Assembly (NCBI GenBank): GCA_965603825.1
Contig: CBFDEM010000028.1
Span: 434,001-498,000 of the forward strand
Length of the DNA stretch: 64,000 nt
Source: Blepharisma stoltei ATCC 30299
Taxonomy: Eukaryota > Protista > Ciliophora
Direction of reading: 5' to 3'
Shown one piece after another: positions 1 through 64,000 of this stretch. The position numbers were made by a program, and so were the translations under genes. How positions within the stretch are numbered: position 1 is the first letter of the stretch; each line of letters opens with the position of its first letter. A model generated the notes under the pieces. That model did not search any database. It was not told the DNA's origin and was given only the letters and a program-made list of their open reading frames with translations.

Positions 1-406
1 TTGAAATTTTTATAATAAAGTAAGGAAGTTATATAATTACTCAATGGAAGAATTTAAATCCATGCGACCCTTATGACATTCATAAATAATATTCAATAAT
101 TTTATAATCTTAATATATAATAAGCAATATAAGGAAATGCCATATTAATTCGAGATTGTAAAATTATTATCATTCTCTAACTTATTTACATTAATTTTAT
201 TTTTTCTGCATTTTTCATGGATTATTTTTTTGATTATATCTAAAGGCAGCATGCATTTTCCTATCAGTCCCTATTATTTCCCAATAATATTAATTAAATT
301 ATCTCAAACTTAGTAAAAGCTTTAAAATATTTTTAAAATTTTCACCAACTCAGGAAAGAATTACATTATAATAGCAATTAAAAATAGCAAGCACTGCTTC
401 AATGCT

Positions 407-622
407 TTAAAATATTTCACTGAATGAATCTGTATTGATTTGAATACAATTTTGTTTCTTATTAGACTGAGATTGGGAAGACGTTGATCTTGAATCTAAA
501 CATTCTCATATATGAAGAATTTCATCAGGGTTAACTTCAACAAATCGTTGAGGAGCTGCTGACGGCTGGATTACTCGTGTATTTGGTCTTGTGCTAAGAG
601 AACAAATATCTGATTCATTCAT
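407..622 (-). CDS. Small hypothetical protein (71 aa, one TGA-Trp)
   Basis: ATG..TAA ORF MNESDICSLSTRPNTRVIQPSAAPQRF..., open only with TGA=Trp; GC-richer than flanks; GGGG run upstream. Confidence 0.5.
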
Positions 623-1483
623 TTCACTATTAAAATTATATTATATTAGCCCCAATATTTAATGTTTCTATTGATTTCTATTGCAATAAAATAATATTAA
701 ATTTAAATTAATTAGTGCAGACACCTAATGAGAAAAATGATTAAAAAATAATTGATATATTTTATTAGCGTTCATGATTTTCACTAAAATATTACTCTTG
801 CTCTCTAAAACATTTGGATTTTTAATTATTTGGAGAAGAAAAAGGCGGAAATCAAAGAAATTAATTAAAAGAAGCTGGTCTTCAAATTTTCTTCAAAAAA
901 TATGGATGTGTCGTTTGAAACGCGTATTAACTTTTATTGAAAGAATGAAGAATTTTGCTTATTTATATACTTATTTATAATTATAATTAATTTAAACATT
1001 AAATAATTGCATTTTTTTCCTTTTATCATAAATGAAAATTTATGAATAAATTCATATTAAATATTGCATTCGACCTATTTCATATTAAAAAGCTATTAAA
1101 TTCTTATAATTTCGTACATATTAAAAATTATAATAAATAAAAACTCTTTAATCTTGATAGCTATTTCTGCAAGATATTTTAACATAATATTGAAACAATG
1201 CAAATTCTACTTAACGGCTAAATTCCATAGCAAGAATTTGAAGAAATCACAAATATTAGAGGATAAGGTAGCTTTTCTAATTTTTTTCTCTCAATAATTT
1301 TTAAATTTCTAGCAAAATACAGCCATTTTATATCTAATAAATTAGTTACAAAATTTGAAAAATAGCTGCTTTCTCCATCTATTATACTAGCTAATCGAAT
1401 ACCTATTTTGAATTTTTCTCATATTTAATTTTCGCCAAAGTTTTATTGGCTCATAGCATAATTTTTACCACAAGTATTATAAT

Positions 1484-2480
1484 ATGGATTCACGTTTAAG
1501 TGCTTTCAACTCAGGACTTACAAAACTTACAGTTCCCCCTAGGCCACATTTAGATACTCAGCATTCTTCACCACACACTCCAAGTGACCACAGTCACAGT
1601 CCTTCTAAATCGTAATCTTAAAATCAGTCTGAGATCTAAAGGAAGTCCAGCAATACCCCCAAACGATGAGAGAGCCAATGCAAGAATTATACAAAACAAC
1701 TTAATTTATGTAATTAATTTGCCTCAATCAGCAGCTGACGACAGTTTACTTCGAAGTAAAGAATATTTTGGCCAATATGGACATATAAAGAAATGTTCCT
1801 TAAATCGTGGAGTTTTTGCAAATAATTCTAGCACGCCTGCATTTGGAGCTCATATAACGTTTTCAACAAGTGAAGAAGCAGCTTTATGCATAAAAGCTTG
1901 CGATAAATTTGAATTAGATTGGAAGCCGTTGACGGTAACATACGGTACTACAAAATACTGTAATTATTTTTTAAGTGGCACTCAGTGTCCTAAAAAGGAT
2001 TGTCTTTACCTTCATAAAGAAGCTCCAGAAGCTGACACTGTCCCTCGTGAGCATATTCCTAGTAAACACATCCAGGGCCACGATGCTGCAATTGATAAAA
2101 TTAGGGTAATAATCCAGCCACCAGTTCTTCCTTACAAGCTTCCCTCAGCAAGAGTCGTAAGAGACCGCGCTACAAGTGAAATAATCCCTATGTCGCCTCA
2201 ACAAAACAGAATCCGATCATATTCTAAAGAATTCAACCTTCACAATTTATTCAATCTTGTTGAAGAAGGTGACGAGACACCTCCAGAAGTCCCAAAAATA
2301 TTTAATAAATTACTGAGCAGTGCATCTCCATGCAAAGATTTAGTCGAAATATCTACCGAAGATATAGAAGAAATTTTAAGCCCTACAAGTCCTGATAAGT
2401 GGGCTGTAGACGTGCTTGATATCCAAGAGAGTCCAGATGAAGAGAAAGTGTTAGTTTCTTCGAAATGTCGAAGAGAGTAA
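1484..2480 (+). CDS. NOT4/CNOT4-like RRM + C3H1 zinc-finger protein lacking the N-terminal RING; 16-nt intron 1612-1627
   Basis: RIIQNNLIYVINLP...EYFGQYG RRM and YGTTKYCNYFL..CPKKDCLYLH are NOT4 hallmarks; ATG 1484 joins the frame after removing GTAATCTTAAAATCAG. Confidence 0.8.
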
Positions 2481-2526
2481 GTAATACACAAGATTTCATA
2501 TTAAAATTAAATTTTGACAATATTTT

Positions 2527-5500
2527 ATGCGTAACCAAATAAAAAAGAAAAAGGAAACCCATCAGCAGCAAAAAATTGTGAATGGAAATGAAGCAGAAAT
2601 GGATGAAAATGAAAGTGTAATTATAGGGCTCCAGTCAAAACTGATGGCTTTGGAACAAAAATATATAGATTTTGCTGGGAGATGTGCTTGCATTTTAGAA
2701 GAAAATAAATCGCAGATGGGCAGAGAAACCAAAGGTGAGAAGATCGTTGACACTTTTGATGATTTGTTTGAAGAAAATAAAAAAATTCAAAGCGATTTAG
2801 ATTTTGTTATTGATGAAAAAGATAATTTAAAAAAGGACAAAAATTCCCAACTGAAAAAGATCGAAGCAAAGATTTATGAATTGTGCATGAATGATAATGA
2901 GAAAAGAAAAACAGCAAGAGGCATAGTCAATGAAATTAAACTTATGATTAATTTACAAGAAAATAATGAAGGAATTAAAAGGAAGTTTGAAGAAGAGCTG
3001 CATAGAGTAAAAGAAAAATATTTCAAGGCAGTTAAAGCTAAAGACGCAGAAATTTTGAAGCTGAAAAAAGAAAAAGATGTGTTTGATAAGACAATAAGAG
3101 AGCTGCATAAGCAAGCAAGAGATTTAAAAAGTTGACAGGAAATGGCGGCTAAGGCTAAAACTCAAACTGATTTTTGCAGATGGACTGAAGGATCAAGACC
3201 TGCGTCAAGATGTGAAAGCACTGATTTAAAAAAATTCAGACCAAACACCCCAGGAGGATCGTTTTCAAGGTCAACTTTAGCAGGATCTCCTCTTCCTATA
3301 TCTCATATCAGAAAAAACAGCAAAGAGCTGCTAAAATCTTATTTTCCTCAAACTAAAGAATTCAGCCCCCTTCGCTTATCAAGATCAAGCACTCCTGCAT
3401 CTCGTTCTGTTTCTCCTCAAAATAGAGAATTTCATAAAATTAAAAAACAGCTAAATGAAACAAAACAAAAATTAGATAAAATAACCCAAGAAAGAGACAA
3501 TTTTAAAGCCTGGAAAACAAGCCACACAAGGACTCAGTCATTTAGCTCAACTGGATCTTATTGGCATGAATTTGATAAGAAAAAACTGAATGAAACTGTT
3601 GGACTTATAAAAGCTAAAGCAAATACAATCATAAAAGGAGCAAAAAATTATATTGATGCTAGTGTAAGAGCACAAAGAGCTATATTGAACTCAGAATTTA
3701 ATAAAAGCGAAACTATTGAAAAGGCTGGAAATTTGAAGGCTAAATTGAGACAAATAATAAGAGATTTTGAAAGTGATAAGTTTTTACAGAGTCTTGATAA
3801 GGGCTCTGATAAAAATTTGGATTTTTGGCAGGAAAATGAAGATATTACAATTTTAGAAGGAGAGATGCAGAAAGAAAAAGAGAAAAATGAAGAATATTTG
3901 AAAATAATTGATGAAAAAAATAAAGAAAAAGAAAGTATTTTAAGAGAATTAGAGAAAATGAAGGATGAAGTTGATGAAAAAGAGAAGAATGTTAAGGATC
4001 TAAAGGAGCAAAATATGATGATAAAGATGACTATGAAAAATATGAGAGAAATTTTTCAAGAAGCTCCAAGAGGGAATTTAGATAATGCAGAAAATAATAA
4101 GATGATAACCGATTTGAAAAATATTTTGATGAGTGAGGTTTTGAGATATTATAAGAAATTTGATGATTTTTCCGATAAAATATGCCAAGCAATCATAAAA
4201 AGGGAAGCCCAACTCGTAAAAGTAGAAGAGTCTCTCAATAAGATAAAATCATATTGGATTGAATCTGTATCTGAAAATTCAAAAAATTCAAAAAATATAA
4301 GCTTTATAGATGAACTATTAGAAGCAAATAAAGCTCTCAAAGAAAGTCAAATTTTAAATGAAGAAAAGTTCAAAAAACAAATTAATGACTTGGCTTCAAA
4401 AATATCTGGCTTAGAGAACGAAAAATACGCTCTTGAAAATGAATTGCTTACAATTAAAGAAAAACAAATTAAAGAGTCAAGTAATCAAACTTCTTATCAG
4501 CTTAAACAAAAAGCCCAAGAAATCGAAAGGCTATCACAATTAAATATTGAACTAAAAAATGAGATAAATATCCTTGAAAACCAACTTCAGGACTCTAAAA
4601 CTGAATATGAATCAAAAAATCATCAGCTAGAAAAAGAAATGAAAATCAAAATTGATGCTTTTGAAAATCAAATTAAATTTCAAAAAAACGAATTTAGTAA
4701 GTTAGAAAAGGAGCTCAAACAGACTTCTCATAATATGCAAAATTCCAATAAAAATCTAGAAAAAGAAAATGATTTGCTTAGGTCTGATTATGAATTGAAA
4801 ATTAATGATTACAAAGAAGATTTAAATAAAAAGGAAGCAGAAATAATTGAGAAAGATATTATCATAGAAGAGCTAAATGAAAATATAAATAATCTAGAAA
4901 ACAGATTGAAATGTAATAATTTGGAAGCTGAAGAAAAAATCCACAATTTAAATACAAAGATTTTTGAATTAAATAAACTTTTGCATTCAAATCGCAATAA
5001 ATCAGAAGAAAAATCAGATCTTCAAGCTAGTGCTATTGAGGAAAACGAAGAATTGAAATCACAAATCAATTCTATTTGTCTAGAATTAAATGAAGCAACA
5101 AAGTCATTACAAAAAGAAAAAACCATTAATAAAGATACAAAAATAGCTTTAAATGAGCTTTCAGACAAGATTTTTAAAGTACCTCGTGAAAAGGAAGAAA
5201 CTTCATCAGAATTGAATATAAAAATAAAGCAGCTTGAAAAAGAAAAACTTCAAATCTCATCAGAATATATAGAAAAAATAGAAAATATTAATAAAGAATT
5301 TGAAGCTGATAAGAAGAGACTTACAGATGAAAATAGCAAACTTCAAAATGAAATAAAAGACTTCATAAACTCAAGCCCAAATAATACACTTGACATTTCC
5401 AATAATATAGAAGAAATAGCAGAAATTATTAACGAAATTACTGATAGTGCATATTCAGAATCAGATATAGTTTCAAATTTCCCAGATATTTTGCTTGAGA

Positions 5501-7074
5501 TTAAAGGTGAATATTTAGAAGTTTTTGATAGAAATTCACAGCTAGAAAAATTCTGCAAGAAATTTGTAGAAGATACAAATGCCAAACTTAAGTTTTTAGA
5601 AGATGAAAAATCATCAATTTTGGCAAGAGAAAAAGAGCTTAAAGAGCAAGTGGAAGATTTAAAAATTCTTAATTATGAGACTACAAAACTTCTAGATGAA
5701 GCCAAACTTAATTTAGCCCAGCTAGAAGATGACTTAGAAAACGAAAAATCGTTATCGTTAAAATTAAATGAAGAAAATGATGCTTTTAATAATATTTTAG
5801 ACGAAAATTCTAAAGCTACACAGGAACTTAATCAAGAGATAAAAGATCTCAAACAAAAAAACTTTCAGGTTTTAAATGATTATACAAACCAGAGATCTGT
5901 AATAGAAAAACTAACTGAGGAAAAAGAATATTTAGAGCAAAGATTGCAGTCAGCAATTGCAACAACTCAGCTTTCAGGAAATCAGCTTCGAGAAAATAAT
6001 CTACAGCTCCAATCCCAAGTTGCCTTATTAGAATCTTCAAATAATTCATTTGCTAAAATGAAATTACAACTAGAAAGCAAAAACTCAAGACTTGAATTTG
6101 AAAACTCAGAATATGCTAAAATTATCGAAGAAAAGAATAAAAATATTAAAAATAATATGCAAAAAATTACCCAGCAGGATAGTGAAATACAGAAGCTAAA
6201 ACATAAGTTTGAAAAAGCTGCAAATGACTGTGAAAATGAAAAGAAAAAAAATATAGAAATGCTAAGCAGGATACAAAATGAAGAAATCACATATCAAACT
6301 AATTTGACTTCACTAGAGAATGAATTAAGAGCGGCTAGACAAGAGAGAAGAAGCTCTTTCAGAAAAATGTCAGCTCCTCTGCAAGAACCTTCTGGTGAAG
6401 GATTCCAATTCAGATCTTCTAATATAAAATTATTTGTAGACACCTCAGCAGAAGGCTTAAAGCAAAAAGATTCAGAAGAAAAAGTCTCTGAAAAGCTACT
6501 ATCATTAATAAAACAGCTAGAAAATCTCATTGAGAAAAACTATGATAGAAAAATCCCTGAACCTTTAGTTGCTTTGTTCAATAAATATGCATCAAAGCTG
6601 CAGTCAGCAAATATTGACCATGATATTGATATAATTTCTGCTGAAAGTCCGAATAAATCAAATTACCCTCAATTATCAAATGAATCCCCCACTTCTTTGG
6701 TTCGTGAGGTTGATTCAATTTCAGTTGATTCTCAAGAAGCTAATTATCGAACCCATTTTAAAATACTTGAGCAGAAATCAATGATTGATGAATTAAATAA
6801 AAAGCTTTTGAATAAAAAGCGAAAACTCATAGCTACATCGGAGCTTACAAAAGCTCTTAAAGATAACATTAAGGATCTTCAAAGTCGAAGCCTTGATGTG
6901 GAAAATTTAAGAAATTCTTTACTCAGCTTAATGAAATTATTGCCACCTTTAAATATAGAATCTCAAGCTATCATCCAAACAATTAAATCCCAATTGAATC
7001 TTCTAGATAAGCCAGATCAATCAGAAGGATCTATTAAAATCGAGAAAAAAGGAAGATGAAACATTTTTGGTTAA
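2527..7074 (+). CDS. Giant coiled-coil protein (~1500 aa), possibly golgin-like with a degenerate C-terminal GRIP-like segment
   Basis: Track ORFs 2527-3135 and 3142-7059 are in frame across TGA; TGA 7057 reads on to TAA 7072-7074 (ends KKGRWNIFG); E/K/L/N heptad composition; start may be ATG 2599. Confidence 0.8.
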
Positions 7075-7122
7075 AATGACTAGCTTACTATTATTTATAA
7101 TATCCAAGGATTATTGATATAA

Positions 7123-7800
7123 CTACTGATATACTTCATCAAATAACTCTTTTGGGCACTCATCGATTTCCTTTATAAATAATTCTTTCCACCCTGAAAT
7201 CACTCTTTCACTCAGTCCCAGCACCAAAGCTACAGGCCTCACACAGCCTACCTTTAAAGCGATCCTCACAATTTCTAACTTCAAATCATTTTCTAGTCCA
7301 ATTTCTGCATCAGTTCCGTTACTTTTCATTCTCCTTCTAATTTCTTCACATTTATCAAGTACATCATTACTTAGCATATTTCTTATTTCATTTAGCGAGC
7401 TTGTCCCTTTAAATTCTTTTCTATTAATTTTTGGTCTAGTGCACTTTGTCATATTAAGTTTAGGAGTCCTTAAATCATCCATTCCCCCCAAAACTCCATC
7501 AATATAATTGAGCTTTTTCGTAAATCTTTGAGGACCATTTTCTGCGAAGCAGCTAGGATTTTTTTTTCATTCTCGATGCCAAGCTTTAATGTGTGCATAA
7601 GTTATATTGCAAAGGCGCATTAAAATATGGATACCTCCATGCTCGTTGTAAAGGCGACAAATTTCTTCTTTAACATGGTCTGGGATTTCATTTGATCGAA
7701 ATTGTTTACCTTTATAGAAAGGCTTAAGTTCTTCTCGAAGTCTTTTCATTCTGAGGGCTAGCTCGTGGATTCTTTCTTGATGGCTCATTTGATCAGACAT
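7123..7800 (-). CDS. Protein with two helix-turn-helix-like modules (225 aa)
   Basis: Two track ORFs join across TGA 7567 with no TAA/TAG; repeated pattern KxEI..........L.I....I..W. Confidence 0.7.
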
Positions 7801-7906
7801 TTTTAATTACTTTTGCCCCCATAAAAATTTTAATATTTTTTAATAGTGAAAAGATTTTTGGGAAAATATATTTGGGAAACTAATTTAAAGATTATTATAA
7901 ATTAAA

Positions 7907-8557
7907 TTAAATCCCCATTTTTCTCTCTTTTTTGAACTCTTTCAACACTGGATAAATTTTTTTAAAGGCTACTTTGATGTCTTCTCTTGTCTTTGCCCCT
8001 GTAAACACCATTTTTCCTGATGTAAATAGCAAAAGCGAAACTTTTGGCTGCAACATCCTATAGATTAACCCAGGGAATACTTCAGGCTCATAGCTCGAGA
8101 AATTAAAATGCTTTATAGCAATTCCTTCAAGCCTTACAGGGAACCTTATATCAGCTGAAGCTACTAAATTTTGGATTTTAAATTCAGTAAAAGTTGCAGA
8201 GTAGCCAATTTTTTGGATAATTCTTGTAAATTTTCTAGAAGCCAAACGAGCTTGAGCTTCGTCTCTTGCGCCTGTGACTACGATTTTTCCTGATGCAAAT
8301 ATTAATGCAGTTGTTTTCGGTTCTCTAATTCTCATTATTAAAGCACAAAACCGCTTTGGATTGTATTCGGAATTTCTTGCTTTTATTGCAACTTGCTTTA
8401 AATCTAATGCACATTGTAAATTTGCAGTAGCAACGACATTTTGGACTACTGGTTCTTTTGCAGGGACATCAAAATTAAAGCTGGTAGTTTTTAGAGCAAA
8501 GCCTTGTTTATCGTTGAGAAGATTGGTAGCAGAAGAAATGGTGTTGAGATCTTCCAT
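7907..8557 (-). CDS. TBP: TATA-box binding protein
   Basis: [42 protein letters not shown] two-repeat TBP core. Confidence 0.98.
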
Positions 8558-9346
8558 ATTTAAACCCCCAATTTATTATAATTTTTATTAAATTTAAAAT
8601 CATTTATTTTGTTTAATTTTTTATCAATAATTTATTTAATTTATGTGTTTTGAATATTTATTAAATTCATTTATTTTATCTTTGATTTATATCAAAAAGA
8701 AATCTTGATAGAATTCTGATTCATCCATTATATTGCTTCATTTCCTAGTCCAATCCGCAATATTTAGCATCCTTAGAGGCCATAATTAGCTTAATAGTAT
8801 TTGCAAGCTATCAATAAAATAGCCTAATCACTATAAAAAGCTCTTTAACTTCTGCATTATTCTTAATTTTATTCAAAGCAATATTTAAGGTGCCTAAGGC
8901 GTGATAATGTATAATTTTATTATTTGTTAAAGCAATATTTAACTCATTCTTTCTATTTTGCATTATCGTTCTCTTCAAAAGTATATTTTTTATATTCATT
9001 TGACTATATCATTTTTTGGTCCAAAAACTGGAGAAAACAATGATTATCAACTATCGACCATCGATCTTTGTTTAATTTGATCAAATATTATAATAAGTAG
9101 TAATTAATTGAACTAGAAGAATCAATATTTACACCTTGAGAAAATTCATTTAAATGGATTAAATCGAAATTAGCAATAATCGATAATTTATCGAGCCAAT
9201 GTATAGAAAGAGATAAAATTATTATAGCGCTTAAAGTTCTATTATGTTAATAAGAGGCAATCGCAAGCAGATATTTTAAATATAAAATGACCTAATGATT
9301 TATCGGCAATATATAAGCATAGTCTAAACTGATATAACTTAATAAT

Positions 9347-9901
9347 TTATTTTTGATATACTGATTTCGCCATAAGAGTAGCGAATAATCCTTCAGATTT
9401 CATCCTCCCAGATAAGCACTTTATCTGGTTAGCTCTCAACTCAGCGTCATGCACAGTTGTGTAATCAATTGTTAAATCTTCAAATTCAGGGATAATTATG
9501 TTCTTGTGGCTCCCGAACGGAGATTTGGGGAATTTGGGTACTTTTATTAGCTCGTAATTCGATTTTACAGTCTTAACTTGGCTTTTAAGTGAGCTGGCAA
9601 GAGTTTTATAAGGAATCGCTAATCGTGATAATCGTTTACTATGGTCAGTACTCGAAAGGGCTGTGGGAGAAAGTGGAGGTAATGTAGCAGATTTTAGCTT
9701 TGTTAAGAAATCTTCTTTTATTGGAGGTAGCCGTGGACTAGATTTGGCCTTGCTGAGTACAGATACCTTCGAACAGTCAATTTTCAACTTTTCTCGAAGT
9801 GGAGAAGGGCTATTTCTTGTTGTAAGGGAACGCTTTTTCCAGACTTGGCTTGATAATATACGCTCAATGTCACTGTTAGCAGAGTTTGATTGTTCAGTCA
9901 T
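9347..9901 (-). CDS. Hypothetical basic S/P/K-rich protein
   Basis: 184-aa ORF from ATG 9901 to TAA; coding-like composition. Confidence 0.7.
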   Translation of the reverse strand: MTEQSNSANSDIERILSSQVWKKRSLTTRNSPSPLREKLKIDCSKVSVLSKAKSSPRLPPIKEDFLTKLKSATLPPLSPTALSSTDHSKRLSRLAIPYKTLASSLKSQVKTVKSNYELIKVPKFPKSPFGSHKNIIIPEFEDLTIDYTTVHDAELRANQIKCLSGRMKSEGLFATLMAKSVYQK

Positions 9902-10138
9902 CCTCGATTTCAAATGATATTAATGATTAGTTCAAAGAATATTATTGTAAATGAATCTTTACTATACAAATATACAGATTTAATAGATATAAATATATGG
10001 CATAATAATCATTTTAAAATTAATCACTAAATCATTTTTTATCAAAAGCCTTAGCAAATAGAATATTCCAGAAATTGGATACCTCAATATCGAAATAATA
10101 GTATGATTAATTATTATTATTATTATTTATAGTAAAAT

Positions 10139-12508
10139 TTATTCATCAGCTATTAGTTTTTCTTCTTCATTTTCACTCGTTTTTGTATTAAAAATAACGA
10201 CTCCTGATTCCGCCCCTGGCGTCTTATCAATATTAATATTATCTATGCTGATTTCAGAGACATCTGCAGATGATATAAAGTGGTTTGACTTCGTTTCAAT
10301 GACTGACTCTATCAAGCTTAAAGAAGACGCCCTTGATTTTATAGGTGGCAAACTTCCATGCTTTCCTTCTTTAGCAGCTTTTAGCAATTTTCTTGCAGAC
10401 ACAAGCATATTTTCCAAATTTTCCTCAATTTCACATATGCTTTTATTTCTTTCACCAATAGCTTGAAAAACTCCATCCAACGTGGGATTATTCATTTCAC
10501 TCCCATCACTGTCTTCTTCAGCGCTTGCTTCATCGCAAATATTATTTATTAACTTCTTTACATCCTGCAAAGGTTTTCCTGACAAACTTCCATTATTTTG
10601 CAGCTCTATCAATTCTTTTACTTGCTTTATTCCAGCTTTGTTAAGTTTGTCTCTTTTTTTTGACACTTTTACCATTTCTTTTCATATAAAAGGGAATTCT
10701 TTGGAAATATGTACAATAAGCGGCTTATTCATGACAAGCAAGTGACAGTTACCTACTGCTTTTACTGAATATTTGCGAGAGCATTGCTCTATTACTTCTA
10801 TATCTCCAAAGTAGCTTCCTCTTAACAAAGTCCTAAATCCAGTATTTTTTGGCCCAAAAGTGTAGCAGACTCTTCCTTTTGCAATAAAATAAATTTCATC
10901 AGAAAATTCTCCTTCTAAATAGACAAAAGATTGGTTTTCTACTAACATATGTTTGAGAAATGGAACAATTGAGGCAACAAATACAATGTCCCTTTCTGAG
11001 AAAAATGGAATTTTTTTAGCAGCGCCTCTATGCATAGCTAAAGCTACTTCATAGCGAAGGTTTTTTGGGAGCTCGTTTAAGATGTCTTGTTTATCATCCC
11101 AGGAAAACCCTGATTTTTCTGTGGAGTATTTCAATGCATGGCGAAGTCGAATTTTAAATTCTTTGCTTAATTTGGACTCCTTGGCGAATTCATCAATTAT
11201 TGCTAATTTCGTAGAAAGCATTGATTCTCTAAATAAATATTACTTTGTATCAATACCACTCAGCATTGAAGATAAACTCCCAATCGTAACAGAAAAAAAG
11301 CAGACGCCAAAAATCATCCAACAAATTGCAAGCATTTTTTCAAAATCTGTAAAAGCGTGGATATCGCCATAACCGACTGTAGTTAGTGTAGTAAACGCTC
11401 AATAAACAGATAATAAATAAAGTGTGGAATTGTCTAGATCTTGATAACCCCCTCTGACAACCCAAGTTTCTGGAGAAAAGCCCTGCAGCTTAGCTGAAAA
11501 ATATCATATGCAGCTCATTACATGTATGCATATAGCAACTGCAGTAAAAAAACTCATTAATCTCATAACGCTGTTTTTCAAGCTTAAAAATTCTTGCATT
11601 TTTTCCATGAATTCACTATTTCTATAATATTTCAGCATTTTAAAGAGTCTCGAAATTCGAAAAAGTCTATAAAGCCTTGGAATTCTTGCGAGTTTTCCTA
11701 AATTGTTATAATTCCCTGAAGTCGCACTGGACCCTGAATTATCATCCATTACTAAATTAAAGGGAAAACATGCAATTAAATCAAAAATCATCCATGTTCT
11801 TAAATAATGGTAAAAAATGGTGCAATGGTCTAAAATCAGCATAGATTCGCTGTTATAATAGGCTGAGACACTATTTATATATACATCAATCCCAAATAAA
11901 ATATTAATTCATAGGTCAATCCATCATCAAGCATTATATTTTACGTCAGTTCCAAAAGCTAAATTATAAGGCATTAGTGTAGCTGTATATATTAATAAAA
12001 ATATCAATACGATGTTTCAATATATTTTAAACTTGCTTGTCGGCAAAATAATAAAAAACCCGACATCTGGCCGACTAGAAATTCCAGTCATTTCCCTCAA
12101 TAAATCATTTTTTTTGTCTTTATTCTCAATAAAGCTTTTATGATCTAACTTCAATTCGTTCATTACAGCTGTATTTGTCCCATACAATTTAATTTCGCTT
12201 CTCAAAGATTTCATGCGTAGATTTGTTTTTATCTTCACCCTCATCCTTTGTCATATAGGTAAATATTTGCTATTAATGACAGGAGTATTTCTGATTTCTC
12301 GTTTAAGTCGTTCAGTAGATGATAAATCATTATCATCTTCAACATTTTTACTAGGTATTATAATATGCAAAGCATTTTTCGGGCTGCACATAAAGGTAGA
12401 ACTCGGAGCAGGAGGCATATCTAAATCTGCTTGTGTTGCATCTGCGCTTGGTGGATGTGTGGAAGCTCTTTTTGTGCTTCTAGCTTGCAAGACATCTAAT
12501 AGTTTCAT
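10139..12508 (-). CDS. KCNH/EAG-like 6TM K+ channel with cyclic-nucleotide-binding domain; 15-nt intron 11229-11243; 8 TGA-Trp
   Basis: S4 RIPRLYRLFRISRLFK, pore Y-W(TGA)-AFTTLTTVGYGDI, CNBD GSYFGDIEVI..RKYSV; five track ORFs are one gene. Confidence 0.92.
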
Positions 12509-12522
12509 ATTTTTTAAGAAAA

Positions 12523-13965
12523 TTACACGAAAAATGATTTGTTAGTTATGTGTTTTGTTTTATTAAATAAGCACGTCTTGTTAAGTGAATTATTGCTTTT
12601 TTGGTGAATCAAAGTATCTGAGTTCGTTCTGCCGCGCTTTTCTTGGAATAATTTTATTTTGTTACAGTCAATAGAAAGTCGATTTTTTCTTTCTATTGGT
12701 CTTGTCTTTATCACTGGAGAGTTTTCATAAGACGATGAATTAGAAGCATTAGTAGAGGTACTTGAGAAGCTCCTCATCATTCTTTTATTTTTTTTAAATG
12801 ATGAAAACCAGGCTAGCGCTAAAGCACTTTTTGCATTGGGCCTGAGATTTGGGTTGGAATTTGTTAAGGCTAAGATTGTGTTGATAGCTTCTTTGGAGAT
12901 TTGTAACCAGCATTTGTTGTGAAATGACAATAAGCATTCTTTATTTTTTGCGATGATATCTTTTGGTGATTTTCCTGAAAAAGGAGCTCGGGCTGATAGC
13001 ATCATAAATAAAACGACGCCGACACTAAAAATGTCAACTTTTAAACCATAAGGTATTTTTCGTAAAATTTCTGGAGCTACATATCCAGGAGATCCGCAGT
13101 TATCTGTAAGCTCTTCATTTGATATACATGCAAGCCCAAAATCAGTTAGCTTGAAATCTGTCTCTTTTTTGTCAGAAACTAAAAGAATATTTTCTAGTTT
13201 TATATCTCTATGCACAATCTGGTGTTGAGCTAAATAATTTAACAATTTGAGTAGTTTTACAGCGAATTTCGAAGCTTTTTTCTCTGAAAGAGGGCCCTTT
13301 TCTAAGAGTCTTTTCAGTAAATCTCCCCCCTCTACATAGTCCAAAACTAAGTGTACATGAGTGTTTGACTCATAAATCTTATGAAGCTTGATTACATTTG
13401 GATGATCAAGGGTCTTTAATGTAAAAATTTCAGATTTAAGTGCTTCAATAGTGCTTGGTCTTGTCAATAGTGCTTTTGGAATAGACTTTATGGCATACTT
13501 ATTATTATTATCATATAAATCTTGAGCCAGCCATACAGTTGAAAAAGTGCCTTTTCCGATTTGTTTTTTAATATTGTAGTCACTTTCTACTCCAGTCATG
13601 ATACTGATTTTAGACAAATGCTTTATCCAAATGTTTAAATCTTGAGAGGAGTCAACATAAAAATATTTAAAGCTGGAATTTTTTAAAATTCGAAATCCGT
13701 ATTTTATCGAATTTTGTGATTCTTCAGTAAATGGCTCAACAATTCTCCAAGCCAAGTTTATAGCTTTTAATCCTGAACTTTTTGCTGCAAAAAGTGCAGA
13801 GTCGGTAAGAAAACACAGCTTTTCTTTGGAAATTATTGGAGATTTTCGTTCGTAGAGCATTCCTGTGTGCAAAATTGGAGTTATCTCTTTAGGAGTTTTT
13901 ATCTGTGTTGAAACCCAGAATGATTGCTGAGAGTCTTGGTAAAAAGTAGAAAAAACAGAATCCAT
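12523..13965 (-). CDS. CAMK-group Ser/Thr kinase with N-terminal PH-like domain
   Basis: GKGTFS, AIK, HRDIKLEN, DFG, GSPGYVAPE. Confidence 0.93.
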   Translation of the reverse strand: MDSVFSTFYQDSQQSFWVSTQIKTPKEITPILHTGMLYERKSPIISKEKLCFLTDSALFAAKSSGLKAINLAWRIVEPFTEESQNSIKYGFRILKNSSFKYFYVDSSQDLNIWIKHLSKISIMTGVESDYNIKKQIGKGTFSTVWLAQDLYDNNNKYAIKSIPKALLTRPSTIEALKSEIFTLKTLDHPNVIKLHKIYESNTHVHLVLDYVEGGDLLKRLLEKGPLSEKKASKFAVKLLKLLNYLAQHQIVHRDIKLENILLVSDKKETDFKLTDFGLACISNEELTDNCGSPGYVAPEILRKIPYGLKVDIFSVGVVLFMMLSARAPFSGKSPKDIIAKNKECLLSFHNKCWLQISKEAINTILALTNSNPNLRPNAKSALALAWFSSFKKNKRMMRSFSSTSTNASNSSSYENSPVIKTRPIERKNRLSIDCNKIKLFQEKRGRTNSDTLIHQKSNNSLNKTCLFNKTKHITNKSFFV

Positions 13966-14463
13966 TTTAAATTTATTTTGACTTAATATACTAATTAATT
14001 ACCGATGCTTATCTGATATCTGCAAAATTTCTAAGTATTTATATGAGAAAATAAAGCTCTAATTAAAGGGATTGAGAGATATATTTCAAAGAATCTTAAA
14101 CACGATAAAACTACAAATTAATCTAAATATTTAAATTTTTTTACTTTGGCTAATTTTAATTTGTCTAAATAAAAACAATAAATTTATCAAGCATAAATGC
14201 TTTATAAATTAATCTGTTGCCTAATTTAATTCTTTTCAATCCTCAAAAAATATGTTCGCCATTTTTCAAGAGTCTTCATAATTATGCTTTTATAATAATT
14301 CACCTTTTTGAAAATCACTTCTAACTTTTTACTATTAAAATCTATTTTAAATGATTTAATTTTTATTTTAAAATTTCTCAAAAATAATTTATCTAAAGCA
14401 TTTTATCGAAAAATCCCATTAATTTAATTATTATCACAGCAAATTTTGCTGAATTTTTATCGT

Positions 14464-15822
14464 TTAAAATTTGATTCTTTGATGATAATTCTCAGCAAAA
14501 AAAATCAGATTTGAATCAATTAGTTCGTTTCTTTCCTTCCCATAGCTATCTTCTGTATATCCAATATTTGCATGCCTTCTATATACATTGGATAGTTCCG
14601 AATGAATCTCATGAATATGGATTCTTTTGAATTTTTGGCTTAATTTTTCTTTTGTAAACCATCTCAGCCGAAGTAGCTCTTTAGCAGATGGTCGGGAAGA
14701 AGGATCAGAGTTTGTCATTTCCATAATAACACGTATGGAATCTGGCGAAATCATCATAAAGTGCTTGCTGTCAAATACAATTGAGCCTTGCTTGTTGCTC
14801 TCTATCATTTCATTTTCAGAATCTCCACAAAATGGAGCTTGGTTGGATAAAATCATGTACAAAATGATCCCAGCGCTGAAAATATCAACTTTCAGCCCAT
14901 AAGGAATATTTTTTAATATTTCAGGAGCCATATACCCGGGCGTCCCACAATATGCGGTTGATTTGTCTTGCAAAATTTCTGAAAATCCAAAATCAATTAG
15001 CTTGAAATCTGAAATTTTGGTATCAGAAGTCAGCAAAATGTTTTCAAGCTTGATGTCTCTATGGACTATATCCCTTTCTTCTAGATAATTAAGCAGCCCT
15101 AAGAGCTTTTCCATAAATTTCTTTGATTGCTTTTCTGATATCGGCCCTCTTGCATGCAATCTTGATAAAAGGTTGCCGCCTTTTATATAATCTAGAACCA
15201 AATAAATATGAGTATCCGACTCATACACCCTATGGAGCTTTATAATATTGGGATGGTCCAAATTTCTGAGGATCTCAATTTCATTAATCATCCCGAAATA
15301 AATATTTTTGCCTTTAATTAGTGACTTATCAATTGCTTTTATTGCAAACTCTTTATTTGTACAGAGGTCTCGAGAGAGGTATACAGTTGCATAACTCCCT
15401 GAGCCGAGGATTTTAAGTATCTCATAGTCATCTTCAACCTTGGTCATAATCCCAACTGCTGCCAAAGAATCAAGCCAGTTATCAAGCTCATGGCTGGAAT
15501 TTGTGTAAAAGTATTTCGTGTGGTGATTTCATAAAATTTGGAATCCATAGTTAATTGAATTTTTCGTTTCTTCTACAAATGGGTCTATAGTGCGGAATCT
15601 TATAGTAGCTTGCTTGTCTGGCTTTGAATTTTCAGATTTAGCTGAAAATAGGTATTTTGAGCTTAAAGAAAAAAATTTTTCTTTTAATTTTCCTGACGAT
15701 TTAAGCTCAGTCAGCTTTCCCTGATAAATGATTTTTTCTAATTCTAAGTCGTTAGAATTTTCTGATTTTTTTCAGAACGAGTTCTCATGCTGGGTATTAA
15801 TTTTTTCGAAAATAGATCTCAT
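14464..15822 (-). CDS. CAMK-group kinase, tandem paralog of 12523-13965
   Basis: Frame extends through two TGA to ATG 15822; MRSIF..NSFW(TGA) aligns with paralog MDSVF..QSFW; HRDIKLEN, DFG, APE. Confidence 0.92.
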
Positions 15823-17148
15823 GGTTTTATTTATTATTAAGTATGTGCTCCATTTATTCAGCGAGCACAGTAAATATGGATGCAACGCAGCCTAGATTGC
15901 GTGCTGGTGGAAATCTGAAAAAGATAATTTTTAAGTTTGAAAAGTCAGCGAACTGGCCAGTTGTCCGATATATCAATTTATTTGAGATTTAAAATTTAAA
16001 ATTTAATAAAATATTAGAGGAATTTAAAATAATTTATTGTTTAATGGGATAGATTTAATTTCTATACCATTCATATATGATGAGCTTTGAGTTTAAAATT
16101 TAAATATCAAGCTTAATAATTGAGCTTGGCATTTTGGTGATGTGAATGCCATGTCTAGAACATATTGAGCTTATTGAGCTCAGATGAGAAGCTATAAATA
16201 AGCCTTCATTCTTTTTAATTCATAAATCTTAAAGTCGATTGATATCTCAAATAAGAAGATATTTAAAGAATAAATTGTGGGCCATTATTTCTCTATTTAA
16301 TATCAAAGATATATGCTATCACCTGAGCATTTATTCGATGATCTTGAAATTAAAATGGCTCAATAGAAGACAAGACTTAAAAAAATGCTTTAAGGAAGCC
16401 CTTAAAAGATTAAAAGTGAAAGCGAGCTAGAGTTTTCTAATAAAAAAGTTATATTTTGAGAATTAAAATGCTGTGAGTAATCTAAATTTTGGATTCGAGT
16501 CAAATTTCAGGCAAGCATCCAGCAAGTTAAAATTGCAAATTTCTGAATCTTTCGAATGGAAAAGATTATTATGTGTTTTTATTTGAGCTTTTAAATTTCT
16601 TTAATCTAATATTAATCAACAGTGGAATTTTGTATTAAAATGCTGACAAAGCTCATTCAAATGATTAAAAATAGCGTGATCTAAAAATAATATACTATTC
16701 TATTCTATTCAATGCTCTCAAAGTGCTTTGCATAGCTAAAATACTTAGAAATTTATATTCACACTATATAAATCAAAAATACACAAAATATTTTACTTCT
16801 CACTTATATATTTTATAAATTCGATAGACTTACATTTAATTATAAATAAATTATTCCCAATATTAATTTTTATTAATTCTATCTTTTATTTATAAATCTA
16901 TAATGCAGAGAAGTTGCATGGAGTTTATTAACTAGAACTTTTTATGATTTATTAGAATTTATTAAAATAAAGAATAAATAAATTCCACTTTTGAACCTAT
17001 GCTGCAACATTGAAGCATGATTTATAAAAAATCTTTGACAATTAGAAAAATCCTAAAACCCAAAGCTTTACAATGCATTATATTATATTATGCACAATAA
17101 GCTTTATATAACCATACTATTTGTAATATTCATAAGTAATTAAAACCT

Positions 17149-17757
17149 ATGAGAGTTTATGCTGTCTGTTTAGTAAGTACTTTACCTCCCTACGAATCCC
17201 AAGGCAGCATTCTAAGCTGATCCCAAAAATTTCCTAAAAAATTCATACTCCACAAAAAGACCCTTGCAGAAACTTGCTGGTTTTTATCCAAAACTTTATC
17301 ATTATTTTGCCAGCCCGGTACAAAAACTTCCACAATCCAAGAAGAAATGCAGATTTGTGTCCATCACAGAGAAGATCATTTATCATGCGTAGTGTTCACT
17401 AATGTCGATTACCCTAAAAGAGTAGCGTTTGCATTAGCATTTCAAGCAATGGAACAATTTTCTACAGTTTTCAGAGATAGATGAAGGGAGCAAGCCAGAA
17501 AGGACGCTCTTTATGAATTCCCACAGTTGCAAAGATTGCTAAATGACTATCAAAATCCTAGCAATCATGATTCTATTGCGAGGGCAATTGAAAACTCTGA
17601 TGCAGCAATAGAAGTTATAACTGGGACACTTAATAGGATTCTTATTAGAGGTGAAACTATAGGAGAAATTGCTATGAAAAGTGAAGAACTCAGTGCAAAA
17701 TCAAAGATCTTTTATAATGAATCGAAAAAGGCAAAAAGGTGCTGCATCATTTTTTAA
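17149..17757 (+). CDS. YKT6: Ykt6 longin R-SNARE
   Basis: Longin DYPKRVAF, SNARE motif RGETIGEIAMKSEELS, C-terminal CCIIF prenylation box; two TGA-Trp. Confidence 0.88.
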
Positions 17758-17909
17758 GTATGTGACATACATTTAAACAGTTAAGTATAAATGCTATGCT
17801 TAAAATATCTTTTACTCCTTGATATTTTACGTTTTTTACTTTTCTAGGAAAATATAAGCTTAAATTACAATAAAAATATTTGATTAATCCAGATAAATTT
17901 TGTCGCGGA

Positions 17910-18317
17910 TTAGTCTGATTTAAATGATACTAACTTTTCTATATCTTTTAATGTGACCCTCCCATCCCCATTGCTATCTACTTCAGAAAACACAGATGTC
18001 CTTACATTTTGAGGTGTGTGAGGTATATAGCTATCACATAGCTCATTAAATACATTTCAATTGATAAATCCTTCATTCTGAAGATCCAAGGCTTGTAAAA
18101 TCTCTAAAGCTCTATCAGGAGTTTCTTGCATTTTCACTATCCCTACAAAATCAGGAAATGTAAAAGTTTTGGAATATTGCTCTTTAAGCCTATTCATATA
18201 GATTTTGCTGGGCTTGTTTCCAGTTATGTAAATTAATGCACACCGAAGCTGATGTGGGGTTAAGTGCTCCTTTTTATCCTGGTCAAAATAATCGAAAATT
18301 TCTCTTAAGTTCTTCAT
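17910..18317 (-). CDS. Small EF-hand protein (EFCAB11/calmodulin-like)
   Basis: FDYFDQDKKEHL, DLQNEGFIN-W(TGA), DSNGDGRVTLKD loops. Confidence 0.82.
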
Positions 18318-18675
18318 AATATGAAATTCAATAATTATGCAAATCATTTTTGAGTAGCTTTTGAAGAGTGCTAGGACAAAATAGAAGCTAAAAACACTAA
18401 GATATGAAGAATAGTTTTAGCATTAAACAAACTACAATAATACTATAAGCAAATTCAATAAAGCCAAAATTATTTTGATTAAAATTATTGCCACTGAAAC
18501 TGATTAAGCGTAAAAATAAGAATAGTTGTGCAATCACTACATTAAGAATTCAGTTAATTTTTCTTCAAGCTCTTTCTCACTTCATAGAAATATTAATATT
18601 GAGATTATAATATTTTTGAGTAAAAATATAACCGAAATAAAATTTAATAAATATTAAAAGAAGTTACAATTTCTT

Positions 18676-20214
18676 ATGAGAAGTAAAAGAAACTCATCCA
18701 TGCATGATTTAGAAGTCGATTTAATGCCAGCCCATCTCACAGCAAGAGATAGCCCTCATATAAGCTCTATCGCCCACAAGGAAACGCTTCTTTTTGACTC
18801 GATTCGGCGATCCTCTTTAAACCCATCTGCAGAAAAAACGATAAAGCATGCTAGACACAATTCAATGAAAATTTTACAGTCTCCAAGCGGTTCTAATTGA
18901 GGATCTGTTGATAATAAGACTTATAAACCAACTCATGTAAGATCAGGGAGCGACTTATCATATTTAATAATCCCCACTCGATCCTCAGTGCCATCGTCCC
19001 CTACTAGCTATAAACTGGGACCTGGATACTATAACGTATCATTAAGCACTCTAGCAGGCCCTTCTTTCCAATTTTCTACACTGTCAAGATTTTCTAATAA
19101 AGATGCATATTTATATCTTCCAGCTATAAATAAGCAGCCGCCTAACGAAGCTACAAGAAAAGAAAAATTCAAAGAAATTATTAGAGACAACAAAAACATG
19201 TACAAATATATCCCTGAAAATCGGATAAAAACTATACAAGAAAGAGCAGTTGCTGAATCAACAAGAATAGTTGAAGCTATACACAAAAAACAAGACATTT
19301 TACTTACAAAAAAATTAGAAAAAATTTTAAATTTTGAAAGCAAACAGCGAAGATTTGAATTTAAGCTAAAACGAGACGAAGTGACCAAGATTTACAAATC
19401 TTGAATAGCCTTAAATGTTGTCTTTGGTTGGGCTGCTGATGCTAATGTGAAATATTTGCACCGAAAAGATTTACATGAGAGATCTCAAGGAGTCTTAAAG
19501 CAGCTAATGATCCTTTGTCTGGCAGTCGGGAAGTTCAAGAGGCTTCATAAAAGAGTTAAAGTGATACAAGCTATCAGGACATTTAGAAGAATGAAGGCTC
19601 CTGCAGTAAAATGGGTCAAAAATATCAAAAATCATCATCGATCAAGGATATGTGAGCTTGCCGAAAGAGCGCTGTCTAAAGACGTCATGTTTAATCTGAT
19701 GGCAGCTTTTATCAGGACAGTCATTTTTATTCAGAGAACTATGAGATGCATTGTAAAGCAGAGACAGCAAGGACTTATGATCAAACACTTATTATGGAAT
19801 AAAGTGGAGTATAGAATGTATGTTGAGCACTGTGTGAAAAAGCATACATTGCCGAAGTCTGAACTTGATAAAAGAATCAGTTTCCAAGCAATTCAAGGCC
19901 GTTCTTCTATACCAGTTCCTGTAAAGGAATTTGTAATTAAACAAAATTTAAAGCTGAGAAGAGACGCTTATATGGAGTCATTAAAAAACTATAAAAAAAC
20001 ATGCCAACAGCTAAAGGAAAACTATGAAAAAACTCGTTATAAAAGAGAAGCAGATGCAGCACTTTATAGCCGAAAAGTTGAAGAATTGCAGTTGCCATCA
20101 AAACCACAACCGAGTTATGTATTTTCTGAGCAAGATTTTAGAAAAATGATCAATGAAACTGAGCAGAAAAGAGGTGAGTGGGATGAAATAATAAAAAAAA
20201 CACAGAATAAATAA
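18676..20214 (+). CDS. Hypothetical basic protein (512 aa) with a PGPGYY-like motif and an IQ-like segment
   Basis: Three in-frame track ORFs joined by TGA 18898 and 19402; LGPGYY; IFIQRTMR. Confidence 0.75.
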
Positions 20215-20221
20215 GAATAAA

Positions 20222-21286
20222 TTAAAGCTTTTTTAATGTTTCTTGGACTACTTTTAAGACATATTGATTACGAAATCTTACTGAGCCATTCAGATACTCT
20301 TGGGCGAGACCTAGGTCTTTTAGCTCTTTGGCTAAAACAGTTGCAGCAAAAATGTCACCTAAAGGTCGGCTTTGATTAATTAAGCTTATTGAGTGACTTA
20401 AATCCTTTCTTAGGTCAGGGTTTTTGGCAAGTAGATTTTGTAGTTTTCCTTGGATTTCTTGCTTTTTATGCTCCAAAAATGTGTGTGCTTTTTCTTTGTT
20501 CTTCATCATCTCAAATGAATATTCTAAATTAGGACCAACTTCCTCATAAATTGTGGAGACTTCACGGAAATCATATCCTTCAATATTTGATAAAATTTTT
20601 AAATAATTGTCTTTAGATAATGGATAGAGAGATTGTATTTCTGGTTCTCCAAAGCTATAAGCATATTTAGCTAGACTTGCGTCGTTTAAAGCTATCAATA
20701 CTTCTGCAGCGTTATTTTTAAATAAATCTCATAAATATTTTCAAAAATACTCTTGGATTTGATTTGGTACTTTTTCAATCCCATCTACAATTATATAATG
20801 TTTTTCTTTGCTTTCATCATTTTGTATTGCTTTTGTTATAAATTTAAACCATTTCAAAACTTCAAAGGCTTCTAATTCGCTATCAGATTTGAACTGATTT
20901 ACAGTTTCTTTTAGATCAGGCTTTATGTCAATTCGCAAAGATTTCCTTGGGTAAATTTTACTTTCGATCTCACTTAAAAGTAAAGATTTTCCAGTTTGAG
21001 GCTGATCAAAAAGAACGACAATTGATTTTGGAAATTTTTCAAAGATTTCTTCGCACTCTTGAGGTCTGGAAACTCCATTAAATTCCTTAGGCTTTGAAAA
21101 AGCGTCTTGAATAGATTTTATTCGTTGCTTACGAGATGATTCTGGATCTCTTTTGTAGTTTATGTAAGAATATGCAGCTCCGCAGCAGCCGAAGGCAAGA
21201 GTATAATAAATTAGGTTATTTCTGAAAAATCTGTATTTAAATGAGCTGAAAGATCGAGAGCTGCGAAATAAATTCCTTGATAGCAT
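20222..21286 (-). CDS. Probable mitochondrial membrane-anchored P-loop/AAA-like protein
   Basis: R/S-rich presequence, one TM helix, DQPQTGKS Walker-A-like, YIIVDG Walker-B-like; two TGA join the track ORFs. Confidence 0.7.
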
Positions 21287-21927
21287 TTATTTTATTAATT
21301 AATTTTATGAAGCTACTGCATATAAAAGATTTTTCGAGAATTTAGATGTTTTTGAAAATAAACCAAATATTATTGCAGCCTCGCATTCAATATCAAAGAG
21401 AGATTTAATTAACTTAAAATGATGTTAAAATTTTAGAAGAATTGCATAAGCCTGAGCCAAAAGCAGGCTCAGGCGATGCCAATTAAAATAATATAACAAA
21501 ATAAGAATCGAAAACTTTGTAAAAATGCAAATATCGATAATAAGCTCTTACTTCAAAAAAAAATTAATCACAAGTATTTATTTTCTTAAAATAAAATATT
21601 TTTAGGTCTTTGAATTTTTTATTTTAAATTTAAGGAAAAAGAATAAAATATAGTAAAATTCCCTTTTAAATTCTGAATTAAATTATTTCTCTCTTTTAAT
21701 TTTTCATAATTTATATTTTTTTTTACTCTATTGGCATTCAGTTCATTCACATTTATTTTATTGTAATGTTCCTATTTCTAAAATTTACAATCCTTATCTA
21801 GCCAAGCATAATTTGGCCTAAGTCCTTATATTGTAAAATTTAATAAGAGAAATCTAATTAATATCTAAAGCTCAAAACTAAGCATGTATAGTTCATAGGT
21901 TTCTCCTGCAATTTAAAAAATATCAAA

Positions 21928-24042
21928 ATGGATGAAATAGGCTTTAAAAATAAGAAAGACCTTAAAAGAAGATGGTCAGCTTTATCAATAATGCAAAGAG
22001 TATCGAAAAGGAAAAGAAGTCTGTTTTGACCACCTGAAAGAGAGGAATCCTTAGCTTTATCGCATTACAGCTTTTTTCCAAGCAAAGATGTGATAAAGCA
22101 TAAAGAGAAGCAAGACAGGCTCGTTTTTAATCCTACCAGTTTATTAAGAGTTGTATGAGATACTATAATTTCTGCACAAGCAGTCTACTTAGCTATTACA
22201 ATACCTTTTTCTTTGAGTTTTTGACAAAAGATAGACAAGAACCTTATCATTCCCTTTGAAATTTGTTTTATGATTGATTTTCTTTTAAATTTTAACACAG
22301 CTTGCTATATCCATGGGGTTTTGGTCGCAGATAGAAAAAGGATATTTATTCATTATTTGTCAACCTATTTTTTATGAGATTTTTTATCAGTAGTACCTTA
22401 TGAATGGTTTCTAAATGATATGGAGCCAGACTCTGGCGAGCGTTTTCGGTTTGATTACTGGCATTGGCCTCGATTATTTTGATTAATGCGATTAACAAGA
22501 ATGACAAAACTAAGAAGATTAATTTACAATGTCGAAGACAATTATCCAAATCCTCTTATATATTTTATTACTCGTACTTTAATATTTTTACTACTTGCAT
22601 TTTTATCGTGCCATTGAATAGCATGTATTATGCATACTGCGTGATATTATTCTCTAAGCTATAATGGCGATATGTGGCAATCCTATATAGAAGGCATAAG
22701 GGAGCAATATTTGGCTAAACTTGAGCAAGTTGTAGTAACAATGCTTACAGTCGGATACGGAAATATGACTCCAAAATCTATTCCTGAAAAAATTGTTACC
22801 ATCATTATTGAGGGTTGTGCCTCAGGATTTCTCGGGTATTTAGTAGGAGGTATTATAAGTACTATTAGGTATTCTGCTAAAGATTCAATATATTTTGTCG
22901 GATTAAAACGAAAAATGAACATTTATTTACACAAACATCACATTCCTCAACCTTTAGGGAGAAAAATCATGGCTTATATAGATCATCTTTACCAGTATCA
23001 GAAACAAAATATTTTAGATGAGCAAGAAATATTAAGCTCTTTATCACAACCAATGCAAAGAGAAATTTACATTAAAACTCGAGGAGACCTTCTAATTAAA
23101 AGTGCTCCATTTCGAGACTACTCTTATAAATTTCTAAAATATCTTGGCCAAAAGCTGGAAGTTGAACTATTTTCACCTTCTGACTTGATTTTTAAGCAAG
23201 GAGAGAAGAATGACGCTATATATTTAGTTAGGCAAGGATCAGTAGAAATTTTTCATCACTCAACTGGAACAGTTTATACTGAAATTCGAGAAGGAAAATA
23301 TTTTGGGGAGATTTCGTTTTTTCTAGGGAGAAAAAGATGTGCTTCTGCAAGGTCTGCGGAATTTTCAGAGCTCTTTAGCTTAAATCGCGAATTTTTTCAA
23401 AAAATGTTATTAAAATTGCCAAAAGAGCAAGAATTGACAAATATTATTGTGAATAATTGCAAAGGAAAAGACCTGAGCTATTTAGGAGTTAGATGCTATT
23501 ATTGCCTTAAAATGGGCCACGTTGTGGAAGAATGCAACGAAATTGTGTATAAAACTGATCATGATTCTGTTATAAAAAGAGCAAATTTTCTGAAAAATGC
23601 TGGGAAAAGGATTTCAAGGAAAGATATAGATTCCGAAAGAAGGCGTGAAGTGGTTGTGTTAAGACGTCACAGCCTTCAAAATATTCATGGAGGAGAAATA
23701 GATCCTATGGAGCAGTATCAAAATAGAAAAACTTTAATAGCTAAAGTCAAAGGCTATGATATACGTAAAATATGTAAGGGAAGGTCAAGAGAAACAATGA
23801 TTACTGTTCTAAAAGATGACAAAGAAGACACAGAAGAAAAAAACTATTACCCGAATATACCAAATTATTTGCAATTCAGCAAAAATTACACTACAAAACA
23901 TAAAAATAGGACCCTAGAAAGTCCATTGAAAGGTTCATTAATCCATTTATCTGCCGAGTACTTTTCAGGTGATGAACACGACAGAAAAAAGAAAAAAATT
24001 TCTGATGGAAATGAAACAATGAACTCAAGTCTTGAAATTTAG
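21928..24042 (+). CDS. Cyclic-nucleotide-binding 6TM cation channel with C-terminal CCHC zinc knuckle (copy 1)
   Basis: S4 RLFWLMRLTRMTKLRR, TVGYG filter, CNBD GKYFGEISF..RCASAR, CYYCLKMGHVVEEC; about 7 TGA-Trp in the 5' third. Confidence 0.9.
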
Positions 24043-24301
24043 TGTTTTGATATATAGAAATATCAATTATAGGCAAATGAATCACATAATTAACGTTGGG
24101 TTTTATTGTATTATTAAGCCGTTTGAGAATAAAAACTATTAGTTATAGATTTTGTTGCTTACAATGAATTAAAACAAAAAAATAAAATTTGAATTTTATT
24201 ATAGAATAAGATATTATCTTTTAAAGTCTTAATTGTCATAATAACTTCTTTTAAATATAAATCTGCAAAGAACATTTTCAAAAACATTCTGCTTGATTAA
24301 T

Positions 24302-26398
24302 ATGGAAAAATTACCTTTTAGAGTTGAGAAAGATAAAAGAAGATGGTCAGCTTTATCGATAATGCAAAGCATAACGAAAAGAAAAACAGCGTTTTTTATG
24401 CCGATTCAAACAATGAAAACAGCAACTCCAGCTAAGAAAAGCTTTTTTCCTAGCAAAGAAGTTATAAGAAGGGAAAAGAAAACTGATTGTTTTGTTTTTA
24501 ACCCAACGAGCATGATAAAAGTTCTCTGAGACGGTATGATTTCTATACAAGCAATTTATTTAGCACTTATAATACCGTTTTCGTTGAGTTTTATGCAGAA
24601 AATTGATAGAGATATGATGAGCCCTATAGAAATCTGCTTTATGTTTGACTTATTTTTGAATTTTAACACAGCTTGCTATATTCATGGAATTTTGGTTGTT
24701 GACAGAAAAAGAATATTTTTTCATTATTTATCTTCATATTTTCTCTGAGATTTTATATCAATTGTCCCTTATGAACTCTTTCTCAGTGATATGAATGAAG
24801 AAGCTGGCCATGGATACAGCTTAAATTACTGGCATTGATCTAGAATCTTTTGATTATTTCGTCTAACAAGAATGCTAAAGTTAAAAAAGCTTATTTACAA
24901 TATAGATGATATTTATCCTAGTCCCTATGTATATTTCATCACAAGAGCTACAGCCTTTTTACTTTTGGCATTGCTGTCTGCTCATTGGATAGCTTGTATT
25001 ATGCACAGTGTATGATATTATTCACTAAGCTCCAATGGTGATATGTGGACACACTATATCGATGCAAAATATCCCCAATATTTAATAAGACTGGAAGAAG
25101 CTGTTGTTACAATGGCAACAGTGGGGTATGGAAATATAACTCCTCAATCTATTTCAGAAAAAATCTTTACTATAATTGTTGAAGCTTTTACTTCAGGTTT
25201 CATTGGATTTTTAGTTAGTGGGATTGGCAGTACTTTAGAGAAATCAACAAAAGATTCAATATATTTCAATAATTTAAAGCAAAGGTTAAAAACATATATG
25301 CACAATCATCAAATTCCTCATACATTAAGAAGAAAAGTCTTTATTTATTTAGAGCATCTTTATTTATATCATAAACGTAATATTTTAGATGAAAAAGAAA
25401 TATTAAAAGCTCTTTCTGAGCCTCTACAGCGAGATATTTATATCCACACAAGGGGGCATGTCTTAATGAGAAGTGTGCCATTTAGAGACTATTCCTACAC
25501 ATTTCTCAAATATTTAGGACAAAAGCTTGAAGTAGAGCTATTTTCTCCATGTGACTCAATTTTTAAGCAAGGCCAGAAAAATACCAATATTTATCTTGTC
25601 AGGCATGGTAGGGTCGAAATTTATCATCAGGCAACTGGGACTATTTTTGCACAACTTCATGAAGAAAAGTACTTTGGAGAAATCGCATTTTTCTTAGGTA
25701 GAAAAAGATGTGCCTCGGCTAGATGTCTGGATTTTTCTGAAATTTTCAGTTTAAGCAGAGAGACTTTTAAACGATTTTTGATAAAATTTCCAAAAGAAGC
25801 GGAAATGACACAAATTATTGTAAATAACTGCAAAGGGAAAAATTTAAGCTATCTAGGTGTGAGGTGCTATTTTTGCCATGAAGTTGGCCATGTTGCTTCA
25901 GATTGTGAAAAATATGTCTATAAAATTGACCACGAAGAAATAATTAATCGTGCAAATTATTCGAAAAATGCTTTAAAAAGAACGATCACAGAAAATGCTA
26001 TTTTTCAGAAAAAGCACGAAATTTCTCCTTTTTCAAGATATGGGCTGCATAATATTCAGGGAGATGAAATTAGTCCACTTAATTTATTTAAAGATAGAAA
26101 TAGCCTAGCTTTCAAAGCTAGGGCATATGGCGGACGTAAAGTTCATGGAGAAAAGGCAAGAAAAACGATAATAACGCTTCTTGATGATGATATGAATGAC
26201 ATCTCTGAAGATAGAGACTATTATCTTAACGTCCCAAACAATATAAGGTTTGGAGAAATGTATGCACAAAGAAGAAAAACCCAGGCTTGCCCAGTGCATT
26301 TAACCCCTTCTGAAGAGTTTTTAGAAGGTGAGGAAAGTGCAGAAGTCAGGGATACAAACGAAGCTTCTAGCTATCGAGAAAGAGAATTTTTATTATAG
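24302..26398 (+). CDS. Cyclic-nucleotide-binding channel with CCHC knuckle (tandem copy 2)
   Basis: Colinear paralog of copy 1; TVGYG, YFGEIAF..RCASAR, CYFCHEVGHVASDC. Confidence 0.9.
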
Positions 26399-26553
26399 AA
26401 GAAGATGGCAAGTTTATAAATTTTTGATGTAACACTTATATGTATTGATTTAATAAAATTTATTAAAATAAACTTATTTATAAATAAATTGTAATTTCTC
26501 ATTACAAATCTTGATTTTTACTATTAATAAAGTCTAATATTATAAATTTTTAT

Positions 26554-27432
26554 ATGTCAGATTGCTGCAGGATTTGCCTAGAAGACGATGATGTAAAAAA
26601 TCTCATAATTCCTTGCATATGTAAAGGAACCCAAAAATACATCCACCCCAGCTGCTTATATCGTTGGCAAGAGACGATGTTAAATAATCATTTGAATTTC
26701 CCTGAAAGGTTCAGCTCAGACCAAATTTTACGCTGCCGCCAGTGCAATACCAAATATAAGTATCATTCCTCAGATCCCAGATGAAAATTTCTATATTCAG
26801 CCTCGCCTTTACTGACTTTGATGAGACGCTATACAATTATGTTATCCCTTGCCTTTGGATGTTTCCTCTGGGCGACATCATTTTTATTCTTCCCTTTTTT
26901 CTTGAATTTATTGATGATTTCTATAATTTGCTTTTCATTTGTATGGTATAAAGGAATCAGACCAAGGTTTTTTATCACAGAAGACGGGATAAGAATCGGT
27001 TTCATTAGAATCGGTATTCCAGTCCCTCAGCTTAGAGCTGGGGTGATTTTAAAGGCTAGTTCCATTATTTCTGGAGGGATTTTTTACCAGTCTAGAATTT
27101 TGATAACGAAATATGACATAAACGAAGGCGCTGTAGGGTTTATTATTAATAAAAACAGAGGTAAGCTGCATTTAGATAATGATTATATTGGAGGTCCTGT
27201 ACAGCCTGAGTCTGTACACATTTTGCATGATAATCCTGAGGTGGAAGGATGTGAAAGGATTTGTGAAGGAATTTACTTGGGTGGTAGAATGAACCCAAGA
27301 CCTGAAAACACTAGGACAATGGTAATATATGGATACTCTGGGTGGAGCTCGCTACAATTAGATGGTGAAGTGAGGGCTGGAGTATGGGAAATCGAAGGGA
27401 ATGTGAGGATTCAAGATTTCTTTGGTAATTAA
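26554..27432 (+). CDS. RING-CH (RINGv) + 2 TM + DUF179/YqgE(AlgH)-like fusion
   Basis: CRIC..PCICKGT.KYIHPSC..W..CRQC; hydrophobic pair; GAVGFIINK, GGPV, GYSGWSSLQLDGEV..GVW; joined by TGA 26782. Confidence 0.82.
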
Positions 27433-27897
27433 TTTTTAATTGTATTGCTATTAGCTAGCAATCGAATTAAAAGTAATTTTACTGCGAATTAAAAAGGGTA
27501 GGAATGCGATTAAAATATTAAAAATCAGAAGAAATAAAATCAAGATTAGGCAAATTAGGAACTTTACGCAAAAAGATTAAGGCGACAACAGATATAGCTT
27601 ATATTGAATTAAATTTTGTTAATAAATTGATATTTTATTCTGCATTAAATCTAATCTATTCTAATAATTAAAATATAAGCTAAAGCTTAAGCTATCTTAT
27701 TTTCTTCACAACTTTTGTAATATCTCAAATTTCTAAAAATTCATTTCCAAGCTTTCTTTTTCTCCTAGCTCTTCTTTATTCCTCCATGCAAAAGCCTTAT
27801 TAATCCAATATAATTTCACTTTTTCCAATAAAGTTTCTTTCTCTTCACACAATTCTCTTAATCTTTCAATCTCTTATAATATTTCGGGTGGCTAAAA

Positions 27898-28492
27898 ATG
27901 GGCAAGAACTACAGGAACTGTAAGCTTTATCTTAGATGGAAAGACTGCTAAATCTCCTAAGCGTCCATTTGAGAAGGAACGTCTTGATCAAGAACTTATG
28001 CTTCTTGGGCAATACGGTCTGAGAAACAAACGTGAGGTTTGGAGAGTCCAACTTACCCTTGCCAAGATCCGTAAAGCAGCAAGAGAACTTTTAACTTTAG
28101 AAGAGACTGCTCCTAGAAGAATTTTCGAAGGTAACGCCCTTATTCGCAGAATGGTGCGCTTAGGGCTCTTAAATGAAAATGAAAAGAAGCTTGATTTTGT
28201 CCTTGGATTGACCTTACAAAAATTCTTAGAGAGAAGACTCCAAACTAAGGTATTCAAGAAGAACATGGCAAGAAGCATTCACCACGCAAGAGTTCTCATC
28301 AGACAAAGACACATAAGAGTTGGTAGACAAATTGTCAACGTACCTAGCTTTAATGTTAGAGTTGATAGTGAAAAATATATTGAATTTGATCCTAACTCAT
28401 CACTTAGCAATGGAAAAGCTGGCAGAGTTAAGAGGAGAAACATCGCTAAGAAGGCAAAGAAGACTGAAGCTGAAGGAGAAGATGAAGATTAA
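27898..28492 (+). CDS. RPS9: 40S ribosomal protein S9 (uS4); 16-nt intron 27920-27935
   Basis: [37 protein letters not shown]; splicing restores the conserved N-terminus. Confidence 0.97.
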
Positions 28493-29130
28493 ATAATCTT
28501 TCTTAGTTATTATGCATTTTAGTAAATATAATAATTATTTACTTGAAATATTTGCTTGCCACTTCGCCTTTTTACAAATTTACGTAAAAATATTTATGGC
28601 AGGTACTTAATTGAATAAACTTTAGATTAGAAAGATCTCAAAAAAAATTCTGTTATATTTTTTAAAATGACAGAGTATAAAATTTTGATTTTTTAAATCT
28701 ACAATCTCTATTTTACTTCACCTACTATTAAATTTGCATTAGGCTTATTTCCGCTCTCCTTCACCTTCAGCTTATAAAAATAAACTCATAAAAATTAATA
28801 CCATATTCACTGCTTAATATCAGACAATAAAATTAGCATTAAAAAACCTTATAGCCTACCAATCATGCAAAACCCAATTAATTTATCATATATCCATTAT
28901 AATTAGTCTTATTTTAATTCCTAATGAAAAATATAAATAACTGCAATAATTTTTACAGCTTCTCTTCCTCGCCTATTCCATATTACTTATATCCTTATTA
29001 TTCCTTACAAATAAGCTCTTATTCCATGATCTAAGAAATTTAATTATGAAAATTCTCCTCACTAACAAAAATTGTTCACTCTTTTGTATTACTCGCTGTT
29101 AAATATATGGTTTATAAATCATATTAATTT

Positions 29131-29829
29131 ATGTCAAAATCTCAATCCTTCATTACGTCTCTCCTGTGTGGCAAAAAGAAGAAATCAAAGTCTAAGAAGC
29201 AAGACGAAATAAAACCCCCAAATTCTATGTGCACATTTCAAGAATTCATTACCTCAAATTTAAATGCTGAGACACAAACACCGGCTAACTTCGAAAACTC
29301 GATAAAATCGAGCTTATCCTTACCACACCTGAGCAACGCTCCAAGTTCTCCAATTAATAGAAAATCATCAATTGTCGTTAAAAAAGTTTCAGGGAATTTC
29401 TTCCCTCAGCTTAGTAAGCCTAAAATTGAAACTTCAAGGTCAGACTGGTCTACAGCTTCAAGTCACAATTGGCTGAATTCTCTTGAATTCGCTGGAGAGC
29501 CGCTGATGTCAAATAATACTTTTTCAGAGCTATTTAACAGCAATAAGGAGACCATAACTTGGAGTAAAAAATACAGCCAAGAAACTCCTAGCCTGAAATT
29601 CAATGACCCATTTGTCGCAAATAGCGTCACTAAAATGCCAAGAGTTATCCCTATAACCCCCAGACAAGTTTTTAGAGGAAGAGCTTTTGCTAGAAATATT
29701 TTAGCGAAGCCTGATATGTCTAAATGTAGCTCAGCACCAGTGATGCTTGTAGAGAAAAGCAGATTGCAGTTGAATTTAAACGTTGACGTTTATGAAGGTG
29801 AGAGCTCAAATAGCTTGGTTAATCTATAA
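29131..29829 (+). CDS. Hypothetical S-rich protein
   Basis: 232-aa ATG..TAA ORF; N-terminal CGKKKK. Confidence 0.7.
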   Translation: MSKSQSFITSLLCGKKKKSKSKKQDEIKPPNSMCTFQEFITSNLNAETQTPANFENSIKSSLSLPHLSNAPSSPINRKSSIVVKKVSGNFFPQLSKPKIETSRSDWSTASSHNWLNSLEFAGEPLMSNNTFSELFNSNKETITWSKKYSQETPSLKFNDPFVANSVTKMPRVIPITPRQVFRGRAFARNILAKPDMSKCSSAPVMLVEKSRLQLNLNVDVYEGESSNSLVNL

Positions 29830-29903
29830 AATGCCTGCTAAAGTAAATGAAATTATTTTAAATTTTGCGCTAATTAATCTCAAGATTTCAATTATTAACT
29901 GGG

Positions 29904-30365
29904 CTATAAATGCTCTTGGTCAGTGCTTGCTCTACGAATAACAGTTTCAGTGAAAATTCCGCTGGCAAAGTTGATTGATTTTTTGTTTTGCTCAGAATTT
30001 AGAGGGACTTGTTCTGAGGCTTCTTCTTGGGGTTCTTCAAGGGTTGTCTTTTGGAAGCGTAGTCCTTGGAAACAGTTGATTCTAGGCATAAGAATACGTC
30101 TTCCTTGCAAAAATATCGAATGTGTTGCTGCTTTTTCCTCAGAAGGAGTCTTTTTCAAGCATTTTATGATAACGAACAGAATTGACATAGCAAAAATCCC
30201 AATGGCAATCCCAAGTCAAACCCATATGTACCTGTAAAATATATAAAGAATTTGTGTACAGATGTTTTCTTCTGGCTTCAATAATTCCATATCTTTCATG
30301 GAGACTGGAGGTGGTATTGATTTGCTTAAAACAATAGAAAGGAGGGCAAAGTATAGGTAAAGCAT
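29904..30365 (-). CDS. Small single-pass membrane protein with signal peptide (~153 aa)
   Basis: MLYLYFALLSIVLS signal; TM YIWV-W(TGA)-LGIAIGIFAMSILFVII joins two track ORFs. Confidence 0.65.
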
Positions 30366-30898
30366 TTTTATAAATAATAGCAAAAAAACGGACATCTCCA
30401 CAAAATATAAACTTATGAAGAAACTCCAATAGATGCATATATTTGGCAGTCATCTATAAGGTTTTCGATTGATTAATTATTTAAAAATGCGAATAGTCAA
30501 AACAATAAACAATATAAAAGTCATCAAATAATTAATAAAACAAACGCCTAATAGTCAGGTTTATTGCTGTTTAATGAATCTCTAAGATTTATCAAAGGTA
30601 AATGTTTTCTTCTATCTATGTTGCTTACTTATCCTTCAGTTAAATAATTATACTTTAAAAAGTTGAATAAAATGTTAAAATTTTGACTCTAAGAGTGCCT
30701 TCTAGCTATATTTTAGTCATTAAAAAGGCAAAAGTGGCTCCTTATATAATTTTTCTAAATATCAGCTGGATTTGCTATTATTAATAACCTTAAAATTTGT
30801 TATAATTAAGCAAACGAATATGGCATCTATTCGAACAAATGATTTAAAAAGAATTTCTCTAAAAACTTTCATATAATTTCCAACGTAAATATTTAAAT

Positions 30899-33800
30899 AT
30901 GCTAAACTCCAGAAAAAGAGACCTTTTAAGCAACACAAACTCTTTTTCAATTCAACAGTCCCGCATAAGCGAAACAAGTTTCTTTAGCAGCACTGCTCAG
31001 CACTCAATGCTCCAGGAGCTTGGCTTATGCGACAATCTTGTCTATTTACAAGAACATAGTGAAAATTCTATTTATAAGACCATTTCAAATCGTTATGAAT
31101 CAAACATGAACTTTACCTTTGCTGGGCCTTTACTGCTGAGTGTTCATAAAGAGAATGATAGTTCTCAGTATGAATTTGATAAAAGAGAAGAGTACTCTGA
31201 AGCTTCAAATATTCTTTCTCCTCACCTGTACAGCATAAGCTCAAAGGCATATTTTCATATGAAAGAAGCCAAACAAAACCAAGTCATTTCGCTATTAGGG
31301 TTATCAGGATCTGGGAAGACCTTTAGTACTATCCATTTAATTGACCATTTAATATACATATCATGCAAACAAGAATCAAGCTTAAAAATGCCAAATGAAT
31401 TTTTTGATTTACTTCACTCAGGAATCCAAGCTTTGCATATAATGGGATCTATTGCAACTAAAGAAAATTTAGAATCCACATGCTGTGGGATGGTTACAGA
31501 AATACATTTTGATTCAGAATTCAGAAGTATTGGAGGGAGTATCAAGGCTAAATTATTAGATATTACTCTTCCTAACTCAGCTGGGAGAACTTATAACATT
31601 CTCCATGCATTATTAACAAATACAAGACAGAATTTACAAAATTTAGGCCTATCAAACCAAAGCTCCAAGCTTTTGAATAATAATGCTAAAGCTAATGATT
31701 TGAATCAAAAAATACATGATGGAGATGTACTGAAAAGGTTTTTCGATAATTTAAAGAGCTTAGGAATTCAAAGAAAAGATATTAATAATTTACTTGAAGT
31801 TCTAGCAGCTGTTGTGCATTTTTATGATATAACTTTTGCGTCTACTGGGTTTATTACTGCTGGGCAAAAAGATGGCACAAAATTTTTACCTAGGCATAGA
31901 GTAGCTGTCCAAAAAGTCTGCAGGCTACTGGGGACGACTGAAGAAAAATTCAATGAAAATTTTTCTAATTCCGGATCAAAATATGAGGCGGAATCTAGAA
32001 TGAATGATTTAGCTAGATACATTTATAATCTAGCATTTGACTGGCTTGTTATTAAAATTAATGAACAATTGGGCCTCAAAGCAAAATCTTTTGTAGAAAA
32101 GAGAGTATTAAACGAGTTAAAAAATCTATCAGCAAAAAATAAGAAAGAAAAAAGCGAAGATTTGTTTGAAAAATGCAGAAAAATGTATACGATTTCTATT
32201 GTCGATTTTCCTGGCTTTAGGAATTATGAGACTCTTGGAGGTTTTTGCTCGAATCTCGCCTTTGAATGTTTGAACTTTTATTCTTCAGGAACTTATATGA
32301 AACTTTTAGCATCCCTTGCAGAAGAAAAGGTTTCTTTTAAGTTTTTGGAAATTCCAAAAAGCCGATTTATTGTTGATTTTTCCTTAGCGAAGGATTTTGG
32401 CTTACTCCCAAACTTGATTTCTCCTGATTTTGACAGATATTGAAAAGCATTTAAACAGACAGTTTCTCAAGAAGAAAGTGACTGCAGAAATATTATCCAA
32501 ATATCGTCAGACTCAAAATTCATAATGAAATATACATGGGGAGAAACAGAATACGATATAAATGATTTAAGAAATGAAGCCTGCAGCAGCTATTCTCCAC
32601 AAATAAACTACCCGTTTCTCGTAAAATGCACTAATCCTATTATCGCAAGTATGCTCAAATTTAACGAAAAAAGAGAGCAATTTACTGGATCATATTATAA
32701 TTTTGCTGATTTTTTAAGGAAATCATTAACATATCTATTAGGGCCATTAGGCGAAAATCAATGCTTCGTGATTTACTGTATGAAAACTCCAAGTTCAAGG
32801 CTTGACTATGAAGAATGTATATCATTGTTCAGGTCAACCCTTGTAATTCCAAGTTTATTATGGGAATGATATGGATACCCTAACTGAATTTCAAAAGAAA
32901 AGTTTATAAGTGACATTTCTCCATCATTGAATTTGGACTTTGAAGCCACACATACATTTATTGAATCATTTCTTAAAAAGCTACTTAATCATGAAGATTT
33001 TATTGTAAGTTTACGATATTTGGTCTTGAAAAACGATGATATAGCGATATTAAATGAGTATGTAAATAAACATAACCATAAAGATATCGCTTCTGAAATG
33101 AGCTTTGATATTTCAAATAACTCAATTGATGGGAAAAGATCAGTAAAATCAAAAAGCAATAAAAATAATTTTGAAGTAAATAACTTGTTTGGATACAGCA
33201 TTTCAGGGAATACAGTAGATATTGTTGAGCCTCGCATGCACGATTATCTTGATTCACTGTATACAGTAGAAGAAATGTCTTTTGAAAGGATTGAGCTAAC
33301 AGACTCATTCTTAGATAGAAAAACAAAATCTAATACAAGTTTGCAGATAAAATCTAAAGAAAACATCATAAAAATCTCTTCAAGCAAAGATTTTATGTCA
33401 ATTGCCCATTATTGCACAAACTTTAAGAGATTTGACTATAGAGATTGCATGCATGAAATAGTTACAATACAGTCTATATGAAGAGGAATAAAAACACGAA
33501 AATATTTTAATGCTTTGTTGATTCTGTATAGAAATGCGAGGATGATACAAAAACATTGAAGAGGATTTATATGTCGAAAAAAAATAAATTTTTTAAAGCT
33601 CGCTATTGTTTTAATACAGATGAAAGCAAGAAAATTCTTCAATAAAAAAGTACGGGCAGCAAGAAGAATTCAAAAATGATATAGAAAAATTCTAGCCCAA
33701 AGACAGCTTGAGCTTGAAATTCAAAATGAAATAGAACAAAATCTCTCTAAACGTAGCTCACTATCTACAAATTCAAGAACTTCTACTGATAAAAGAAATA

Positions 33801-34486
33801 AATCCTCAGAATTTGCAAATTTAAATTCCGAAATGATTAGAAAAATCGTTAGATCACATACAGAATCAGCAGTTCATGATGACGAAGTTTTATTTACCCC
33901 AAATATCCTTTCGACATCTAGAGAGCTGGCAAGGAACCATCATATTCGCCAAGGCTCTAATAATCTTCCAGTAGAAGACAGATTAAGGCTGCAAGAATGC
34001 AATAGACAGTCAAAAATCGCAGAAATTCAAAGGAAACAGAAAGAAGAAGAAGCCAGACAACTAACATTGTCACCGCATATAAATAAGCCAAGAAGCTATG
34101 ATAAATCATTTCTAGAAAGACAAGCTTTAAAGCAAGAAGAAATAAGACAAAAGCGTGAAATGCTGGCTCTAGAAAAAGCTGCAGCCACGGAAGAGCATTT
34201 TACATTTACACCTACAATAAATAAGCCTAAAGAAAAATCAACGCAAAATAACACTATAGATAATTTGTATATATGGGCAAAAATCAAAGAAAATAAGATG
34301 AACAAAGCAAGAGAAGCCCAAGATGCAGAAGTCTCAAAGCAAATGGAAGTGTTTAGAATTTCAGAAAAAAATGAAAAAATTATTCAGCAGAGAAATAAAA
34401 GAAGACAGCAAAGTTTATCTGTTGTACAAGCAATGGAAAATTCGCTATTTGCGTATTGGCCAAGTGAAAAATCTAATAAGAGTTAA
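30899..34486 (+). CDS. Highly divergent myosin-like protein with IQ motifs (1195 aa)
   Basis: FTFAGPLLLSV, SPHLYSIS, NQVISLLGLSGSGKT, FDWLVIKIN, IVDFPGF; IQSIW(TGA)RG and IQKHW(TGA)RG; four track ORFs in frame. Confidence 0.85.
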
Positions 34487-35339
34487 TTTTAATTGGAAAT
34501 TTCTTAATATTATTTTTAATAAAAAAGAATAAAAACTATGATAGATTAACTAACTTTTCTTCATGGGATAATAATAGAAACATTTGGAAACGATATTAAG
34601 TGTCATGAAAAATATACTCGATTAATAAGTAACCATTTTTAACGTTGATAATGATGCAATTTCATAATAAGATGAGGTATCAAAATAATTTTTTTATATT
34701 TATAATAAAATAATTGAATTTTAGATTTCATAGCAATCCAATCACAGGATGCTGTGGGGTGGAAATAATCAAGACTTCTAGAGCTTAGTTCAAATTTCTA
34801 GATTACTCGGTAGTGTGCGCCGTTTGGGTCATGGCTGTACAGACTTTGCGGGAGTATCATTTCTAATTCCAAAGCTGCTGCTAACAACTCAGGGAGCCAG
34901 CCAGATTCTCCATTCGGAGTCCTTTCAACTGGATTAAATTTCGCGTTCGAAAGCTCTCGCTAAGCCTGCCTTCCTTTTCTCCTGGGTTAGCACTGAAGGG
35001 AAAACTGATTGTGCGATTCCGAGCAAAGACATCAAACAAAGTAGCCTTGCATCTATTAGACAACAAGCTGTGCCTGAGTAGTGCTGGCAAAAAAATGTGA
35101 AAAACTTCTTCCCAAGCCAGACTAGAAACCAGTGGAAATTGCTTTCGGTCTCAAGGCAAAATCAATTCTTTCGTAGCTCTGTGCATCAAAAATCTAGCCC
35201 TGATATAATTACGACATTCGCACTGGAGGTCGGGTCACTCATGGCTGGCCATTTTATGTATATAAAATTAGATTTTAATGGGGGTTACAATAACTGGAAT
35301 TAGACATATTTTAATTTCGATCACTAAGGATAATAAAAA

Positions 35340-35711
35340 ATGGAATCCGATCTTTGCAATACTTGCAATAATTTTTTTATAAACCTTGATGGTTTATGCT
35401 CAGCCTGTTACAACATTAAAATTGAAAGGCTAAAAATTCTTAAATCCTTATCGGATTTTGCAAATTACTTCAAACAAGCAAAGACAAGTGTAGTCAAGAA
35501 AATTTCTCCACAATGTGATTTGTCAAAATGCTGGCTATGCCAAAAAAGAATCAAATCATTGAATTTTATATGCCAATGTGGCTATTCCTTTTGTTTACAA
35601 CACAGAATTCCAGAAGTTCACAACTGTACATTTGACTATAGAAACCACGGAAAATCAAGACTAAGCAAAGAAAACCCAAGAGTTGTTGCTGAAAAATTCA
35701 CAAGAATATAG
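35340..35711 (+). CDS. A20/AN1 zinc-finger (ZFAND-like) protein
   Basis: CNTC..GLCSACY and CWLC..CQCGYSFCLQHRIPEVHNCTFDY. Confidence 0.9.
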   Translation: MESDLCNTCNNFFINLDGLCSACYNIKIERLKILKSLSDFANYFKQAKTSVVKKISPQCDLSKCWLCQKRIKSLNFICQCGYSFCLQHRIPEVHNCTFDYRNHGKSRLSKENPRVVAEKFTRI

Positions 35712-36051
35712 TATATTGTATAATATTGCTAAACTAGTCTATTCGGGAATATTTTTGCAAAATTTAAGTTATTTTATCAAAGTTTTAGTGATAAATTATG
35801 TTTCATTTTGAAAATGACATTTCTGATATTTAAATTTTAGTTTTTAGATATTCGCCAGATTATAAGATTTAGCTTGAAATTTTTTGAAAGTAACTAAAAT
35901 TTTAGCTTTAAATCAAAAATCATATTAAAATTATTCTAGTGAATTAAACAAAAAAATAAAATTTATAATATAAACTACGAAATTGGCGGAATTGCATAGT
36001 AAATTTTTGATTATCAAATTAATTTTTCTTAATAATTAAAGACGTTTTGTG

Positions 36052-36963
36052 TTAATTTAAAATTTGGTATATCCTTGAAAAATCGTGGATTACAAAATCA
36101 ACATTTTGACTAAGAACATGTTCTAGCTGCTGGGGCATAGTTATCCCTGATAAGGTTAGCATAGATAAGATCCCTGAATTATTTGCGAATTTTAAATCTT
36201 TAGTGATAGAATCTCCAACCATGCATGTCCTGTGTGGATCAATTTCAGGGTAATTTTCTTTGAGCATATGAAACATAATAGGGTTTGGTCTACAAGTGAC
36301 GAGATCAGGCTTTCTCCCAGAAACTTTTGAAATTGAAGCAATAAGTGGGCTAACCCCGGGGTATTTTTTCCCATCCACAATGCTATAAGGCTCCAAAGAA
36401 GTAACTATAAACATAATGTCTGGTCTTTCTAGCAGTAGAGCACTCAAAGTAAGTTTTTGGAATGTAAAAGCTTCATCAAAACTCACAACAACTGCACCAA
36501 CATCTTTATCACTATTGATTTTTTCTAGGAGTTTGGATGATTCATTGCTGTGTTCTTTAAAGTCACCTACTTCAAGAACTTTAATTCCTGCTTGTTTTAG
36601 TTCTTCTGCTGCTCATACACCACCAACCAGATAGACTTTTTTAATTTCTGGATGAAATCTTCTCATGTATTCAGCGGTCATAGAACTTGGAGTGTAAATT
36701 TGATTAACCGAGGTAGTAATTCCAAAGTCATGTAATTTTTTCTGATAGCTTAATCTACTTCTTCGAGTGTATGATGGATAATATATAATATTTTTACCTA
36801 ATTGCTCAAGTGCAGAAACTGTTTGTTTGGATAAAGGAAATAGTTTGTTTCCACCATAAATAACTCCTTCAGTCTCTAGAATAAAAGTATCAATTCTACT
36901 CAAAGCACGAAGCATCTCTCCCTGTGCGACATTTGTGAGGACTTTACTATATAAAGTCGTCAT
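36052..36963 (-). CDS. HAD class IIA (phosphoglycolate/p-nitrophenyl phosphatase-like) protein, probably inactive
   Basis: FILETEGVIY in place of DxDGV, CRPNP in place of GKP, MVGDSITKD; joined by TGA 36613. Confidence 0.8.
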
Positions 36964-37801
36964 TATATATGGAGAATAACGTGATATTTACATATATATT
37001 AGGCATTCTTTGGTGCATTCCTGGCATAAGCATATCGTTATAATACTTCATATTTCTTATTTTGGCTAAAAATTAATTCGAAACACACTATATAAATAAT
37101 CTGGATTAAGCTATCAAATTTTGACATCAATAGAATCTATGCTGTAAAAATATTATTTATAAACTAACTTGGACTTGTGTTAAATTTATTTTGATTAAAT
37201 TTTAAACATTTTTATGTATATAGTTAATTATGAGAGTCTATCTTGATCAAAAGCTCAAATGAAATTTTTTAACTGTTATGATAGAAATAGGTTGGCTAAA
37301 ATAGGTAAACAGAAAAATAAAGAATTGATTTACAATAGTTTTTTTGTTTATTTACCTACTGCACATATTTAACTCATTAGCACTGAAGTAGTAAAATTCC
37401 ATTGATTTGTTTAAATTTAATTTGAGCCATTTAAAAGCCACTTTAAATTTAATTATATTTTGAAGAAGCAAGATAAATTGGAGATTATAAAAAAAATTGA
37501 GATAGCCTGTTGAATCGCTTAACAATTCCAAAAATTGACTGGTAAGTACTTGAAGAATCTGGTATAAAAATATTACAATAAAACGACGTTGGAGGAATTT
37601 AAGAAAATTTATTGATAGAGCTATAAAAAACTAACCAACTTTATAAAAACGCATATTAATTTTGCCCTGAATAAAAATAACGATTTGCTAATTTTCTAAT
37701 TAGCCTTTATATCGCGAATCCATCTCTTTTATGATTTATATCGTTAGTAAATAAATGAAAACAATTATTCGTTTTTCAAAATTAGGTTATATCATATTTA
37801 A

Positions 37802-39118
37802 ATGATTTTAGCTACTAGGATCATTCTCCTCATCTTAATTACAGCAACTACCTTTGGAAGCTACTCTGCACAGAATGCTTTACCTGTGATCGGAGAACGT
37901 TTAGACGCTGACATAATTGCAATTTTGACAGTAACATCTGTGTTTTCTCTAGTTTTAGCCCCTTTTCTTTCAAACTTCCTAACAAAATTCCAAGAACGTA
38001 ACATGATCTTATGCAGCTTACTATTATCACTTGGTGGAATTATGGTTTTTGCTTTTGTGGAAATGTTTAGTGGATTTTGGTTCTATTTCCTCGCAGTTTT
38101 AAGCATGCTTGCTGTAAGTGGAGGAGCTATAGGCTATCTAATCCCTGCAATCATAGTAATTTTCCATGAAGCAGCTGAAAGTGGACTAAAATATTTTCCA
38201 TTTATTGAATTTTCGTGAGATCTAGGGTACACTTTTGGAGGAATTATGCCTTTATTTGTAGATGAGGACGTATATTTTCACTATTACTTTACTCCGATAG
38301 GGTGTGCTATTTTTATAGGATTTGTTTATGCATGAATTAATGTTAAAGAAGTGCCAAAAGATGCGATATTGAATGAAGGAATGAAAATATACAACATTAT
38401 TATCGAAAAAGAAATTTTTATGGATGCTTTAATTATAACTTATGTAGTTGCTGCTTGTAAATGCGTTGACCCTGTTATGACTGGTCTAGTTGAAGATTTA
38501 GATGGAAATGAAAGCGATGCTAGTAATCTTTATTTAGCTTTTTTTATTATAACTGGAACATCTGTTTCCTTTGTTGTCACAAGTTCTTTGGTTTTTACTT
38601 TAGAGTTCTTAGAAAGAAGATTTGTTATGATTTTTGGGATAATTTGCTGCATGATAGGATTAACTATTGTTGGGCCTATCAATTTTGCTGTAGGTGGTAG
38701 CAAAAATCTGTTAAGGATTTCTATTGTTTTTTTAGATTTTGGGATGCAGGTTGGAACTGCGGCTGGACTCCCCACTTTATACCATACAGTAAAATATCGC
38801 CTTAAATGAAGAGTTGACCAAAAATTAATTAATTTGCTTATAGGAATTTGGGTCACCGCAATTTTGTTAGGCCATATTGCAGGTCCATCAGTAATGATTT
38901 GGCTTACTTTGAAATACGAATATTACAAGGTAACTGTAGTTTTTTTCCTAATCGGGGTTATGGTGGCTATAGTTTACACTTATTTGTATAGAGACACAAT
39001 GCAAGTTTCAGTGCTACTTAGAGGAAGTGATGACGAGGATCTAATAGAAAGAAAGTCAGGAAATGAAGAAGATTTTTTGATAAAGGAAGATAAAAAAAAT
39101 GAAACAGAATCGGGATAA
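37802..39118 (+). CDS. MFS-like multi-pass transporter
   Basis: About 12 hydrophobic segments; three in-frame track ORFs joined by TGA; LERRFVMIFG loop. Confidence 0.75.
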
Positions 39119-39235
39119 ATAGTAAACTAACGATAATCATGTTTAGATATGATAGAAGCTGGCATTTATTTTTCTTAGAAATCTATTGGTAATGGTAAGG
39201 CAAAAGTCATTATCTTAATTATGCGAATTTTAATT

Positions 39236-39472
39236 TTAAGGTGAATCAATTATATCGCATATTTTGTAGGAAATATAGTAGCTTTTTTCTTGGCTTTTAT
39301 ATAAGTTCAATTCCCGCTCATACAAATCTTTAAGTTGTGATTTTCTTATATTTATGTAGATGTGCTGAGGATCTTCCATACTAGTATCGATGCTACAGAG
39401 TTTTAATCTTCTTTGGTTTGGCCAGTCTAGCTGTCTAACCCTTTTTCCATTTTCATTCCAATATGATTCCAT
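39236..39472 (-). CDS. Small hypothetical protein (78 aa)
   Basis: ATG..TAA ORF with coding-like composition; no recognised domain. Confidence 0.5.
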   Translation of the reverse strand: MESYWNENGKRVRQLDWPNQRRLKLCSIDTSMEDPQHIYINIRKSQLKDLYERELNLYKSQEKSYYISYKICDIIDSP

Positions 39473-39718
39473 TTAATTATTATAATTTCAAAAATGGATT
39501 AAAGTTTACAGAGAACTCACAGTTCAAAATTTATAATAAGGAAAAAGCCTATAAATTCCATTTTAAAGCTGTAGATATTGAATGCAAAATTCTAAAATTC
39601 ATTAAAAATATTATAGAGAAACATATAAAAAATATAGCTTTATGGCTTTTATATGAAAATCTAGCTTAAATATCCATTATTATCTAAATATTTAAATAAA
39701 AATTATCATATTTTAATA

Positions 39719-40570
39719 ATGAACAAGGAGTATATTTCTAAAAAGCTGAAAGAAGGGTTGTTACAAGTTGATCCCATGGCAGACAGAATAGGAGAAAGAA
39801 TGCTTCAGATGGAGCCTCAAGCTAATAATCAAGTCGAGAAATATGACCAGGCTCTAAGATCTATTGTAAAAAAAGAAAATCTTACCCTGTCCGCATTGAT
39901 TTTATTCCTACTCGGTGTTCAGCTTTTACCATCTCTGATTTTACTAGCAATATTAAATACTTTTGGCTTTTTAGCTGGGATTTTTATGGCATTTTTGTCT
40001 TGGATCTTAATTTTTGCAATTGGTTTCGTCGCATTAGCATATATTCTTATATGAAAATTCCAAGAGAAATTAAAAGGCTCATCCTTATGCTACTTTTTTG
40101 CAGTCATTATATCGGCATGTGAAGCGATTTTATTATTTTATATAGCTTCCTTTATAGGTGAAGAATTATTTTTAATTGCAGTTTCTGTCATAGTTTCGAC
40201 AATGTTTATAAATGCTGTTTTTGCTTCATATATCGAAGAAAATTATTCCATCCATATAGGAAAAGCATTAACCACGCTTAACACTTTAACAGTTTTTATT
40301 TTATCAGTATTATTTTTTGAAAATGAAATGCTGATTCCATTGGTAATTTATAATTAGATCCTCACGAATATTTTTGTTTTTCCTTATCAGTTTTTCATCT
40401 TGTCTGAAGTAGAAAGCCACTCAGAAAATCTTGGCTCGGCTGATAGATCAAAAGCTGGGCTATATGCAACTCTTTTGATTTTTAAATCAAAAGTCGAGCT
40501 GCTTTTCATTTTGGTGAAGTTTATAAAGTGGGCTATACATTCTTGCAAAAAGCAACCTAAAAATGAATAA
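39719..40570 (+). CDS. Multi-pass membrane protein, Bax-inhibitor-1/TMBIM-like topology; 15-nt intron 40343-40357
   Basis: Six to seven hydrophobic helices; TGA 40052; splicing GTAATTTATAATTAG extends the frame to TAA 40568. Confidence 0.65.
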
Positions 40571-40574
40571 TAAA

Positions 40575-41279
40575 ATGGATATTTTTAGAAACGTGTTAAA
40601 AGGTCATGGGTCGGCATTAATGAGAAGACTAGTTACTGTTTTCTATCAAACACTGGATGGATTTGTGATTGGAATTTTAGGATCTTCAATACCTGCAATA
40701 TCAGAATCTTTAATGGCATATTTTTTTATAGGGATCGGAGCAGGAGCACTTACAATTTTAATTCCTCTTTCTTTGAAAATGAAATACCAATGCTGAAATT
40801 CTGATGGAATGACTAAATTTTTATTTTTGGTGTTTACAATCAGTATTGGAATTTCACTTGCTTATTTGAGCTTGTTTATCAATGGGTTTTTCTTAGCTTT
40901 ATGACTACTCGTTGCAAGTGGGATTTTATTAAGTGCGATTTATTTTGACGCTACAGGAATTGATGAATTAAAATCAGTTATTAAAGTTCAAGCCAGTGGC
41001 ATTATAATTATGGGAATTTGTGTAGAAATTGCGTGCATTGGAATGTGGAGATTTGTTTGGATTATTTTTTTGGTAAAAACTATTTAGCCTATTGTAGTTC
41101 TCCTTTCTGTCTTTTTGCTATATGCAATCTTAGATGCAGCTGATAGAGTTGAAACAAGAGATAATGTTTTTAAAGAAAATTTAGAGATTTGGCAAGGCTT
41201 CCCAAAATCTTGCTTGTTGGCATTACCGAAATTTTTGGTTTTTATCAAAGAACGAATAAAGAGAAAAAAGTCAAATTAA
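40575..41279 (+). CDS. Second multi-pass membrane protein of similar topology; 15-nt intron 41073-41087
   Basis: Two TGA-Trp; phase-0 intron after TTG at a position comparable to the upstream gene; alternative ATG 40563 overlaps the upstream stop. Confidence 0.65.
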
Positions 41280-41528
41280 ATAAAAGATGAAATAAATTTA
41301 AATGTATTAAGATAATTAAAGGATAAAAATAGATAAAATATTAATTAGCATATAAAAAATATGAATTTTTAGTTATTTATGCATATTTTCCATCTTTTCA
41401 AATAAGTCCATAATAAATATATAATTTTTTAGCCTCAAATTAGATTTCATTTTGAATTTCTTGTAATTTTATTTTTTTTCTTGCTATGTAATCTCTAATC
41501 ATTAACTTTGTATTAAATTTGTATTATA

Positions 41529-42275
41529 ATGATGAATGACAAAAATATTAAACCTATTCCAATTACTGATGATGTTTGAATGGTGCCTTGCTCCATATCA
41601 AAAGACAAAAAAGAATATCAAGCAATAGGCAGGCCATATAATTCAGACATCAAATCCGACAGATTGCAAGCCAGACAGTTTTGGCTTCCAGAAGAAGATG
41701 AAACTCTCAGAGATTTGGTGCTGCACAAAGGCACACATAGATGGAGTTTAATTGCAAAAGAAGTCAACTCAATCGTTCATAATGGGATGCCAATAAGGCA
41801 AGGCAAGCAATGTAGGGAGAGATGATATAATCATCTTAATGATGGCTTAATAAAAGGCAACTGGACCCCTGAAGAGGATATAATTATTTTAGAAAAACAG
41901 CTGGAATGGGGAAACAAATGAAGTGACATTGCAAGACTTCTTAAAGGGAGAACTGAAAATCAGGTAAAAAATAGATGAAAAAGCATAACAAAAAGATCAA
42001 AAAAATCCCGAAAAGGACGAGAGCAGATAAAAACAATTATTTCAGAAAAAAAAGGCTTAGAACCTGAAAGTGTGCCATTGAGCTCAGTGATGCCGATTTC
42101 TCCTATGATAGTCAGTTCTCCTGGATTTATTCCATTTGCATTTGATGATCATGGTTTTTCGAACTTAGCAGATCAGATAAAAACGATTTATCAAATAGGA
42201 ATGACTGGCATGCAACAAACTGATGTATCTCCTTCAGCTTTTCTATTTTTAAATAGTCCAAATGTCAGGCAATAA
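41529..42275 (+). CDS. R2R3 Myb transcription factor
   Basis: WLPEEDETL..RWSLIA..RQGKQCRERW(TGA)YNHL..WTPEED..GNKW(TGA)SDIA..GRTENQVKNRW(TGA). Confidence 0.93.
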
Positions 42276-42295
42276 AAATATAAATATAAATGTTT

Positions 42296-43378
42296 TTACT
42301 TATGAAATCCTTTAAAACCACAATCGTCTTCACATCTACGCTTTATTATTTCTTTATAAAGCAGAGCGGTTTCTAATGGAACAGAAGAATCTACAGCGAT
42401 TCTTACAGCTGCTTCTTTTCTCTCTAGACTTTTTTCACTTTTAGATGGAATAATCTTCAGCCTTTGAGATTCTTGCTTTCTTGGTTGATCTAATGAAGCT
42501 TTATTCTTATTTAAGAGTGAGTTTTTATGAACCATCTGTCCAGTATAATCTTTGTTTGAGGATTCAGCTTTATTGCAAGTGTTTTTTTCTTTATTCTCTG
42601 TGTTCATCAAAGTTAATTCTTGAGGGATTAAACATTGCTCATGGGTGATTTTTTGTGTATACTTTGGCTTAATATCAGTTTCTTCAGATGATTTTTTAAA
42701 TAAAGAAGCAGATTGCTTCTTAGCTATTTGGCTGTTTTTAGCACTTTTAGGTCTATTCCTTTCAGTTAAACCGCCATTATTAGAAGTTTCAAAGTTTTTT
42801 TGTGTGTATCTTGCTGTAGAATTTTCTATAGAATTTATGAAATTTGGATGATCAGGAATTTTGATACTAAGCCCAGGACCTTTAGATGAATTTTTTATAT
42901 CACTAGGATCTTTTTCTATTTGACTGTTGATTTTAGAGGTTTCTTTTGATGAATTTCTAGAAGAGCACCTTGATGATTCTCAATAACCTTTTTTCGCATA
43001 AGCAACATATGCTAATTTTTTGGATAAATCATTAATTTCAGGCGCATCTCTAAAATTTTGTTTCCTTATCCATTCCCATTTTTCTTTAATTCTTTCTTTT
43101 TTTGCTTCGAGAGCTTTTCCTTTAAGCAGCAAAATATCTTCGATCCCTTTTCTTGGCTTTATTTTAGTTTGTGATGCAGACTTTTTGTTATTTTGGGCCA
43201 TTTTTGCTTGCTGCCTTATCATTGAATCTTTGTAAAGCCTATCATGCACAGTATTTGTAGCTGTATTTATTTTATTAAATTTTGAGCTTGACATCCTGCT
43301 TGTTAAAGTTTCAGAAGGGCTTATCATCCTTGGAAAATCATGTGGAGCTTGATATGGCTCAATAGTAAGAGCTTCCAT
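42296..43378 (-). CDS. Hypothetical protein with VHDRLY / PEIN motifs (cytoskeleton-associated type)
   Basis: 360-aa frame continuous across TGA 42980. Confidence 0.72.
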
Positions 43379-44077
43379 TTAATTATCCCAAATTTAAACA
43401 GCAATGAAAATAATAAAAATCCTGATCAAAATGTATATGATTTTGCATTTCAGCATGAAGCAGAAGCTGATATTTGACTTGGGATGGGATTTAGCTTAAG
43501 AGTTACCACAAATTATGTAAATTAGCTGTTAGGAATCTACAAAAACTCCTCTAGATGATATGGCAGCATTAAAGTTTTTGCCTTTTGTGACGCTGTAATG
43601 GAAAAATTAAGTCTGGAAATACCTAAATTTAAGCTGTTAAGGAGAATTAAGGTCAGTAAATGTGGGAAATAGTGAATAAAAGAGAAAAAGAGTGCTTTTA
43701 TTTCCAGGGTATAGATGAGAATGATTGCCTATATCTTGTATCCAAAGATTGGATTAAAAAAGGACTTGTGGTTTCTGAGATGAAAAACCATTAAAATATA
43801 GTAGGAGTTTAGAAAGTAAAGTTTACTTTCAATGACATTATGGAGACCTCCAGTAGAGCTTACACTGGATTCAAATTCGTTTAAAAATTCATCGAAGTTA
43901 TTTATAATGGCATGTGATCCTTTAGGGGTGTGGGTGTCAATTGATGAAAATTAATTATGAATTTAATCATAAATCCTAATTAATTGCTCGATCATGTTAT
44001 AATTATTTATTATATTAATTATTTTAACATAATTACTAATAGTCGCCAACTTTTGATGCCATCACAATTTTTATATG

Positions 44078-44779
44078 CTAAGAGACAACTATAAAATTAG
44101 GAACTACTTCAGTTGCTATTTGATCCATAAGAGCTTGATCTCTGCCAGCTTGTGAATTCTTTTTCCTTTCTTGTTTATTTTTTACTATTTTTCTTTTTAT
44201 TTGAAGGGCTAGCTCAAATGAAATGATTTCAATAAGCAACATAGCTGGAATAAGTAAATAAGTTCAGACGTCTGTATAATTAATTAAAGGATAAATATGT
44301 TTTAATGCCAATGTATATGGTAAATTAACACAAAATAAATAAATAGTACTAATTGATATAGGGACAATAATATGCTTTCTCACAAATATTATTTCATTTA
44401 AGCAAAAATCAATAAGAAGTGTGCACAGTGGCACTGTATGAGCAAGGATAGCTGACATAACGTCTAAACGATCAGCAGGAGCCACAGCTGACCAATAGAC
44501 AATACTTACGCACCATTCTAATGCCCATGAAGTCTCAAACAAAATCCTTACACTTGGCTCCAATTTTTTTATCCGAATTGAAAGCACAGAAATGATGTAA
44601 AATATTGCAATGCAGGTAAGTCCTCAATTTGTGAAATATATAAAAAATAAGTATGTGCTCAAATACACCCCTCATACAAGATCACCTATTAATAATAAGG
44701 AAAATAAAATCCGAATTATATTCAATGGGTTTTTATCAGAAGAAGTGTTCGGATTAGTTTCGTTTGATCTCTCGTTCAT
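44078..44779 (-). CDS. FAR-17a/AIG1 / rolling-stone-like membrane protein
   Basis: YFTNW(TGA)G, VSIVYW, AHTVP, IYPLINY; about six TM segments. Confidence 0.75.
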
Positions 44780-45049
44780 TGGTATAAAAGCAATCAGCAT
44801 CACCTTAATTCAAAAAAAATGGTAATTATAGGGAAATAAATTACTGTTTAATTACAAAATTTTAATTTTTAAAGATGAAAAATTAACCTAAACTCATTTG
44901 TTAAAAATTTGCAAATTAAAATTTAAAATCCTTAATAACTAATGGATGAAATTTGTGGAGATATTCCTTAAGGTGATCTGTAAAACTTAATAACTTATGG
45001 AAAAAGGTCAGACCTGAAGGTCTTATGGCCTTATTATAATAGTTAATAA

Positions 45050-46214
45050 CTAATTAGTTTTTTTATTTTGTATGTTTTGTTTTCTTACCTCCAAATCCAT
45101 ATATGTCCCATCTTTGTAAATCCTATATTTGTAGACTAGCCTCAAATAGCAGTAAAATGCCAATGATCCAACAAACCATACACCCCATGGCAAAATGACG
45201 TACCAATGTACAGATTCTTCAAGCCTGTTTCCAGCATTATGCCTAAACTTCCAGCTTAAAATAGCTTCGCAGCAAAGCATCATTCAAGCAGTCCATCTAT
45301 ATTGAGCAAAAATCTGTTTTTCTGCTCTTAAATGTTCTCCCCAAGTTCTTACATCATCATAAGCTTCTCTAAATCCTAGCCCTCCTATTGCCAACCATAT
45401 AATCAGTCTTATAATATTTAGCTTATTCGATGGTGGCAGCCACAAAGAATTCGGTACTGTAAATCCAGTGACAAAATTGATAGATACAAATAAAATCACT
45501 AAAAACACCCCTTGAAACTGCCTATGTTGTGTCCATGCTTTCCATTCTCTAATAGATTTAGTGTTTTTTCTGCCAAACCAGTCATACTCCATTGAGTTGC
45601 AATATCTAATTAGACTCATCCCAATCCATATTCCAAGAGTATTGGCTACCAAAACGTCTAATATTAACGAATCCCACCAACATTCTGCGAAATTTGGCCT
45701 AATATTTTTTAATGATAGTTCTATGAGCTCATCTAAAACACTCCATATATGAAGAATATAGTAATCTCTTAACAGCAAAGCAGCAGCAAGCCAGTTGAAG
45801 AAATGGGCCAAAACATAAAAATCTGAAAGCTTATATATATTTTCAAAGGTAAACTCACAGCTTCTATCATAATTTTCTGTACGCATTGCAAGCTCCTTAT
45901 TGAGGGAAGGATCAATATACCCGAATAATGCTCTTGCATCCTTTTCAGTTTGGAAAAGCAGAAACACTAAAAGTCCTATATAAAGAAGCCCAAGTCTTGC
46001 ACCAACTCTGCAGTAAACATCTCTGACTCTTTTAAAAGGGCTATTATAAGGCTTAAGTGAGCTTTGGGCGAGGAAAACCATACAGACTCCAACAAGCCCT
46101 GCTTTAATATTCCATTCCTAATTCAGCACTTACTGTTGATTCTGAGCTATAATAAAGTCCACAAAGCACATAACTAATAGTCAAAAAGAAAAGCAATTGA
46201 CTACCGTATTCCAT
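45050..46214 (-). CDS. PTDSS: Phosphatidylserine synthase (PTDSS/PSS family); 16-nt intron 46118-46133
   Basis: YVLAHFFNW, WSVLDELIE, PNFAECWWDSLILDVLVANTLGIWIG, REAYD. Confidence 0.9.
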
Positions 46215-46260
46215 TTATTAATAAATCACATCAAATTTTCTTTCTAATAATTTATTATAA

Positions 46261-46899
46261 ATGGACAGTGTCTCCAAAAGAATCGTAACATATATTTAGA
46301 TAGTGGAGCTTGTGAGGAAAACTTCAAAATTCTTCAATGATCTTGCTGAGCAGCTTTCTCAAATAAGAGTAAAAAGACAGAGATCTAAGAAAAAGCATAA
46401 CAAGTCAGGGTTCTATTTATACTTGGGAGAACAAATAAAGCAGCTAAAAGGAGACAATGAAGAAGAATCAATTGAAAATATCGCAGAGTTGAGAAAAATT
46501 ATAACAAATAGCTGGAATGAATTGAGCAACTCTGAAAAAAAGAAATGAAGAAAAAAAGCTCTAGAAGAAAAGGAGCAGGTGAGATTGATGGAGGAACCTG
46601 GGAATGGTGGAAAAGAGCTCATAGATCTCAAAAGCTCATCATCAATTGAAAGTGATAGCGAAAGCAGCAGTGATAGTGATAGTGATAGCGACAGTGAAGT
46701 CAGCGAAGATGAAAAGAAAAAGAAAAAGAAAAAAGATAAGAAGAAAAACAAGAAAAAAGATGGGAAAAAAGACAAGAAAAAAGATAAGAAAAAAGATAAA
46801 GGCAAAAAGAAGAAGAAAAAAGATAAAAAAGGAAAAAAGAAATCGAAATCAGATAGCGAAGATGAAGGAAAGCCAAAGAAGAAGCATAAGAAATCGTAA
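46261..46899 (+). CDS. HMG-box protein with S/D tract and Lys-rich tail; 15-nt intron 46285-46299
   Basis: KSGFYLYL..SWNELSNSEKKKW(TGA)RKKA..EKE HMG pattern. Confidence 0.8.
46645..46850 (+). repeat. Coding low-complexity repeats: (AGTGAT)n Ser-Asp and (AAG/AAA/GAT)n poly-Lys
   Basis: Visible short tandem units within the HMG gene. Confidence 0.8.
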
Positions 46900-47056
46900 T
46901 CTAATCGTTATTTGACTTAGATATGCAAGATAAAGAAATTTCTTTATGAGAACTTAAAAGTCCATTATTAAGGCATCTTTTCAATTTTCTTCATTTTAAT
47001 TTTTTCCTAATATTATAAAATTAAATTGCTTTAGAGCTTATTATTCATTATTCATA

Positions 47057-47476
47057 TTATTGTAATATACAAACCTTGCACGTATCCGGCGACTCAAAAT
47101 CATTATTATGAATTGAGCATTTTTCAGACTTCGTAGACAAAGCAGACTTCTTTAGCTTTTCATTTAATAACTCATCACTTCTCTTATTTTCACCAACAAT
47201 GACAGCTCCTATCTGCTTTCCCAAATCTCTATCTGCATCGTGCATAACATGAGAAGATACATCAAAATTTATTTCCTCGCTAAAAATATCATTTTTCATC
47301 GTCGTAAACTTTTCAGATTTTCTCCGATTGTCTCTCTTCCGTTTCCCACATTCATTTTCCTCTAACTTTTCATCTAAATCTCGGTTATTTGCCTTCATTG
47401 ATCTAAATACCCATCGTAAATTCTTTCTTTCACAATTTATCATATATTTCTCTTCAAGAACTGCATTAAAAGCCAT
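47057..47476 (-). CDS. Hypothetical protein with C-terminal Cys motif (CKVCILQ)
   Basis: 139-aa ATG..TAA ORF. Confidence 0.65.
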   Translation of the reverse strand: MAFNAVLEEKYMINCERKNLRWVFRSMKANNRDLDEKLEENECGKRKRDNRRKSEKFTTMKNDIFSEEINFDVSSHVMHDADRDLGKQIGAVIVGENKRSDELLNEKLKKSALSTKSEKCSIHNNDFESPDTCKVCILQ

Positions 47477-47538
47477 TCGTAAAATTATGATGCTTTTTCA
47501 TAGTTAAACCATCGTGAAAACATGATGGCCATTAATAA

Positions 47539-48303
47539 ATGTTAAGTAGAGCTACTAAACTCTGTCAACTAGTTAGAGTTCCCAGAGCAGCATTTGCCGA
47601 TGAATGGTTTAGAGGAAATAGATACAGTGAAGACGGCGCCCCTTTTTTTGAAACCCCAACAAGGCCTGGAAATTTCAGAGATGTAATGGACTTCAAATTA
47701 AAGCTTGATAATTGGTTTGACGAGGCCCGTGAATTCAACGAAGAAGAATGGGAAGTGAAAAAGGCTCAGCTTTATATTGCAAATTGTATGGGAAACATCA
47801 TGTGGGTCACTGGCTTCCAATATGCAGCAAGCTCGTGGGCACAAATCATTACAGGTTGGGTAAGATACTTCCCAGACAAGTATATGGAATTCGACATAGG
47901 AGAATTGCCTCCTGGTGAAGTCATGCAAATTTCTTGGCATGGTGTACCATTATTTATTAGAAGACTTACCAAAGAAGAAATGGAAGACGAAGGCAAGACT
48001 CCTCCACATACACTTATGGACAGCGCTCACCAAGTCAGAATTACTGACGCTCCAAACTCAAAAGTAATGGTTCTCAACGCTAGATGCACACATTTAGGCT
48101 GTATCCCTATTCCATATATTGGGAAATATAAAGGGTGGACTTGCATGTGCCACGGTAGTATTTTTGATAAGTGGGGAAGAGTCAGACAAGGACCTGCACT
48201 AGAAAATCTAAGATACCAAAACCATTCCTTATATGGGAACATTCTTTGTGTAGATCAGCTACGCTATAACTATGAACCCAGAAGGATATGGATCGTTCAA
48301 TAA
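47539..48303 (+). CDS. UQCRFS1: Cytochrome bc1 Rieske iron-sulfur subunit
   Basis: CTHLGC and CMCHGS boxes, GPA; mitochondrial presequence. Confidence 0.96.
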   Translation: MLSRATKLCQLVRVPRAAFADEWFRGNRYSEDGAPFFETPTRPGNFRDVMDFKLKLDNWFDEAREFNEEEWEVKKAQLYIANCMGNIMWVTGFQYAASSWAQIITGWVRYFPDKYMEFDIGELPPGEVMQISWHGVPLFIRRLTKEEMEDEGKTPPHTLMDSAHQVRITDAPNSKVMVLNARCTHLGCIPIPYIGKYKGWTCMCHGSIFDKWGRVRQGPALENLRYQNHSLYGNILCVDQLRYNYEPRRIWIVQ

Positions 48304-48362
48304 ATAATGGGTTTCTAGATAGAAATGATAACTTTTAGCTCTTAATGATAATTTGAATAATA

Positions 48363-49013
48363 ATGGCAGGAGTTCTTGGCTCAGCTACACCAACAGCAAA
48401 GTTCAAGCTTGTGTTTTTAGGGGACATTTATACAGGGAAGACTTCAATCATCAACCGCTTTATGAATGATACGTTTGATGCGAATTATCAAGCTACAATT
48501 GGCATTGATTTCTTATCAAAAACCATATATCATGAAAACCAGGCCATCAGACTACAGTTATGGGACACTGCAGGACAAGAGAGATTTCGAAGCTTAATTC
48601 CAAATTATATAAGAGATTCATCAGTCGCTATCATTGTTTTTGATGTGACCAATAAACAAACATTTTTAAGCATTGACAGATGGGTTCAAGATGTCAGAAG
48701 CGAAAGGGGAAAAGAAGCATTAATTGTAATCGCAGGGAATAAAATGGATAAGGTCGAAGAAAGAATTGTCAGCTATGAAGAAGCTTCAGAAAAAGCAAAA
48801 GCCCATGAAGGACTATATGTGGAAACGAGCGCCAAAACGGGGGATAATATAAGCCAACTTTTTAAGCAGATTGCGACGTCATTGACGAATGGGAAACCGA
48901 CAGTCACAGCTCAGCCGAATACACCAGAGCAAAGGATTGTGTTGACGAATCCTCCGCAAAATCAGACTAATGAAGCAGCAAGGGCTCAAGATAAGAAAAA
49001 TTGTGCATGCTAA
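48363..49013 (+). CDS. RAB6: Rab6 GTPase
   Basis: KFKLVFLG, YQATIGIDFLSKT, WDTAGQERFRSLIPNYIRDS, CAC terminus. Confidence 0.95.
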   Translation: MAGVLGSATPTAKFKLVFLGDIYTGKTSIINRFMNDTFDANYQATIGIDFLSKTIYHENQAIRLQLWDTAGQERFRSLIPNYIRDSSVAIIVFDVTNKQTFLSIDRWVQDVRSERGKEALIVIAGNKMDKVEERIVSYEEASEKAKAHEGLYVETSAKTGDNISQLFKQIATSLTNGKPTVTAQPNTPEQRIVLTNPPQNQTNEAARAQDKKNCAC

Positions 49014-49094
49014 ACATAAAGTTATTTGAAAATAATTTTAATTAAGGAATATTTTAAATATTTATTAAAATAAAAAGTTATTTAAATATAAATA

Positions 49095-49316
49095 ATGATT
49101 GAGCTATGAGTTATTATTCTTGTTTTATTAGGCATAACTTCAGCAATATTCCTCTCTATCTGAGTTTACTTGAAATTTTTCAAACCAAAGCCTCTCCCAG
49201 AGCTTACTGCACAGCTTTTATATGGATCTGAAATGGGAGATATTGAATTAACTTCTTTTTCTGCTAATCCTAATGCAGAGCCAAGGTACTCAACTTTAAA
49301 TTTTTCAAGAAAATAA
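49095..49316 (+). CDS. 73-aa single-TM microprotein (absent from the ORF track)
   Basis: MIELW(TGA)VIILVLLGITSAIFLSIW(TGA)VYLKFFKPKP...PRYSTLNFSRK then TAA. Confidence 0.65.
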
Positions 49317-49328
49317 TTAAAAAGCTGA

Positions 49329-49844
49329 TTACGGTGATAAATTGGAATCAATATCATTATGTAAAAACGCTCTTAAACTTTTAATTGTCATTTTTCCGTC
49401 CTCAGAATTTTCTTCTGCTCTATGAATAATCCTTCTTGCTTCTTCTTCTCCTGATAAATTTTCGCCCAAAATTTCTGCAAGCTGCATTAAGTCTTGAGCT
49501 TCTATAAACCCAGTCCCTCTCATGTCCATTAATCGAAAACTTTGTGCTAAAGCTTTTTCAAAAACGTCTGGCTTAGATATGGCATCTTCTAATGTTGATA
49601 TAAAAGTGTCGAAATCGCATTCTGATGAACCGTTTAAAAAAGTTTTTGTTTCTGCTACTTGAGGATCTACAGAGTAATCTGATGGAGAAATTTCTTGTTT
49701 GTTTGATTTAGTTGACTCTATGGTTTTAATTAGGTTATTGACGCTTTCAATAGTGATTTTGCCTTCAGAGTTCGGGGAAAATTTTTTAAATGAGTTTTCT
49801 AGCTCTGCTTTTTGATAGTCTGTGAAATGAAATCCTGGTTCCAT
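49329..49844 (-). CDS. Calmodulin/centrin-like EF-hand protein
   Basis: FRLMDMRGTGFIEAQDL..LGENL; ATG at 49844. Confidence 0.82.
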   Translation of the reverse strand: MEPGFHFTDYQKAELENSFKKFSPNSEGKITIESVNNLIKTIESTKSNKQEISPSDYSVDPQVAETKTFLNGSSECDFDTFISTLEDAISKPDVFEKALAQSFRLMDMRGTGFIEAQDLMQLAEILGENLSGEEEARRIIHRAEENSEDGKMTIKSLRAFLHNDIDSNLSP

Positions 49845-49985
49845 TTTATTCAAATACAATTAAAGATATTCTTAGAAGAAAAAGTTTATAAGTATATTAA
49901 AATTGGAAAAATCTTAAGCAAAATCTTTAAACAAGGGTTTTATTTTTTATAAATCACTCAAATTTATAATAAAATTAAATTTTAT

Positions 49986-50903
49986 TTACCATAATGAAGT
50001 ATCTTGAAGGTAGACATTTTGAAACCAGCTGATCGTATAAGGCCTTGAAACGATACTTAAAGGTACCCAAAGATACTTGTTACTCTTGTTATAAGCTCCA
50101 ATAGCATAAACGCCAAGCCAAATCTTGTTATTGGTGTCTTTCCATACACCCCATACCGTTGCAGCATCATAAAACATAGTGGTATTAGTTGGATTATAAA
50201 TTCCATCACTATAATAGGTAGCACCTGAACAGCACATATCATAATCCATTGGAATACTTACTAACCCAAGTCCGTATGAACTTAATCCAGTTGATATCCC
50301 TGCATATGGATTTTTTGCAGTTGTAAAATTGCCAGCCATATAAATTGTCCAGACATAAGGATTATAGCCAGTTGTATTAACAGAGTTCAAATAAGTTGTA
50401 TTGCAGGCTTTAGTTATATCCAATCTATCTGACCAATTAGTATTGTCATAAAAGTAATTGGAAGTGCTGACCAAATCCAAGGCTTCATGGAAATTATATC
50501 TCATTGAGCCAGAACTTGAAGGAGTTTGACAGTTTATTCCGTTTCCACTTGAAAGAACAGCTTTTTCAATTGAGTAAAAGCTAATCCATCTATTGTAGTT
50601 TATATTGTTGACTCCCTTTGATCTTGCTTCCATAAGCCACCATAAGAAGGTTGCTGCTTGAGAGTTTGCATAAGCCCAGCTTGAGGATGGCCAAAGAGAA
50701 GCTGTAGATTGATATAGAGGCATTTCATTCCAGCGTATTTGGCCTGCAACATGGGCAGTGTCTAAGAAAACTGCGTAACAATTAGTCTTGCCTGCACATA
50801 CCCCAGAGTAAGAGCTGCCTTGTAGATCTCTGAGGGGAGGGAGAAAGTCATCATCTGCCTTAAGAAGAGAGACGAGAAGGAGAGAAAGGATTAATTTCAT
50901 CAT
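49986..50903 (-). CDS. Secreted 305-aa inactive papain-like glycoprotein; probable gamone 1 (blepharmone) mating-pheromone precursor
   Basis: Signal peptide, RDLQ, six N-x-S/T sites (NWS, NTT x3, NFT, NKS), papain-like SSWAYA / YYSDGIY / DAATVWG; length and sequon count match my recollection of the Blepharisma gamone 1 precursor. Confidence 0.8.
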   Translation of the reverse strand: MMKLILSLLLVSLLKADDDFLPPLRDLQGSSYSGVCAGKTNCYAVFLDTAHVAGQIRWNEMPLYQSTASLWPSSSWAYANSQAATFLWWLMEARSKGVNNINYNRWISFYSIEKAVLSSGNGINCQTPSSSGSMRYNFHEALDLVSTSNYFYDNTNWSDRLDITKACNTTYLNSVNTTGYNPYVWTIYMAGNFTTAKNPYAGISTGLSSYGLGLVSIPMDYDMCCSGATYYSDGIYNPTNTTMFYDAATVWGVWKDTNNKIWLGVYAIGAYNKSNKYLWVPLSIVSRPYTISWFQNVYLQDTSLW

Positions 50904-51240
50904 TCGAAGATTTATTTCCTCATCTGAAGATCGGCCTTAAATAGAAAAGATACATATCTGGAGGGATTTTGGATCGGCCGTATCCTAGAGTCTGAGAGTA
51001 GGAAAAGTTGATAAAATTGGCAGCTTTAAGGCAGAGAAAAGGAGAGGGTAATGATAATAAATGATCGAGGGGTGTTTAAGAGTGATTCGATAGATGATAG
51101 AGATTGAGAAATTAGGGAAATTAGGAAAATTTTTTAGAAATTTAAAAAATCAAAAGAATAAGAAAAATACATTAGAATGTGGTTTTAGGACTGTCTTAAA
51201 GGATTTTAGGAATAATAATAAGCCCTAACCCTAAAAAGGT
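50904..51240 (-). promoter_or_regulatory. Putative upstream regulatory region of the gamone-1-like gene
   Basis: Strong purine/pyrimidine skew; GATCGGCC twice (50929, 50972); CCCTAACCCTAA 51223-51234. Confidence 0.35.
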
Positions 51241-51490
51241 GAATATTAAGACTTATATGATTAAAAGCATGCAAATTTATGTATGCAAAGAAAATGGATT
51301 TGTTGAAAATTTATAAAGTGCTCAAAATCAAATAGATGAATGTATATTTTTTGCTTTAATGCTCTAATTCATTTCGAGCAAATTATTTAATATTTCCGTT
51401 CTCTAATATTAAATTTAATCCTCATTGTTCATATATCTCGGAATTTTTAAAAATTTACCTCAAATAAGCATATTTATTTCTAGCAAAGAT

Positions 51491-52477
51491 TTAATTTTCA
51501 GTCCTGATTTTAACCCCTAAGCAGAAATAATAAAAGATATTTGCAAGCAACCTCCCCGTTCTGTAATCCTCTATAGCAGGGTTATACTCTGACATATCCA
51601 TAAGCGTCACTTTTCTATTTTTCCCGCTGACAAACCCTACTTCGATCGCTTCTTCAGCTGTAAACCCTCCGTCTACACTAGGGCAGCTAACTCCTGGACA
51701 AAATGCACTATTAATCGCATCCACCTCAAAAGAAATAAAAACTCTATGTTTCTCATCAAATTCCCCAAGCAGCTCTTCCAGCACTTGTCCTGCCTGTGTT
51801 AAAGATCCTCTTATAGACGATTGGGGTGCTATCACTTTTCTTCTGATGCTTGACAGCCAAATTATCCTTCCGCCTTTAGAATTAACATAATCCACATGGG
51901 ATTGTGCACATTGGGAACCTTGTGAGCCAAACTCTATGAATTTTCCACCAAGTTCTGCAAAAGCTGGATCGTCTAATAATATCCGAAAAGCACAGCCAGA
52001 GTGGATACGGCCTTCATCATCAAGATTTCTTACGTCAAGATGAGAGTCTATGTTGATTATGACAGGGATGAAGCTGTTAGCATGGCAGTAGGTCAGAAAG
52101 CCTTTCGAGTCTGGCCATCCTTGGTCTTTGCCACCTCCTATCACAAAAAGATTAGGTTGGCTGGGATCTTGAAGAATCGTTTCTACTTGCTGTTGCAACT
52201 CTTGATGAGCCTCTTCTAAAGTAAGTCCTTGAATATTTCCCGAATCTCCAATGCTAAATTCTTGCAAGCTAATTTCCAGTTCAGGATTTACAACTGGCCC
52301 AAGATTATATATAAATCTTCTCAGCACATCAGGCCCTCTTTCGGTTCCCACCCTTCCTCCATTTCTAGCCACCCCTTCATCATATGGAAACCCTAAAAAG
52401 CAGACATTCCCTGCATTTCCTTTTGTAATTATTGTGCCAAGTTTCGGATCATCTCTTTTAAATAAAGGAGTCGACAT
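51491..52477 (-). CDS. Formimidoylglutamase (arginase/ureohydrolase family, HutG-like)
   Basis: GFPYDEGVARNGGRVG, INIDSHLDVR, HSG, FEVDAI..PGVSCP, EYNP. Confidence 0.88.
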   Translation of the reverse strand: MSTPLFKRDDPKLGTIITKGNAGNVCFLGFPYDEGVARNGGRVGTERGPDVLRRFIYNLGPVVNPELEISLQEFSIGDSGNIQGLTLEEAHQELQQQVETILQDPSQPNLFVIGGGKDQGWPDSKGFLTYCHANSFIPVIINIDSHLDVRNLDDEGRIHSGCAFRILLDDPAFAELGGKFIEFGSQGSQCAQSHVDYVNSKGGRIIWLSSIRRKVIAPQSSIRGSLTQAGQVLEELLGEFDEKHRVFISFEVDAINSAFCPGVSCPSVDGGFTAEEAIEVGFVSGKNRKVTLMDMSEYNPAIEDYRTGRLLANIFYYFCLGVKIRTEN

Positions 52478-52501
52478 TTATTATAAGATAAATTATTACC
52501 A

Positions 52502-53362
52502 TTATATCTTCAAAGACTTAAATGAAGAAAATAGCTTCCTGCTGTCTTCAAAAAACACTGACAAAAGTGGCCCAAAATCCTCTGTGACTGCATATCCTTT
52601 GTCTCGGTTTTGGTCTTTTTTGCATCTCCAGGTCTCTTCTGCATAAGACGCGACATTTGTAAGATTTTTTTGAGTCTATATAAAAAATACCTTATCTTTT
52701 AAACTATCAGGAATTTTGGAAAAGTCAAGAAGATATGCAGGGTGGATATTGAATTTTTGGGGCGATTTTTCTTCGATATTTATATCAAGGATTTTTAGCT
52801 TATCGTAGGCAGGTTTTGATAAATTTGCAGCTCGGTCTATATAGAGTTTTGTTTTTTCCAGCTTTAAATTGTTGGGGTTAATTCTCATTAATGAGTTGAT
52901 TCTTTTCCATTTTGCTTCTTCTTCGAGCTTTTGATGCTTCATGTTTTCATTGATTTTTATTTCTTCATCTTTTTTAAGCTTTTTGTTCTCATTGAAGAGT
53001 TTTAGCTCAGTTTTGCAATTAATCATAATGTCGTCAAGCATTTCTAAGCTGGCATTGACCAATGTAGGGTGATCACAGTAGGTTTCTTTCATTATATTTT
53101 GTAATTGACTCGAAAAGTCTTCTAATAAATTTAAGACTCTTGTATTTGAAGGCTCCGAGATGAAATTTGACGAAAGTTTTAATTGAAGATCAGGAAAATC
53201 AGGGCATTTAATTTTACTTTTTTTAGCTGGTTGAGGCATATTTATAGGCTTGCTTAAGGTTGCTTCGTTAGGATACCGCTTCGAAGGAGGCAGATGCTCT
53301 TCTGGGACTGTTCGTTTGCGACGAAAATGCAAGCCTTCTTCATGACAGTCTTCATATTCCAT
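52502..53362 (-). CDS. Hypothetical coiled-coil protein, possibly Dsn1/Mis13-like; 15-nt intron 52676-52690
   Basis: Track stop TAG is the end of intron GTATTTTTTATATAG; the spliced frame runs 57 more codons to TAA 52502. Confidence 0.65.
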
Positions 53363-53404
53363 TTTAAATATAAATACCCCGCTTATAGCATTAAAATTTA
53401 TTGA

Positions 53405-54085
53405 TTAAGAGCGTTGGATGTCAAAAACTTGAATATCATCTCCTTCACACACCAAAATTGAAGACGGCAGTCTGCTTTTATGTGTCCTAGGCACTAAATC
53501 TAAGTTTTTTATATTAAATTTCTCTTGGATTTCTTTTCTTATTTTTTTCCCAGGATCGCTATCCTGTATTGAGTCTATTGAGATATTAAGTGGTGTCATC
53601 TTAATTTCATGTAATTTTGAAAAATCCTTAAAAGATTTTTCAATTTCTCTCTTTTTTGGGGTTTTTGATTTGTAATCTTTATAGGAAGGAATATGTGTGT
53701 CTGTTTCAGGCTCTAAAAAGTCACTAACGAAGTTAAGCTTTACTTTACGAAGGCTTTGACTTAGTTTCTCTTTTAAAGGAGATGGGGTTTTCAAGATATC
53801 TTGAAGGTTTAGCTGCATACGAACTGGCTGGGTTTGGTTTAAGCCCTGCTTATGGGCTAGGGCTGAGCTTGATCGTATTTTTAAATCGGGGCTAGATTCT
53901 GCAGTTTTTTTAGAAGAAAAATCAGAACTGATTTTTGGCCTAGGTGGAGTTTTTAGTGTTTGAGATAAAGGTTGCGTAGAAGACGCTCTTGGGATTTCAG
54001 ACTTCAATAAATCCTCAAGACGAAGAGTAACACCTTTAACAGGGCGTGGGGATTGGTTTCGATATGGTTTTTGAATAAATGACAT
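53405..54085 (-). CDS. Hypothetical basic S/P/K-rich protein
   Basis: 226-aa ATG..TAA ORF. Confidence 0.72.
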   Translation of the reverse strand: MSFIQKPYRNQSPRPVKGVTLRLEDLLKSEIPRASSTQPLSQTLKTPPRPKISSDFSSKKTAESSPDLKIRSSSALAHKQGLNQTQPVRMQLNLQDILKTPSPLKEKLSQSLRKVKLNFVSDFLEPETDTHIPSYKDYKSKTPKKREIEKSFKDFSKLHEIKMTPLNISIDSIQDSDPGKKIRKEIQEKFNIKNLDLVPRTHKSRLPSSILVCEGDDIQVFDIQRS

Positions 54086-54183
54086 CTTGCAAATTTACTA
54101 AAATTATCATAATACAAAAATTATTAATATTTTTTATTATAAGAAACTGTCTATCGAAGTTAATTGAATCTAAATTTTAAGGA

Positions 54184-55083
54184 TTATTTATGCGTATTAG
54201 ACTTTGAGTTTGGCTTAGATCTACGTTTAGTTTCAGGTTCAGGCTCAGATTCATAATCAAGCTCAGATTTATCATCCTTTTTCTCTTCTAATAAATCTTC
54301 CTTCATGGCCTCAGAGACATTTTGGAAAAATTCGAGTTCAAACTCATAATCCAAAATTACCCTTTCAAAATACTCATTTTTGTCAGCATCACTTTTATCT
54401 ACATTTTCTTTAAAAGACTCATCTACTATGTATCTATCTTCTAACCTGCTTTTCGCTTCTGCCATTCGCTTATTAAACTCTTCTAAAACTTCATCAAGAA
54501 CTGAATTTTCTATCGGATTTTTGTATTTAATTTTTCCATTAGTCACAGAAAAACTTATAATATTAAATCCCCATAGCAAGTCTATCGATTTTTGGAAAAT
54601 TCTGGCATTAAACCCTTCAAGCGATTCTTCAATTTCTTGATCTTGGAGATTCTTATATTTAATATCAATATTTTTATATCGATATATTTCAGCTTGTATA
54701 TTGGGAAAAGATGGGCATTCTTCTAGCTGTAAATCTCTTTCCTTGCTAATATTTTTTATCAGAGGATTTATATAGACATTGTAGTCTGATTCAATCCCTA
54801 TGTAGTCACTCCATTTGTTTGGCTCGAGGTTCTTGTGAACAACCATAGCAGAAATATCAATGCCTATTTGTGTGGCTGAAAGACATGGTAATTTATTGTA
54901 GGCTGCTGTCATCAGTAGGGATGGGATGTATAATTCTTTGCATTTCCTGGTGATATTAGGAAGTCTGTTGCTTTCAATTTGAAGGGTACTTTCATCGCTG
55001 CCATCAAGAATTGTTACAAGCTTTTTGACCGTTGGCTTCATCTGCATTGATAGCCTCTCTGAAAGCTTTTTAAGATGAGCCAT
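54184..55083 (-). CDS. Peptide-deformylase-fold protein lacking HExxH (pseudo-deformylase)
   Basis: CLSATQIG, YINP, EECPSFP, RYKNIDIKY, GFNARIFQKSIDLLWG. Confidence 0.8.
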   Translation of the reverse strand: MAHLKKLSERLSMQMKPTVKKLVTILDGSDESTLQIESNRLPNITRKCKELYIPSLLMTAAYNKLPCLSATQIGIDISAMVVHKNLEPNKWSDYIGIESDYNVYINPLIKNISKERDLQLEECPSFPNIQAEIYRYKNIDIKYKNLQDQEIEESLEGFNARIFQKSIDLLWGFNIISFSVTNGKIKYKNPIENSVLDEVLEEFNKRMAEAKSRLEDRYIVDESFKENVDKSDADKNEYFERVILDYEFELEFFQNVSEAMKEDLLEEKKDDKSELDYESEPEPETKRRSKPNSKSNTHK

Positions 55084-55287
55084 GATATAATATTTACCAT
55101 GCTAAAAATTCAAGAAATTTAATAGTAAACAATGGTCAATTTCTCAATTTAAAAATCCTTTTTTTAGGATGACTTAATTTCATTTTATGTAAATAGACAG
55201 AGCAAGAGAATTAGTAAATAAGGTCTTTTAATTAATTTATTTTATAAAGATTGATTAAATTTAATTTTTTGCAATTAAATTAAATGA

Positions 55288-56793
55288 TTAGTCATATGCA
55301 ATTGACTGATAAAAAGCTTCATAGCTGATACCATTTTCCATATATATTCTGTATCTCTTCATCACCAACTCTATTTCTTTATTTGTAGAATATATTCCAA
55401 ATTTATCCAAAGCAATTTTCATATCATAAATTGATATTATTCCATCGGAATTGCTATCAATAGCTTTAAAAGAGCTCTTAAAATAAGTTTCAGGAAATTT
55501 CGCCAGTTCCATGCCTTCTTCAGCGATTTTCTTTTCACTTTCGATTATCAATTTAAAAACGTTTGATAATATTTCTATACACAAAGGACTAAACCCAAGT
55601 TCACTATTTATCCTATAACTTTGTTCATACTCATCATTTAATGGTCTTAGTAAATTATCTAACCCTTCTTCTTCTAGCTTTATATTATCATTCCCAAATT
55701 TCTTGAAAATTCTTACTAAATCATCTTTTTCTGCATCAATATTTAGTTCTTTTAAAAAACTATCAAACTCTTCTATACTAATTTCAAGCTCTTCATATTT
55801 GTCTAGCACTTTAAATAAAAAATCAATTGAAAACTCTTTGAACATAAATAAAGATTCTCTATAATTTTCGATCTTCATTTCTAAATTTAACTGCAAAAAA
55901 AAATAATTCAATACTTTTTGGTTAAATTCGAGCAATTCTTGATCATTTTCTAAGCTTTCGTCTTTTACTTCTTCATTAATGCTATTTAGATCTTCCTGAA
56001 AGATTTCTTCAGCTTTTAATGAGCTTTCTTGAATCCCAGTATATTCTTCTCCAGTTGAGAGAGTTTCTTGCGCATTTATTTTCAATTTTTCAGAATTTTC
56101 AGTATTTAACCCAATTTCATTATTTGATTTATAAGGTGTCAGCATTTCATAAAATTTTTCGAGACTAATACGTCTAGCTTTTTCTCTTTTAATCCTACGA
56201 AAAAAATCCTCAAAACTATTGCTGTTAATTATTGTTCCATCGCTTTTTAAAAATCTAAATAAGTCAGCTGAATCAATAAATCCTTTGTTTTCTTTATCTA
56301 TAGTTAAAAATGCGACACGAACTGAAAAATCAGATAAATTTTCTAATTCCATTTTGATTTTTTCGATTTTTCTATGCAGATCAATTTCTTTTCTAATCAA
56401 AGTTTGAAACCCAAAACTTGTATGCTTATCTAGTTTATAAGAATAGCTGAGTTTTTGATTTAAACAATTTTTTTTCAGTTTTTCATTAGTTGCAGGCATA
56501 ATTAATTTCAGGAAATCTTTTGAAGTTAGATAAGAATTGGCTCCAGAGCTATATTGTTTTATCAGCATATAAAAATCATCAAAAGTAGCTTTGAGATCTT
56601 TTATCAAATTACAATGATAAAAATCATTTGGAGTGATTACTCCAGAACTTTGTGGAATCATGCCAAGGAGATTATAAGGATTGAAATTTCGATCTTTGCA
56701 AAGAAACTCTCTGCATATTTCAATGTCAGATTCTCCTTCATAAATCATTGAAATTAAAGAGCACAGTAGGCTTCTTCAGTCTTTATTGATCAT
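55288..56793 (-). CDS. Multi-EF-hand protein
   Basis: IDKENKGFIDSADL, IDSNSDGIISIYDM; frame extends through a TGA to ATG 56793. Confidence 0.82.
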
Positions 56794-56922
56794 CAATTAA
56801 TCTGATTATGCTGAAAAATATGAAACTAATTTTACATTGTTTTTTATAAGTTATATATGCAACCCATAGTTTTTATATTTTTTTTCAATCTATTTATTAG
56901 ATCATTATAAAATTCTTAAAAT

Positions 56923-57648
56923 TTACGAAACATAGTACGTCAAGTTATCATCCCCAATAAACAAAAATCCATACCTTACCAAATCACTTAGGACTTCATC
57001 TAAATTTTTGATTTTTCTCTTCACAAGACTCTCAATTCTATTTCTATCTAGCCCAATATACTCTTTAGAGTTTTCCTTAATCGCTCTCACAACCTCAGCT
57101 TGGTCTTCATTTAAATTCGAATAATCATTTTGGCTTGAGCCAGCATTATTAAATCTACTTGATAAATCAGCCATAACATTATCAGCTGCTTGTGAAGGTG
57201 TATGCAAAATACCATTTCTAACCAAATAGCATCATAGCACTTTAACATAATGATAATGAACTTGATCATAAGTATTTACATTAGAAATTGATTGTACTAT
57301 GCATTTTACCTCATCACCAAGCTTTCTTAAAGCTCCAATTATATGCACATATCCATTTTCTATATATGTATAATCACTCAAAGCTTTGGGACGGGTTAAA
57401 TCTCCTTTGGTATAGACAATTCCTTGAATGCAGTTATTGTTATCTTCAAATTCAAACTTTATGATATTATGGGTTTCCTGGTAATTTGTAATGCGGCAAA
57501 CGATTTCGATTATTTCTATTAACTCGTTGTTAAGTTTGAAAGGCTCGCCTTGCTTGATCATATCGTTTACAAGCTTTAGGTTTACTGGGGTAAAGGTGAA
57601 TCGTTTAGATTCTGTTGTTTGTGGCTTGTAGGGAGGTGAAAATTCCAT
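56923..57648 (-). CDS. RPA32/RPA2-like OB-fold + winged-helix ssDNA-binding subunit
   Basis: TPVNLK, FEFEDNNNCI, YVHIIGALR, DQVHYHYVKVL-W(TGA); C-terminal LSDLVRYGFLF..DD..YY. Confidence 0.8.
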
Positions 57649-57806
57649 TTTCCAAGTATGCAATTATATTGCAAAAGAAAATTAGCTATTTTGTGCTGTT
57701 CAGCGTATTTTATAGGTTTAATTAAAGATTATTTAAAAAAAGCAAGAAATTATAGTAAATTCTAATTGGGGATAATTATAATTGAACTTTATATCTATAA
57801 TAAAAG

Positions 57807-58130
57807 ATGTCTGAGTCAATCATAAACAGGAAACAATTCCAACAGCTTTATAGAAAAGATTTCGCAATTGAGCCAATGGCTGAAGACTTGATTCTAAAAA
57901 TTGGTGAAGATTTCTTTTATAGATTAACTGATATGGCTACAGATGCAGCAGCTGCAAGAGAAGGCGGAAACATTGAAATCGAAGATTTTAAGATAATTTT
58001 AGAAAAATATTGGGATATCAGAGTCCCAGAATTTGAAAGAGAAGACTCTTTGAGACCTACAAGAAGAAATGCTTCAAGAAAAGGCAGAGAAGAGAAAGCC
58101 AGAAAAGCTTATAACACAAGAGCAAAATAA
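57807..58130 (+). CDS. TAF12: TFIID subunit 12 histone-fold protein
   Basis: AEDLILKIGEDF..A..R....EIEDFKIILEKYWDIRVP. Confidence 0.78.
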   Translation: MSESIINRKQFQQLYRKDFAIEPMAEDLILKIGEDFFYRLTDMATDAAAAREGGNIEIEDFKIILEKYWDIRVPEFEREDSLRPTRRNASRKGREEKARKAYNTRAK

Positions 58131-58709
58131 AAATATGTGTAATCACGATTTTATGGATAAATCATTAGTATCTTTTAACTGTTAGAATTTTAGGCAGTTT
58201 TTAATTTGATAGGTAAAATAGCATCTTTGATGAGATAAAGCTAAATCGCTTTTTATTTTTCTAAATATGCAAGAATATTTGATAAAAATATGAAATTATT
58301 GAAACTCTTTCGATTTATCTAACTATGAAATGAGGTCTACTGCGTAGGAAATCTTAGAAACAGCATTTGTAGGAGTCAAGTAAAGAGTGACTGGCAGATA
58401 CTGAGCTATTTGATGGAATGCTTCATAGCTTCCGGTCTAAAGGATAGCCAGTGATATCATAAGTTCAAATTTAAAAGGGTGAGCCTAACTGCAGAATCAA
58501 CCGATATGTCAAACATTTATTGAGTAAATTAAAAGCCTAGAATTTAGTGAAAGAAATTAAATATGGACTCTAAGATTCTGAACAATTTTAATCAAAATTG
58601 GTTTCTTTTGCAAATATCTAAAATATAACTAGTTCATATTTTAACGAAATATAATATATATATTAAGCAATCTTATTTCTTGCTCAACACTTGCATCTCC
58701 AATCTCAAT

Positions 58710-59588
58710 TTAATTACGAAAATGCATTCTTGGTGAGACTAATTTTATAGGCCTTTTAGTTGTTGCTGGCATTTGGTACACATCTCCAAAGGACATTTCT
58801 CTAGGATCATCATAATTATTTAAGCAGTCGGAATCAAGAATCAGCCTTTTAATCCTATCATAAGCTTCTTTATTGTTTTGGCCTTGGCTTACTTTTACCT
58901 TACTTGGGGCTATTTCATACCCTGAAATTTCCCCGCTTTGTGGCAATGCTGTACTTTCGCTTCCACAGCTTTCGGATTCGCTTAATTGCAGGTTTTTCTT
59001 TTGTGAAGAAATTGGATTAAAAGAGAAACAAGGAGTCCTAATTTCCCTTTTAAAATTGAAAGCTGCAATGGATTTTATTTTTGACCTTGATTTCGCTGAC
59101 TCTTTACTGGGATTTGTAATATCGACAGGAACTGGAATTTTTGGTTTTATTGGCTGTTTCACGCCACTAGGCAAAATTCGTTTGGAGGCGTGAAAAATTA
59201 GGTTTGGCTTTACGTTGCTTAGTATAGCTTCAGAGTTACAATGATTCATACTTCGGGTAGATCTACACTGGCTTCTTTGAGATTCAGGTGCAATCAAGAA
59301 AGGGATTTTTTCATCGACAGGGAGGGGCAAGTTTGGTATTTGCAAGCCTGCTGTTGATGCTCTAGGGGTGCTTCGCTTAGATGGACAAATAGGGCGAAGA
59401 GTGGGGATACTTGATCCATCCAGTCTGATATTTTGAAATGGGTCTTGAACTGGAAGCTGATTGGTACTCAAAAAACTGTTTTTAGGCGAGTTGAGCTCAG
59501 ATATAGAAAGATGCCGTTTGTTTAGCTGAGAAAACTCAAGATCCCTAGCCCTTATTTTTATCCTTGGTGGCATCAAGTTTCTCTTCAT
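58710..59588 (-). CDS. Hypothetical S/P-rich protein
   Basis: 292-aa ATG..TAA ORF. Confidence 0.75.
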   Translation of the reverse strand: MKRNLMPPRIKIRARDLEFSQLNKRHLSISELNSPKNSFLSTNQLPVQDPFQNIRLDGSSIPTLRPICPSKRSTPRASTAGLQIPNLPLPVDEKIPFLIAPESQRSQCRSTRSMNHCNSEAILSNVKPNLIFHASKRILPSGVKQPIKPKIPVPVDITNPSKESAKSRSKIKSIAAFNFKREIRTPCFSFNPISSQKKNLQLSESESCGSESTALPQSGEISGYEIAPSKVKVSQGQNNKEAYDRIKRLILDSDCLNNYDDPREMSFGDVYQMPATTKRPIKLVSPRMHFRN

Positions 59589-60427
59589 TATATTAAATTT
59601 ATTACAAATAGAAAATTAAGGTGTTTTTATTTAAATTTACCATGCTTTGGCTTGAATTTTTGTAAATAATAGAAATTGGTCATACGTTGTCACTAATTGT
59701 TTTATTTTTTATTTATGGCTTGGAAATAAATTATTTCTTGGCTATTTCCAAAACTTTGATTTTTGGCTTAACAATAGCAAAATACATCTTTAATTTTTTT
59801 AATTATGTGGCACAGAATATGGCATAATTTGTATGGCATCTTAAGGCTTTACCTGGATTAGATAATTTTGCAAAGATTTATCATGAATTTAACATCATTA
59901 TATATTTTATTCGCCTATTAATTTAATAACTTATATATGAAGCTTTTTTAGAGGATCAGCTATAAAAATATTGAAGATTTCAAATTCTTAACTGTTCAGA
60001 TCTCTTTGAGCAGAAAAATTTCAATCCTAATAGTCTTTAATCCATATTTTCTTTCAGTTACCTAGTTAGCTGAGCAGCTTTTACCTCAGCTGACTATAAG
60101 TGTTCCCATTTTTAAGATTTATATAATCTTGTGGATTGCAATATATTTTTGAAAGAATTCAAATTATATACACATGGAAATCTGTAAAATAAGCTAAATG
60201 GTCTAAAATCTTAAAAGCTGATACAATTAGCCGTTTTAACACAATTAAATTGAACTAATAGCTAAAAAAAGATTCTGCTAAATATCATGGAAAATAATAT
60301 GCATTTATTAAAGCTATTTATAGCAACAGCCTCATTAAAAGTTAAGTATCAGCCAGCCGGATTTGGGAATAAATTTAAAAAACTGAGAAGCTCCATCCAT
60401 TTTGCATTATTAAAATAAATTAAAGTA

Positions 60428-61960
60428 ATGGGCTGCTGTGCTGCTAAACATTCCCCAACTTCTCCACAAACAGTTGTAGCTAGTAGTCTGACTGTTCCAA
60501 ATAAAGAAGGATCAATAGATGCTTCTATCCAAACTCCAAAATCTCAAACTAACGACGCTTTATACATAATAACAGATGGTAAATTTTAAACAGACATCCA
60601 CAAATATTACGATTTACAAAAAGTCCTCGGTAAAGGCTTCTACGGAGTTGTCAAATTAGGAGTCAGCAAGCTTGGAAATCACCAAAAATATGCTATTAAG
60701 AGCTTAAACAAAGAAAAAATAAAAAAAGACATACAATCCTTACAAAGGGAACTGACGATCCTCAAAACCAGTGATCATCCTAATATAATCAAGCTTTACG
60801 AGGTATTTGAAGATGAAAACTTTATACATATTGTCATGGAGTATTGCTCCGGAGGAGAACTCTTTGACAAAATCAATAAGAAAACGAGATTCACTGAAAG
60901 AGAATCAGCGCATGCATCTTATAAAATGTTTTATGCTATTAACCATCTACATACTGGAAATATTGCACATAGAGATCTGAAGCCGGAAAACTGTCTTTTT
61001 GACTCTAATAAAGAAGATGCAGAGCTAAAATTAGTAGATTTTGGCCTTGCTAGTAAATTTTCAGGAATGACTATGAAAACAATGGTTGGGACTGCTTTAT
61101 ATGTTGCTCCTGAGGTTTTAGGAGAAAAATATGGCCCTGAATGTGACGTCTGAAGCCTAGGCGTGATCACTTATACCATGATCGCTGGCTATCAACCTTT
61201 TCGAGGAGAAACCAACAAAGAAGTGTTCAAAAGCATCAGAAAAGCCAATATTTCTATGAAAGAGCCTGAGTTTGAACGAGTTTCTAAAGAATTTAAAGAC
61301 TTTATCAGGCGAGTTTTATGCCCAGATCCTAGCAAACGTATAACTGCAGCTGAAGCTTTAAGACACCCATGGTTTACTCTTATGGGCGCTAACAGACTAA
61401 AACCTTTAGATATGAACGTCATATCGCGACTCAGGAGTTTTACTTCAACCCATCGACTAAAGGTAGAAGCAATCAGAATTATCATAAAATTCATGAACGT
61501 TAAAGAAACTTCTCTTGCTCTTGATAATTTCAAAGTATTAGATACTGATCTTACAGGATTTATAACTGTACAAGGGCTTGAGCAAAGCTTAAGGGCAGCA
61601 AATATAGAGATAACAGCTAGTGAACTGAACAATATTTTTATACAGGTTGACTTGAATGGTAACGGAAAAATCAATTATACAGAATTTGTTATAGCCACTT
61701 TGGATCCTGCTATTATGATGAAAGAAGAAAATTTAATGGCTGCATATAAAACTTTTGATATCGTAATCATTATATAGGATGATGTAGGATATTTTACAGC
61801 TTCACAAGTAAAAAGAGTCATTGATAAATCAGGAAGAACTATTACAGAGCACGAAGTTGAAGAAATGATGAACCTAAATTGGTTAAAACAGCACGGAAAA
61901 GTTGACTATGAGGATTTCGTCAAATTATTTGACGAGAATCCTCCAAGCGCTCGTGCATAA
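60428..61960 (+). CDS. Calcium-dependent protein kinase (CDPK); 15-nt introns 60579-60593 and 61763-61777
   Basis: MGCC acylation start, GKGFYG, HRDLKPEN, DFG, DVW(TGA)SLG, EF-hands DTDLTGFIT and DLNGNGKINYTE. Confidence 0.93.
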
Positions 61961-62022
61961 AAACCGGATAAGTGAGTTTTTAAATGATTAGCTTTATTTT
62001 TTATATAAAATTGATAATTTAA

Positions 62023-63603
62023 ATGTCTTATTCTAAAACTGGGAAAAAGACCCAAAGACCTCAGCCAATCCGAAACAGAGCAGCTCCACCTTTAGAGCAA
62101 TTTCAGCTTAACGACAACTATGATCTACAAAGATGAAATGTTATCAACATGCAATATAACTCCTTATTCAGAGAAAAGCCAGAAAACCCTAATAAATCCA
62201 ATCAATCTCCAAACTCGTCTTTTTCTAAATCTCTTGACAGATCAGCAAAGCGCTTTGATAATCTTCCAAAGCCTACTTCTGAAGAACTCAAAGCAAGATA
62301 TTATCATATTCCTCAATTGGTGGTAGAGAATGGAGAATTTAATGACCTTCCTAAACCGAAATTTATTTTGGAAGAAGCTGAGCGAAAGGTCGCCAAAAGG
62401 ACAGAAGGGATTGACCAAAATAGTTTACCTTATGAGGTATATCTGAGAAGAATGGTCCAAGAAATTCATTTAATAAAGCTAGAAGATAAAGAAAATCAAT
62501 GGAAAAATGAACTAGCCCAAGCTGAAGAAGCACTCAGAAGAGTCAAAGAAAGAAAAGACGAGCTCGAAAGCTTAGTGAAAAACAGGCAAGCCCACAAGCT
62601 TATTGAGTCTGAAGGCAGCAAAGAGATATCAAAGCTGCTTGAATTAAAAGCAAAAGTTCAAAATGATATCGAAAAAATCGATGAAGCTAAAGGAATCCTA
62701 AATAGCGAAGTAGACAACTTGCATAAAGAACTCGAAGAACTCTCAGATCAATTCTCTCATAGAGAAGCCCATTTATCTGATCAAATAGAAGCTATAAGCA
62801 AAAGATTGACTATGAGTGATAATGAAAGGATTGAAAATATGGCTAAAGAAAAAACTCTTCTTTTAAGCAAGCAAAATGAGTTAATTTTACGAAAACAAGA
62901 AGTCTATGAAAAATGAGAACAAGAAAATAAACAGCTTGTCGCGATTTATGAACAAACTGAAGATAAAAAAGCAGTTATTACTCAAGAGCTGCAAGAGCTG
63001 CAGATGCAGAAAGACAAACTGGAAGCAGAAAGAGAAGAATTTGAAAGAGAAAACGCGAAGTTTGAAGAAGAAATGCAGATTATTACAAATAATCAGCACA
63101 CTTTAATTTTACATAATAAATTTCAAGAAAAAGCTAAATCTCCAGAACTTGCACAAAAAATAACCGAAACAGTCCAAAAAGCAGCTGGGATGATATTAGA
63201 AATAATGAAAGAAAATAACTATATAAGTCCATCTCAGATTTCATCAGCTCTTTATACAGAAGACGATAGAAATGAAACTGCTATTTCGAGTAAGCAAGGA
63301 ATTTTGAAAGATATTCTTCTACAGCTAAAGCTTAAGCAAGACTCTCGTATGGAAGAAATTGATAAAAACAGCAGTGAACAAGCGTCAGTATTAAATTCGA
63401 GAATTGAAGAAGAAAAAACCAGACGGTCAAGATCTCCGTCACCCATTTCTAGAACTCCTAAAACCCCAATAAATGAAGGAAAAACTACTGCGTCTTTGAG
63501 GCTTAATAATTTATCTCAAAGGATTAATAATTCTATGTCAAAAAGCCTGAACTCCACATTTAATATGAAGAGCAACCGATCAATGATTAACCTTGATCTC
63601 TAA
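62023..63603 (+). CDS. Coiled-coil hypothetical protein (526 aa)
   Basis: Continuous frame across two TGA from ATG 62023 to TAA. Confidence 0.78.
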
Positions 63604-63629
63604 ATTTTAATATAGACCTATTATAATAT

Positions 63630-64000
63630 ATGGAAATCACTATTACTGATCCTGATGATTACACACAAAGGCCAAGAATCTTTAGTCTTAATAGCATTGA
63701 TACTAGGAAGTCCACGAATTCTTTAAATATTCATTTGCCTACCCCCAAAGGCAGCCTATCTAGCTACTCTCGGATTAGTTTATTTTCACCAAAAACACCA
63801 AAAACACCGAAATCAACAAGAATCAAGTATAAGAATAAATCACATGGAAAAATAGATTTTCATACAAAAGAATTTTACGACAAAAACTTTTCACCTAAAA
63901 ACGTCGATTCTGAAATCATCAAAAGTGTTTTGGCCAAGACTTCTCATCCTACAACCGCCAATATTTTAGAAAAGAATCGACAAAAATTATATGAGAAACC
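63630..64000 (+). CDS. Hypothetical protein, 3'-truncated by the window edge
   Basis: MEITITDPDDYTQRPRIFSLNS... frame appears open to the end of the window. Confidence 0.65.
   Translation, partial: MEITITDPDDYTQRPRIFSLNSIDTRKSTNSLNIHLPTPKGSLSSYSRISLFSPKTPKTPKSTRIKYKNKSHGKIDFHTKEFYDKNFSPKNVDSEIIKSVLAKTSHPTTANILEKNRQKLYEK

Follow-up and report, generated by a model that had tools for sequence, protein, structure and literature searches.

Gamone 1 (blepharmone) is one of the few chemically characterised ciliate pheromones (PMC9229436), and recent work still describes it as a globular glycoprotein, naming no relatives beyond the heterotrichs (PMC10892320). Starved type I cells of Blepharisma secrete the glycoprotein, which acts species-specifically on type II cells (PMC10892320) and prepares them for conjugation and pairing (PMC10892320, PMC9942806). 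An open reading frame (ORF) on the reverse strand of a 64,000-nucleotide stretch of Blepharisma stoltei ATCC 30299 DNA (the window) raises the questions of whether it is the gene for this pheromone and to which protein family its product belongs. A preliminary description made from the sequence had proposed gamone 1 as the product and a papain fold with a lost catalytic triad as its origin.

The gamone 1 gene and its product

The ORF is intact and uninterrupted, and its translation gives a product of 305 aa with 14 Trp, six Cys (C36, C42, C125, C167, C224 and C225) and six N-x-S/T sequons (N156, N168, N176, N192, N240 and N272). The N-terminus is hydrophobic (MMKLILSLLLVSLLKA) and is followed by R25-D26-L27-Q28. 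Further along the chain lie the motifs PSSSWAY (72–78), YYSDGIY (230–236), DAATVWG (246–252) and IWLGVYAIG (261–269). The length, the Trp and sequon counts, the N-terminal features and the motifs had all been listed in the preliminary description, and every item is present in the sequence.

A protein search matched the product to pre-progamone 1 of Blepharisma sp. YC-IV with 96% identity over 100% of its length (E 1e-197), which bears out the proposed identity, and to pre-progamone 1 of strain EN-II with 77% identity. Clustering at 90% groups the product with B. japonicum gamone 1 (Q8WST5), and its exact sequence is already present in NCBI. Gamone 1 of ATCC 30299, a mating-type I strain that secretes the pheromone (PMC9942806), has been reported to have 305 aa, six attachment sites, a UAA stop and no UGA, and to be 95.7% identical to that of YC-IV (Kobayashi et al. 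2024, PMC10892320). The length, sequon number, TAA stop, absence of TGA and identity to YC-IV of the ORF all agree with these values, as do the precursor traits given in the preliminary description (about 305 aa and six glycosylation sites). Compared with gamone 1/blepharmone of B. japonicum and B. stoltei (Q8WST5; BAR42577, BAR42573), it is the same gene (88–96% identity, 305 aa) with no material difference from the published one, and represents the allele of ATCC 30299 with its genomic surroundings.

The gene had been noted once in the window, among housekeeping neighbors. Protein search and family-profile search of the 41.46-Mb genome (64 contigs) found no second gamone 1 copy, so the single occurrence holds genome-wide, and the nearby genes in the window are of ordinary kinds, coding for a Rieske protein, a small GTPase and proteins of the EF-hand and arginase families. 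These data show that the ORF is the known single-copy gamone 1 (blepharmone) gene of B. stoltei ATCC 30299; the gene itself is not new.

According to the part of PMC9229436 that cites Sugiura and Harumoto (2001), mature gamone 1 has 272 aa. This length implies that 33 residues are removed and that the mature protein starts near G34 (Table 1), which fits the matches to known structures described below, as these start at residues 37–40. Only about 17 residues lie between the predicted signal peptide and the mature start, and they form no I29-type or cathepsin-B-type inhibitory prodomain. The pheromone as modelled is a bare peptidase unit.

Table 1. Features of the gamone 1 locus, in window coordinates, with the evidence on which each assignment rests.
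Feature	Position	Strand	Basis or remarks
Conserved block directly 5' of the start codon, promoter-proximal or 5' UTR	50904..50995	(-)	Identity to L011; both GATCGGCC octamers of the window lie inside
Gamone 1 (blepharmone) pre-pro-protein gene	49986..50903	(-)	305 codons + TAA; no intron; no in-frame TGA
Probable signal peptide, residues 1–16 (MMKLILSLLLVSLLKA)	50856..50903	(-)	Hydrophobicity; low-confidence model helix 2–16; source name 'pre-progamone'
Short pro-piece, residues 17–33, with R25-D26-L27-Q28	50805..50855	(-)	272-aa mature length; pLDDT <50 at residues 13–24
Mature pheromone, residues 34–305: one predicted papain-like (C1A) two-lobed domain, six sequons	49989..50804	(-)	AF2, Foldseek, VIA, ESM Atlas
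S75 codon, papain catalytic Cys25 position	50679..50681	(-)	Helix start in model; hhalign; family column
D246 codon, catalytic His159 position	50166..50168	(-)	HMMER vs dionain-1; hhalign; family column
Y266 codon, triad Asn175 position	50106..50108	(-)	HMMER vs dionain-1 (VYAIG on KNSWG); family column

Predicted fold and the papain family

An AlphaFold2 (AF2) model of gamone 1, built from a 21-sequence alignment, reached a pLDDT of 82.8 and a pTM of 0.84. Foldseek comparison of the model with the PDB, which the preliminary description had suggested as a check, returned 214 matches at E<=1e-3, and the best 50 of the 214 were C1A structures throughout, each with probability 1.00. The TM score was up to 0.67 by target, and the matches included cathepsins B, C, S, K, L, V and X, Der p 1, SERA5, dionain-1 and a Cys-less papain-fold seed protein. 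VIA-align gave a Z of 15.6 and an rmsd of 3.5–4.0 A with 218–223 residues aligned and 310 chains at Z>=8; residues 38–300 of gamone 1 covered mature cathepsin B from end to end, and helices and strands followed one another in the model as they do in C1A peptidases. A shape search of the ESM Atlas gave Peptidase_C1 clusters in all 10 rows listed (TM 0.56–0.61), and Peptidase_C1 clusters were among the language-model neighbors, at 0.93.

The model of P0017, a relative 27% identical to gamone 1, also had a pTM of 0.84 and matched cathepsin B with a Z of 15.3; the two AF2 models were built from shallow, mostly shared alignments (21–23 sequences), so neither counts as an independent check on the other. 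Separate evidence for a papain fold comes from the PDB, Atlas and language-model comparisons. The fold had been proposed from motifs aligned by eye, and it is upheld by two models that match C1A over the whole mature domain (Z 15.3–15.6) and by the Peptidase_C1 rows of the Atlas. Cathepsin B fills the best structural rows, with a lead of at most about 1 Z for gamone 1 and of about 1.5 for P0017; this lead over other C1A structures may reflect just its larger size, and cathepsin B would be no more than a candidate for the specific ancestor.

At the sequence level, an exhaustive HMMER search gathered 17 proteins, a second Blepharisma gamone 1 cluster among them; 15 were full-length relatives of 265–318 aa and two were fragments of 87 and 203 aa. 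Relatives beyond Blepharisma were 21–35% identical to gamone 1, and those whose loci were checked lay on gene-dense eukaryotic contigs. A word-indexed search for homologues, started from the family alignment, brought in no further members, and an unannotated 290-aa gene adjoining a relative in L013 proved not to be a paralogue. A Pfam scan of the gamone 1 protein at E<=10 found no family, PF00112 included, and the gamone 1 locus was not among the 105 matches of a genome-wide PF00112 scan. The phmmer matches of gamone 1 to PDB sequences, a fucose lectin (E 0.49) and a core protein (E 1.9), were at chance level and were discarded.

The gamone 1 family profile had a sole match among PDB sequences, the papain-family enzyme dionain-1 (E 0.033), and the HMMER alignment set YYSDGIY...YDAATVWG...VYAIG...YLWV of gamone 1 on YSSGIY...DHAVTVVG...KNSWG...GYIWM of dionain-1. 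The papain register was found again by hhalign with six cathepsin L-like genes from the B. stoltei genome, at values that are not significant (E 0.3–0.37; probability <1%), and the global mode of hhalign against the cathepsin L-like genes of the genome gave a meaningless alignment of 8 columns. The papain link from sequence evidence alone is not significant.

These observations bear on whether the likeness of the model to papain is artefactual or convergent, with gamone 1 in a ciliate-specific family that does not descend from C1A peptidases. The insignificance of the Peptidase_C1 match in Pfam, the genome-wide PF00112 scan and hhalign would fit such an origin, but the one PDB sequence matched by the profile is a C1A enzyme, aligned in a register that is the same as the order of structural elements, and the invariant Cys pair lands on a conserved papain disulfide. 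Identity to PDB cathepsins in the structural alignments was just 8–13%; even so, the Z of 15–16 extends over the entire domain, well above the Z of 7–8 that the tool gives as typical for models without a clear match, and the match lists were exclusively C1A (the best 50 PDB matches of 214 and the 10 ESM Atlas rows). Although shallow alignments underlie both models, each reached a pTM of 0.84, and language-model features indicate Peptidase_C1 too. We consider an artefact or convergence improbable. The evidence indicates that mature gamone 1 is a papain-family (C1A) domain, and it is the predicted structure that decides this, which sequence methods alone do not.

At least 105 Peptidase_C1 matches lie in the B. 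stoltei genome, many of them in tandem arrays on C11 (~710–736 kb), C20 (~912–921 kb), C23, C9 and C1. In some of the arrays there are copies interrupted by in-frame TAA or TAG codons; these copies are probably pseudogenes or genes split by introns.

Loss of the catalytic triad and the proposed role as a ligand

Residue equivalences between gamone 1 and papain were taken from the sequence alignments and the secondary-structure string, not from superposition. S75 opens the long central helix (75–96) of the model, and a non-significant hhalign alignment set SSSWAY on CGSCWSF, with S75 over the catalytic Cys. D246 fell on His159 and Y266 on Asn175 both in the HMMER alignment to dionain-1 and in hhalign. 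Among the relatives aligned there, the Cys25 position is occupied by S, N, G, I, A or T and in none by Cys, the His159 position by D, Y, A, Q or E and in none by His, and the Asn175 position by Y, L, T or I and in none by Asn; in the wider family the Cys25 position is mostly Gly. The loss of the entire triad, which had been read from the sequence by eye, therefore stands for gamone 1 (S75, D246, Y266) and for every relative aligned there. Three of the four papain landmarks aligned by eye were also reproduced, by HMMER against dionain-1 and, for S75, by hhalign. The exception was the pairing of Q65 with Gln19, where the low-confidence HH register gives A68 and Q65 lies 3 residues off; Q65 is conserved in Blepharisma and the nearest orthologue only. 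The N-terminal register is ambiguous, as the structural match runs from residue 40 and hhalign pairs W58 with Trp7.

In the same hhalign comparison, which is not significant, the family-invariant C125 and C167 aligned to papain Cys56 and Cys95 and P72 aligned to Cys22. No counterpart of the papain Cys153-Cys200 disulfide was seen in the gamone 1 alignment. The syntenic orthologue P0009 is without C36 and C42 together and without the vicinal C224-C225, and it keeps C125 and C167. The joint loss of C36 and C42 alongside the retention of C125 and C167 fits a dispensable C36-C42 disulfide and a structural C125-C167 disulfide, and the latter is probably a retained disulfide of the Cys56-Cys95 type.

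Gamone 1 might still be an enzyme, with Ser75 as a nucleophile that cleaves or modifies a type II surface protein, as has been proposed for some papain relatives with Ser in place of Cys. S75 is conserved at the nucleophile position among the compared Blepharisma sequences, and Ser-for-Cys C1A relatives such as SERA5 are among the structural matches, but in gamone 1 the general base His159 is replaced by Asp and Asn175 by Tyr. Moreover, Gly predominates at this position in the wider family, with Asn, Ile, Ala or Thr in other members, while the fold and the flanking motifs are kept, which argues that the constraint is structural and not catalytic. A retained enzymatic activity is very improbable on these grounds, and gamone 1 is most plausibly a papain homologue that is no peptidase and serves as a secreted signal.

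Gamone 1 resembles papain-family peptidases (MEROPS C1A, PF00112) in its predicted two-lobed fold, in which the L-lobe carries the central helix and the R-lobe forms a beta-barrel; this fold is matched over the whole mature domain with cathepsin B as best match. The two have in common the motifs x-W-A, where the central helix begins, Y-x-x-G-I-Y and x-A-x-x-V-x-G, and the region equivalent to the K-N-S-W-G / G-Y-I-x-I strand pair of C1A is matched in gamone 1. Unlike C1A peptidases, gamone 1 has no Cys25, His159, Asn175 or inhibitory prodomain, and it appears from the alignments to have neither the Cys22-Cys63 nor the Cys153-Cys200 disulfide. Its L-lobe is longer than theirs, and its score is below every Pfam threshold.

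Secreted, catalytically dead proteins with a C1A fold and a replaced nucleophile are also known elsewhere, in SERA5 of Plasmodium (2wbf, 6x42), the Cys-less seed protein of Pachyrhizus erosus (2b1m) and human TINAG/TINAGL1. TINAG and TINAL have been described as inactive papain-like proteins (PMC10318531). SERA5 and 2b1m were among the Foldseek matches to the gamone 1 model. By sequence, these proteins are still recognized as Peptidase_C1, and most of them have the His and Asn. Gamone 1 is far more diverged than SERA5, 2b1m or TINAG, with all three triad residues gone. None of SERA5, the 2b1m protein and TINAG/TINAGL1 is known to be a diffusible mating pheromone. The protein pheromones of Euplotes, like gamone 1, are mating signals that ciliates secrete and that vary from species to species (PMC9229436); these Cys-rich proteins of 37–105 residues (PMC9229436) are unrelated in size and fold to the 272-residue papain-like gamone 1 glycoprotein.

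In the literature searched, no report links gamone or blepharmone to papain, cathepsin or cysteine protease, and two recent papain-superfamily surveys do not mention ciliates or Blepharisma. The words 'papain' and 'protease' are absent from the 2024 gamone 1 paper (PMC10892320). Within this literature, the papain-fold assignment of gamone 1 appears to be unreported; the gene is known, and dead papain homologues are known as a class. The surprise is limited, since folding Q8WST5 could lead anyone to the same conclusion. If correct, the placement traces the evolutionary origin of the pheromone to a digestive-type protease domain that was recruited for signalling, and it provides a structural frame for the species-specific substitutions that have been proposed to drive speciation as well as testable ideas on the binding face and the receptor. 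Gamone 1 would then be an extreme case among pseudo-proteases, with its whole triad gone and its sequence beyond the reach of Pfam.

We regard it as highly probable that this single-copy macronuclear gene yields gamone 1 as a triad-less papain-family domain that acts as a secreted ligand. The precursor would lose about 33 residues, made up of the signal peptide and a short pro-piece. The domain may descend from an active ciliate cathepsin, possibly of lysosomal type, that lost the Cys-His-Asn triad, the large inhibitory prodomain and most of the family disulfides and kept the two-lobed fold. Loss of the triad would leave gamone 1 unable to act as a cysteine protease, and the protein most likely serves as a stable, glycosylated extracellular ligand for a putative receptor on type II cells. 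Gamone 1 stays active when deglycosylated (PMC10892320).

Binding to the putative receptor could occur through the former substrate cleft. The segments of gamone 1 that differ between species are residues 132–151 and 287–298 (Kobayashi et al. 2024, PMC10892320). In the HH register, a weak alignment, residues 132–151 fall on papain ~62–82, and by extrapolation past the end of the alignment residues 287–298 fall on ~198–209. We take papain ~62–82 to wall the S2/S3 subsites and ~198–209 to floor the S2 pocket. That the vestigial cleft is the receptor-binding and species-discriminating face of gamone 1 is a speculative proposal, which we think more likely to be wrong than right by a good measure. 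If it were true, the receptor would recognize gamone 1 in the manner of a protease-substrate, protease-propeptide or protease-cystatin-type inhibitor pairing, and reproductive isolation in Blepharisma would evolve via remodelling of a former specificity pocket. Candidate receptors would in that case be surface proteins with propeptide-like or inhibitor-like ectodomains.

Divergence of the gene and its upstream region

The orthologue P0009 is encoded at L011:6001-6948 on Logan contig L011 (SRR24908292, ciliate). Window positions 47539-52477 and L011:1229-9714 share the order and relative orientations of the genes for arginase, the gamone 1 homologue, the EF-hand protein, the small GTPase and the Rieske protein, with an extra methyltransferase gene in L011 between the gamone 1 homologue and the EF-hand gene. 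Protein identity between the window and L011 was 75–81% for the neighbors compared with 31% for gamone 1 and P0009, and coding DNA identity was 73–77% for the neighbors compared with 56% for gamone 1. These differences imply that the pheromone changes far more quickly than the genes around it, as a mating signal would be expected to do.

Directly upstream of the start codon, the block at 50904-50995 was 74% identical to L011:5906-6000 over 95 nt and 83% over the first 50 nt, compared with about 50% farther upstream and the 56% of the coding sequence. Its sequence contains TTTAAG(G)CCGATCTTC...GAAATAAATCTTCGAA. The octamer GATCGGCC occurs twice in the 64-kb window (50929-50936 and 50972-50979), both times just upstream of gamone 1; the chance expectation in the window is about 0.22, and two copies were reached in 2 of 100 shuffles. 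L011 keeps just the copy proximal to the start codon, as GCCGATC. The upstream block may be a shared regulatory element or the 5' UTR of the pheromone gene. The notion that the ORF is a silent or decaying copy, with the active pheromone gene elsewhere, has no observation in its favor and merits next to no credence given the intact, full-length frame, the single genomic copy found by protein and profile search, the secretion of gamone 1 by ATCC 30299 as a type I strain (PMC9942806) and the conserved upstream block.

The B. stoltei gamone 1 gene begins with an adjacent pair of ATG codons (MMKL...; 50898-50903, reverse strand), the first of which is ACG in L011 and the second of which is retained there. 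To judge by this comparison, translation of gamone 1 may start at the second Met. The intergenic region between gamone 1 and arginase is unusually long at 587 bp, and it contains a telomere-like TTAGGGTTAGGG stretch at about 51225-51240 on the reverse strand, some 330 nt upstream of gamone 1; this stretch is not shared by L011.
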